From: Podarcis vaucheri
Taxonomy: Eukaryota
DNA: 64,000 nucleotides
Assembly: GCA_965113315.1 (NCBI GenBank)
Contig: OZ220365.1
Strand: one strand, 5' to 3'
Within the stretch, counting starts at the first letter, position 1. Each line of letters begins with the position of its first letter. Below are positions 1 to 64,000 of this stretch, piece by piece. A program made the position numbers and the translations under genes. The notes under the pieces were generated by a model. The model was not told the origin of the DNA. It did no database searches and saw nothing but the letters and a program-made list of their open reading frames with translations.

Positions 1-106
1 ATCTAGTCCAATCTCCTGTAATGCAGGAATCTTTTGCCCAACGTGGGCCTTGAACCCGCAACCCTGAGATTAAGTGTCCCATGCTCTACCAACTGAGCTA
101 TCCCAG
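1..106 (-). mobile_element. tRNA-Lys(CTT)-derived SINE with CR1-type tail (cut by window edge)
   Basis: - strand GGATAGCTCAGTTGGTAGAGCATGGGACACTTAATCTCAGGGTTGCGGGTTCAAGGCCCACGTTGGGC resembles tRNA-Lys, then GATTCCTGCATT...TTGGACTAGAT as at 61818. Confidence 0.75.
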
Positions 107-161
107 AATATAAGCCTTAACACTCCATTGCCTAGCCTTCACTGCTCTTTTTGAGTAAGTA

Positions 162-419
162 CCGTATTTTCGCTCTATAAGACGCACCAGACCACAAGAC
201 GCACCTAGTTTTTGGAGGAGGAAAACAAGGGAAAAAAAATTCTGAATCTCAGAAGCCAGAACAGCAAGAGGGATCGCTGTGCAGTGAAAGCAGCAATCCC
301 TCTTGCTGTTCTGGCTTCTGGGATAGCTGCACAGCCTGCATTCGCTCCATAAGATTCACATACATTTCGCCTTACTTTTTTGGAGGGAAAAAGTGAGTCT
401 TATAGAGCAAAAAATACAG
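162..419. mobile_element. Tc2/pogo-like MITE (CCGTATTTT TIR family)
   Basis: TA|CCGTATTTTCGCTCTATAAGAC...GTCTTATAGAGCAAAAAATACAG|TA; relatives at 19416, 31150, 48558. Confidence 0.82.
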
Positions 420-524
420 TACTTCCCTGTTGACCACATGGGCAGGATTGTTGGCACCTGTGCAGACCACAGACTGCTAAATGCATTTTAAGTAACTGTA
501 CTTGCTACCTGTTTGAAAGCAGTA

Positions 525-717
525 CAGTGGTACCTCTGGTTATGAATGCTTCGGCTTACGAACTCTGCTAACCCGGAAGTAGCTGCTCCTGGTTGCGAAC
601 AGAAATCGTGTGCCAGCGGGAGGCCCCATTAGCGAAAGTGCACCTCAGGATAAGAACGGTTTCAGTTTAAAAATGGACCTCTGTAACGAATTAAGTTCAT
701 AACCAGAGGTACCACTG
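525..717. mobile_element. Tigger/mariner-like MITE (CAGTGGTACC TIR family)
   Basis: TA|CAGTGGTACCTCTGGTTATGAA...TTCATAACCAGAGGTACCACTG|TA. Confidence 0.85.
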
Positions 718-1410
718 TATTTAGAATATGAAAGCTTTCTCCATCTTATGAAAACAAATAGTTAACAATAACAGACCCATGAAAGACGAGTTAGCAATAT
801 GATATGCAGAAAGTGGTGTATTTCTACTGACTGATAGTTAAGAACAGGCATAGCCAATGTTGTGCCGTTGACAGAGTGGCGGACTATAACTCCCATCAGC
901 CCCAGCCTGATATAAAGCATCTGGGCAAAATACCAAAACAACATAACCATCCTAGAACAATATACAAACACGCAAAAATCTTCAAGCTGGTGTAGATTGA
1001 AACATTCACCACAGAGAGTTTCTGACCTATACCCACCTAATCTAGCAGAACTCACAGAATGAACTAAGACCATCACATAATGGAATGTCCTCATCCATTT
1101 TCTTCAGAGGATGGCTTCCAAAGTAATCTTATTTCAATCCAGTTCCCCCTACTTGGAAATGGCATTCCTCTTATTTAATTCAACCTACAGAAACTCAAAT
1201 GTAAGAATATATTAAACTGGTAATAATAAGCTCTGTGGAAACAGAAAAGCAAGAACTGCTGGTTTTCTGCCTCCACATAGATCCCCAGGGCAACCCAAAT
1301 ATATTTTTCTACACTGCGTTCCAACTGAGGATCACAAAGAGCTCATTGAACATTTAAGAGTAGCACAAATGGATTTGCCACATATGGTCAGGGGTGTTTG
1401 TGCACCTTAG

Positions 1411-1688
1411 CTGTACAAGCTTGAGATGTGCTGTCATGTTGTCCCACCTTACAACATTTAGGGCTTCTTAGTTTAGAAAAAAATGTGAGTATCTTTTTCC
1501 CACTGGAGAGTCCAACCAGATGATCATTTCTGTTGTCCTTCTTCAGCTCTGTACAAGCCTGAGACGTGCTGTCATGTTGTCCCACCTTACAACATTTAGG
1601 GCTTCTTAGTTTAGAAAAAAATGTGAGTATCTTTTTCCCACTGGAGAGTCCAACCAGATGATCATTTCTGTTGTCCTTCTTCAGCTCT
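1411..1688. repeat. Tandem duplication, 138-bp unit x2
   Basis: 1411-1548 repeated at 1549-1686 with two substitutions. Confidence 0.95.
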
Positions 1689-2559
1689 ACAATCTCATTC
1701 TGCCCATCTCTCAGAGACTTAGCCTTAAACATGAATTATTTAAAATGGAAAAAACAACTTCTCCTCAGTTCTTCATATCATGGAAGGCGGGGGAATTACT
1801 TGTTCCATATTGGTTTTGACTTTCAGCTAAGTAACAGAAAACATTGCAGGGGTTTTTTTAAGCATCATTTTTTAGATACCCTCAATTCTGATCTAAATAC
1901 TTCAAATAGCACTTGGGGCGACGGGGACGATCCTATGCAACAAGACCAATTTGGAGTTAATTCAAGCTCCACTCACTTTAAATCACATGTGATTACAAGA
2001 TGCAGATTAGTTTGCCATGCGACTGGAGAATTGGAAAAATAGTTCTGACAGTGGTTGCCTGACAGAATTAAGAGTTACGAAAACAAAGTCATAATGATGC
2101 TGTGCAGCATGCAGATAATCAAGAAGCCCAGTGGATTAAATGTGTGTGCCTGTGATGTATTCAAAATATACTTTTAAGCAGGGGCTGGACAATAGCCCTG
2201 CTGTCTTGCAAGCAGGATGCGCTCAAGTCATTCCTCCCAGTGTTGGAGGAGTAAATAATCTCCTCCGCAGCTCCAAACAAGGGTGGGAGCCTGTCATTTG
2301 TGCTAGCTCCCTGGATGCAAGCAGAGTACCAAACCCAACCTCTGTCTTCCCACCCCACTGCTCCGCAACAAAGGCCAGTCTCTTCTGCATCTCACTGCCT
2401 CCAAGCGGGAGAGGGTTGGCTGAGATTCACTGGCTTCTTTCTGTACCTGCTAGGTTGCTAGAACTTCAACCACTGTGTGGATGCAGAGAAAGCCAGCACA
2501 TTTTAACCATGCTTTACAAGCTCTAAGCTGGAAGGGAATGGCCAGGGCCCATTGGAGTG

Positions 2560-2830
2560 CAGGAAGCTGCCCTGTACAGAGACCACTGGTCCATCTTGCT
2601 CACAATCATCGACTGCACTGACTGGGAGTGGCTCCCAATCCTACTTGCAGAAGCTGGGGATTGAACCTGAGATCTTCCACAATGGTGCTATGACTCTCTT
2701 CCTATAAAGGACAGAGAGAGCTGCTTTATACCAGTCAGGACACTGGTGCACTTATCTCAGTATTGCCTACACTGACTGGCAGTAGCTCTTTGTGGTTACA
2801 GACAGTGGTCTCCCCCAGCCCTACGTGTCT
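2560..2830 (-). mobile_element. Two degenerate tRNA-derived SINE fragments (same family as 32275)
   Basis: Shared AGCTGC..TATAC...ACACTGACTGG...GCTC...GGGATTGAAC pattern with 32275-32438. Confidence 0.5.
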
Positions 2831-2909
2831 CACCACCACTACCAATTCCTAGTTGCATTATATGCCAGCGTTTTAAGGGAGGAGAAATTTATCAGCCTGC
2901 CCCCAAGTA

Positions 2910-3554
2910 CAGCGGTACCTTGGTTCTCAAATGCCTTGGTTCCCAAACACCGAAAACCCAAAGTGCGTGTTCCGGTTTTCAAACGTTTTCCAGAAGCCGA
3001 ACATCTGATGCAGCTGTTGGCTATTGTTTCCACTGCGCCTGCACCAATCAGAAGCTGTGCCTTGGTTTTCGAACATTTTGGAAGTCAAATGGACTTCTGG
3101 AACGGATTAAGTTTGGAGATTTTGTTTTTGCTATTTATTTTGCGTTTTTGTTTTTGAAGCTTTTTCGGTTAATTTGTTTTTGTGACTGTGTGGAACCCAC
3201 TTCAGCTACTGATTGATTGTGTGATTGCAGAAATGGATAAAAGTCCCCCATCCAAACAATGAATATCATCAGTGCAGGTAAGGGAAAAAAATAATTTTAA
3301 TTTTTATCATCTACACTACTGTCTTATTTTATAGTACAGTACATTGATTATTGCTTTCATTTTATGGATCAATGGTCTCATTAGATAGTAAAATTCATGT
3401 TAAATTGCTGTTTTAGGGGTTGTTTTTAAAAGTCTGGAACGGATTAATCTGTTTTGCGTTACTTTCTATGGGAAAGTGTGCCTTGGTTTTAGAACGCTTT
3501 GGTTTTGGAACGGACTTCCGGAACGGATTAAGTTTGAGAACCAAGGTACCACTG
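2910..3554. mobile_element. Tigger/mariner-like non-autonomous DNA transposon, about 645 bp
   Basis: TA|CAGCGGTACCTTGGTTCTCAAA...TTTGAGAACCAAGGTACCACTG. Confidence 0.85.
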
Positions 3555-4323
3555 CATCATTAATCCAGAGTTTTGTCTAATTATTGACTATATAGGCATA
3601 AGACTGTAAATGCAAGGAAGAAAGATTTATTATTTCTTTTCACTGCATTTGAGCAGGATGGGGGGCACAAGTGAACCAGAACTCAAAACAACAGGTTTCT
3701 AAAAACGTTTCTGGGCACAATAGTTTGTTTGTTTTTTTACTATAATTTTGATGTGAAGTTTTTGTAAAACACCAGTTTTTCAGGGACATGCAATTTTTTT
3801 TGTGTGCCCTAGGCTCCTTGGGGAGAAAGGGTGGAATGTAAATTCAACAAATAAAGCAGGGAATCGCACAAAATTGATTTTGTTATTAAGTTGCACAGTA
3901 CAATAACATGCTATAAATTACATGCCAACTTTACACAATTCATGTGATAGTTTCGGAACTTTCAATGAGATAAGACGTCAAAAATGAACACCATAAAAAG
4001 GCATGCCTTATATGTCCTACAAAGGTGCAAAAAAATGCTCTTTGCCAAGCGGCTGGCTTGGGACATCCAGTATACAGAATGCAGAGAGGAAGCTTATTAA
4101 TCTTTCTAAGCCTTTGGAGAACCAGGAAGGTGTGTTTGTAAGGTGGGGAAAATGCATTGTGAGCATATTCAAATTCATGCTCTGCATTTTAGTAGTAACA
4201 CTTTAAAAAAAAAAAAGCAGTGCCAGATGGACAAATTTGCATCTCTTTTGTTGTTTAATTTGTATGCTATTTCCAAACTGATGAAACCATTTGCTATTAG
4301 CAAAGAACTGCCAACATGTATAC

Positions 4324-4577
4324 CATGGGTAGGTAGGCAAACTAAGGCCCGGGGCCGGATCCAGCCCAATAGCGTTCTAAATCCGGCCCAAGGACAGTCC
4401 AGGAATCAGAGTGTTTTTACATGAGCAAAATGTGTGCTTTTATTTAAAATGCATCTCTGGGTTATTTGTGGGGCATAGGAATTCGTTCATTCCCCCCCTC
4501 CCAAATATAGTCCGGGCCCCCACAAGGTCTGAGGGACAGTGGACCAGCCCCCTGCTGAAAAAGTCTGCTGACCCCTG
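4324..4577. mobile_element. hAT-like MITE
   Basis: CATGGGTAGG...GCTGACCCCTG; inverted copy at 39660-39911. Confidence 0.8.
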
Positions 4578-5472
4578 AATACCTTTCCTTCTTCCATTCC
4601 TCCTTCCCATTCCCAAGATCTGGACACCTGTTTGCCTTTTTTTTTTAATCCAAAAGCAAAAATTCTCTGACATACTACTTTCTGGTTTATGATACAACCG
4701 CCATGCAGATTTTCAGAGTCCGTTTTTATCACTTTGATTAGCAAGGCCAAGAAACTTTGCTATAATTAGTCTTTATTATACTGGACTTCCAAATTAGCAT
4801 CCACCTAGTTGCCTGAGGCATTGAAAAAGTTGCCTGCAGGCAACACAGCAGGAAAATTCAAAAAAGGCAGAGCTGGGATTCAGAAAGCCATGCAGCCCAT
4901 TTGAAGTGTTTTGGGCTTATGTTTCCCAAACAACAACTCCCTAACTCCAACACAACATGGCAAATCACTTCTTGGACTGGAGATTTTCCAAAGCAGCTTA
5001 TGATAAGACATGGGGTCTTCTACTCAATGACAAAACATTGACAAATCAATTGAAAAATAAAGCACACATGTCCAAAATTCCCCAGTATGTGTAACGTAAA
5101 GCTTTAGATTCCATTCAAATTCCCCTTCCCTCCCTGCACAATTCAGTTGACTTTACGCAATCAATAGCCAAGCCGCCTTATAGTTTGCCATCTAATTTAA
5201 GGCAGCCTACCAAAGGAGAGGCCACAGTGCCTTAGAGCTCAACCCAATTCACATACCCATCTTCAATCACCTAAACCTGCGTCAAGTAGGGGGATGACTT
5301 CCCCTCCCAACCTATAGCTCTAATGAAAATCAAGCCAAAATCATAGACTTGCTCTATCAATTACATATTTAGGATACACTTGGGCACAGTGACAGTCATA
5401 GAAGAAATTACATTGGTGCATTTTTGGTAGGGGTTGTATCCAGATTACTATTATGCTACTACAACTACTAAA

Positions 5473-5826
5473 TGGTGGCACTATGGTCTAAACCACTGAG
5501 CCTAGGGCTTGCTGATCTGAAGGTCGGCGGTTCGAATCCCCACAACGGGGTGAGCTCCCATCGTCTGGTCCCAGCTCCTGCCCACCTAACAGTTCAAAAG
5601 AACGTCAAAGTGCAAGTAGATAAATAGGTACCGCTCCGGTGGGAAGGTAAACAGTGTTTCCGTGTACTGCTCTGGCTCACCAGAAGCAGGTTAGTTATGC
5701 TGGCCACATGACCCGGAAGCTGTCTGCGGACAAACGCCGGCTCCCTCGGCTTATAAAGCGAGATGGGCGCCGCAACACCAGAGTCGTTCACGACTGGACC
5801 TAATGGCCAGGGGTCCCTTTACCTTT
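5473..5826 (+). mobile_element. Sauria SINE, near full length
   Basis: B box GGTTCGAATCC, body AAATAGGTACCGCTCC, tail GGGGTCCCTTTACCTTTA. Confidence 0.9.
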
Positions 5827-5832
5827 ACTTCT

Positions 5833-6030
5833 AAAGGTAAACGGCATTTCCGTGCGCTCTGGTTTCCGTCACGGTGTTCCGTTGCGCCAGAAGCGGTTTA
5901 GTCCTGCTGGCCACATGACCCAAAAAGCTGTCTATGGACAAACGCCGGCTCCCTCAGTCTGAAAGCAATGAACGCCCCAACCCATAGTCGCCTTTGACTG
6001 GACTTAGCCATCCAGGGGTCCTTTACCTTT
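5833..6030 (+). mobile_element. Sauria SINE 3' half (variant subfamily), tandem to previous copy
   Basis: AAGGTAAACGGC...GGGGTCCTTTACCTTT with a longer internal segment. Confidence 0.8.
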
Positions 6031-7082
6031 ATCATTATTACTACTAGTACTATTAAGCATCTGCTCCATTTTCCAGCTGCTTTGCCACATGTATCAACCA
6101 CCAAGAGATTAGCAAAACCTAAAACCAGTTATAATTAGGACCATTAAATCTTAATTTTCCACATTCTTGTTTTTCCTGGCTCAACAGCAGCAGTGGAAAA
6201 CCTGATTTAATCTTTTTAGAAGGTGTCTTTAAAACATCAACTCTTGGAATAGCCACAGTTATTATACCACCAGACTTCCCTCAAGATACGTGGAACGGCT
6301 TGCCAGATTCCGTATGTTGAATGTAAACATTTCCTCAGCTCTAATTCTTATTTTAGCAGTAACTTCCTACTGCCTTTTGCTAAACTTATTAGCTGTTAGT
6401 AAAGACACACACATCCTTCTAAAATAAGATAGGTCATTTTTATGAATGAACTTTTAGGACAGGTCTACTAAAGTATTTCCATTGGTTCCTTTGCATTCCT
6501 TCCATTGTTTCCTGGTTATAATGTTTGTTTTCTCTTCAGTATTTCACCTAATTGAAAACCGCTGGCTTAGTTTATCTGCCACTCAACAACCATAAGATGA
6601 TGGCCAATTCTAACAGCTAATCATGAGACTGTTTTGATGGACCATTATTTGTAGATCTTTTTCCCCAACATCCAAACATATCTACATAAAGAACACCCAA
6701 CTGAGAAGACAGTTACTTTCAAACTGTGATTAGGAAAGCCATAAGATTACTTGGAATCTCAGGGGCTCCTTCAGTGATGAAGCCAATGCCAGTGGACAAG
6801 TTTCTGTGAAAAGGTATCTTGCTCACAGCAGCCATGGGAGAGCACTGGGAATTTTAGGTCACACTCAGAAGCACACAAGACCCCAAAAGGTGACCAATTC
6901 CCCACACAAACTGAGTGGAACATCCTACAGCAGACCGTCAGGATTTTTCAGAGTAAGTTAATGAACAATTTCCTGACATCTTAAAACCCTTGAACCACGG
7001 GTACCGTACATTGAGGAATTTCTATGAGATTACCCTGCTAACCCAGTATTGATTTAGGAATACTTGAATGAAGTCCATGCTA

Positions 7083-7085
<3 letters not shown>

Positions 7086-7113
<28 letters not shown>
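7086..7113. repeat. (TG)n microsatellite
   Basis: About 14 TG units. Confidence 0.95.
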
Positions 7114-7117
<4 letters not shown>

Positions 7118-8167
7118 CATGTTCGGGCTATATGTGTCCTGAATCTCTTGTACATATTTTATACCAAAAAAATACAATTATAATCATTTATTATTTATTT
7201 GCCGCCCATATGACTGGGTTACCCCAACCACTCTGGGCGACTGCCAACAAATTAAAACACACCGAAGAGGGGAGAGTGTCAGAATAACTTTCCATCCAAG
7301 GCAAAGTGTCATGGAGTTAATATTGTTTCCTATCCTATATATATCTGTAACTACCTTGTTATTGTTTAATGAGCCGGGGCTTTTATAAATATAAATAAAA
7401 CAGCTTGACCCTGACTATTCAAGACCACTGTTGTTTAATGACTTTCTGACATCAGCGTTAGGGCTATACATAGCAGTACATCTCATCTTGACTATCCAGT
7501 CCCAATCCAGATTTGCACAGGTAAAAACCACTGGGGACCAAAGGAAGTAAAGCAAGTAAAATATTGAAAATCTAATACCTCAGAATATAGTTACTGTGGA
7601 CAGTCAGTCATGTTAGCTTATTGCTGTCCAAAAAAAGGAAAAGAAAAGATAAAGAGTTCTGTGGTACCGTGAAAAGTAATGTACATTCTCTCTGTCTGCA
7701 AAAACATTAAATAAAGAGTGTGGGTTATAAATGCACATGGATGGAAGTATGGCAGGGAAAGGTGGCAAAACTGGCAATAGGCCAAGACCTATGGTTATTA
7801 TTATTATTATTGTTGTAATTATTATTAATTTATACCCTGCCTTTTTACTCAAGGCAGCTTGAGATGGTGACACAAGCACAAGTGAAACTAAGGCTTTCCA
7901 CTCAACAATCACCATATTTTTCTTCTTGCTTTTATTATGCATTTTGTGTTTTTGGTCTTGTATTTTCATGTCGCCCTGAGATCTACGGATTAGGGGCAGT
8001 ATACAAATTTAACAAATGCATAAACAATCCCTCTTCCTTTTCAATAATGACAAGCATCTGCTTGAAAACAGCATCTTGAAATGAGGTCAAATTCTCCAAA
8101 AGACCCCAAACAAATGGCTGGATCCTCAAAGCCTTTGTTTTTCAAAAAGCAACCATGATAAGCATTT

Positions 8168-8405
8168 TCCTATGAGGAAAGGTTGAAGGTGCTGTGCATA
8201 CTTAGCCTGGAGGATAGATAATTAAGAGACAGCACGATAGGCATCTACAAATATTTTAAGGGTTGTGACATTGATGATGGGGCACATTTATTCTATGTCA
8301 CTCTAGAAGGTAGATCTCAAATAAAGATAAAGAACAACTTCCAGAAAGTATGAGCTGTCCAACACTTAGACAGAACACCTGGGGAGGTGGTTGGTTGACT
8401 CCCCG
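8168..8405 (+). mobile_element. CR1 LINE ORF2 3' fragment, decayed
   Basis: Translates to a YEERLKVL..LSLE.R.LR..TI.IYKYFKG-like motif typical of the CR1 ORF2 C-terminus. Confidence 0.65.
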
Positions 8406-9313
8406 ATATTTTTTCTGGCAGGGGGGGTTCTGTAGGAATTGAGTTACTATACTGACAAAGTGTGCCTACTTTAATGTATTTTCCACATCAGGCAAAGCCC
8501 TATTTATTCTCACAAGTTATTTGGTGTTGTACAGTCGTTTTATCATCCGGTTGTATTATGTGTGGCTTGGTATGATTTATTTTTTTTCTAGTTTTAGGTT
8601 TCCTTTCTGTCAGTTACATTGTTTCTGTACTGCACTGCTTTACTGAATTGTATTTTTTAAATCAATGTGTGATTTTAAGTGGCGTTTTTAAACAAATATG
8701 TACACCACCCAGAGAATTGGGTGTATTGGGTGACTACTATTAAAGAACCAACAGACATGTTTATATTTTTATTTGAAACTTCTATTGAGCTGTGTTTGGC
8801 TCTCCTGACACAAGTTAGGTTTGCCGCCTAATGTTTTGGGTTTTTCCCTCCATCTCTACAAACAGGCAAATTTTAAACATGGGGTAAATACACCTACCAC
8901 CTTCTCAGCCCAGTTCATGTCTCTTACATTGGTCTTGCCTATGCCTCTGAAAGTTCAGGCCAAAGTTAACTAGTCCAAATCAGCATTTTTTAAAAAGCTA
9001 CCGTTAAAACAGTGGCAGCCTAGACAACGCTACTTTGAGAAAATATTGTCCATGCTTGAGCATATGCAAGTTTTCCTTCACCGGCTCAGGATGAGGTAGC
9101 AACCATGAAGAACAAATGACACCCTGTTTCACTACTGCTTCCAATGTTCTCATTATGACCTCATGAACTGCCTTTGTACAGTGATGTAATGGAATGTTGC
9201 ACAAATGATTGACTGGTTTCATTTATTTATGTGCTGCCTTCCCACAGTTAGCAGTGCCCAAAGCGGCTTACAACAAGCACCCACTTGAACCAAAATACAA
9301 AACAGGTTAGGGG

Positions 9314-9440
9314 GAGCATTGTGGCGCAGTGGGTCAGTGCATCTGGCTGTTAACGAGAAGGTTGATGGTTTGAGCCCACCCGGGGACAGCTGTGGGCAGG
9401 ATCCCGACCCTCAGGGTCTGTGCCGACTCTATAATTCTAA
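9314..9440 (+). mobile_element. tRNA-Asn(GTT)-derived SINE or tRNA pseudogene with short CR1-like tail
   Basis: TGTGGCGCAGTGGGTCAGTGCATCTGGCTGTTAACGAGAAGGTTGATGGTTTGAGCCCACCCGGGGAC resembles vertebrate tRNA-Asn; ends ACTCTATAATTCTA. Confidence 0.65.
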
Positions 9441-10352
9441 CTGGACAAAAATAAACAATTCAGCATACATGGAATGAATTCGCTATTATGAAAAAAATAA
9501 TCTAGACCCAAATACAAAGCAGAAAAAGTCAACAGTAGGCCAAGTTCTTGGTGCTGGTCTCTTCAGCAGCCCACTTTCAATATAGTTCAGAGGGGAAGAG
9601 GTCTTCTCACCAGGTTAGGTGATTTGCAGCCTTTCCCCAGCCCCCTGGACTTTCCAGCTGCTGGTGCTGGTCTTACTGCTATTAGTTTTGACAGCTGCAG
9701 CTGTGATGCATGAGAAAAGACACTCTACAGCCAAAAGTAAAAGCACATCACCTACACCACTGACAATAAAATGAACAGTTCCATTGCTAAGTACTTTCCA
9801 ACAATAAAAAACAGCAGCAATAACAAAAATACTAGATGAGTTGGTCACTTGTTACATAAGGTCTCCAAGTAACTTAAAGAATATTTTGAAGCATAAAGCT
9901 AACATTATAATAATATATATTTGCACACGCAATTCTTTTTGAAAAAAACACACAATTCCAAATAACAGCAGCAGAAAGCTAACAACAAAAGTTGCACCAG
10001 TTTTAAGTGGTTAAAAGAACAACACTCTTCAGTTACCCCACTCATCAGCTACTGAAAATGCAGCAGTTTAATTTCTGCTGTAAAAGCAGAAATTTAAACA
10101 ACCCTGTTAAGTTGAAGAAGCAACCACTGTAATGTCCTACGTTGGAATCCTAAGCACCCCTTTCATCAGAGTCAATCCGACTGAACGCAGTAGTATTTAC
10201 TTCCAAGTAAGCATGCCTAGGATTACACTCCAGCACTGTGTACACATTACCGGTTTTTCTCAATTCAGATCGAAGCTAGTCTGGGGGGAAATGCCTCAAA
10301 ACACAGTATTTCCTAAGAAACAACAGTATAAAGAATTGTGGCTTATATTGTT

Positions 10353-10387
<35 letters not shown>

Positions 10388-10899
10388 TTTTACACCGCTT
10401 CTCAAACCAGCCTAGGTCAGAGCACAGGGAACCTTTGGTCATCCAGGTGTTGTTAAACTCCATTCCCATCAGCACCAACCAGCACAGCCAACAGTTTGAA
10501 ATGCTGCAAGTTCAGACTCCAGAAACATCTGGAGCGCCAAAAGCTCAGCAGCCCTAGGTAGAAGTCCTTTAGTACTTGGACGACATGAGATACCCAACCC
10601 GCAAGTCTGCCAAGGAGTGATACATGCTTCTCTGCCATGTCACTGCAAATCTCAGACTTGGGGGAATCTGGCTATGCTCAGTAAGGAGTGGAATCTACAC
10701 TCTGTACATGTCTAAATGAAATCTCTCACTGCAACACATGTTCCACCGAAAACTACTTCTAGAGAGGAATTCTTCAAACCCCTGCCTTGAATAAACAAAT
10801 ATGCTTTTTTTAAAAGGAAAAAAAATCCTTCCTCTGCTTTATATTCTTTCCCCTGCAAATCTCTTTTCCCCAGAGGCTACCCTCCCTCGACACCATCAC

Positions 10900-11790
10900 A
10901 AGGGGGCGTAACACTGGACGCCAAGCAGACAGATCCCCGCAGCGCAGGCCCGGATCCGACAACAAACCGTGCTCCTGAGCGTGTGCAGAGAGTCCTTTCG
11001 CTCGGGGCAGGATCTCACCTCGTCGCCGAAGTGCACCACCTTCTGGCCGGTGTTGAGGCGCAGGTTCGGGTAGCAGACCGGCGGCGGGGGTCCCCGGGTG
11101 ACCCCTCGGTGCGCCGCGTAGCGGGCCTGGATGTGGGGCTCCACCAGGGTCTGGTCGATGATCTCGTCCTGCTGGCGGGGCGGCAGGCGCTCCCACTCGG
11201 GCCCGTAGCGCTCGCGGATGCGCTCCTTCTCCGCCATGATCTTGCGCGCCATGGGGTTGAGCGACGAGAAGTAGCTGAAGCGCTTGCGCTCCCGCTCATC
11301 CAGCGGCCGGTTGCCGTTCAGGGCCGCCGTGCGGGAAGCGGCGATCGCCGCCGCCATCGAAGCCATCGCCGCCGCCCCCCGGGGCCCTGGCGCGCGCTCG
11401 GACGCCGGCGTGGAGCGCAGCCGAGCCGGGAGCACAAAACAAGTCGGTCGTCCACCGCCGCCGCGCCCTCCTTCTCCTCGGCTCCGCGCACAGCTCCGCT
11501 TTCCGCCTCCCGGAAGCCTTTGGCTCCGCCCCTGCTCTTAGGACCGCCTCCCGGGCGTCCTCCCCTTAAAAACAAACACACAAAAGACACACACACACAA
11601 GCACACGAGCCCGGGACAGGGCATCGATGCTGCTGCCAACGCGGGGCGCGTGGGTGTTGTGCCGCGTAAAGAGCCAGGAACCCTTTCCAAAGCAGCGCGC
11701 TTTGCCATCCACAGCACAAAATTACGCGTAGCAAACGTATACGGGGGGCGGTGCTCAAATCAGACGAACTAAGCGAGTGTAGTGGACGGA
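10900..11790. promoter_or_regulatory. CpG island / promoter of C1orf198
   Basis: GC- and CpG-rich block over exon 1; GC boxes (GGCTCCGCCC ~11522, GGGGCGG ~11745) and ETS-like CCGGAAG ~11510. Confidence 0.8.
11019..11366 (-). CDS. C1orf198: C1orf198 homolog, coding exon 1 (116 codons); later exons not found in window
   Basis: [58 protein letters not shown]...[10 protein letters not shown] matches the recalled vertebrate C1orf198 N-terminus; ATG at 11366, GAG|gtgag donor after 11019; synteny with TTC13-ARV1. Confidence 0.92.
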
Positions 11791-11846
11791 TTGCATCTAA
11801 CACCCTGCCGGCTTTAGCCTGGACCCACCTCGCCCAAGAGGGATGG

Positions 11847-12697
11847 TGTTACGGGCTGCTTGGAAGCCGAGGAATGGCGAGAGGAACTAGCTGGGGAACC
11901 ACCAAAGGATGAAGACTCAAGTCTGGGGAGTGGAGGTGGGAGTCGGATTTACGTATAAGCTGAACAAGCTGTAGTTTAGGGACCCACTCTCTTGAGCCCC
12001 CCAAAAAAATTTAAAAGGGAAAAAACCCCAGGATGTACATTTCCAAAATATACGTTTAAAAAACAAATAAAATAAAACCTACATACAGCAACAGTGTTTT
12101 GTTTTGTGTATGGACCTATTAGGTCCATAAATTACCATATAGCATATCTTCAACACAAAAAACAGCGACAATTTGTTGTTGACAAAGGGCAGCTGGACAT
12201 ATAAAGGGCCCCATTACCTTCAGTAGCTTAGGGCCTCATCAAACCTAAATCCAGCCCTGGGAGTGGAGGTGGAATGGTGTGTAATCAGAAAGAGGAAGGT
12301 GTGGGAAGTTGGGAGAGAAAAGTCCAGAAGTAGGGGCAGGAGAGTGAAATGAGGGAGGCCAAGAGGCAGAGATGAGTCAGACTGCTGAAGAAGCATGGGT
12401 GTCTCCCTGCCACCATCACTGTTCCCAGAACCAGAAGAGGTATGAAATGGGAGGAGCCAAGACAAACATACAGGCTTAATCTCCAATTGCTTGGAAAAAG
12501 CCCTGGAGAGGAGGAGACATAAATCGCTGTAGGGAGGTGGGGATCTTTACTCTTGGCAACTTTCATGGTAAGACACACAGGAAATGAGCTGCTGGGCTCA
12601 TTCAGCCTGACAGCCAAGTCTGTGACTATAGTGTTTTTGCTAATAGTTAACACCAATTTTGAACTGTGTAATTTACTGTTCGGGTAGCTCTGTGACA
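11847..12697 (+). mobile_element. Solo LTR with 5-bp TSD, interrupted by a hAT-like MITE
   Basis: GATGG|TGTTAC...GTGACA|GATGG; 5' part resembles the LTR at 60148-60714. Confidence 0.72.
11941..12259. mobile_element. hAT-like MITE nested in the solo LTR
   Basis: GTCGGATTTA...TAAATCCAGCCCTG ends; LTR sequence GGGAGTGGAGGTGG repeated on both sides. Confidence 0.65.
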
Positions 12698-13438
12698 GAT
12701 GGGGAGGATTCAGTTGTGTTCAGATGCTCTGCAAGGCAGGACCAGGAAGACACAGGGCACTCTTGGTGGTCCCAGACACTCCATCCTCCTTTCTGCGTTT
12801 GGGCCTGAAAGACCAAGGGAGAGGGTGTGCATGTGGAGGGTAAGATGGACGCAAGTGTAATTGGTGACAGTATACAGCAGCATTGCTGATCGTGGGGCAT
12901 GGGGGTTAAGGCTTCCCAGTTTTGTGGTGCTTGAATGGACTTAACTCTGGTGGGTTTTTGGTATTTGAGCCAAAACTTTAGTCGAGCATATTTGAAATTA
13001 TTGTATTGTCAGGCAATATGAGTAACCAGATGCTTTATGAATAAATTACCAAGTAATCCTATACTGTAGTCTATACTAATTTAGTAATTTAATATATTCA
13101 TCCTATATGTTTGTGAGGGAGAGACCTCCTGTGACACTCTAGCAACCATCAGGCCCCACCTGAACTATACATTTAAAGCAGTATCATACCACTTTAAACA
13201 GTCTGGGAGTTGTTACGGGTGTGGCTGTAGAAAAGTTATGAGCACCTTCAACAAGAAAGCAGCAGGTAAAAGATTCATCAGTCAGTGATGCATTGGATGA
13301 AACTGGATATAATCCCTGAAGGAGTTTGTGGCTAAAACTCTTCCCAAGGACTCTAGATTTGGACATGATAGAAAAAGATGCTCTATTTTCCATTATATCT
13401 TATACTTATTTTCCCACTGTACTGTTTGTTCCCTCATA

Positions 13439-13582
13439 CAGTGGTACCTTGGTTTACGACCATAATTCGTTCTGGAGGTCCGTTCGTAAACCAGAACAGG
13501 TCGTATCCCAAGGTGCGCTTTCACCAATAGGGCCTCCAAAAAACTCCAGTCGTAATCCAAAATAATTTGTTCGTAAACCAAA
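13439..13582. mobile_element. Truncated Tigger/mariner-like MITE
   Basis: TA|CAGTGGTACCTTGGTTTACGAC...GTTCGTAAACCAA. Confidence 0.65.
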
Positions 13583-13717
13583 CCAGAGTTTGAAAGGCCA
13601 AGGATTGTGGTCAAATTGCCCAGCAAGGCATTTGCATCTTCTTCCTGAGCTAGTCCGAGAATTATGCTAAAATGTTTGTGCTCATTCTGAGCAAATGCCA
13701 AGTATTTTCTTCCAGTA

Positions 13718-13943
13718 CAGTGGTACCTCGGGTTACATATGCTTCAGGTTACAGACTCTGCTAACCCAGAAATAGAACCTCGGGTTAAGAACTTTGCTTC
13801 AGGATGAGAACAGAAATCGTGCTCTGGTGGCACGGTGGCAGTGGGAGGCCCCATTAGCTAAAGTGGTGATTCAGGTTAAGAACAGTTTCAGGTTAAGAAC
13901 GGACCTCCGGAACGAATTAAGTACTTAACCTGAGGTACCACTG
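13718..13943. mobile_element. Tigger/mariner-like MITE
   Basis: TA|CAGTGGTACCTCGGGTTA...TAACCTGAGGTACCACTG|TA; same family as 525-717. Confidence 0.88.
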
Positions 13944-14129
13944 TACATAAATCTTAGTATAACAGTATACTAAGACTTCTTTATTACCAGACCTTTATTA
14001 CTGCACTTGCTGACTAATGGGTAGAGAGAACCAACCAAACTGGTCTAACAAAGCAAACTGGGTATATTATGACAAATGAAATGGTGTCAGAAGACTTGGA
14101 AAAAACTAATTACTTGCCAAAGATCCTTC

Positions 14130-14540
14130 TGCAGCCTGAATCTGATTGCCTGGCTCCATCTCAGTTGGGTTTTAAGCCTGGTTTTGGAATACACAGCTTT
14201 GCTGTGAGAAAGATAAGGAGTGTAATCCTGATGATGCTCTTGGATCTTTTGATACCAACCATAGTATCCTTCTGGATAGGATGTCCAAGTTGGGTGTTGG
14301 AGGTACTGTTTTGCAATGGTTCCTTTCTTACCTAGAGGCCACTTCCAAAAAAAGGGGGGGGGGGTTATACTTTTGTCACACAGGGTTTCATCTCCATGCT
14401 ATTTAACATCTACATGAAATCACTGGGAGAGGAGGTGTCACTAATATGCAGGTGACATTCAGCACTTTCATCAAATACAGGAGAGGAAGTGGATCAGTGC
14501 CTGTATGCAGTAATTGACAGAATGAGGGCTAATAAGCCAT
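14130..14540 (+). mobile_element. L2/CR1-group LINE reverse transcriptase remnant
   Basis: Decayed QxGFKPGFG, LLDL..FDT.NH.ILL.R, VLQWF.SYL, LFNIYM motifs. Confidence 0.65.
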
Positions 14541-14566
14541 GCCTGCCTTTTATAGATATTTAGACT

Positions 14567-14669
14567 TTTTGTTGTTTAGTCGTTTAGTCGTGTCCGACTC
14601 TTCGTGACCCCGTGGGCCAGAGCACGCCCAGCACTTCTGTCTTCCACTGCCTCCCGCAGTTTGGTCAAA
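14567..14669 (-). mobile_element. RTE-BovB 3' end, 5'-truncated, 9-bp TSD
   Basis: - strand GGGGTCACGAAGAGTCGGACACGACTAAACGACTAAACAACAA; ATTTAGACT at 14558-14566 and 14670-14678. Confidence 0.85.
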
Positions 14670-15157
14670 ATTTAGACTATACATCTAAGTAATAAAATGG
14701 GCTTTTGTGTCAACCTATTAAATCATTCTTTTGGGTGACTGTGTGAAATTTAAACCGGTGCAGGGAACAGGCTAAAATTATGCTACAGTGCATACAATGT
14801 GTGGCAGATGTATGTGTGATAGTCAACTAAATTTTACTCATAGTAGACCAAATGAAATAAACAAGTCATGTTCAGTAATTGGGGTCTACTCTGAGTAAAA
14901 CTTAGTTGAGCAGCACCCTGTGTTGCCACTTTTGCCTTCTGGCAACTGGTTCTTCACTGAAATCAGCTGTATTTCTTCTGGATATATCCAATAATTCTCA
15001 GTTATAGAAAAGGATTTTGTTTTCTGTTGGGTTCCTAAAAGGAAGTGATTCAATTATTTAGAATTCACAAAAATAATCGGGAACAAAGGACTTGCACCAT
15101 CAACAACATACAAAAAAAGTGGTCACTGCTCTTTACTGAGGTAAGTTAACACAGCAA

Positions 15158-15269
15158 CTAAAGTCTTTTCAGGCAATGAGCTGAATCTGTACTTAATGCT
15201 TCAATCATGGTTCTTAATGTTGGAAAGTATTCTGATACCAGTGGGAGACTCTTGTAAGAAGGCGAAATG
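15158..15269 (-). CDS. TTC13: TTC13 exon 23 (last coding exon)
   Basis: ISPSYKSLPLVSEYFPTLRTMIEALSTDSAHCLKRL*; tccag| acceptor, TAG at 15158-15160. Confidence 0.95.
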
Positions 15270-18200
15270 CTGGAAAAGGAAAATGCAAATATTAATAGAA
15301 ACATAGTCCATGACTTAAGTTTGAAATAAACCTGATATTTTGTATTTTTGCTTAAGCACTCCAAAAATGCTAATTTAACTCAACTGGAACTTTATTGCTC
15401 AAGTCTTGGGGCAAGTGACTACCTATGCATTTTGTCTTCAAAATGTTCTAGCATTAAAATACCAAGTTTCACAATAGTATGGTTCATTATTTCAGACATT
15501 TAACACCATATATTGTAGAAGAACTGTTAAGTAGATTGCGATGATAACTATCAGTGAAGGAAGCTAATTATCACCATGGTTCTAATCCAGAAAACCACAA
15601 AGAAATTTAATGTATTAGGTTATTTTTCCCTTCCGCTAGAGAGTAAAATGCCACACATGCAGACCTCTATGGTGTGCCAAATTCAAACAGTTCTTTCTAG
15701 TTTGGGTCTATTGCCTCATGTAACTTTAGCACTACTTAAATTTATAATAGGAACCAGGCCTTTTAGATGTGGTGGTTTAAGTTTAACAAGAACTACATTG
15801 TTATCACAAACTATATTTGAGTAGTGTCACAAGCAGCAGCCATAGATATATGGGCAGAGGGTGAAATGCAATAGCTGCCATAAGTTGGAATTTGTGAAAG
15901 CACTCTTCTGTTAACTCAACTTTTCAAAGTAACAAAGACTGCCTTTCTGAGGAAAGCTGGGACTTTTTTTTTTAGGACATGCAAAACCTTGAGCCAACAT
16001 TAACAATTTTACCTTTTCAGATTCAGCCAATCTTTTGTCACTTTACTGAAGGCCTCTGATCCAGCTGCTGTCATAGCTTCAAAATCAATCAGCTGGAACA
16101 CACATTAAATATAAACAACTAAATGCAAAAATAAGTGCACTGTCAGAACATACCCTCACATTTAGCACCATCGAAAAGGTATTTGTAATGGAAGTTGGAA
16201 GACGAGAAGAGCTGAACTGTATGCTTTGGATTTGTTTGCTTTAAATATGCTATTTTAGCAGTTGTGGTATAACAATGAAAGGCTGAAGTTGCTAGTATGA
16301 TTTCAAGGGGGGGGGGGAGATTTAAAATTTAAAGAAAACCATCATCACAAGAGACAAGATGAGTGCGGTATAAATAATAAAGTATTATTATTATTGATGA
16401 TGATGCTTCCTGTTGCAAGACACAAAGTTCCAAACTATTTTGAAGCAAAAAATGTGAAAAACTTCATTTGATCATAAAGAGAAGTTACTATTGTCCTAAT
16501 AGCATAGAAACTATCATCTCATTTACAACACACTCCATCACTTCTAGCATCTGCCAAGAACAATAACAGGAACATTACCTAATGATAGTTAAATCTAGGA
16601 AATAGATTTACTAGGAAGCAAGTTCCACTGTGTGATATATCCAACACTGCACAAGAGGAAGTTCACTCATGCAATGGAAGTTCTTTTCCTATTCCCCACC
16701 CCACTGCCAAATGCAAATTTCCAGTTAGTTCTAGATGGTGCCCTAACCCTCCAGAGCAGGTCAGGGGGAAAGGGTAGGGTGAAGAACTTCTGCAAACGGT
16801 TCTCATTCCATTTGCAGGTAGACAACACTGGACATCACCTTCTGAGATTAGGATTGCTGCTTTATTTAATTATTTTGCTACACCAACAGTTTCCAGTCCA
16901 TAGGGCTACTTCTCACATTGAAACAGGAATGCTCTCTCACACATCTCACTTCTTTTTCAAAATAACATGTCTTTATCTTTTGAGAAGTTGCAGGTATTCA
17001 CAAACTGCTTCCTGAACATCTGCATTACTTCATACCTAGCCCCACATTATGCTTTAAATAACTTTTTTGGACACAGGTGTGACCTGCGGGAAAAACTTGG
17101 GTGTCACAAGCTGCTCTTTTCTAAATTTCAGGGCATATTATTCAGAGTGTACCTTTCCTTTTGGAATCTTTCCTGATACTTCTTTTCCACTTGCCATTAG
17201 AGCTCCCATGACTATTGAATAAGCCACCACACTGTGAAACAAACAAAAACAGAAGAAATAAAATGCACACAAAGCATTCCATGGAAACACAAGAACATAT
17301 TTTACTGCTTTTAAAGGTTAAGAGATTCTCCATTTTCATAAATATTTAAAATCAATGCAATGTACTTGTGACCTGGCTGTATTAATTTCAATATTGCTAT
17401 ATCGAGCTTAATAGTGCAATCCTGTACAGAAGTAAGATGCATTGAGTGCAACAGGATTTACTTTCAAGTGTATTTTTAAAAAACTGCAGAGTGTAAGACA
17501 AGTTTTAAAGTTTTAACATGTCAAATACAAAATGAGAAATACATCTACAAAATGGAGAAAATGTTCTCTCATTAAAGATGCACACAAGAATAATATGACT
17601 GCCAACATTTATGTAAAAGTGTTTAGGACTTGGGGCAGGAGAAAGAAGAACTGGTAAGGTAAGATCTCATATCACTGTGCACAATGTAATCTTTATGGAT
17701 ACAGTTATTACATAAGAAGAAAGATACTAACCTGGACCCTCTGGACAGAGGCATTAAGTTATAGAAATAATATACGAGAGACAGGATTAGACTGCACACA
17801 GCATCCGACTCCTAAGAAAAATAAAACCATGTATTTAACATGAAAAATCAAAATAGCAATAGAAAACTGCATGCACCAAGCAAATTAAATTAAATGAATG
17901 GAATTTGTGGAAATAAACTGTTTTCATTCTGCAATATGCAGTATTTTATTATCTGTATAATTCTTTATTAAGTTGGTAGTTGTAGCATGACAAGAAGCAG
18001 CATTCAAGCAGGAAAAGGTGTATATAGGACAGTAAGCCATATAGACATGTTTCATTTGCTAAGGCCTTCTAAGCTTTGTATATAATGTGGTTGTTTCTCA
18101 AGCCGTGCTAAAAAACATTTTTTTAATCTGCCATGTTAATTTTGGGGGCGGGGGGGGGGTGTCAGATTGTGAGTTACCATGAATAGTAATGGAACAGAAA

Positions 18201-21200
18201 GGACAGATAAGAGATTTTAAAAACGGGTTGGATCCAGAGCTCCTGTGAGCAGAATTCCTGCTGGAAGAAGGTAGGGTGGGGATCAGATTTTAAGCCAATA
18301 GCTCTTGGGAGGAAAAGGCATCCATGTGTGGGAGGTGGCATTTGGGGGGAATGAGAGAAAAGAGCCTCCCCTTTCCTTCCGAGGGAGCTTCTGTTGTATC
18401 TCAGTGCGTTCCACAAATGGAAAAAGGCTGTTCACAGAAAGGACACTCTGGATCCAGCCCAACAAAAATAAATTTTAAAATGTTTAAACAATGCATTGCA
18501 TTTAACCATAAATAGGAGTAATCTCTTAAATATTTTATAGTGATGGCATGTGTTTTAACTAATACTTTGTGTTGGACTGGTGCCTGGAAGCAGTAATGGG
18601 CTGGATGAGGGCCAATAAACTGAGGCTGAATCCTGACAAGACACAGGTCCTATGGGTAGGTTGGTTCTCAGGTCTGAGAATTGGCTGGACATATAGCTTT
18701 AGATGCATAGTCTGGGGTTGTGCTTGACCCTGCGCTCACTTGAGGCTCAGGTGACTTCAGTGGTGTGCTTGGACTAACATATATAAATAATTTTATTTGC
18801 TTGCCATCTTTCCAGAGTTAAAACTATGCTCAATGTGGCTTACAACATGAAAAAATACATAATGATGAACATAACAAAAATAGTCATAAACAAAAAATCA
18901 AAAAGTAAACAACCAAATTGAAACAATTTCCACATAAACAACATCCATAACAACATCTTAAATAAAGATACAAAAAATTAACAACAATAACAGCAACAAC
19001 AACCCCCCACCCACCCATTGTGTCCAGTTTGGCTCTAAGAAAGTTGGTCTAAAAAACACTGACATGTGAAAATCAAGGGCAACATCTTACATGATGTTGC
19101 CCTTGAAGGGGATACAAAAGCTATAATTGGAGCAGAACGTGGCTGACAGAATGTGAACTGGTACGGTTTGTTGAAACATTTTGAAAAGCTGCCTATATGC
19201 TTCTGAGACAAAATTAAAGGTGCTGATGTTGACATGCCAAGCCTATGATGATGATGATGATGATGGTGATGATGACAATTTCCATACCACCCTTCAACCA
19301 GTGATCACAGGTTGGTTCACAAATGCCTTGGGATGCAAATATTGGAAGAAACATCTCTCTGTGTATCAGCCTGCCTGTGCTCTTAGACCTTTTGGGCTCA
19401 TGATACTAAAAACTACCGTATTTTTTTGCACCATAACACTCACTTTTTTCCTCCTAAAAAGTAAGGGTAAATGTCTGTGCGTGTTATGGAGGGAATGCCT
19501 ACGGGTGGCATGCCTACGGATTTTCCTCCTCTAAAAACTACGTGCATGTTATGGTCAGGTGCGTGTTATAGAGCGAAAAATACGGGTAATTACATAATGG
19601 AAGATCTTACCCCAGATTCTGCAGATGAAACAAGTAGTTTTCCTTTAGTAGTTAAGTCTTTATAAAGAGCATCTATTTCTGCATGATAGAGTTGTGTTCT
19701 TTCTTCTGTTGTCTGAGTTTCAACTGAAAATAGTATGTTCCCAATCCTGAAAATATATGTCTACATCAGAGGCATGTTTTAAAATAAACACATACATTCA
19801 ACAACACATACATAAACAAACACATACAAATGCCTACAGATTATATATGATTGGTTATGTTGCTCTAAAATGTATTTCAATAATTTCCAGTTGAATATAG
19901 AAATGAGTGCAATGTTACTTTGGCTTTTGACCAAATATCAAAACTGAAAAAGCAACATAAAAAGACAAAGCAGATTTTTGTTAATTAGTTGGTAATATTT
20001 TTAATCTTTTTTTAAACACACACTCGCACAAATATGGCGAGATGATTATGAATGGGCAGAAGCAGGACCTGGTGGAACGGACCCTTTAGCTACTACATTG
20101 CCTATATAAAAATTTAGTGAGTATCCCTGAAAAGGAAAAATACAGAATATTGCTTTGATACCCCCCCCCCTTTTTTCACAGAAGAAGAGTTGTTATACTA
20201 GTATATTAATTGGGGAGCATAAGCAGCAAGAACAAGGGTGGGTAACATGTGCCATCCAAACTGTATACCTGAGAAGCTTCCAATATGGATAAGGATAAAA
20301 CTATAATAAGTGTATACAACTTACAAGCTGTTAATAAAGTCTGTTAGGACATGTTTGCATGGATTATATGGGTGTAAATATATTAATTTAATACCACATT
20401 GAAGCACATAAAATGCAGCTTTGCTGACAAAGTTTACTACAGAAGGAAAACCAAGCATATTTGAAATCTGCCAAACCTTTGACTGCTATAACACTGTCTT
20501 CAATTTATTTTTTTTAAAAAATAATTAAAATAAAGACTAGTAAGCTTTTGCCTGTAGTTTACATGATATAAAATAGAAACTTAGCTTACTTATCTCCTGT
20601 TATGGTGATAGTAAATCCATCATACTCCTTTCCTGGATCTTTGAGGCTTGGGACTTTGGTGTTGACCGTGAATCCATCTCTTGTTTTACTGTGGAGCTGC
20701 TTTCAAACAAATATCAAAAAGTGGATTTCGTTTGTTTGTTCCATATTACAGTTAAGACAATTTCAGCTTTCCTTTATACTACATAGCTAGGTAAAGGGAC
20801 CCCTGACCATTGGGTCCAGTCGCAGACACCTCTGGGGTTGCGGCGCTCATCTCGCTTTATTGGCCGAGAGAGCTTCCAGGTCATGTGGCCAAAACTATGG
20901 CAAGGTTTCTTTCCCATTAAAGTTTACATCTAACATGCATTTCTCTCTCTCACTGCTAAAAGAAGTTCACCTATCGCACTCAGGAGGGCTCCTGAAAGTA
21001 TGGAAGGTTTGCTGTTTGTGGACTATGGCCTCCCTAAACATATGCAAATATATTAGAGCTCTTTTTAGGCATACCACACAACAGAGATGTGCTAAAAACA
21101 TAGAAAAGATAATAGTTTTCCCTAGTTGTTGATACTTGGGCTATTTCATATTTTCCTGTTTAAATATCAGATGCATGTTGACATTCTTCTTCCGACATGG

Positions 21201-24200
21201 AAGTCAGGACCTGCACAGGAAAACCATTTTGTCAACAGTCTTTAGAGAATTATTGAATTATTCAGCTAACTGCTTTCAACTAATAGAAAACAGCACCCTC
21301 AAGGTTATACATTCAATCTCAGAGGGGATTATTTTTCGCTGAAACGGTTGCTAAATTGTGAAATTCTGCCAGTTTGACCCTATGAATAAGTAACACATGA
21401 CCCACTCTGACAAAATGAAGTGTTGGCCTCCTACTCAAAGTTACTCACCTCTTTCATTTCATGCTATTTGTATCTATTCATTTATGCGGTATTTGTTAAG
21501 TCTTCCTTGTAATTACTTAAAATGCAGTAAGATCCATTGAGCTTATTTTCTTTACTATGGACAATTTTGCAATTAAAAACCCCTTCATCATTCCAAGAGA
21601 CACTAATAAACACCCACAATTTGTTATAAAACACTGTAATACACAGAAAACTAGCTTGGAGTTTAGTGAGCTTTCCCTTGCAAAATGACCTTCCTCAGCA
21701 AACCCTCATTGTGTACTAGAAAAAAATCATATCCAAGTTTAAAATGGTAACTTTAAGTCCATTTCCACTTTCACATGAAATTTGAAGGATCATCACTAAC
21801 TAATGTTGTTTCCATAATCTTATTTCTAATATTAACAAAAATACAGTTATTTTGCGGGATGGGAGAGGAATTGGGGGGGGGGAGATAGAAAGACTACCTT
21901 CATTATTGGGAGAAGATCTTCTACTTTTTGCACTTGCTCCAGAGCTTCTCGAACGTCTACTAGTTCTTTGTGGTTATTAGCACTAAATGGTTAGACAAAA
22001 GGGTTCAATAGAATTTCAAAAAAAAATCTAGTTTTTATATTAATGTGAACATATTCTAACAAGAAAACACAATAGCTTTTTAGCATACCTAGGTTATGTT
22101 ACTGAGAAAATAACCTATACAAGATAACCTATTTATATACAAAGTTAAACCTGGTTGGCATCCGTGTGTCTTGGGAGACGATGGAAAAGTGTGCTGTGGG
22201 CGTAGAGAGAGATACAGGGGAGACATGTTTCACTGAAGCTGGGGCAGATGAAGGTGTCTGGTTGTGCTGATGCAGATGCACCACGGGATTTCTTCTCTTT
22301 GCGCTCTTCCCAATGGTCATTCCTCCACCAATCATCATTATGGATACTGAACTATCTGTCTGTCTCCAGGCACTGCTGTCATCTGCAAGGGATTCCCACA
22401 TGGCAGGGTTCATGCATATCACTTTTGTAGACATTGTTGGCAGAGTTGGTCTGCCAATGGGCCTAGTGCCTGAAGTGGGCTCCCTTTAGAGCATGCCCTT
22501 GGAGATCCTACCATCTTCCATTCTGTGGACATGACCTAGTCAGTGTAGACGCTGCTGAGACAGGAGTGCAAGCATGCTAGGAATGTGGGTTTAGGAAAGC
22601 ACATCTTTGATTGAAAATCTGTCCTGCTATGTGGTATCCAAAATCTTCCTGACACAGTGGATATGGAAGGCATTGATGCATCACTCCTGATGGTTGTAAG
22701 TTGCCCACAACATACTTCCATAAAGCAGCATGCTCAACATGCAAGTCTGGTAGACCTTCATTTTGGTATTTGCAATTTCCTAGGATATTAGTCTTTGTCA
22801 GGTAAGGCTGAACTCCCTGCAGGCTTGGGCAAAACAGTTGATAAGTCTCAGTAGAGCTTCCTCAGAGTGCACTGTGAGGCTGTGTCATCTGCAAGCAATG
22901 TCTCTCAGATAAGGACCCGCTGCACTTTTCTTGGTGCAGGGACATGCCAGATTGAACTGACCCCCATTGCTCCTTGAATGAACACACCGTCTTCAGTCAA
23001 GCTGAATGCATATGAGAGCAACAGGGAGAAGAATATGCTAAAGAGAGTTGGGCGAGAACACAGCCCTGTTTCACACCACTCTTTATAGTTTAATGTTATA
23101 ATGAGCCCGTGTCCCCTTCTCTGATGTGACTGCAAGGAGACTGAAAGCATTTGCTTCCATTTTCAACTAATCATGGTTGTCAGTAGGTATGAAAGGGCTA
23201 AACTGCCCTTAGTTTTACCTACAGTTTATCTGATTAAGGCAACCTCAACCATCATTAAAACTAACCACAGTCTACCATTATGTCCAAACTGGGACAAACA
23301 CATCTGATCTCATCAGAGCTGCTCCACAGGAGGAGCATGGGAACTTGAGGCTCATCCATGATTATTTCCACAGCAATAACTAAAATATAGTTTAGAGTTA
23401 TGTTGAACAAGGCAGACTGAAGCAGTACATACTGTTATTACTACACCTTTCCCTTCCTGATATTGTCCTGTGTTAAAAATATATATGTTGACCCGTTGTT
23501 CCATCTTTCTATTTTCATTTGTAATCTTAATATATATGTATGTTCTACCCCACCCTTAAAGGATTCTGGAACAGTGACTGACTCTTAGGGTGAAATAAAG
23601 TGGCATCTTCATAGTCACTGAGTGAGCTTCACCACTGAGCAAGGGCATTTCCCATATTCAACTTGACACTCCAGCTGCTCTTCAGCTTTTACTCCTTACA
23701 CATTCATGCTTCCATTTCTTTACTCTTCATCATCTTCTCTCCTGTTAAGACTTTTAAAAAACAATTATCTCAATAAATACAAATTAGTTTTCTTCTCTTG
23801 GCTCTTTTTTAGTCTTCTTTCCCCTTTTGCTGCTACTCCATTCTCTTCTATGTTGATAACAAAAATAGATCTTCTAAAATCTTCTTCTTCAGCATTCTCA
23901 TTGGCCTGGCTTTCCCTGACCATAGTTTATACCTTTCCTTCATCATCTTCAAACTTGCCTCAGCCTCCTGGCTGCATACAGTCAATCTGACAGTCAGAAC
24001 TGCCAACGTCCAAGTTTTCAACGTTGCTATATTTTGATAGTTTTGTCTCCTGCTACTGGAAAAGCATTTGTTTATTCTCTCATATATTTTTTTTTTTTTG
24101 TTTGCCAGTTTTTCAGCTTCAGCCTCTCCTCTCTGTTCTTAACTCTGTTGCCCATTCGGTTTATTCTGTATCTCAATTTGCCCATATTTTTCCTGCGTTA

Positions 24201-27200
24201 CATCCATTTATTGAAATTCATCTCCTTATCAGAAATTATTCGTTACTATGCTTTTACCTTTCAGCCCCTCCTTCTCTGTCACCCTTTTTCTTTCTCTCTC
24301 GCTGCATTATTATCTTTGCTCAGCCAATGCTTTCTTCTTTGAAAAATCTCAAGTCATTTCCATTTCACGTTTCCATCATCACTTGCTCTCTTTTCTCTGA
24401 ACTTCACTGACACCTGAAATCTGCACCCTTCTGCTTTTCAATTGTTTATGCAATGTTTCAAACCATTTCCTAAATATTTGGTTCTAATCTCTTCTTTCCC
24501 TCCCCATGGTCTCATCTTGTTCAGATTTTAAGCCTGCAGGCAGGTTGTTTTAAATATTACTGTGCAGCACCTAATTCTTGAACACTATTTAAAAATTTGC
24601 CGTATTAATGCAGGAAAAGGAATAATTTATTTACCTATGATAAACAAGGATCCTGTCTTTGATAAAATGAAGCATCTTTTCAAAATATTCCAGATATCTT
24701 ATGTTAACAATTTGTCCCCTGCAGAGAAGAACATTTTTAAAACGGGACATTAAACAGATAGCAAGCATTTACATACCATTTGTGAAAGTACATATAAGAT
24801 TTCTATGTGGTAAAACACTGGAGTTCAAACTTTGTTCAAGGGGCTCTACTTGCCAGAGAACTTTTGTGCATTGCAAAGCATTATGGACATGTTATAGCAA
24901 AAACCTGTGTGTTTCTACTTAGAAGGGTTCCATGAGACTCATTGGGTTCAATGAGACTTTGAAATAATGGAACTTACTGCTGAGTAAATTAGCATAGATT
25001 GCACTGTTAACAGAACATTTTTCAAGTGATATTTACAAGGCAACTTTGACAAATAGCAGATTGTACCACACAGTTTTAATCTTTGATAATTTGTGTATTC
25101 TCTTTAAAAATATTAAACTGACAAGAGTCAATGTTAGCATTTAGAAGAAAAAGGATGTAACTATATAAAATTAATTTGAGTTTTATTTTGTTTCTGTACT
25201 GAGGTTGTCTTTACAGGCAAGCAGACTTAAGAAAACTGGGAGCAATACTTATTAGGTCCTACATCTATAAAACATTATTTATAATATTGAAGTCTTAAAC
25301 TTGAGCCCTTTGAACTTATTGAGCTACTCAACATTATGCATGCACTGGAAAGCTGTAATCATTTTAGGCATGGGAATATTTCACCTAATACAACTTTTCA
25401 GCCCTGCTCAGGATATGGTTACACAGACTGCCCATAATTCATCAATATTTTCCCCCAAACCAGAGCCATTGAAATGAAATGAATGAAAACTCATGCACTG
25501 ATCATTCATTTCAAGATTTATGCCCACTGGATTATATTTGCTTATATCTATTTAAACTCTCCAGCTAAATTTTCATTCTGAGCACTGCTTGCAAACACGA
25601 ATTTTTGTTTTCCATCTAGAATGTTGTTGATGTAATTGTCCAAACATTCATGAACAGTAAAAAGATATGTCTAGGGCGCAGCTAGCCACACAAACACATA
25701 TACCAAAGGCAAAACTACATACCATTATTGCACTTGTTGAAGTCCCTTCTCGTTTCCAAGTCTACAAAACAAGATTTCATAGAGCAAGCTTTATAGCCGC
25801 AAATACCAAGAGACAAAGCTACTTGTCAATCACAGGGGTTAATTAGGCCACTTGTCTTTAATTTCACTTACCTGAGCCAGTGGTGCTTAATTAGTTTAAT
25901 TAAACCTGCTATGACTAAACAAGAACTGCATAATAATAGTGATGAAAAGAAGCCTGGAAAAAAGTGGCAGCTTAAGGCAGATTCATCAATGCAGTAAATG
26001 GAAAAGCAAGAATCATATTAGCAGAATATCATAGTTCCAAATTATTTATTCAAACTTTCCACTTCTAGCACAACCCACTGCTGCCTGTCAAACACTTTCT
26101 ATGCTGATGACAAGACATTTCACACTACAAAATAAGCTATGATGGATCTAGTAAGAATGCAGTGAGTCTACAAGTGAATTAGAAGTTACCACACTTTCAT
26201 GGTAGGCCTTGTAGTTATGCAGTCAGCATATATCTATGCCAAGCAGATTTTAGAACTTGACTTTAGATTTTCAGAAAAGTTTCATATGGATCTAGTTAAA
26301 GAATATAAATGAAGTCAAGGAAATAAAAATCGGAAGGACCCAAACTGAGTGTAAAATTTCCAGCTTGTACAGTGAAAGGTTGATGCTATTGGTAAAGATT
26401 GGACAAAGAAATAGAAATAGAAGTAATTGGTCAAAGCAAGAATGCAAGAAGTTCTTACTAGGAAACTTACAAACTTTGGCAGCTTAAATATATGCTCCTT
26501 AGTCTAAACCCCTGTGATTGACAATATTTTTGTAGTGTTCTCTGCCTTTCCTTCTTTGTGGCTGCTCTAATACCAGATATCTTGTTTTGTAGTATAGGGG
26601 AAGAGGGAACATACAACAATTGCTAAGCTATGCTTTGAAGAGAAGTGGGCTTGTGATGAAGCATAATACAATAATGAATCAGCTGTGCTGCATATATTAC
26701 CTTTCAGAAATGCCTGGCAAGATTTTAAGTGTAGCTGTGGGTTTCTGTGTAGGAAAAATACCTAACAGAAGGCAGTACTGAAAGATATTGGATTTATTTG
26801 TTGGACTCCAAACAGTGTAGATGTACAATTCCAGCTCCTCAGGAAAAGGAAAAGAAATATCTAAAGGGGGCTATAAAACATGCAATACATTACATACCCA
26901 TTTGAAGAAGAAAATGTCAGAATACAAGTTCAGAAATCCCAACACCGAGAACTCCTATGTGCAAAATGTGTGATTCTGGCACAATTTCTTATGCAAACAA
27001 GGTTTCACTAAAGCATCATACCTGATTAGATTGATGTGATTATTAAAGCCTCTGCTAAGACTTTGAGCTGGCATTTGGTCTAACCACAGTACAGGCTGGT
27101 CTGGGTCAGCTATCCTGTAAAGAGACACAACATCAACACTGCTTACAGATTTGGTAGTTGTATTAATTCAGGTTTAATTTTTTCATCTATTTTTAAAGAA

Positions 27201-30200
27201 AGCTTTCATTGCTTTCTTCCACCTACAATAATGGGCTAACCTCAAGAGTTAGAGGAAATTAACTTGGAGATCAGAATCAAACTAATTCCTAAGGGATGTG
27301 GGGCAGTGGTGGTGGGAACCTGGGCAACCAATGTGGACTTGGGGGGGGCACCTCACCATAACACAGCACCAATAATGAAACCCATGGCCAGCAGCACTGC
27401 CTGGGAATGCACCCCAAATGCTGACCTGGAAGCCCTCTTACAGTTGCAAAAACATAAGCATAGGAGGAGGATTGGGGCCCGACTGCAACACGTCTGCATT
27501 CAGAAGACAGCTGGCAACACTGCCAAGGAAGAGAATGGGAAGGACAGAGAGAATGGAGAATCACTGAGCCTTTACATCTTACAAAACTGGTTAGCTCTTC
27601 AGGAAATCAAGGTTATCTTGGTGATGTTCTGTACAACTATTGCTATAACCAAATCTGAAATGTTAAGAGGAATGAAATAATGGACTTAACTTTATTTACT
27701 TTAGTTTGCAAGGAGAAAGAACTTTTGTTCCTTGATCTAAGAAGTTGGATTAAAGATTCAAGTTATGCATCGCCCTATATGATACACAATGGGCATACTA
27801 CTATGAAATGTAAAATTGGAATTTGCATAAGGGGTGAAGTAGGGGGAGGAAAGCATTGTGAAAGAGAGAAAAGAAAAACCCAACATGCCTGGGTCAAGCA
27901 GTATAGGAAGGTCCAAACACTATGATTTGCCCTGTGGCCTCCAGCCTCCAGGGATGGCCCTTATTAGAAGAATTAAACAGGTTTTGTGAAGTAGTCACAC
28001 AGACAGGGCTATAAATCATGTAATCAACAGCAGAAGTAATGATGTAGGAACCACAAAAATCTATAAATACTTCCTCAGTTCACTTTGCCTCTGCCTTTAT
28101 AAAGTCAATACTTGCTTAGCCTACAGTTTAGTACTCTTGATAATAATAATTCACAAACTAGATTTCTTTCTTTATTACCTTCGCCATTTCACAGCAATGT
28201 CAAACATATCTCTCCACTGCATCAGCCTGGTTTTTCCATTAATTCGTACTTTCGAGTTCACCCACGTTCTCTGTACAGCTTGCATTACTTCTATCACAGC
28301 TAGCCCCATTGCTGAACAACAAACAGAAGTAGGTTACCAGTGAAGCCCACTCACATTTATACTTGACATCTAAACGTGAGGCAGAAGCTGAAGCATCAAA
28401 ATAGTGCAATTCTATGCATGCCCTTGAGGGACGCGAGTGGCTATATGGGTGAAACCACATAGCCTAGGACTTGCCGATCAGAAGGTCGGCGGCTCGAATC
28501 CCCGCGACAGGGTGAGCTCCTGTTGCTCGGTCCCTGCTCCTGCCAACCTAGCAGTTCAAAAGCACTTCAAAGTGCAGGTAGATAAATAGGTACCGCTCCA
28601 GCAAGAAGGTAAACGGCATTTCCGGGTGCTGCTCTGGTTCGCCAGAAGCGGCTTAGTCACATGACCCGGAAGCTGTACGCCGGTTCCCTCAGCCAATAAA
28701 GTGAGATGAGCGCTGCAACCCCAGAGTCGGTCATGACTGGACCTAATGGTCAGGGGCCCCTTTACCTTTACCTTATGCATGCCCTTACTATGTTCAGTAA
28801 GGCTTACTCTCTAAGTAAGTGAGCATAGAATTGCAGTCTAAGAGATGCAAGTGGATGACTGCATAGGATCTAATATTTAATATCACTGGAGGTTGCTGCC
28901 TCATTAAGTATTCACACTTTACAGTACATAATGGACTGTAATAGTAGTTTTCTTTTATGTATGAATAAGCTGAACTACCATATGAATAGAGCATGTTTTA
29001 TTGCTGACTATCCAATGCTAATCACAGCAAGCGCCATTATACTTTTAATTCCATATTTCAATAAAGTTTTTCCAGTGTACCTCTATGTACTCTCTTGTTT
29101 GGAAGAAATCCAGGGGTCTCATATTGCATTAGGGAACCCAACTGATCAGCAACACATATAATCTCTTGCATTTCGGGTTTATAGTTTTCAAATTTCTGAA
29201 GTAGTACATCCCTTAAAATCACAAATAAAGCCAGGATTAAATATCAAGATGATTTCTTACATAGATTCTATATTAGTAGCAGCCCGTGAGATAGACAAAC
29301 ATTAGAAATATGGTTTAAGATTACCAACCCCTGCCAAGGTTTATTGCAACTTTCCTTTTTATAACTCTATTTGGGCATAAATAAATAAATAAAATTGTCC
29401 ACTAGCACCTTAGAGACCAAATAAGTTTGTTCTGGATATAAGCTTTTGTGTGCATGCACACTTCTTCAGATACACTGAAACAGAAGTCACTAGACCCTTA
29501 TATATAGTGGGAGGGTGGGGTGGGTTTTTTCTCATAAGGGTAGTAGGAGATGGGTGATTGACCCAATGGATATGGTAAACCTGTTGACTGTTAACGACTG
29601 CAATTAGTCCTACAGGAAAACTACTGTGCTATTTCTTTTCTGATTGAGTCTTACTTACTTTGCCAAACCTTTATTAGGCATTGCAAATATAGGCCATCAT
29701 AAAACATCCATATATATATTTATATATACAAATAAACAGGCATGTAAAATATTTAATAACGAGGATTTTTGGTGGAGTTTCTTTCCACTCTAAGAGATAC
29801 TACTGACAAAAACTCAGCCACCCTGGCAGTTACTTCTGGGTTAATGTCAGACCAATAGAATATGATATTTTCATTGTGCCATGATGTTAGACTACCCCAA
29901 AAAAAGAGGATAGCAAGCATTTACATAGCGGTTGTACAATGGACAGTAGAAAATAATACCTTCTACAGTGTCCAGCAAATTCGAAAAACATCCGCAATGT
30001 CTATCATTTCTGGAGATGTTTAAATATCTGCCCTTGATGAAAGCTGAGGGGAAAATATTCAGTCGGGGTAACATAAAGGCTCTGTGTTGGACTGGAATTA
30101 TTAATTTTGTAATATAAGTGACCCTGTTATCTGTTGTATTTAAACCATAGAAGTCATGGGATCTGATGGAGTTCAACAAACATATTGAAAGGTCAAGGAC

Positions 30201-33200
30201 CGCCTGTTCACATCCATCTAAAGGAGTCTTAACTTCTGCTTATCCTGCCAGCAAGAATACCAAGATCACAACTTCCAAGAGATCCCCTGAACAACCAATA
30301 GTTAAGCAGCCTCTAACAAATAATCTAACAAATTCTGTTTCAGAGATCATCGAGTTGCTTTCCAGAATTCTTTCATTTGCAGGAATGTCACATGCTATAC
30401 AGAGTCCTTAGCTTCTGAGGAAATACAACTGGGGGGAAAAAGAATAATCCAGAGTTGCCTTTCTTAAGTGAAATGACAGCTCCAGAGCCACAACACACCT
30501 TAAAATTTGAATTGTTGTGAAAAATAAATAAAAAAAATCGAAACATTTGCAGAAACTGTTGTTTATAGTACAGACTAAAGGGCATACTGTAGAACAATGA
30601 AGCCACTTTCTGCACTAGCTTTTCATTATTTTGGACCTCTAGGATTGTTGAGGTATTTGGTTTTCCTCAGTTTCAAGAACAAAATGGACCATAAATTAAT
30701 ATTACTTATTAGGCTGTCCACCAACTAAGTCCCCTTGGCAGGTTAAAAAGTTATGGATCAATAATACAACCAAACAACATATATTAAACATCATAAACTA
30801 ACTCAGTAAAACCAACATAAAACCCAACACCAGCACAAAACCAGTATAAAAGTAGTATAGAACAGCAAGAAACTAGTATTGGGAAATTGGTGCTAGAAAT
30901 CTGAAATACAACAAAAAACATAAAGGGTTATGACTAAGTCATACTCAGAGTAGTTCATTTATTTCAATAGGTCCATTTTCAGCAGAACACATTTTTGGAG
31001 TTGGTGCAGGCTAGAAATCAACTTGTACCTGTTACAAACACATTCTATAAAACCATAGATTGTATTTGAAGCCATGCGATTAAAGTTAAACCTTGAACTA
31101 CCACTAGCAAACATTTCCAGTAGAGCCCAAGAATTGGTAAATTTAGTTACCGTATTTTTCGCTCTATAAGATGCACTTTCCCCCTCCTAAAAAGTAAGGG
31201 GAAATGTGTGTGCGTCTTATGGAGCGAATGCAGGCTGCGCAGCTATCCCAGAAGCCAAAACAGTGAGAGGGATCGCTGCGCAGCGCTCCCTCTTGCTGTT
31301 CTAGCTTCTGGCTTAGCCGTGCGAAGCCTCTTCAGGGTACGGGGAGCCTCTGGGCTTTTCTGGGAGGTGGGGGAAGGGATAGGGCAGCCCCTCTGTCCCT
31401 TCCCCCACCTCCCGCAAAAGCCTGGGATAGCCGCACTCCCTTTAAAGAGCTGCGCGGAGCGTGTGTGCGGCTCTTGGGGGCTTCTCCCTCCTTGGGGAAA
31501 AGTCTGCAAGTGCCTCACACACGCTCCTCGCAGCTTGTGAAAGGAAGCGCTGAGCAGAGCCTGGGATGCATACAGGCTCTGCTCAGCGCTCCCTTTAAAT
31601 AATCCCCCCCTTGCATTCCCCCTCTAAAAACTACACGCATCTTATGGTCAGGTGCATCTTATGGAACAAAAAATACGGTACAGTGGTGTCCCGCAAGACG
31701 AATGCCTCGCAAGACGGAAAACCTGCTAGACGAAAGGGTTTTCCGTTTTTGAGCTGCTTCGCAAGACGAATTTCCCTATGGGCTTGCTTCTCAAGACGAA
31801 AACGTCTTGCGAGTGTTCCGATTTTTTTCCGCTCCCCCCCTTTTTCTAAGCCGCTAAGCTAATAGCCTTTTAGCCGCTAAGCCTTTAATAGCTGCTAATC
31901 CGCTAATAGCGCTAATCCACTAAGCCGCTAATAGGGTTGCTTCGCAAGACGAAAAAACCGCAGACGAAGAGACTCTTGCGAGGCACCACTGTACTTACTT
32001 TATATGTGGTTGTAGTCCTGGCTGTTCTTCATAGTCTTCTATGAGAAAAGGAAGATTTTTGGCCCAGTGATCTTTAAACTTCCCAGGAAGATCCATATCT
32101 ATATTGTATTCTGTAAGTGGGGTATCAAGGTGGGCATGCAGATAGCGAGAATATTCTGTGAAGGAAGTAAATATCATTTAGCCCCTTTTCCTGCAAGTCA
32201 GCTTAAATGATCTCTAGGCAAAATGCTTTTCAAGCGATCTGCAGTGCTGAAGAAAAATACGTAAGGAGCTCATATGAAGTTGCTTTATACTGAGCTGGAT
32301 TCATCTAGCTTGGTCTTGTCTACACTAAGTGGCAGTGGCTCTTCGGGGTTTCAGAAAGGCATTTCTCCCAGCCCAACCTGGAGATGCTAGGGATTGAACT
32401 GGGACCTTCTGCACATGCTCTACCACTGATCTATGGCTCTCCCCCAAATCCACACACAAACTACAACCATGTCACTGTTTACTGTTTACATGCTGTAACT
32501 GGGGACCTTTCCATACAAAAGCACTGTACTTCCTTAAAGTAGTATAAACTTGTGGATCATTTCCCTAATATTTCTTCCATTAGCAGAGATTCTTTAAGTG
32601 AGGAACTTTCATCACTGCAACCACTAAACCTTACAACTTCACAATGCCATTTCAATGTACTCTACTTGAAGAATTTTTGGGGGGATAAATTTTCTAAATA
32701 ATTAAAATAATATGTCTCATTTTCCTTGAAATACATACTTAACTCTTTGGCAAACTGTATCCAATTGATCAGGGTACATATGGACAACTGCACAAATTCA
32801 GTCTTTATTAAGGAAAAAATATCCTGAGCCAATAGTTACGTAAGTAGTCATATACATAACTTTATATTTTCAATTAAAAACAAATCTACAGAAAGGGCAT
32901 GCCAATTAGCAATAAATTTCATGGATAGCTAGGATTGATGTACAAGCCTAAATAAGTACTTTTTACCACCGTATGTAAACCTGAAAAAAACTTTCTGCTA
33001 TGTTTTCTTTGAGGTAAGAAAGCTGTAAAGAATTTCACAGTACAGTACGTACAGCAATTTTTAAAAAAATGTGCACAAATTTGATACTTAAGTTAACATA
33101 GGTTTCAGCAGTGCTATTTTTCTAGAAAAAGAGGTGCTGGAACACACCATGAACCTTGTTCTCTTATAATGGCAATGGTGCCCACCCGAGAGGTGCCGGA

Positions 33201-36200
33201 ACTGAGTTCTAGCTGAAAAAAGTCCTGGATCTAGGTATGAAACAATGAATATTTCATTAGCAGCAACTTACCTCTGAGGTATTTCACTTTCAGGTACTCT
33301 GTACTAGCTTTCTGACCAGGCAAAGGATCATTTAACATAACTTTAGTTTGAGCTTTTATTCCTTCATAAAATTGCCCCATAGCAACGTGACTAAGACCTT
33401 TCATATACTGGCACACCTCATTATATGGTTCTAGTTGCAGACACCTCTAGAAAATTGAAAAGAGAATAATCAATACATTTGTGAGATTGCAGATATACAA
33501 ACCACAGATCTTTATTTACTCTTTATCCACACATCCACAACAGTAGAAAAGTAATTTGTCCCAGCCATCTTGAGTCTATGTGGAAGTTAGAAGAAAAGGA
33601 GAAGCGATGTGCCAGTTTTTAAAACAAACAAGCAGAAACCTTCCACAGGGGAAAGGCTTTTGTCCAGTCCATTTCTACTGTTATCCACTGGACAGAAATT
33701 TCAAGACAGTCTTTCAATCTAAAGGAAGCCCTCAAGAAGGCTGCAACTTTTCTTATATATGACAGTGAACATGAAAGTCTTTTTGATTGTATGCACATTT
33801 GAGAGCTTAGTAGCCTAAAGTTGTCTCAGTTATGTATGTATGTTTGTTTGCATATATAATAACCACACACAGCACAGACAGATATGAGTATATATGATGG
33901 AACTGCTGTAACTCGTCACAATTGCTTACCTTAAAGTTTTTCAGAGCTTCATTCAGGCTACCATGATGATAAAGCATCATTCCCCCAAGTTGTATTGTCT
34001 GAACGTGATTTTGATTTAGCATCAGTGCCTTTTGAAAGTTTTCTGTAGCAGCTTCAAAGTTACCAAGCTCTCTAAAGTGATAAATAAATAGCAAAAAACA
34101 GCAATTAAAATGTTTATTTAGCTAAGTTGCTATTTACTGAAATTAACCAACGTGGGCTCTAAAAATCAGTATCATATTAAAAATATTTTTAACAATAAAT
34201 CTGTGATTTTTTTCAAGCAGCAATCTTACATGCATGTACTGAAGATTAGGCCGCAATTGTTCCTACTCCTTAGTAGATATGTATCTGACTGTATTGTCTA
34301 ATTTAAGATATAAAAAGACCAGTCAGGAAAATGACTTTGAAAGTATATATTATTTAAGGCAAAGGAAGTCTTTTTACTCCAAAGTAATCTTAAAATAACT
34401 TGCCCCCCTCATTAAATTATTGGAATTACGTTTCAGTCTCATATAATATCACTAAAGTGATATCCGAACATTTTAACAAACCAGCATAACACAGCCTGGA
34501 TGAAAACCTCCCTTCTATATGTTCCTTAAAGAATTCACATTTGAGGGTCAAAGAGTGAAATGTAAATGCATTTTGCTTACCGATAGGCCTGCCCCAGACT
34601 TTTATATGCATCAATAAAATCTGCTTTCTGCTTAAGGGCTTCTTTGAATGATTCAATAGCTTCCTGGGTAAAACACAACCATTTACTCTTGTTAATTAAA
34701 ATATTGTGCTATTAAGATTAAGATTCCTATTGGGATTTTTGAATAATTATGGAAATACTTTGTGGGAGATCTGTACAGGTAAACACAAGGCAATACATTG
34801 GACAATATATTTATAACTGCATGTGCAAAAATGTCCTCAGAGACTGAAATATGAAATGTCCAAAAAGCTTAGTCTCTCTTAGGATCACACAACCAATCTA
34901 CTAATATACATTTCTGTTATCACAAATTTGCCTAAGGTCTATCAACCAAATGATAAACTCAACAAATAACTAACATCAGGGACAGGAGTGGGGGACTAAA
35001 CAACTTTAAAATCTCTCTAGACTGTTCTATATTTATTTATCAGATATTTTAAGCACCAATCCAAACACTCAAATAGATGTAATGCCAACTGATAAATTAG
35101 ATACATGTAATTATTTGATACAATTATGTTACTGTGAAGTCTCTTAGATACAAATTAAGGTAGTTACTGCTGAAACATTTTGAATCTGACATGTCAAAAG
35201 TGTTCCATTCTCATTAAACAACTCTGTTACAACTAACAGCTGTGAAAAGCTATGTAAAGGCCCCTGTCTGGACCTTTGGAAAGACACCTGGAGTAGATAA
35301 GGCTAAACACTCTGGATTGGAACAATCATAAAGCAGACTTTGTTAATTGCTAATGGTAACATACCTCCAGCTAAAGGGCAGTATATAAATTCAATAATAA
35401 ACAAACAAACAAACAAACAAGCATATGCATTCATCACACATATAGTAGAAATTGCACAGTTATTCAACATAATTACCTTTAGAAGTCCTCTATGAAAAAA
35501 TGTTAAACCTTTGTAAAGCATAGCTATAGGCTGGTTTTTGTTTAGTTCAAGGGAGTTCTGAAAGTCTTCATGGGCACTTGAATAGTCCTGTGACAGAAAA
35601 ACAACTTCCATCAGACAGAAAACTGCTAGATTGAACACAAAGGCAACACAAACAATGTTGTAGTTACAGGATACCAAGCCTTCCATATCACAAAATTATT
35701 AACTCTTAAAAGGGAAAAAACAGTTTATGGTGGTCTTGGGCTACAATCCTCGACCTATTACTTGGGAGTTTCACTGAATTCAGTAGGTTGCAAAAGAAAT
35801 ATGTTCCCTCTATTTTTATAATGGTTCCAGGGGAAAAGCAACCTAAATTATGGTAACTGAAGAAACTGGAGTGATAATAAGTCAAGAAAAGTCCCCAGAA
35901 ATAATCTGCTGCCAAAATCTCTACAGATATCAGCTGTTCCTTCTACTTTTTGAAATAATACTTTTGTAACTAAGTTGGTGCTCTAAAAGAATGAAACTTT
36001 TTTTTTAAAAAAAAAATTGTGTTCGGCCTTGAACTCTTTAAAGAAGTAGTAGTGTATATGTGCCTTAAATAAACAAATTAAATGCTTTTAAAAAATCATC
36101 ACGAAAATTGCTTTTGTACACCCTTCCTGCAAAAATAGGTGCTGAACAAAATTATGTATCAGCAGTTTCTCTCAGTCTAAAATACTTGAATCTGTTTCCT

Positions 36201-39200
36201 CAGACAGATTCTGTAAGGCTATCTTGTTGCAAGAGATCGGGCAAGAGAATAGGCGATCTCCCCCTGCCTCCCAAACTCAGTTCTCTTTAAAGGAGATAGA
36301 TAGAATAGCTTGTAGCTTATAATACATTGCAAATATGACCCTTGAGACTAAGCACCTATCCCAGCTCATTCTCTGCAGGTGCTCAACTGAAAACTAACCT
36401 CAGATATGAAGTAAAGAGTACCTCTGTGTCGGTAAAGTCGTGCGGAGGGTTTTAGCTGAATAGCTTTAGTGAGGTCAGCCAGCGCTTCACTCATTTGACC
36501 CAGAGGAGACAGTATCTGTAAAACCAAGATAATACTTTGAGCAAGATTGTACAAATAATCCTTCATTTTCAAAATGATTTTAGGTAGCAATATGTAATAA
36601 CTATGCACAAAAAATTAATTTTGCGTTGAGTAATTAAACAAGTGCATTATTTACATAAAAAAGTTGTACATTAAAATTGGAGATTGGAGCACATGCATAT
36701 ATTACATTACATCTATTTAACTTTAAAAAGCAGACTAAGTCCTATTAATTTTGTCAGGTATTAAAGGGCTGAAGGAGAAAAAGTGGGTTTGGGTTTTACT
36801 GAAATGACGTATTTCTTCCTACTAAATTTTTTCTAAGCCCATCTGTATAGCTTAAAAGAAAATTGTTGCATTTATTATTACAAGCATCCTTCTATACATT
36901 AACAAAGAAAATGAAGAGTTAATGACATTCACGGACCCTCTGAAGGCTGACAGCTACAAACACTAGTGTAATTATGCTTTTCAATAGAAATAAAATACCG
37001 GTCAACAATAGAAAGTGTCCTTTCATACTGCATCACGGTGTGGTACGCTGGTTTGACATCATCTGATAGGAAGCGCCTACAGAGCATGGTGAATACAGCA
37101 CAAGATATTATGGGCTGTCCCGTGAATCCGCTGGATGAAATAGCGGAAGAACGTTGCCTCAGGAGAGTGAGTAGCTTTGGTATTTTTATTCTATTTTATT
37201 TTTGTCTTAATGTATTGATAGCTGTATATTGATTAACATCAAATCTTAATTCATATATTATTAGGAATATGACCAAGAACTTTCAACAATAAACATATAG
37301 AAACATACAGAAAATAACTGGATAAACAAAATAACAATAAGGTATAGATAAGGTATAGACATCAGAAAATCTTTTAAAAGTGGAAGAAATACCTCTGCTC
37401 GCTGCTCAAACACTTCAGCTTGATCTGGGACCAGACTAATGACTCTGCTCAGCTCAAACAAAGCTAGCTCTGCATTTTTTATATCCTTAAAAATGGGGGG
37501 GGGGGAAATATGTAAGTAACAATGTATGCTTAGTCATAGGGAGGTTATGGTGACAATTTTTAAATGGTACAACACTCAGTGAATCAAAATTCTTGGTTTC
37601 ATCATGGAATATTTTGATGTGTGATAAGAGTCACATACATGCAACATCAGAACAAACAAGGCTAAGTATTCCAGTTACTATGGGACCATCGTGAATCTGC
37701 TATTGCCAGGGCTGGCCTGCCCATGAAGCACCATGAGGCAACTGCCTCAGATGGTAGAAGGGAAATAAAAATCTTTATATTTTATCGTTATTGTAGTTGC
37801 AAAAATAATATGTATCCTAAAAAGCAATCGGAAGTGAAGGGACTGTACAAATAACTTCTGGGTTTGGAATAAGTACATTCCTCTTGAGCAAAAATCATTG
37901 GCTAGAGCAGGGGTTGTCAACCTGGTCCCTACCACCCACTAGTGGGCGTTACAGGATTCTAGGTGGGCAGTAGGGGGTTCTACGGCACAAGCTGAATCCT
38001 CCTTCCATCAAGCACTGGTGGGTGGTAAGGAAATTTTAACATCAATAAAGATACATTAGTGGGCGGTAGGTATAAAAAGGTTGACTACCCGCGGCTAGAG
38101 TGCCATGACCACTGCCGGGGGAACTGCTTCCCTGGAAGTGGAGAGTATGGAGTCATGGAGTTGAATAGAAGGAAACGTCACACAACTGATGTTGTCCACT
38201 AAAAATGTGCAGATTGACAGCAGTGTCTGATCCCAACAATCCTGAAGGAAAAGAGAATCCTTCACACGGCTGTCTAGAACCAACCAATACCAACCCCCGC
38301 CTCATTATTGCAAATCTTCTGTCTTAGGCAAAGTTGCAATTCTAACCGCTTACTGTAAGAAACAAATAGAGGCCCCAGGTTCAGGAGCAGTCTATTCTCT
38401 GAGTACCAGGTGAGGTGACTTTTTTTTGTTCACCTCAAGCACCAAAATGCCTTAGGCCAGCCCTGGTGAATGCATATATATTATGAAATTCATTATCATG
38501 TGCGGCTTTAAAAATTCCTTCCAGTAGCACCTTAAAGACCAACTAAGTTAGTTCTTGGTATGAGCTTTCGTGTGCATGCACACTTCTTCAGATGAAGTGT
38601 GCATGCACACGAAAGCTCATACCAAGAACTAACTTAGTTGGTCTTTAAGGTGCTACTGGAAGGAATTTCTTTATTTTGGCTTTAAAAATGTTATACTCAC
38701 ATGCAGCCCTTTCTTTCCATATGCTATCCCTCGTCCATAAATTGCACTAACAAGCTCTGGTTGCTCCTATTTGAAGCAAAATAAAATAATCTTTAGAAGG
38801 TTCCACTTGTCCTAATAGTGAATGCTACATTCCATCATACATAACCAAAGCCAAAATTCATGCATTTCATCCACATTCATTTGCATTTCTAAGGAGTTCC
38901 TTTGGGCTTCTGCATACAATTAAAGAGCAGCTTGGTGGGCAGTTTTACACAGAAGATGCTTAAAAGGGGAAACTACTATAGGAGTGGAGTGTGTGTGCTC
39001 CTTTAGTCTTTGCACTGTCTCTGTAAACTCCTTATTAACCTCTGCAGTTTTATTACTTTAAAAACCATTGCTCATTTCAGACCTCTTCTTTGCTATACTG
39101 TAGTTGCAAATCTCATTTCATATTCATATATTAAATAATACATTCTGGTACATTCTGGTACATTTCCCACTGCCACTAAAATCAGCTTTAGGTGGCTGTG

Positions 39201-42200
39201 AATTTGAGTAGAAGAATAGTAGCACTATTGAACTCTTTCTCTGCCAGCCATTTTCCCCACTCAAAATCATACATGGACACACATGTCATATCTAGTTTGA
39301 GACTTGCAGCAGTTATGGACTAAGGAATTCAACCTACCAAAAGCTTCCAGCCTGAACTTTTACAATAGTGTAATCATACTGGGCTGTGATTCGGAGTAGA
39401 CATGCCTGCTCGATTATAGTTTGTGAAATTTTCCTATCAAGACCCCAAGAAGTTGCATGTCAAGTTAAGCTAAGTTGCCTCCCCATGTAACATTTCCATA
39501 ACAGTCAAATCCCTCTTCACATCAACCTATATCCTTCTGTTTACATTTTTAACTCTGTTACCTTCAAGGAGTTCTGCCTCAGACCCATTTCCCTTTTATA
39601 GATTCAAGTTTCCATTCCATCCATCCATCTTCAATTATGTTACAGTATATAGGCTAAGCCAGGGGTCAGCTAACTTTTTCAGCAGGGGGCTGGTCCACTG
39701 TCTCTCAGACCTTGTGGGGGGCCAGACTATATTTTTTTTGGGGGGGAATGAACGAATTCCTATGCCCCACAAATAACCCAGAGATACATTTTAGATAAAA
39801 GCACACATTCTACTCATGTAAAAACACACTGATTCCTGGACTGTCTGCGGGCCGGATTTAGAAGGCAATTGGGCCGGATCCAGCCCCTGGGCCTTAGTTT
39901 GTCTACCCATAGGCTACGCAGTTTCTGCCATCTGTCACTCTTCTCTAGGAAGGCAGGTATTCTACCTTGGGGAGTTCTACTATCTAAGTCTAAAACTGCA
40001 ATGTAATAGGAGTGAAAAATCACCTGGAGCATTGTGGAGAAGTGCCGCACAGCTTCATCATAAAGGCCACTGCCAATCAATACATAAGCGAAAGCTGTCA
40101 AAATAGTGTTATGGGTTAGTGTTATGTTATGAATTCCACATTTGCCATGCATATAAGAATTGCTGAATACCTGCCAAAGAGTTTAATTGAGGGGTATGAT
40201 TTCTGAAAAGAGAGTTTTGAATAGAAGTTATTTCATAAGCTATCAAATACAACATAATAATAAGGAAATAGTTTCATTAAAGTATCAACATTTAAAATAT
40301 TCAGTGATTTTTTTCCCCTGTAAAGCGTAGCCCAAGGCTTGAAACCACACTTTGCATCACTGTACACTTTTGGGTAATTTAAAATTTCCACTTGGCAGCA
40401 ATAAGTAACAAAGAAAAACATTCCAATCCCACCCATTTAAATGGTCCCCGATTCAATCTCTGGCATCTATGGGGGTAACTGAAGTGCAAACAGGCAATCT
40501 GGATAAAGCCATAGAAATATTCAATAAAGATATTAACCTAGCTTCTCCACATAGGACTGAGAAAGCCTGGAAAGCCACTCCATCTTAAAGTCTGTGTCTT
40601 TAAGTCTTTAATGTGGTTTCCCATTAAACAGCATCACTACTGCAAGGAGTTTTAGCTGTACAGTGGACCTTCCCTGCCTATACATCCCCTGTGAGCCCTG
40701 TAAATCTGCTCCAGAAGGCAAGTCTATAAACATTTACCTGGGAATAAGTCCCACTGAAGTCAGTGGACTTGCTTCCAAGTAGACATACTTACAACTAGTT
40801 GACTAAAGTACCACTGAAAGCAGAGAAGTCCAGTGTTATGTGTAAATAAAAATGCTCACAGGATAATGACAGGGTGGCAGTGCAATGCCGCTAGACTAGA
40901 AGACCAACTCCAGGATGGATGCTATAAGCAGCTGGAACAAGCAAGATTGGTGACAGGTTAAAAGTGAAGCTGGATTCACATGTGCAGGCCTGTGTTTGTG
41001 TTTCACCTATGTGGTTATCTCTACTATAAAGATAAGATAAAAGTCAAATGGTTAACACATCCAACTGCATGTATGAATCTACCCACAATAATTATTACAT
41101 AAAGACTCAGCATGAGCATAACACTGGAGAATTCAGGTTAAGAGGACAGAATGCAAAAATGAATTATTTTATAAGTGTCAATGGGCAGACTCCAATGTTA
41201 CACAAGCAGCCTTCCAAACCTGTGACAGGAATTTCACCATCCTCCAAAATCTGTCCTCCAGCACACCAACCTTCTAGAGCAGATTTTTCAGGTATGTGGA
41301 GGGCTGCCAGGAAGGCAGGGTGAAGCGGGATGAGGGGACCATGAACTCCCACTGCATAAGTAATAGTCTGGTCCACTCAGACAGGACTGAATACAACCTA
41401 ATGCTCTTCATCTTAATTTTATTCTGTGGACAGTCATGGTCAAGTATTTAAAAATGAATTAGGATTATTAGATCTCAGTACCACTAGTTTCAGAACATTT
41501 TGCAGCACTCATAAGTGATATAATTCAACTATATATAGCTACTACCGATCACCAACCACACACAGAACCTCTTACCTAATTCTTCATTGGTATTGTCATC
41601 ATCTGTGGCAAATGGAAATCTTTTTTGTTCTGCAAGTGACTTTGCTTGACTCTGCAAAACATTTACCAAATTAAACTAATACCACCAAAATAAAAATTGA
41701 GGACATGAACAAACCAAAGTTAAATTAAGTCTCAATGACTTCCCTGCAACAGTGTCAAGCAAAGGCTTAATTCTACCATGGAAATCATGTGACTTAAAAA
41801 TGCTTAGCTAGATTGGGTCCAAAGTGCTTATCACATCAAAATTTAACACCAGATAAAGCAAGAACAGTTGGTTCTAATGGATCTGGAAAATAACATATAT
41901 TCTTTAAAACAAGTTAAAATATTTATAGTTTCAGTGATATTCATAGTTCAAATACTGTTAGCATCTTAACCTCTACAGTCTTCAAACAGTGTATGTAATC
42001 TAATAAATTTGATTTCCTTTCCTTTGGATTGATAAATACATTTCTTAAGTATTATGATCATTGTAATAGATATGTCACTTCAGCAAAAATTCATCAGCAG
42101 TCTCCTTGCTATACACAGTGAACAAATAAACATACCAAAAGTTTTTCAGTATTGAGGGAAAGCAGGGATTCACAAGAGGGAGACCTTTGTAGTTCACAGT

Positions 42201-43684
42201 CTGAGTCATGAAAGTGCAAAAAAGAAGAATCTAAAATGGAAAAATTTTCACTGTTAATTGGTATGCTCAGCTTAGAACGGCTACAGAATTTGGACACTAA
42301 GGAATGCAGTGCTAATTATACAACTGTTCACATGGAAAGAACATTTCTAGGCTAATAGTTCAAATATTGCACCTTGTGTTATGGGATGCCATACAACGGC
42401 TAAACGTACCTTTTTTGTGTATAAGACTATTTTTTCAAGTTTAACACGGATATTGCATATGGGAGATTTCTTTATTTGGAGTCTCAAAAAATAGGGGGCG
42501 TGTTATACACGGGGAAATGCAGTAAATAAAGAACACTCTACATGTTTAGGTGTGCACCTAGATGAGGTAAAATGTGCAAGGAAACTTTAGTTCCTTGCTC
42601 TTGAATGGAACGAAATCCAAGTACGTAGGTGCACTTTAATTTGCCCTTGCCTTCTCCTTCTTCTGCTGTTTAACTGTATACTAGGTCCCCGCAATGAAAC
42701 ATCAGAAGGGGAAGGCAAGGGCAAATTAAAGTGCACCTACGGAGTTGGATTTCGCTTCATTGAAAGCGCCTCAGGGCTTCGGTTTATGACATTCTGCAGA
42801 GCGCGGCAAGCAAAGAGAAGAGTCAGGAAGAGCTTTCCGCTTCTCCGCCGCTACTCAAAAGAACTTGACAGGTGAATTTGCACGAGCCGGTTTGGCCCCT
42901 TGGGAGAGGAGGCGGCGGCAGCAGCAGCAGGAGGAGCAGCAGCAGCTCATCACTCAACACAGCCGCTTTCTAGCCAGCCGAGACTTGCCGCCTCTCCCTT
43001 AAGCAAGCGGAGCGGAGCACACTTCGGAAAGAGAAGCGAAGGGCGCGCCCTGCCCTTCTTCCCCTCAGGCCCGGTCCACACATGCAGTGGAATGAAGTGT
43101 CAAGTCATAAGGAGGCGGAGAGCCGGGCTGTACCACTTCAAAATGCAGGCGCGGAATATGAAATTGCTGGGAGGTGGGGTGGTCCTCTAGGTAGATAAGA
43201 GCCAAAGCAAAGCATGGAAGGCTCTAGCAGAGACCCCTCTGCCTGTTGGGCTCAGAGAGCTTCTTATCTCCCCCCTCCACCTGTGCCCTGAAATGGTACA
43301 GCCCACTCAGCCGCCTCAGGATCCCGCCGCCTCAGGAAGGACCCGAAGAGGGAGGAGGGCAGCGGCGTGGCTCCCCCTCCCCGCCAGAAAGCCGAGCAAC
43401 CGCCGCTGGCTCTTTCCTCCCTCCCGTCACTCACCACAGTCGCCGGCTGCGGCCGCCGCGTACTGTTCCCCTCCCCACTCAGCCGCCAGGAACTCCGGGC
43501 AGGCTCTGCTCCCTTGGCCCTGCTGACGGCGCGGCTCCTGCCTAAGAAGCGATAACGACGGGTACTGCTCCGTCAGGGCGAGCGCCAGCCGAGTCGCCGC
43601 CAGCAGCCACAGCAGCGTCGAGAGCAGCCCCGACGGCGCGCTGACACTTGGCCAACGGCCCCCGAACGCAGCGGCAGGTGCCAT
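15158..43684 (-). CDS. TTC13: Tetratricopeptide repeat protein 13, whole gene span (23 coding exons, 2559 nt CDS, 852 aa)
   Basis: 23 exons joined with GT-AG sites and continuous phase give one open frame from MAPAAAFGG to HCLKRL*, matching recalled human TTC13 throughout; hydrophobic N-terminal signal-like segment then TPR repeats. Confidence 0.96.
16013..16092 (-). CDS. TTC13: TTC13 exon 22
   Basis: LIDFEAMTAAGSEAFSKVTKDWLNLK; tccag| and |gtaaa. Confidence 0.95.
17153..17231 (-). CDS. TTC13: TTC13 exon 21
   Basis: VVAYSIVMGALMASGKEVSGKIPKGK; cacag| and |gtacac. Confidence 0.95.
17732..17811 (-). CDS. TTC13: TTC13 exon 20
   Basis: ESDAVCSLILSLVYYFYNLMPLSRGS; cttag| and |gttag. Confidence 0.95.
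18225..18460. mobile_element. MITE with GGGTTGGATCCAGAG-type TIRs
   Basis: GGGTTGGATCCAGAG...CTCTGGATCCAGCCC (14/15 inverted match). Confidence 0.55.
19416..19585. mobile_element. Tc2/pogo-like MITE (short variant)
   Basis: TA|CCGTATTTTT...AAAAATACGG. Confidence 0.82.
19611..19746 (-). CDS. TTC13: TTC13 exon 19
   Basis: IGNILFSVETQTTEERTQLYHAEIDALYKDLTTKGKLLVSSAESG; ttcag| and |gtaag. Confidence 0.95.
20590..20699 (-). CDS. TTC13: TTC13 exon 18
   Basis: QLHSKTRDGFTVNTKVPSLKDPGKEYDGFTITITGD(K); tandem acceptor aag|CAG, donor |gtaag. Confidence 0.93.
20789..20891 (-). mobile_element. Sauria SINE 3' fragment
   Basis: AGGTAAAGGGACCCCTGACCATT...GGGGTTGCGGCGCTCATCTCGCTTTA is the reverse complement of the Sauria SINE tail. 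Confidence 0.8.
21898..21982 (-). CDS. TTC13: TTC13 exon 17
   Basis: ANNHKELVDVREALEQVQKVEDLLPIMK; tttag| and |gtagt. Confidence 0.93.
22155..23085 (-). mobile_element. RTE-clade LINE, decayed 3' part of ORF2
   Basis: Frameshifted PTLFSIFFSLLLSYAF (RT), WESLADDSSAWRQ (C-terminus) and RTE-like 3' end. Confidence 0.75.
23700..24500 (-). mobile_element. Possible decayed L1-like 5'/ORF1 region
   Basis: Strongly purine-rich - strand with broken Lys/Glu-rich coiled-coil-like frames; family not confirmed. Confidence 0.35.
24635..24718 (-). CDS. TTC13: TTC13 exon 16
   Basis: GQIVNIRYLEYFEKMLHFIKDRILVYH; tgcag| and |gtaaa. Confidence 0.95.
27022..27114 (-). CDS. TTC13: TTC13 exon 15
   Basis: IADPDQPVLWLDQMPAQSLSRGFNNHINLI(R); tacag| and |gtatg. 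Confidence 0.95.
28179..28311 (-). CDS. TTC13: TTC13 exon 14
   Basis: AMGLAVIEVMQAVQRTWVNSKVRINGKTRLMQWRDMFDIAVKWR; ttcag| and |gtaat. Confidence 0.95.
28426..28773 (+). mobile_element. Sauria SINE, full length, 13-bp TSD
   Basis: GGGACGCG head to (ACCTTT)n tail; TATGCATGCCCTT at 28413-28425 and 28774-28786. Confidence 0.93.
29081..29211 (-). CDS. TTC13: TTC13 exon 13
   Basis: DVLLQKFENYKPEMQEIICVADQLGSLMQYETPGFLPNKRVHR; ttaag| and |gtacac (not in ORF track). Confidence 0.93.
29377..29620 (-). mobile_element. Older Penelope-like terminal fragment with degenerate hammerhead motif
   Basis: Diverged copy of the 38.5/58.9 kb repeat, extending about 150 bp further, with an (ATAA)n tail; core GAAA mutated to AAAA. 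Confidence 0.72.
29700..30370 (-). mobile_element. Non-LTR retrotransposon 3' fragment (C-terminal Cys/His knuckle region)
   Basis: HRAFMLPRLN.FPSA...GRY...RHCGC...II FYCPLY resembles LINE ORF2 C-termini; clade uncertain. Confidence 0.55.
31150..31678. mobile_element. Tc2/pogo-like MITE (long variant, GC-rich interior)
   Basis: TA|CCGTATTTTTCGCTCTATAAGA...TCTTATGGAACAAAAAATACGG|TA. Confidence 0.85.
31681..31991. mobile_element. Tigger/mariner-like MITE with internal (CCGCTAA)-like minisatellite
   Basis: TA|CAGTGGTGTCCCGCAAGA...TCTTGCGAGGCACCACTG|TA. Confidence 0.85.
31999..32155 (-). CDS. TTC13: TTC13 exon 12
   Basis: EYSRYLHAHLDTPLTEYNIDMDLPGKFKDHWAKNLPFLIEDYEEQPGLQPHIK; cacag| and |gtaagt. 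Confidence 0.95.
32275..32438 (-). mobile_element. tRNA-derived SINE
   Basis: - strand GCCATAGATCAGTGGTAGAGCATG (A box)...CAGTTCAATCCC (B box), tail AGTATAAAGCAACTTC. Confidence 0.65.
33110..33227. mobile_element. Short hAT-like MITE
   Basis: CAGTGCTATTTT...AAAAAAGTCCTG ends, internal GAGGTGC(T/C)GGAAC repeats. Confidence 0.5.
33272..33446 (-). CDS. TTC13: TTC13 exon 11
   Basis: RCLQLEPYNEVCQYMKGLSHVAMGQFYEGIKAQTKVMLNDPLPGQKASTEYLKVKYLR; tctag| and |gtaag. Confidence 0.95.
33930..34071 (-). CDS. TTC13: TTC13 exon 10
   Basis: ELGNFEAATENFQKALMLNQNHVQTIQLGGMMLYHHGSLNEALKNFK; tttag| and |gtaag. Confidence 0.95.
34581..34663 (-). CDS. TTC13: TTC13 exon 9
   Basis: EAIESFKEALKQKADFIDAYKSLGQAY(R); cccag| and |gtaag. 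Confidence 0.95.
35477..35587 (-). CDS. TTC13: TTC13 exon 8
   Basis: DYSSAHEDFQNSLELNKNQPIAMLYKGLTFFHRGLLK; cacag| and |gtaat. Confidence 0.95.
36399..36515 (-). CDS. TTC13: TTC13 exon 7
   Basis: ILSPLGQMSEALADLTKAIQLKPSARLYRHRGTLYFISE; tacag| and |gttag. Confidence 0.95.
37005..37170 (+). mobile_element. Rex1/Babar-like LINE ORF2 fragment
   Basis: IESVLSYCITVWYAGLTSSDRKRLQSMVNTAQDIMGCP resembles the Rex-Babar RT C-terminal region. Confidence 0.6.
37393..37485 (-). CDS. TTC13: TTC13 exon 6
   Basis: DIKNAELALFELSRVISLVPDQAEVFEQRAE; ttaag| and |gtatt. Confidence 0.95.
37908..38092. mobile_element. hAT MITE with 8-bp TSD
   Basis: GGCTAGAG at 37900-37907 and 38093-38100; TIR CAGGGGTTGTCAACCT / AGGTTGACTACCCGC. 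Confidence 0.85.
38516..38677. mobile_element. Inverted pair of Penelope-like terminal repeats carrying a hammerhead motif, 12-bp TSD
   Basis: Perfect 75-bp arms 38512-38586 and 38594-38668 with 7-nt spacer; GGCTTTAAAAAT at 38504-38515 and 38678-38689. Confidence 0.82.
38701..38766 (-). CDS. TTC13: TTC13 exon 5
   Basis: EQPELVSAIYGRGIAYGKKGLH; aatag| and |gtgagt. Confidence 0.95.
39660..39911. mobile_element. hAT-like MITE (inverted copy of 4324-4577)
   Basis: CAGGGGTCAGC end; near-TSD GGCTAAGC/GGCTACGC. Confidence 0.82.
40024..40094 (-). CDS. TTC13: TTC13 exon 4
   Basis: AFAYVLIGSGLYDEAVRHFSTMLQ; gacag| and |gtgat. Confidence 0.95.
41576..41651 (-). CDS. TTC13: TTC13 exon 3
   Basis: SQAKSLAEQKRFPFATDDDNTNEEL; ttgcag| and |gtaag. 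Confidence 0.95.
42136..42230 (-). CDS. TTC13: TTC13 exon 2
   Basis: DSSFLHFHDSDCELQRSPSCESLLSLNTEKLL; ttttag| and |gtatg. Confidence 0.93.
42611..42754. repeat. Long imperfect inverted repeat (hairpin)
   Basis: Perfect 31-bp arms 42624-42654 and 42711-42741, with imperfect extension on both sides. Confidence 0.85.
43435..43684 (-). CDS. TTC13: TTC13 exon 1
   Basis: MAPAAAF...LALALTEQYPSLSLLRQE...GDC; ATG 43684, G|gtgagt donor. Confidence 0.88.
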
Positions 43685-43970
43685 CTTCCCAGCGCGCCTG
43701 CGCACAGTAACTTAACTTTTTTGCGTTTCCCTCTTTTGCGCCGGGACCCGGCGAGGAACGGGTGGACCGGGTTGCTTTCTGGGAATTGTAGTTTGTAGCC
43801 GGGTCTCCGCGGAGCTTCGAGAGGCTCGTGAACTACGAAGACCAAGATGCTCTGCGGCTGCTCCTGTTTCCCCGCTTCTGCTCGCGGAACCAGGAAGTGA
43901 ACGAGGCCGAGGAGAGGGGACGGCCGTTTCTGTGGCAACGGGATCTTGCGACTCAGGGCTACCGAGGGAG

Positions 43971-56194
<12,224 letters not shown>

Positions 56195-56881
56195 AGCAAT
56201 CTTGATTTAGTTTGTTTTAGGTGGAATTACTTGAAGATATAAAGGAAATGATGTTTTTTGAGTCATTTATTTTGCCACTGTTTACTACCTGTTCGTTATA
56301 AATGCAGTGGTAAAGAGACAATGAACATAAAAAAAAAGTTCCATGCTGAAGAGGAGATAGTAATATGAAAAGTGCAATGATGCACTGATGGAATGTAGTT
56401 AGTTCTATAACATACTTCAGTATTTTTCATTTGTCAAAAATGTATTGGACTGGTGGTACTGCTGTCCTAGATATTTATGGATCCAGTTGTGGTCCATTTT
56501 TCTACTACACTGTTTAGTGTTTTGTATTTTAGAAAAGCCTGATTAGTAGTTTATGAGGGGGGAGGGGGAGCATTTGTGGAAATGAAGACAAAATGATATC
56601 CTATGACACCTAGTCTGACCACCTTTTGAAAGCTGTTACAGCAGAATGAACAGCAAACCAATGCTTATGACATGGCATACAGATTGCAGTAAAGTTAAGG
56701 CTGAAATCCTCTGTTTACCTATGAGTAAGCCCCATTAAATTTGGTGGGGCTAACTTCTGAGTAGACAAGTGTAAGCCTGGAGCACTTGCTTCCTTTGCAA
56801 GGATATTGATATTGCTGGCAGCTGCACTACTTATTTGAGGGATAACCACATTTTAAATTTGATGTTGATACATCCTCAAAT

Positions 56882-56887
56882 AATAAA
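56882..56887 (+). terminator. Candidate ARV1 polyadenylation signal (AATAAA)
   Basis: AATAAA about 690 nt after the stop, followed by TG/T-rich sequence. Confidence 0.4.
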
Positions 56888-58844
56888 GATGCTTTGTGGG
56901 CTTCATTTGTAAATCTCTTAATGTTGATGTTTATGTAAGAGGCATATTTAAAGTTCTTTTTGAAAAGATTTAAGCAGTGATCCTATACCCACTTACCTGA
57001 GAGTAATGTGATGGAACTTAATTCTGAGTAAGTGCATAAAGAATTGTACTGTTCTTATGTTTCCCTGAAAATGAACTTGACAGCGTTATTACACATGTTT
57101 ACTCAAAAGTAAGCTCTACCTGGGTACATATGAGTGGCGCCTATGTATGATTTAAGTGTGTTTGGAATGTACAGTAAAACTTCATTCTGTGGACGATAGC
57201 ATATTTAATTAGGGCAATGGTAACAGGAGGTAGCTGGAATAGATAATTGTCTCCCAAAATTAATTGTACTTAACTGCCGCATTGGGAAACAATAGCTTGT
57301 ACTTGGAAAGTTATATGCTATTAATTTTTTTCTACCCCAAACCAAGTGGGTTAAGAAGGATGACTTCTGGAGCTCCCCACCCAATGGCTTTGCAGTTCTC
57401 TTCCATGGAATTGTGTTCGTAGAAGCTGAGGCATCTGTTTTATTTATACTTAATTATAAGGTTCAAACAAGAAGGTGGTCTAGGTGAATTTTGGTGTTCA
57501 GTGAGAAGCCCTCTGATATATTTGATAAACTTTGCAGTGAACTCGATGACTCAGAACTAGTAGAGGTATTAGGAATCTGTGTTGATGTTTAATATCCTTA
57601 CTTACCCTTGTTTTTTGGGTAACATTTCTGTACTGCCTTTCATTTCAAAGAATATTTTATTTTGAGAATTTATATGTCACTTGTCATTTCTATGATAAAC
57701 TATCAAGTAGTTACATATAAAAGGTAAAATAATAAAATTCAATTATTAAAACCAAATCAGAAAGCAGAAGGAAAAAAAGGAAAGCCAATACCTGGTCAGA
57801 GGCAGGTTCATCCCATAAGTTTTGCCCCATTGCAGTGTTCTTCTCAAGTGCAGCACTCCCAGCTCTACACTTCTATGAGTCTATGATCTTCTCGCATAGA
57901 CAAGAATGTCAGCTGTTCTCTATTATGCTTAAAGGCAACAAGTAGGCTAAAGACTAAATGTTCCTGGTGGTCCCTGTATCTAGAGTGGCACAGGAATCCT
58001 CTTTTTACCACTGAACTTAAGGGAATTTTTCTGTAGACAGGATATCCACAGCCCATATGACAATCATTTGTGCCCATGCCATTATTTTGTTTTTATTTTT
58101 TATTTAATAACATTTATATTCCACTTGATTGTAAAAAAGAGTGATTTACAAAAAGAATAAAATAATGAAATGTTCACTTTAAAATAGCTAAATGCAACTA
58201 TTTTAAAATGTCAAAAATATTTTTAAACCAATGATAAACTGCCACTTCTAGCCTGTGCCAACAAAATGCATCTTCCCAGCCTCCCATCTGTTGTTCCTCA
58301 GCAGCTTTGAGGACAGAACTCAGTCAGCCCCACGCTGGGCTGGAAACTTTCCATGGCCTACATCTTTGAGAGAACAAAACAGAATATATAAAACAATACA
58401 CAGCACTACTTCTTTTAAAGAAATTAAATAACACAGTGATGACAACAAAGCCGTATAAAAGCAAACAGTAAAAGATCACAACCAGTCATCTCTCTCCTCG
58501 GCGCATAACTGTAAAAGCTTTTGCTGGGATCTAAGAAACAGTTGGTATCCTTCAAGGGACTTGTGATGACCCTGTATAATCTTTAACCTTCAGATATGCT
58601 AACCTGACCTGATGTGCTGTTCAAACTGCTTTTGAAGCTTTGTTCAGTTTCAAAAGCTGTTTCTCAGTGATATGGAGGTGAGCAGGTTTGCTGTTTAAGT
58701 GGGAGGGGGAGTTGAAAGCCCCCATCTTGAAAAATCCCCTCTAAGTAGATGTCAGGAAGAAGGTTATAATCTAGCCACTACGGCTGGGCAATATAAGCTT
58801 TTCAACAATATCGCCAGCCAAACATCAGTTTGTCGATATACCAC

Positions 58845-58914
58845 CCAGTAGCACCTTAAAGACCAACTAAGTTAGTTCTTGGTATGAGCTTTCGTGTGCA
58901 TGCACACTTCTTCA
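58845..58914 (-). mobile_element. 70-bp Penelope-like terminal-repeat insertion with 10-bp TSD
   Basis: GATATACCAC at 58835-58844 and 58915-58924; insert identical to 38521-38590. Confidence 0.8.
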
Positions 58915-58918
58915 GATA
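58880..58918 (-). ncRNA. Minimal type I hammerhead ribozyme motif, intact core
   Basis: - strand UAU-CUGAAGA-A-GUGUG(CAUG)CACAC-GAAA-GC-UC|AUACCA; conserved CUGANGA and GAAA boxes, NUH = CUC. Confidence 0.72.
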
Positions 58919-60147
58919 TACCACGGCACTGAAAAAGCAAGCTGCATTTCAGCTTCTTGAAAGGGTAGCTTTTAGTACCATACCAGAAGCTCCAAGTGTA
59001 AGTGTATTAATCTTACATTCTTTAATATATCCTAACATGTCATTTTAATTACCAATCTCGCAAAGTTTCACTGGATTAATTTAAAATATTCAGCTTGATT
59101 CCCATTAAGTACATTTTAAATCAGAAGTGACTAGGCTGAATGAATTTGAACAAAAAGAGCCATAGACGGAGTTAAAAATATATATTTCTCCTCTTGGAAT
59201 CTTGATACAGCCATTCTGGCTCTGCCGGATTCTAAATGATTCAAAAGGCTCTTGTGTTTAACCAGTCGAAACAGTTTAAGCAATAGCTGGCACAATTCAG
59301 ACAGGCATAATTATTGTTTGTGACAGAGCCTAGCTCCGGAAGTCTAAAATGAACCCATGAATTACTGCACATGGGCCAGTCCTCTCAACTCCACTGAATG
59401 GTTTCTTTGACCCTTGAGGGGTAGCACTATGTGCTTGAACACTGGGCTGATGAGATAAATAAACATTTTTTTGAGGTGAGGGAGGGATCCTGCCCAAAAT
59501 AAAACCTCACAGACTTAAGAGCAGACATGCTATATACAAACAAGAGGTCATAACACAATAAAACATGCATTATTAAATCTTGAAATTTTGACTTTGCAAA
59601 AAGGGACAAGATAGCATTTAGTGTCAAAACACTTTCTCCTTCCAAAATGTTTGCCGAGTGCAATGAAACTTACATCCAAATAAGGGGAAGTGCAGTGAAA
59701 TACTATGCATGACTGCTGAGAAATAATCCTGCTGAGTTTATAAGGATTTACTCCCAAGTATAGGAATTCAGCCTTAGTACATTAATTTGTACTATAGTTA
59801 ACACTGGCCTGTTTTGCATGAAACTCTAAACCAGGAGTGGGGAACCTGTGGGCCTCCTGATGTTGCTGAACTATCAGCCCCAAGCAGCATGACCAACGGT
59901 AGGCAGTGATGAGAGCTGCAGTCCACTAACATCTGGTGGCCTTGCAGAAGAAAATGGGGCCTTCCAGGGCTGTTAGGTCCTTGGGACTCTCCCCAAGCCA
60001 CACCCCTCAACAGCCCTGCTTTGTACCTCCAGTATTTTTCCTGCCTGGGATGTGTCCTTGAACTCTGATGCTTCTTGCTGTCTTAGATTGAAGATTGAGA
60101 TGGATGTGTATAGAAACTAGCCTACTATAAAGGTAAAATTCACATGC

Positions 60148-60714
60148 TGTCAGGAGCCGGAGTCAGATGTAGGTCAGCGATAAAAAACACAATGTCAGGT
60201 AAGTTAATGCTTAATTCGAAGAAACCAAAACAGAGCAAGCCTAGTGATCACGACAACTCTTCCCAGCAAGTCTTGCCCCAGTGAGGAAGTTGCGAGGACT
60301 GACTTCCCTCCTCTCCAGGTTATTTCCCAAGCAATCTGAGACTGTGTCTGTGCACAATCAATCTCTGCTCTTTCGATTTCTCTGCGTGTTCTGGTAGACC
60401 GGGAGGGAGAGGTCTCAGCAGGAGGGGGAGACTCCCTGGATTCATCAGCAACCTCAACTCTCCCTCTTGACCACTCTCCCCTCTAGCCTCCACTTCAGAG
60501 TCAGTCGGAGCTGCTCTCTGCCACAGCTTCTAAACCCTGGGTTCACTAAACCTTGTCACCTCTTCTGCCACTGACACCTCCTCCCAGTCTTCTCTTCCAT
60601 CTGACCACACATTGTCTTCCCACCACCAATCCCCTGGCTCGGAGCCTTCTTCCCTTGGGGGTTCCCTAGAGGGGTTTCCCACACAACAACTCTGCATTCG
60701 GCCATTCCATGACA
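60148..60714 (-). mobile_element. Solo LTR
   Basis: TGTCA...TGACA inverted termini; - strand 5' part resembles 11847-11940; TSD not evident. Confidence 0.6.
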
Positions 60715-61817
60715 ACTCATCTGTGCACTGCAGAAAAGGAGGAGAAAACAGACAGGTTCTTCTCTCTCAGCTGGGCTCCTGGGAAGGCCAGAATAAGAGA
60801 AAGACATACACGACATCTGGCTTTGCCAGGAATCCCATGCAAAATTAAAATGGTAGCATAACCAGCTCAGTGAGCAGTTTACTGGTTTCCAAGTCTTGGT
60901 TTTTGACTGACCTCTGGCATCAGCCATAGCTGTTTCTTCCTCTTTGCTGTCCTGCTACTGATCTATGCATGTTACTCAGAAGTAAGCCCCACTGTATTTA
61001 ATGGAGATTGTCTGTCAGAAAAATGTGCGTAATATTGTAGCCTTAAAAGCATATTTTGGGGGTGGGAGGGGCAGGCTTCTGGGTGATATTGAACATTAAA
61101 CTGGCATTGTACGATACATTTTCCCTGCAGTATTTTTGCTTCATGAGAAAAACTGGAGTATTTACATCTTTTTAAATTGAAAACATCTTCATAAGTCTTT
61201 TAACTGCTGAAGACATTAATAAGGCCATTAAATGTAGCTTATCCCAATGAATTCTCTGTAGCTCGCCCAAAATAAATGTAACTACATTTCAAAATATTGA
61301 CACAAGAGATATTGACTTCTTTTTTTTGGACAACAGAGGGAAGCCCACAGCAGGAAGCCATTTCGTTGCTTCCCTGAGATCCTGCTGTTTTTGTGACTCT
61401 CCAAAGAATGCTCAGTATATGTGGAAACAGACCAAAACAACGAAGTTGAGCAATCTGAACTTTGTGTAGTTTCATAGGAATCTCAATAGCAGGATTTACG
61501 TTTTGCAGATATGTCATGAAGAACAGTTCCCTTGCTTTCTTTGGTAATGCAAAAGCCTGCGTAAGTTCAAGGCTTTCCTGAGTAAACAAGTGTGTATCTT
61601 GGCACATAGTCTAGCTAAAAATACTATCTTGTTAAAAGACTATATCCCCCTGCAGCTTGGTTCAATATACATATGTAAAGTACATCAGATTGCAAAATTC
61701 CCCACCATCAACTCTGGAAAGAGCATTCTTTCCCAAGTGTAAGGCTTTTTAGAGTTGAAGGAGGAGGTATAAATACCTGTAAGTGAATGTAAAACATCTG
61801 TCATTGATGCTTTAGTT

Positions 61818-61891
61818 GAGATTCCTGCATTGCAGGGGGTTGGACTAGATGACCCTTGGGGGACCCCTTCCAATTCTACAATTCTATGATT
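61818..61891 (+). mobile_element. CR1-type 3' terminus
   Basis: GATTCCTGCATTGCAGGGGGTTGGACTAGATGACC...CCTTCCAATTCTACAATTCTATGATT. Confidence 0.8.
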
Positions 61892-62864
61892 AAATCCTGC
61901 AATGTCCTTTAGCTATCCAGAAAACGTAGCTAGATTGGGTCCAAACCCAGTCTTGCAACAACATGCAGATTCCCTGTGAAGGGGCATTTATATCAGAATG
62001 TGTAAATAAGGTGTATGCTGCTGTCGGAGTGCAGGAAGCAGTTGCAGTGGGTGGGAGGGAGGAAGTATGCAGAAATGTGGACTGCTATCCAGCAAGGCTC
62101 ACCTATCAGGCAAAATAGCAAGGGTGGTGGGGAGATTCATCACATGGGTTTACATGTGGTTGGAATGGGCCAAATGCAGCAGATAGGCTATTGGTATGCA
62201 GCAATCTTCCCAATAGGCTCAGCTATGTGTGCATATTCCTTACTTCCCAACAAGCAACAAAGCCACTAGAGGTTGTTACTGTCAGTGTCTACAGCTGCTA
62301 TTGCACCTCTCTGGTTACTTGACGAATCTTTCTCTCCCTGGATAGAGCTTCAGGCTTTATCCCAGGTAGATTGTGCACTGCTCTATAGGCTACATAAGTG
62401 CGTTGTAGCTTGGGCTCCACTTCCTTGCTGTGTGAATTGTGCTCCAAAACAATGCTTGTGTGAAGCATGAAGGAGATTCAGACCACTGTCTGCAGGTAGC
62501 CCTGGGGACATGTTGCTACCCAAGTTACTGATGGATTGGGGACACTGTGGTGTCTGCAATACAAGAATCAGTACTAGGTCTGTGCCCTCATTACAAATTC
62601 ATTGGTTGCATCCCTATGTAGGCACTGTCACCAACAAAGGCCCTACTTGGTGGTGATTGCAGGGTCACTAGTTAAACTAGCTATTCAAGTGTTCATGCTG
62701 TTAATATATTTTGTGTGCATGGTGGAAAGCCAAAGCCAAGCAAATTCCACCACCTTTACACATAGTAAGAATTTATAAGTTACAGCCAGATTAAAATAGC
62801 TACACTTAAGTCCCATTGCAACTGACTTATTCTGTATCTAGTCTCACAGGTGACCATCCTGGTA

Positions 62865-63115
62865 TGGTGGTACCTTGGTTCTCAAACAGAATGCGTTCTG
62901 GGAGTCCATTTGACTCCCGGAACCATTCGAAAACCAAAGTGCGGCTTCCGATTGGCTTCAGGAGCCTCTTGCAGCCAATCAGAAGCTGCGAAAGCCACAC
63001 TGGACATTTGACTTAAGAAAATCGTTCAAAAACCGGAATACTCACTTCTGAGTTTTGATTGTTTGAGAGCCAATTTGTTCAGGAGCCAAGGCGCTTGAGA
63101 TCCAAGGTACGAATG
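62865..63115. mobile_element. Tigger/mariner-like MITE, diverged
   Basis: GTGGTACCTTGGTTCTCAAAC...TTGAGATCCAAGGTAC, TA-flanked; TIR as in 2910-3554. Confidence 0.75.
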
Positions 63116-63239
63116 TACTGGTTTCCTGAAAATTCCTTCATGGAAGCACCCTCTGTGCAAAACCTGACAACATGACTGAGGTGGCAGTTTGTGTTTTATT
63201 TGTGAAGGAAGCAGGCCTGGCTGTACTTAGATAATTTTA

Positions 63240-64000
63240 CTTATTTACACACACACACCATGTTTGGTATAAAGTTTAATAAATTACAGGTCAAGCTTGA
63301 GTTTTCTGTTACAATAGTATAAAAAAACAAAGCTGCATAGAATAACCTACAAATAATTTGTACACATCCTTTGGATTTATAAGATACAAAGTTCACAGCT
63401 CTCTTCCAAGCATTAAGGAGTATAAAATACTGCTGTTGGTCTCAGTTTGTGTGAAATTTATATTACTATTCACTGAATAAGCAATCTAATTACACTTATA
63501 TAAGCTCACAAAAAGGAAGACCCATTTGCTTTCACTGTATTTGTGTAAAAATATACCAAGTGTTACAAAACTTTAAATTGATTGGATTAAAATAGCTAAA
63601 ACTTATGTGAGTGAAAGAGTGAACTGATCACTGGGGAAAGAGGGTAGTATTCCTAACATTTGTAAACTTTGCAATGGAAAAGAATATGGTAAGAGGCTTT
63701 CAGAAGTGTATCTGAGATTTTTAAAAGTCTATCTAATACAGTACTGGAGAAGGTACATGTTGGTCCTCAATGCTCTGAGCTTTTAACAAGATTTTCTATA
63801 AAAAGTCAAAACATCAGTTCAAACACTATTCAAATGTTTACAAAATACATATATAATTATTACTAATAATGTTTTACATGTCAGAACACTCCAGATGTCA
63901 TTTCTTCCTTGCATGATCCCAAGCCACAGTTAATAGAAAGTCATTTTCCAACATGTGCAAACTGGAAAGACCCAGTTCACAAATTATACTGACATGGCCT
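63240..64000 (-). other. Possible 3' UTR end of a downstream minus-strand gene (FAM89A expected by human synteny)
   Basis: AT-rich and repeat-poor; - strand ATTAAA (63275-63280) followed by a GT-rich tract; gene identity is synteny inference only. Confidence 0.3.

Follow-up and report, generated by a model that had tools for sequence, protein, structure and literature searches.

The window analysed here is a stretch of 64,000 nucleotides from Podarcis vaucheri (contig OZ220365.1, assembly GCA_965113315.1) that carries the TTC13 gene on its minus strand. A 58-residue exon in the window matches proteins named TTC13, with 100% identity to the lacertid ones, and a tblastn search using a Podarcis TTC13 protein as query returns 22 exon-sized matches in order on this strand. 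These matches place the fifth coding exon at 38701-38766, confirming an earlier note in which a perfect hairpin had been located just behind the exon 5 donor. A Pfam search with the 22-residue exon 5 gave no match, and the gene is named via the longer exon. The hairpin and its surroundings comprise the following features, with element positions numbered from the C of CUGAAGA.

38504-38515, no strand: distal copy of the target-site duplication (TSD), its last 4 nt also paired in the stem
38516-38593, minus strand: left arm, element repeat in sense orientation on the gene strand, positions -2 to about +75/79, with the whole minimal hammerhead core
38587-38593, no strand: loop and joint, part of the left arm, element positions -2 to +4
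38594-38677, plus strand: right arm, element repeat in sense orientation on the plus strand, from +5 to the usual tail-less 3' end of the family (~+89)
38669-38677: right-arm bases that are unpaired
38670-38675, minus strand: AATAAA, a candidate signal at intron position +26 made by the antisense of the right arm
38678-38689, no strand: exon-proximal copy of the TSD, intron positions +12 to +23, single in empty alleles
38701-38766, minus strand: TTC13 coding exon 5, 66 nt, phase 0-0, donor CAT/GTGAGT, placed by tblastn with 22/22 residues identical

A direct check of the window sequence confirms all coordinates previously given for the exact 75-bp arms and the 7-nt loop: segments 38512-38586 and 38594-38668 are reverse complements at 75 of 75 positions and enclose the loop TTCAGAT. 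The 12-bp TSD, GGCTTTAAAAAT, is present at 38504-38515 and 38678-38689, with 162 bp between the copies. Measured against the tblastn-placed exon 5, the TSD begins at intron position +12 and the stem at +33, as had been stated. Because the four left-arm bases at 38512-38515 are also TSD, only 71 bp of the left arm are certainly inserted DNA. Folding, which the earlier note had proposed as a check, does yield the stem, at -156.1 kcal/mol on the gene strand (z -22.6; none of 200 shuffles is as good). The right arm begins 5 nt inside the hammerhead core and reaches 9 nt further than the left arm in element sequence, and the 3' end of the left arm is short and has a 4-nt microhomology with the TSD. 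The tail of the family (~+90 to +130), which includes the ORF start codon, is missing from both arms.

A 32-mer of the arm has 10,237 exact occurrences in the genome, and the window itself holds two more copies of the arm family. At 58833-58922 there is a short minus-strand copy consisting of one arm (about -3 to +73); it is flanked on either side by GATATACCAC, and its 3' end is also unusually short. At 29383-29520, in TTC13 intron 12, an older copy from a related subfamily matches the young arm at 83% and lies in sense orientation on the gene strand. Longer copies of the family end in a GIY-YIG ORF. At one locus, L150, an intact ORF of 910 residues with RVT_1 (E 3e-12) and GIY-YIG (E 3e-5) domains is flanked by the same repeat, which supports the Penelope-like origin proposed previously, although the TTC13 copy itself is without an ORF. 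L150 is a partial tandem with a pseudo-LTR arrangement, in that the ORF end and the repeat stand upstream of the full ORF and again downstream. The linker that connects RT and EN in the L150 protein, CNKPRCQLC, has the form CX4CxxC and matches the CX2-5CxxC criterion, which the accessible part of PMC8557442 assigns to Neptune, as shared with Nematis and absent in Penelope/Poseidon. This linker points to the Neptune or Nematis clade for the arm family and, judged by such sequence features, the 162-bp insert is the 3' repeat of a Neptune-type Penelope-like element (PLE). L150 (G000:C25:3428500-3437500; ORF at 3882-6614 on the plus strand) is a candidate source, and has T80 and a U at the ribozyme cut base, unlike the TTC13 copy. 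A MITE or foldback DNA transposon was rejected because ends, TSD length (5-16) and centres differ between copies; such transposons have fixed ends, a fixed short TSD and one inherited centre.

The closest known systems are other PLEs. In the available text of PMC8557442, the EN+ PLE insertion unit has an inverted 5'-truncated copy and an optional 30-40-bp tail at one end. We find an ORF with RT and GIY-YIG domains in the family, a head-to-head inverted, 5'-truncated copy and a 12-bp TSD at the TTC13 locus, and the optional tail in the family but not in the TTC13 copy. As far as the available portions of PMC8557442 and, for Pen2a_Av, PMC3846280 describe it, the EN+ PLE unit resembles the TTC13 copy in its head-to-head inverted terminal repeat and the TSD around the whole unit, and the arm family in its hammerhead within the repeat and its one-arm tail; the TTC13 copy differs in consisting of the last 80-90 bp on both arms, with neither ORF nor tail. 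PAc (Poseidon_Ac) of Anolis carolinensis, in the accessible sections of PMC11167929, shares with the family an A/T-rich target, two 3' end clusters ~35 nt apart and the absence of copies ending at the ribozyme cut. The TTC13 family, however, has the CX4CxxC linker (criterion in the same part of PMC8557442), and the start of its ORF is located in the tail, ~90 nt past the core, rather than at helix II (compared with PAc in those sections of PMC11167929). A non-LTR retrozyme, which the accessible part of bioRxiv 10.64898/2026.07.22.740005 describes as tandem head-to-tail units each with a hammerhead, was rejected for the TTC13 copy since its units are inverted and it has a single core. Head-to-tail arrays of the ~100-bp ribozyme unit do occur at L098 (C1:5631109-5633218, five units), L171, L186 and L064, and these resemble non-LTR retrozymes arising from the same family.

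The frequency of such hairpins was estimated from the first 100 listed matches of the 32-mer, in the first 6.5 Mb of contig C1, a sample in which exact matching favours young copies. These matches form 73 clusters, in which close pairs are head-to-head in 24 cases, tandem in three and tail-to-tail in none. With overlapping loci and a duplicated region removed, 72 clusters remained for classification; our script called 43 of them inverted, and by hand L044 and L112, in which the second match is no inverted arm, were removed and L107 and L092 were split. The hand-cleaned count is 42 head-to-head doublets among 74 insertions, and the TSD is 12 or 13 bp in 22 of the 43 script-called doublets. L102 and L103 (C1:5883835 and C1:5895724) have an identical insertion layout 12 kb apart, likely the result of a local segmental duplication. 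Across the genome, the head-to-head pivot falls at this same place in 314 loci, whose loops measure 3-15 nt. Perfect stems of at least 75 bp, and up to 88 bp, are present in 17 of 49 hairpins measured (48 of the first 50 listed of the 314 loci, plus L003; one, earlier L010, was left out), which extrapolates to about 110 loci. The TTC13 hairpin is therefore typical, and its perfect 75-bp stem is no ground for special interest because such stems are routine in this family. We regard the hairpin as a routine product of a known class, likely without a function of its own.

The TTC13 insertion is real, recent and polymorphic. Single contigs of runs X14, X3 and X2 each carry the empty site, in which 38503 is joined directly to 38678 with one TSD copy, and these contigs bear out the previous suggestion of a very recent insertion with presence/absence polymorphism. 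Run X3 has the same species label as the best-matching run and X2 comes from another species; together, the four runs (X1, X2, X3 and X14) represent at most three samples from two studies. None of the contig rows listed, a minority beside 29,759 further rows, spans a filled junction, and the filled allele thus rests on the assembly. In run X1, the flanks are identical to the window, the left contig ends at 38503 like the empty joins, and the right contig starts exactly at 38678, which could mean a heterozygote. Runs X1 and X14 share one sample label and differ in flank haplotype, X1 being equal to the window and X14 being 9 letters and 4 gaps off; both also contain extra contigs over 38372-38473. 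Other small MITE-like inverted repeats lie in introns 5 and 4, at 37695-37750 with 38370-38477, at 37910-38095 and at 39650-39915.

On the gene strand, the left arm carries a hammerhead core with CUGAAGA at 38591-38585, a palindromic helix II, and GAAA at 38569-38566, the two boxes being at the positions given before. The core is whole in this arm only, and the description of two hammerhead-bearing repeats therefore overstates the case: it holds for the left arm and fails for the right, which starts 5 nt into the core. Helix I is 2 bp long compared to ~4 bp in longer copies, in agreement with its reported shortening. The TTC13 copy thus has the core boxes and helix II of a minimal type I hammerhead but lacks the 4-5 bp helix I and a foldable motif. 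Moreover, the energy of the local hammerhead fold is -7.9 kcal/mol versus -140 kcal/mol for the hairpin, which supports the idea of a ribozyme trapped in the stem; in addition, transcription of the gene reaches the complementary arm before the core-bearing one. The hammerhead of the TTC13 copy is predicted to be inert, and an Rfam search at the gathering score gave no match in the window. The metazoan PLE minimal type I hammerheads in the accessible part of PMC4209133 share the CUGANGA core, long helix II, GAAA, tiny palindromic helix III region and short helix I; relative to these, the TTC13 copy has a 2-bp helix I and a motif paired with its own complement, and neither strand offers a second sense copy with which a dimer could form. 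According to the same source, minimal motifs probably depend on a second copy and cleave poorly; it also reports pairs of hammerheads lying 100-700 bp apart on opposite strands. The plus-strand CAGAUGA, which had been read as a near-ribozyme, is a joint product and just one of 25 joint types among 50 hairpins. An origin of the joint GATGAAG from a CUGAUGA subfamily is unlikely because this variant has only 8 exact genomic copies.

The ends of other family members bear on how the doublets arise. Exactly one arm is tailed in 41 of 42 doublets, whereas about half would be expected if start sites were chosen independently (binomial p 1e-11); single insertions are tailed in 15 cases and tail-less in 14. 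At +80, a variable C/T position, both arms carry the same base in 23 of 24 pairs, counted over pooled sets in which C is over-represented; subfamilies active at different times could also produce this concordance. The 5' end lies from -13 to +18 in 70 of 115 arms, and the interval from +19 to +40 contains no such end; ribozyme cleavage marks were rejected as the source of these ends, none of which lies near +30. Of 86 arms with a core, 49 stop no more than 12 nt upstream of it, 17 at -4 and 15 at -6, and the -4/-6 stops sit about 30 nt behind TATATAG, at TCAGT. This pile-up is likely a transcription start, in which case a TATA box and initiator would precede an RNA whose first base lies 4-7 nt ahead of the ribozyme core. 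An alternative in which a first exon common to the arms is spliced to an acceptor here was rejected, as the 49 short arms have no upstream sequence in common. With regard to a cap-derived G, the base before the arm end is G in 8 of 17 arms at -4 and T in 12 of 15 at -6. Joints with short back-and-forth templated pieces of -9 to +10 are seen in L013, L021, L023, L030, L063, L066, L071, L099 and L108, suggesting repeated template jumps between both cDNA ends. The TTC13 copy breaks the one-tail rule, tail-less doublets being absent from the first sample (0/42). Of the 49 tight hairpins, the script flagged 7 as tail-less; by eye, 5 of these have a decayed, partial or more distant tail, L171 is ambiguous and L188 is the one clear case. 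In L188, the short arm ends at +78 in a microhomology with its TSD, as in the TTC13 copy.

We hold with considerable confidence that the TTC13 locus contains a recent, polymorphic 162-bp PLE insertion composed of two short head-to-head ribozyme-bearing ends, likely made by priming from both cut target strands and likely neutral. Two features of the TTC13 copy count against this reading: the tail is missing from both arms, and the joint and nearly the left end are those of L003, which could mean descent. How PLE inverted insertions form is still called undefined in the accessible text of PMC8557442. For the anole PLE, the available sections of PMC11167929 report a protein that cuts and extends both target strands and is predicted to be a dimer, as well as two RNA start sites bounding the tail and no need for ribozyme cleavage. 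Together with these data, the one-tail rule, the agreement of arms at +80 and the 5' ends suggest a single RNA on which the two strands of a staggered cut both prime, with the cDNAs then joined head to head. In such a reaction, the GIY-YIG domain would cut A/T-rich DNA with a 12-nt stagger, and each target 3' end would prime cDNA synthesis on the element RNA. For the TTC13 copy, one start would be at the usual tail-less +89 and the other ~10-14 nt further in, via AAAT/AUUU pairing. Both cDNAs would then be extended to or near the RNA 5' end, their 3' ends joined at -2/+5 and the gaps filled. On this reading, the stem is perfect because one sequence was copied twice and the insertion is young, not because of selection. 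The more specific proposal that doublets are the record of a dimeric Penelope enzyme priming twice on a single RNA (twin priming), with starts at the tail end and ~35 nt further in, copying to the capped start and joining of the ends, seems to us evenly balanced between right and wrong. No statement of such a one-RNA model for PLEs was found in the literature searched, most subscription papers being outside its reach.

Other routes to the same structure appear less probable. The hairpin might have been copied whole, if reverse transcription of a read-through RNA from an older doublet such as L003 began at the tail-less site and continued in a single pass across the joint until the far arm ended. 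This would account for the missing tail, and the exact 25-nt joint is present at just two loci, the TTC13 copy and L003, whose left-arm ends are a few bases apart at most and whose hairpins differ at one position. That position is +80, however, which is C in the TTC13 copy and T in L003, and 11 of the 25 joint types recur, each being found in two to six of the 50 hairpins. Moreover, the same joint is seen in L002, a differently built insertion; L188, a tail-less doublet of independent origin, has a different joint and a short end of the same microhomology type; and the arms of the TTC13 copy are identical without one-strand A-to-G scars. Given that joints recur, +80 disagrees and editing scars are absent, we consider copying of the whole hairpin improbable. 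Slightly less probable still is an origin of the inverted arm in fold-back with self-priming, either within one cDNA or on an antisense template. Head-to-head palindromic joints are so interpreted for rotifer PLEs in the accessible part of PMC3846280, in which self-priming on an antisense template is proposed for inverted copies, and many joints in the present family are near-palindromic. Nonetheless, the left cDNA cannot account for the additional 9 bases of element sequence in the right arm without a second priming or template, and these bases show that the right arm is no fold-back copy of the left; the one-arm tail of the doublets makes the same demand, and both outer ends match the two 3' end clusters of the family. 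A fold-back artefact of sequencing or assembly might be suspected from the perfection of the inverted repeat and from the contig rows, but would produce a mirrored flank and lack a TSD. At the TTC13 locus, each flank is unique and runs collinearly with the empty alleles, the hairpin ends are asymmetric, and the same form with decayed arms is found in hundreds of relatives, making an artefact very improbable indeed.

A further rival is that the insertion affects TTC13 processing, be it through skipping of exon 5, retention of the intron, premature polyadenylation at the new AATAAA, A-to-I editing or the production of small RNA. The fold predicts that a 75-bp perfect duplex would form in the pre-mRNA 33 nt behind the donor, long duplexes are ADAR and Dicer substrates, and with the insert intron 5 gains an AATAAA (+26) and a weak GT site (+79). 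The insert starts 11 nt behind the donor, however, leaving the donor and the first 11 intron bases unchanged, and fold predictions at three window sizes give an unpaired probability for the donor of 0.52-0.55 with the insert versus 0.36-0.44 without it; the donor is thus not predicted to be masked by the hairpin. In addition, loss of the 66-nt exon 5 would keep the frame, and ~45 insertions would be expected by chance within 50 nt behind a donor, a rough figure derived from ~7,500 insertions and an assumed 200,000 introns. Editing of the stem is plausible, yet would be routine for this PLE family. The search of runs at the locus gave no RNA run among the matches listed. An effect on processing strikes us as improbable, and the insertion is likely neutral for TTC13, as assumed from base rates.

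As one of roughly 4,000 doublets (extrapolated), the hairpin locus matters little by itself. It is a data point on how PLE inverted insertions form, with its value in the family-level record of mechanism, and the filled and empty alleles are a clean system for testing the splicing effect of a perfect hairpin 33 nt behind a donor. The family statistics, namely one tail per doublet, agreement at +80 and 5' ends behind a TATA box and initiator, yield a sharply defined prediction for the in vitro system that already exists. If true, twin priming would give one model for both the inverted repeats and the one-sided tail of PLEs, and perfect dsRNA hairpins, polymorphic and numbering in the thousands, would be accumulating in lacertid introns, the TTC13 one lying close enough to a donor for a splicing effect to be tested.

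What the first reader, a model, noticed from the sequence alone, without database searches (positions are those of the whole stretch)
58835..58924. A 70-nt mobile insertion that is little more than a minimal hammerhead ribozyme
Seen: 70 bp (58845-58914) flanked by a 10-bp direct repeat GATATACCAC. The - strand reads CUGAAGA (58915-58909), an extra A, palindromic helix II GUGUGCAUGCACAC, GAAA (58893-58890), then GCUC|AUACCA. Helix III is only AGCU with no loop, so it cannot close in a monomer but is self-complementary. The insert is identical over 73 nt to a copy 20 kb away, so the family is young. Established: Penelope-like retroelements carry such minimal type I hammerheads, which cleave as dimers. 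Inference: this is either an extremely truncated Penelope insertion or a tiny non-autonomous retrozyme-like unit mobilised in trans. The target site supplies the 5' strand of helix I (3 bp in register, or UGGUAU/AUACCA 6 bp with a 2-nt offset).
Basis: partly seen in the sequence, partly recalled or inferred. Interest (0 to 1): 0.8.

Follow-up and report, generated by a model that had tools for sequence, protein, structure and literature searches.

The report
Tiny Penelope retroelement stub with hammerhead
This is a real, recent insertion of about 74 bases: the end piece of a very abundant lizard Penelope-type retrotransposon, carrying that class's usual minimal hammerhead ribozyme motif; it is almost certainly an inert, dead-on-arrival copy, and so an ordinary example of a known kind.

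Summary
A 70-nt block (58845-58914) sits between two copies of GATATACCAC. Its minus strand carries every box of a minimal type I hammerhead. A related species has the precise empty site.

The boundary needs correcting. The family consensus and the copy 20 kb away both continue through GATA (sense UAUC). The insert is therefore best read as 74 nt (58845-58918) with a 6-bp duplication plus 4 nt of microhomology. On that reading the target does not supply helix I.

The module is hugely repeated in three related lizards and is transcribed. Most copies carry a 3' tail (AAGGAA plus a T-run) that this copy lacks.

Its anatomy matches published Penelope-like elements:
- a min-HHR just downstream of a pLTR;
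- internal reverse-transcription start sites;
- an optional tail, heavy 5' truncation, and fold-back and tandem forms.

I read it as a dead-on-arrival stub made by a Penelope RT/endonuclease, not as a self-propagating 70-nt retrozyme. No reads end at the predicted cleavage site.

The one mildly new point is that many independent copies share a 5' end at -4/-5. This could mark an RNA 5' end about 30 nt downstream of a TATA-like box, but that is unproven.

No RT/GIY-YIG ORF could be linked with these tools. The scan already holds 118 notes on this element class in the same genome.

The parts
58835..58844 (+). Left copy of the 10-bp direct repeat GATATACCAC. The certain target-site duplication is TACCAC, 58839-58844.
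   Evidence: The empty site in species C holds one copy, with 10 letters fitting either side.
58845..58918 (-). Inserted Penelope-type module, 74 nt by family consensus. The sense strand reads UAUC-UGAAGAAG...GGUGCUACUGG.
   Evidence: 73-nt identity to 38521-38593; the family matches through 58918, and the insert is absent in species C.
58915..58924 (+). Right copy of the direct repeat. Its first 4 nt, GATA (sense UAUC), coincide with the element's own sequence.
58909..58915 (-). Hammerhead core box C3-A9, CUGAAGA. The C at 58915 lies in the repeat.
   Evidence: The min-HHR descriptor is in PMC4209133.
58908..58908 (-). Unpaired A between core position 9 and 10.1, a hallmark of Penelope min-HHRs.
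   Evidence: PMC4209133.
58894..58907 (-). Helix II palindrome GUGUGCAUGCACAC. It is predicted as 5 bp plus a CAUG loop, with a G10.1-C11.1 closing pair.
   Evidence: RNAfold.
58886..58893 (-). GAAA plus GCUC. This comprises core G12-A14, the palindromic AGCU (15.1-16.1) with no loop, and C17. The predicted cut lies between 58886 and 58885.
   Evidence: No RNA ends at this site.
58880..58885 (-). 3' strand of helix I, AUACCA. In the family it pairs with GUAU at -5..-2 (4 bp). Here only UAU/AUA (3 bp) pair in register.
58859..58881 (-). Predicted stem-loop AAGAACUAAC-UUA-GUUGGUCUU between the ribozyme and the 3' end. It has no covariation support.
   Evidence: The common family variants at 58859, 58874 and 58878 do not preserve the pairs.
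58845..58851 (-). 3' end CUACUGG, the point where cDNA synthesis began in this copy. Most other copies continue AAGGAA plus a T-run (the 'tail').
   Evidence: loose ends at 58845: 46-47 contigs per species, 456 RNA reads.
38504..38689 (.). Sister insertion, a head-to-head fold-back of two modules. The arms are 38521-38593 (minus) and about 38594-38659 (plus), with tails AAGGA and AAGGAATTTCTTTATTTT. It lies between 12-bp duplications GGCUUUAAAAAU (38504-15 and 38678-89).
29399..29514 (-). Older copy, 88.6% identical, with core G12 mutated to A. It continues upstream into pLTR-like sequence with a TATA-like box (TATATATAA at -38..-30 from UGAAGA) and has a (TTTA)n-like tail.

Best explanation
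This is a dead-on-arrival retrocopy made by the reverse transcriptase/GIY-YIG endonuclease of a Penelope-like element (PLE).

Proposed mechanism:
1. A longer master RNA has the layout pLTR - minimal hammerhead - stem-loop - CUACUGG - AAGGAA - U-run - further sequence.
2. That RNA was bound by the element's protein.
3. The target was nicked after ...GATATACCAC on the plus strand.
4. cDNA synthesis began inside the RNA, directly at ...CUACUGG.
5. Synthesis ran about 74 nt to a preferred 5' end at UAUC, 4-5 nt upstream of the ribozyme core.
6. There it joined the other target end through 4 nt of microhomology, leaving a staggered-cut duplication of 6-10 bp.

The copy keeps the catalytic boxes of the hammerhead. 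However, it has no helix III partner, only 3 bp of helix I, and no sequence downstream of the RT start site. It should therefore neither cleave nor transpose again.

Shown: the insertion, the duplication, the empty allele, the family's abundance, the tail and the upstream continuation, and the fold-back and tandem relatives.
Inferred by analogy with PAc and other PLEs: the enzyme, internal initiation, and inertness.
For: A precise empty site exists in a related species, and the junction is present in the source reads.

Three 100%-identical modules lie in one 64-kb window, plus one 88.6% copy.

The module's summed contig depth is 1.6-4.0 million, against 10-30 in the flanks, in three species. 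3,300-4,100 contigs were laid per run.

All descriptor-independent traits of metazoan PLE min-HHRs are present (against PMC4209133):
- the extra nucleotide after A9;
- the G10.1-C11.1 pair;
- a long helix II;
- a palindromic 15.2-16.2;
- a 4-bp helix I in the family.

The four common family variants (58859, 58874, 58878, 58886) all lie outside the core and helix II. The one at C17 is C>U, which a hammerhead tolerates.

The architecture parallels PAc of Anolis (PMC11167929):
- a hammerhead at the end of a pLTR;
- RT start sites a few tens of nt downstream, at several positions. Here the tail is 0, 5-9 or 18 nt long.
- both DNA ends extended, which would yield head-to-head insertions such as 38504-38689.

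PLE hallmarks listed in PMC8557442 are all seen: heavy 5' truncation, partial tandems, an inverted truncated copy, and an optional tail.
Against: - No RT/GIY-YIG ORF is in the window, and none could be fetched for this family.
- The module's own reading frame stops after 18 codons, unlike PAc, where the ORF starts in the hammerhead. The master may therefore itself be non-autonomous.
- The first-strand nick site (CAC^GG) is not the ATT motif preferred by PAc.
- The requirement for RNA downstream of the RT start is known only for PAc in vitro.
Confidence: 0.75

Rival explanations
1. The short copies are full-length run-off cDNAs of a discrete short RNA, not random truncations.
- Transcription would start at G(-5), just upstream of the hammerhead and about 30 nt downstream of a TATA-like box in the pLTR.
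- The RT would initiate internally at CUACUGG or in the tail and run to the capped 5' end.
- This would give a defined class of about 74 nt plus tail.

This refines the main explanation rather than replacing it.
For: The old copy has TATATAAG at -36..-29, which predicts a start at about -6/-5, a T-G (pyrimidine-purine) step.

PAc has a TATA-like run 45 nt upstream of its hammerhead, followed about 32 nt later by CCATACC (my reading).

DNA loose ends peak at 58918 (-4) in 68, 71 and 49 contigs. Agreement beyond that point is only 0.38-0.39, so the flanks mostly differ. No internal 5' truncation point appears among the listed DNA rows.

Five joints run from 58918 into other module pieces. The next letter is C or CC, which is G or GG in the sense strand. 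This would fit G(-5) plus a cap-derived extra G (table 5c).

The 5' ends of the finding's copy (-4 to +1) and of the left fold-back arm (-3) fall in the same few nucleotides.

Penelope's TSS is known to lie in the pLTR (PMC8557442).
Against: - Among RNA reads, 401 of those crossing the boundary run on upstream into pLTR sequence for a median of 63 nt, past the TATA-like box.
- No position shows a pile-up of read starts.
- The expressed consensus reads TAGAAGG where the old copy has TATAAGG.
- All copies longer than -4 are also clipped at 58918 by this reference, so the size of the -4 class is estimated only indirectly.
- AT-rich microhomology (TAT) with AT-rich targets could produce the same preferred junction.
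- The two fold-back arms may not be independent events.
Confidence: 0.3
2. It is a tiny non-autonomous retrozyme-like element. In this model a unit of about 74-90 nt is transcribed from tandem copies, cut by dimeric hammerheads, perhaps circularised, and then reverse-transcribed in trans by a PLE enzyme. The solitary copy would be its monomeric offspring.
For: - A tandem junction exists: 58918 to 58845 with 8 letters between, at depth 69.
- Non-LTR retrozymes are proposed to be PLE pLTR derivatives, with consensus lengths down to 51 bp and many monomers (bioRxiv 10.64898/2026.07.22.740005).
- The hammerhead core is intact in the young copies.
Against: - Copy ends are not permuted around the cleavage site. 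They sit at an RT-start side and at -4.
- No RNA reads begin or end at C17|A1.1. The 14 reads ending at 58885 carry an adapter and are off by one.
- RNA reads mostly continue into long flanking element sequence on both sides, with agreement 0.71-0.75.
- The 3' end is variable.
- Min-HHRs cleave poorly even as dimers (PMC4209133), and PAc's needs its protein (PMC11167929).
- An earlier follow-up in this genome found no unit-length or circular RNA for a 174-nt tandem (s1-853164; not retested here).
Confidence: 0.12
3. It is a random 5' truncation of an ordinary long PLE copy, with no preferred end. On this view the shared end points in this window are coincidence, or follow from snap-back in the fold-back copy.
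For: - 5' truncation is the rule in PLEs (PMC8557442; PMC4209133).
- Only two clearly independent young events lie in the window.
- Other notes of this scan report 5' ends at other positions, for example at the cleavage site (s1-850205, s1-856299).
Against: The spike of distinct contigs ending at 58917-58919 in all three species. No internal truncation point is listed for DNA, although rows with as few as 2-5 contigs are listed.
Confidence: 0.2

Closest known systems
Minimal hammerhead ribozymes (min-HHR) of metazoan Penelope-like elements (Cervera & De la Pena 2014, PMC4209133)
   Same: - Type I topology, with CUGANGA and GAAA boxes.
- One unpaired nucleotide before helix II.
- A G10.1-C11.1 pair and a long helix II.
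- A 4-nt palindrome in place of helix III, so pairing is only possible as a dimer.
- A short helix I.
- Mostly solitary genomic copies, attributed to truncated PLEs.
- Pairs on opposite strands 100-700 bp apart.
   Different: - The helix II sequence is specific to this family and was found in no paper.
- Helix I is cut to 3 bp in this copy.
- Abundance appears far higher than the thousands reported for frog or coelacanth. This rests on a rough estimate from summed depth only.
PAc / Poseidon_Ac of Anolis carolinensis (Frangieh et al. 2024, PMC11167929)
   Same: - A hammerhead at the pLTR end, with a TATA-like run upstream.
- Insertions that end 3' at internal RT start sites, with an optional tail.
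- Extension of both target strands, which explains fold-backs.
- No RNA-seq reads at the cleavage site.
   Different: - The sequence is unrelated apart from the core.
- In PAc the ORF starts inside the hammerhead. Here the frame closes after 18 codons.
- PAc's RT starts lie at about +85 and +119 in an AC-rich stem-loop. Here they lie about 70-90 nt from the core, next to AAGGAA and a U-run.
- The first nick here is not at ATT.
Animal non-LTR retrozymes (Cervera & De la Pena 2020, PMC7229834; Li et al. 2026 preprint)
   Same: - Type I hammerhead units derived from PLE pLTRs.
- Short consensus lengths (51-972 bp).
- Monomeric offspring scattered in the genome.
   Different: Retrozymes are defined by tandem copies that yield self-cleaved circular RNAs. 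This is a solitary unit with target-site duplication, its ends are unrelated to the cleavage site, and there is no sign of cleaved or circular RNA.

Membership tests
PLE minimal hammerhead (min-HHR) | Conserved core boxes C3-U-G-A-N-G-A9 and G12-A-A14, with H17 at the cut site | tested here: met
   CUGAAGA at 58915-58909, GAA at 58893-58891 and C17 at 58886. The older copy has G12>A.
PLE minimal hammerhead (min-HHR) | Unpaired nucleotide between 9 and 10.1, a G10.1-C11.1 pair, and an extended helix II | tested here: met
   A at 58908. GUGUG/CACAC is predicted as 5 bp plus a tetraloop, starting G...C. Criteria come from PMC4209133.
PLE minimal hammerhead (min-HHR) | No closed helix III; palindromic 15.1-16.1 allowing a dimer | tested here: met
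   AGCU at 58890-58887. The cofold minimum, however, pairs the two helix II palindromes with each other rather than helix III.
PLE minimal hammerhead (min-HHR) | Helix I of 4-5 bp | tested here: inconclusive
   The family has GUAU/AUAC (4 bp). This copy keeps only UAU/AUA in register, followed by an A-C mismatch.
PLE minimal hammerhead (min-HHR) | Self-cleavage | not testable with these tools
   No RNA ends at 58886/58885 in one RNA-seq run. This is weak negative evidence, as was found for PAc.
Rfam hammerhead families | Score at or above the gathering threshold of a Hammerhead covariance model | tested here: not met
   No hit at gathering thresholds over the whole window. No hammerhead hit at E<=10 in 58600-59150.
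Penelope-like element insertion | Target-site duplication and a precise empty site | tested here: met
   A 10-bp repeat (6-10 bp true TSD). A contig of species C skips exactly 80 nt.
Penelope-like element insertion | 5' truncation, an optional 3' tail, and partial tandem and inverted arrangements among copies | tested here: met
   Tail AAGGAA plus T-run in most copies. There are tandem and opposite-strand joints and a fold-back at 38504-38689. Criteria come from PMC8557442.
Penelope-like element insertion | Family linked to an ORF with a telomerase-like RT and a GIY-YIG endonuclease | not testable with these tools
   No such ORF in the window. No eukaryotic genome search is available. Collection scans and the protein word search were blank.
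Penelope-like element insertion | AT-rich or microsatellite target preference | tested here: inconclusive
   The fold-back target is 68-71% AT. The finding's target is 53-57% AT, against a window mean of 60%. Loose-end flanks are AT-rich.
Non-LTR retrozyme | Tandem hammerhead units giving unit-length self-cleaved or circular RNA | tested here: not met
   This is a solitary unit, and the nearest copy is 20 kb away. No cleavage-site ends were seen, and RNA reads continue into long flanking element sequence.

The most novel reading that the evidence does not exclude
The shared 5' end at -4/-5 may mark the capped transcription start of the pLTR promoter. On that reading the 74-nt stubs are complete run-off copies of the shortest template a Penelope RT can use, from TSS to internal RT start. 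The stubs would then be a genome-wide fossil record mapping both the promoter start and the RT initiation sites of a vertebrate PLE. They would also place the hammerhead at the extreme 5' end of the element's RNA, where cleavage would remove the cap together with the ribozyme core.
Probability: 0.3. Interest if true: 0.4.

Novelty: new member of a known kind. Interest (0 to 1): 0.2.

Why it matters
In itself it matters little. It is one of perhaps 10^5 copies of a known class of retroelement debris, probably inert, lying in what appears to be an intron.

Its modest value is as a clean, dated example. The insert is present in one species and the empty site survives in a close relative. It shows how short a Penelope-mediated insertion can be and where its two ends fall.

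If the preferred 5' end proves to be an RNA 5' end, the many such stubs would give a free in vivo map of the start of the template RNA and of the RT initiation sites for a vertebrate PLE. That would complement the single in vitro study of PAc.

Tried and rejected
- **Rfam, whole window at gathering thresholds and locally at E<=10.** No hammerhead hit. This is uninformative for a motif with no helix III.
- **PLE ORF search.** I looked upstream of the older copy and among all ORFs of 130 aa or more. The only hit was a DUF4706 exon-like ORF.
- **Exact-pattern scans of metagenome and prokaryote genome collections for the 30-mer core.** Nothing was found, as expected for lizard DNA.
- **Word search with the 41-aa ORF that spans the older copy, hoping to fetch further loci.** No candidate.
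- **Full-text search for four diagnostic strings of the module.** One irrelevant paper.
- **Search of earlier notes by sequence and by several word sets.** Mostly blank.
- **Target-site duplication for the older copy.** None of 8 nt or more.
- **Homology-guided insertion.** I considered whether the insertion was guided by similarity between the flank (58927-58941) and the pLTR. That similarity occurs in about 5% of random window segments, so I rejected it as evidence.
- **Reads ending at 58885.** I considered that these 14 RNA reads mark ribozyme cleavage. I rejected this because they end one base past the site, on the wrong side for either product, and they carry a transposase adapter.
- **Alignment to PAc.** The PAc consensus was compared by eye only.
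Full report
**Observation.**
The plus strand reads GATATACCAC (58835-58844), then 70 nt, then GATATACCAC (58915-58924).
- C-UGAAGA (58915-58909);
- an extra A (58908);
- the 14-nt palindrome GUGUGCAUGCACAC (58907-58894);
- GAAA (58893-58890);
- GCUC (58889-58886);
- AUACCA (58885-58880).

The 34-nt ribozyme half and the 33-nt 3' half each recur in the window, with no matches expected by chance in 100 shuffles. BLASTN finds four copies:
- the finding;
- an identical one at 38521-38590 (minus);
- its inverted twin at 38591-38659 (plus);
- an 88.6% copy at 29399-29468 (minus).

The window contains no N.

**Is it an insertion?**
I laid contigs of three related lizards and RNA reads of one of them on 58745-59014 (runs, result).
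- A 926-nt contig of species C joins 58834 directly to 58915. It skips 80 nt, 10 letters fit either side, and 34 letters lie on its shorter side. This is a precise empty site holding one copy of the repeat.
- In the source species a 1,736-nt contig crosses the right junction (58894-59014). The insert is therefore in the reads and is not an assembly artefact.
- Species I gave no bridging contig, so its state is unknown.
- The insertion is younger than the split between species A and C. By shared 31-mers (share 0.68), that split corresponds to roughly 1% divergence.

**Where are the boundaries?**
Identity between the finding and the 38.5-kb copy runs 58845-58917 = 38521-38593, which is 73 nt.

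In one search the reads and contigs from other copies keep matching through 58918 (plus-strand GATA, sense UAUC). The RNA reads then continue CACTGAAACAGAAGTTGCCAGATCC... with agreement 0.75. In the sense strand this is ...CUUCUGUUUCAGUG|UAUC|UGAAGAAG, the same sequence that precedes the older copy.

So UAUC belongs to the element. The insert is best read as 74 nt (58845-58918), with a 6-bp duplication TACCAC and 4 nt of junctional microhomology. A 10-bp duplication with a 70-nt insert cannot be excluded from this locus alone.

It follows that the target does not 'supply' helix I. The family's own helix I is GUAU/AUAC (4 bp), and this copy keeps three of those pairs.

**What family is it?**
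The motif has every trait that Cervera and De la Pena list as emerging independently of their search descriptor for metazoan Penelope min-HHRs (PMC4209133):
- a G10.1-C11.1 pair;
- a long helix II;
- a palindromic 15.2-16.2;
- a short helix I.

That paper also states that most such motifs are solitary and probably belong to truncated PLEs, and that pairs on opposite strands occur.

Craig et al. (PMC8557442) list the structural hallmarks of PLE insertions: heavy 5' truncation, partial tandems, an adjacent inverted truncated copy, and an optional tail. All are seen here.
- Most copies continue beyond CUACUGG into AAGGAA plus a T-run. This holds for 46-47 contigs per species and 456 RNA reads.
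- The fold-back at 38504-38689 has tails of 5-9 and 18 nt and a 12-bp duplication.
- One search lists a tandem junction (58918 to 58845 with 8 letters between) and opposite-strand junctions.

The one PLE studied biochemically is PAc of Anolis (PMC11167929).
- It has its hammerhead at the pLTR end.
- It starts reverse transcription at several internal sites some tens of nucleotides downstream. This creates the tail.
- It extends both target strands.
- It requires RNA beyond the RT start sites.
- It shows no RNA-seq reads at the cleavage site.

The sequence here is unrelated to PAc outside the core, and its reading frame closes after 18 codons. It is therefore a different family, and perhaps one whose master is itself non-autonomous.

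**Abundance and expression.**
Summed contig depth over the module is 1.6-4.0 million, against 10-30 in the flanks, in all three species. 3,300-4,100 contigs were laid per run. The tool warns that this is not a copy number. I take it only as 'very abundant, perhaps of order 10^5'.

The four variants above 10% share (58859, 58874, 58878, 58886) avoid the core and helix II. The one at C17 is C>U, which a hammerhead tolerates.

RNA reads (771 in 12% of one run) cover the module in both mate orientations about equally. They mostly continue into consistent element sequence on both sides. What is transcribed is thus mainly long copies, not free 74-nt units.

No position shows a pile-up of molecule ends. 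The 14 reads ending at 58885 carry a transposase adapter and lie one base past the predicted cut, so there is no evidence of self-cleavage.

**The 5' end.**
This is the only point where the finding goes slightly beyond the ordinary.
- In each DNA run the best-supported loose ends on the 5' side are at 58917-58919, with 49-71 contigs at 58918.
- Beyond 58918 their agreement is only 0.38-0.39. The pLTR signal fades after 7-16 letters into AT-rich, mutually unlike sequence with a median of 255 nt.
- By contrast, no internal 5' truncation point within the module is listed for DNA, although rows with as few as 2-5 contigs are shown.
- Many independent loci therefore end at -4/-5.
- The finding (-4 to +1) and the left fold-back arm (-3) fall in the same few nucleotides.

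Two explanations are open. The first is run-off at a real RNA 5' end. The older copy has TATATAAG at -36..-29, which predicts a start near G(-5). Five junctions in table 5c show G or GG before UAUC, as a cap-derived extra G would give. The second is preferential microhomology joining at the UAU patch with AT-rich targets.

Against the first, most RNA reads crossing the boundary continue upstream past the TATA-like box. In addition, the reference itself clips every longer copy at 58918, so the size of the class is inferred and not counted. I put the run-off model at about 0.3.

**Function.**
The solitary copy has no partner for helix III within 20 kb, and its helix I is shortened. By analogy with PAc, it lacks the RNA needed downstream of the RT start. 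That would put this ribozyme antisense to the host transcript, but I did not verify it. I conclude that the copy is inert.

**What could not be done.**
No tool here searches a eukaryotic genome. Blank results carry no weight.

The scan already holds 118 notes on hammerhead/Penelope features in this same genome. Several were judged ordinary by their follow-ups. I did not use them as evidence.

**Verdict.**
The insertion is real and well described. It is a new member of a known kind: a Penelope-like element terminal stub with a min-HHR. The retrozyme-like reading is unlikely. Interest is low, apart from the preferred 5' end.

Noticed in passing
window 38504-38689: Head-to-head fold-back of two modules with a 12-bp duplication GGCTTTAAAAAT. 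The left arm starts at -3, and the right arm starts at about +5 (or carries a U at core position 7). The tails are 5-9 and 18 nt long. This is the structure expected if both target ends prime cDNA, as shown for PAc in vitro.
   Followed up: partly
window 29399-29514 (minus): Older module copy with core G12 mutated to A. It has about 40 nt or more of pLTR-like upstream sequence, including TATATATAA at -38..-30 and a pyrimidine tract plus CAG (a splice-acceptor-like UUUCAG) ending at -7. It also has a (TTTA)n-like tail. No TSD was found.
   Followed up: partly
window 58927-58941: The flank 8 nt beyond the insert (sense CTTGCTTTTTCAGTG) resembles the element's own pLTR segment next to the hammerhead (CTTCTGTTTCAGTG). 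It is present in the empty allele, so it is target sequence. Similarity this strong occurs in about 5% of random window segments, so it is probably chance.
   Followed up: yes
window 58885 (RNA run X24): 14 RNA reads end at 58885 with a transposase adapter. This is one base past the predicted cleavage site. They may be copies of one fragment and are not consistent with either cleavage product.
   Followed up: partly
window 58925-58940: Contigs of species C and I break or lose depth here, just right of the insertion site and next to an A-run. This suggests an indel or other difference between species.
   Followed up: no
window 10899-11435 (minus): An ORF with a strong DUF4706 match (E 3.7e-25). 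It is probably an exon of a FAM89-like gene. From memory, FAM89A neighbours TTC13 in human.
   Followed up: no
loose ends at 58845 in RNA: Expressed long copies continue CUACUGG-AAGGAA-U13-AUUAUGGCAGA. This gives a handle for finding the master element downstream of the RT start sites.
   Followed up: no
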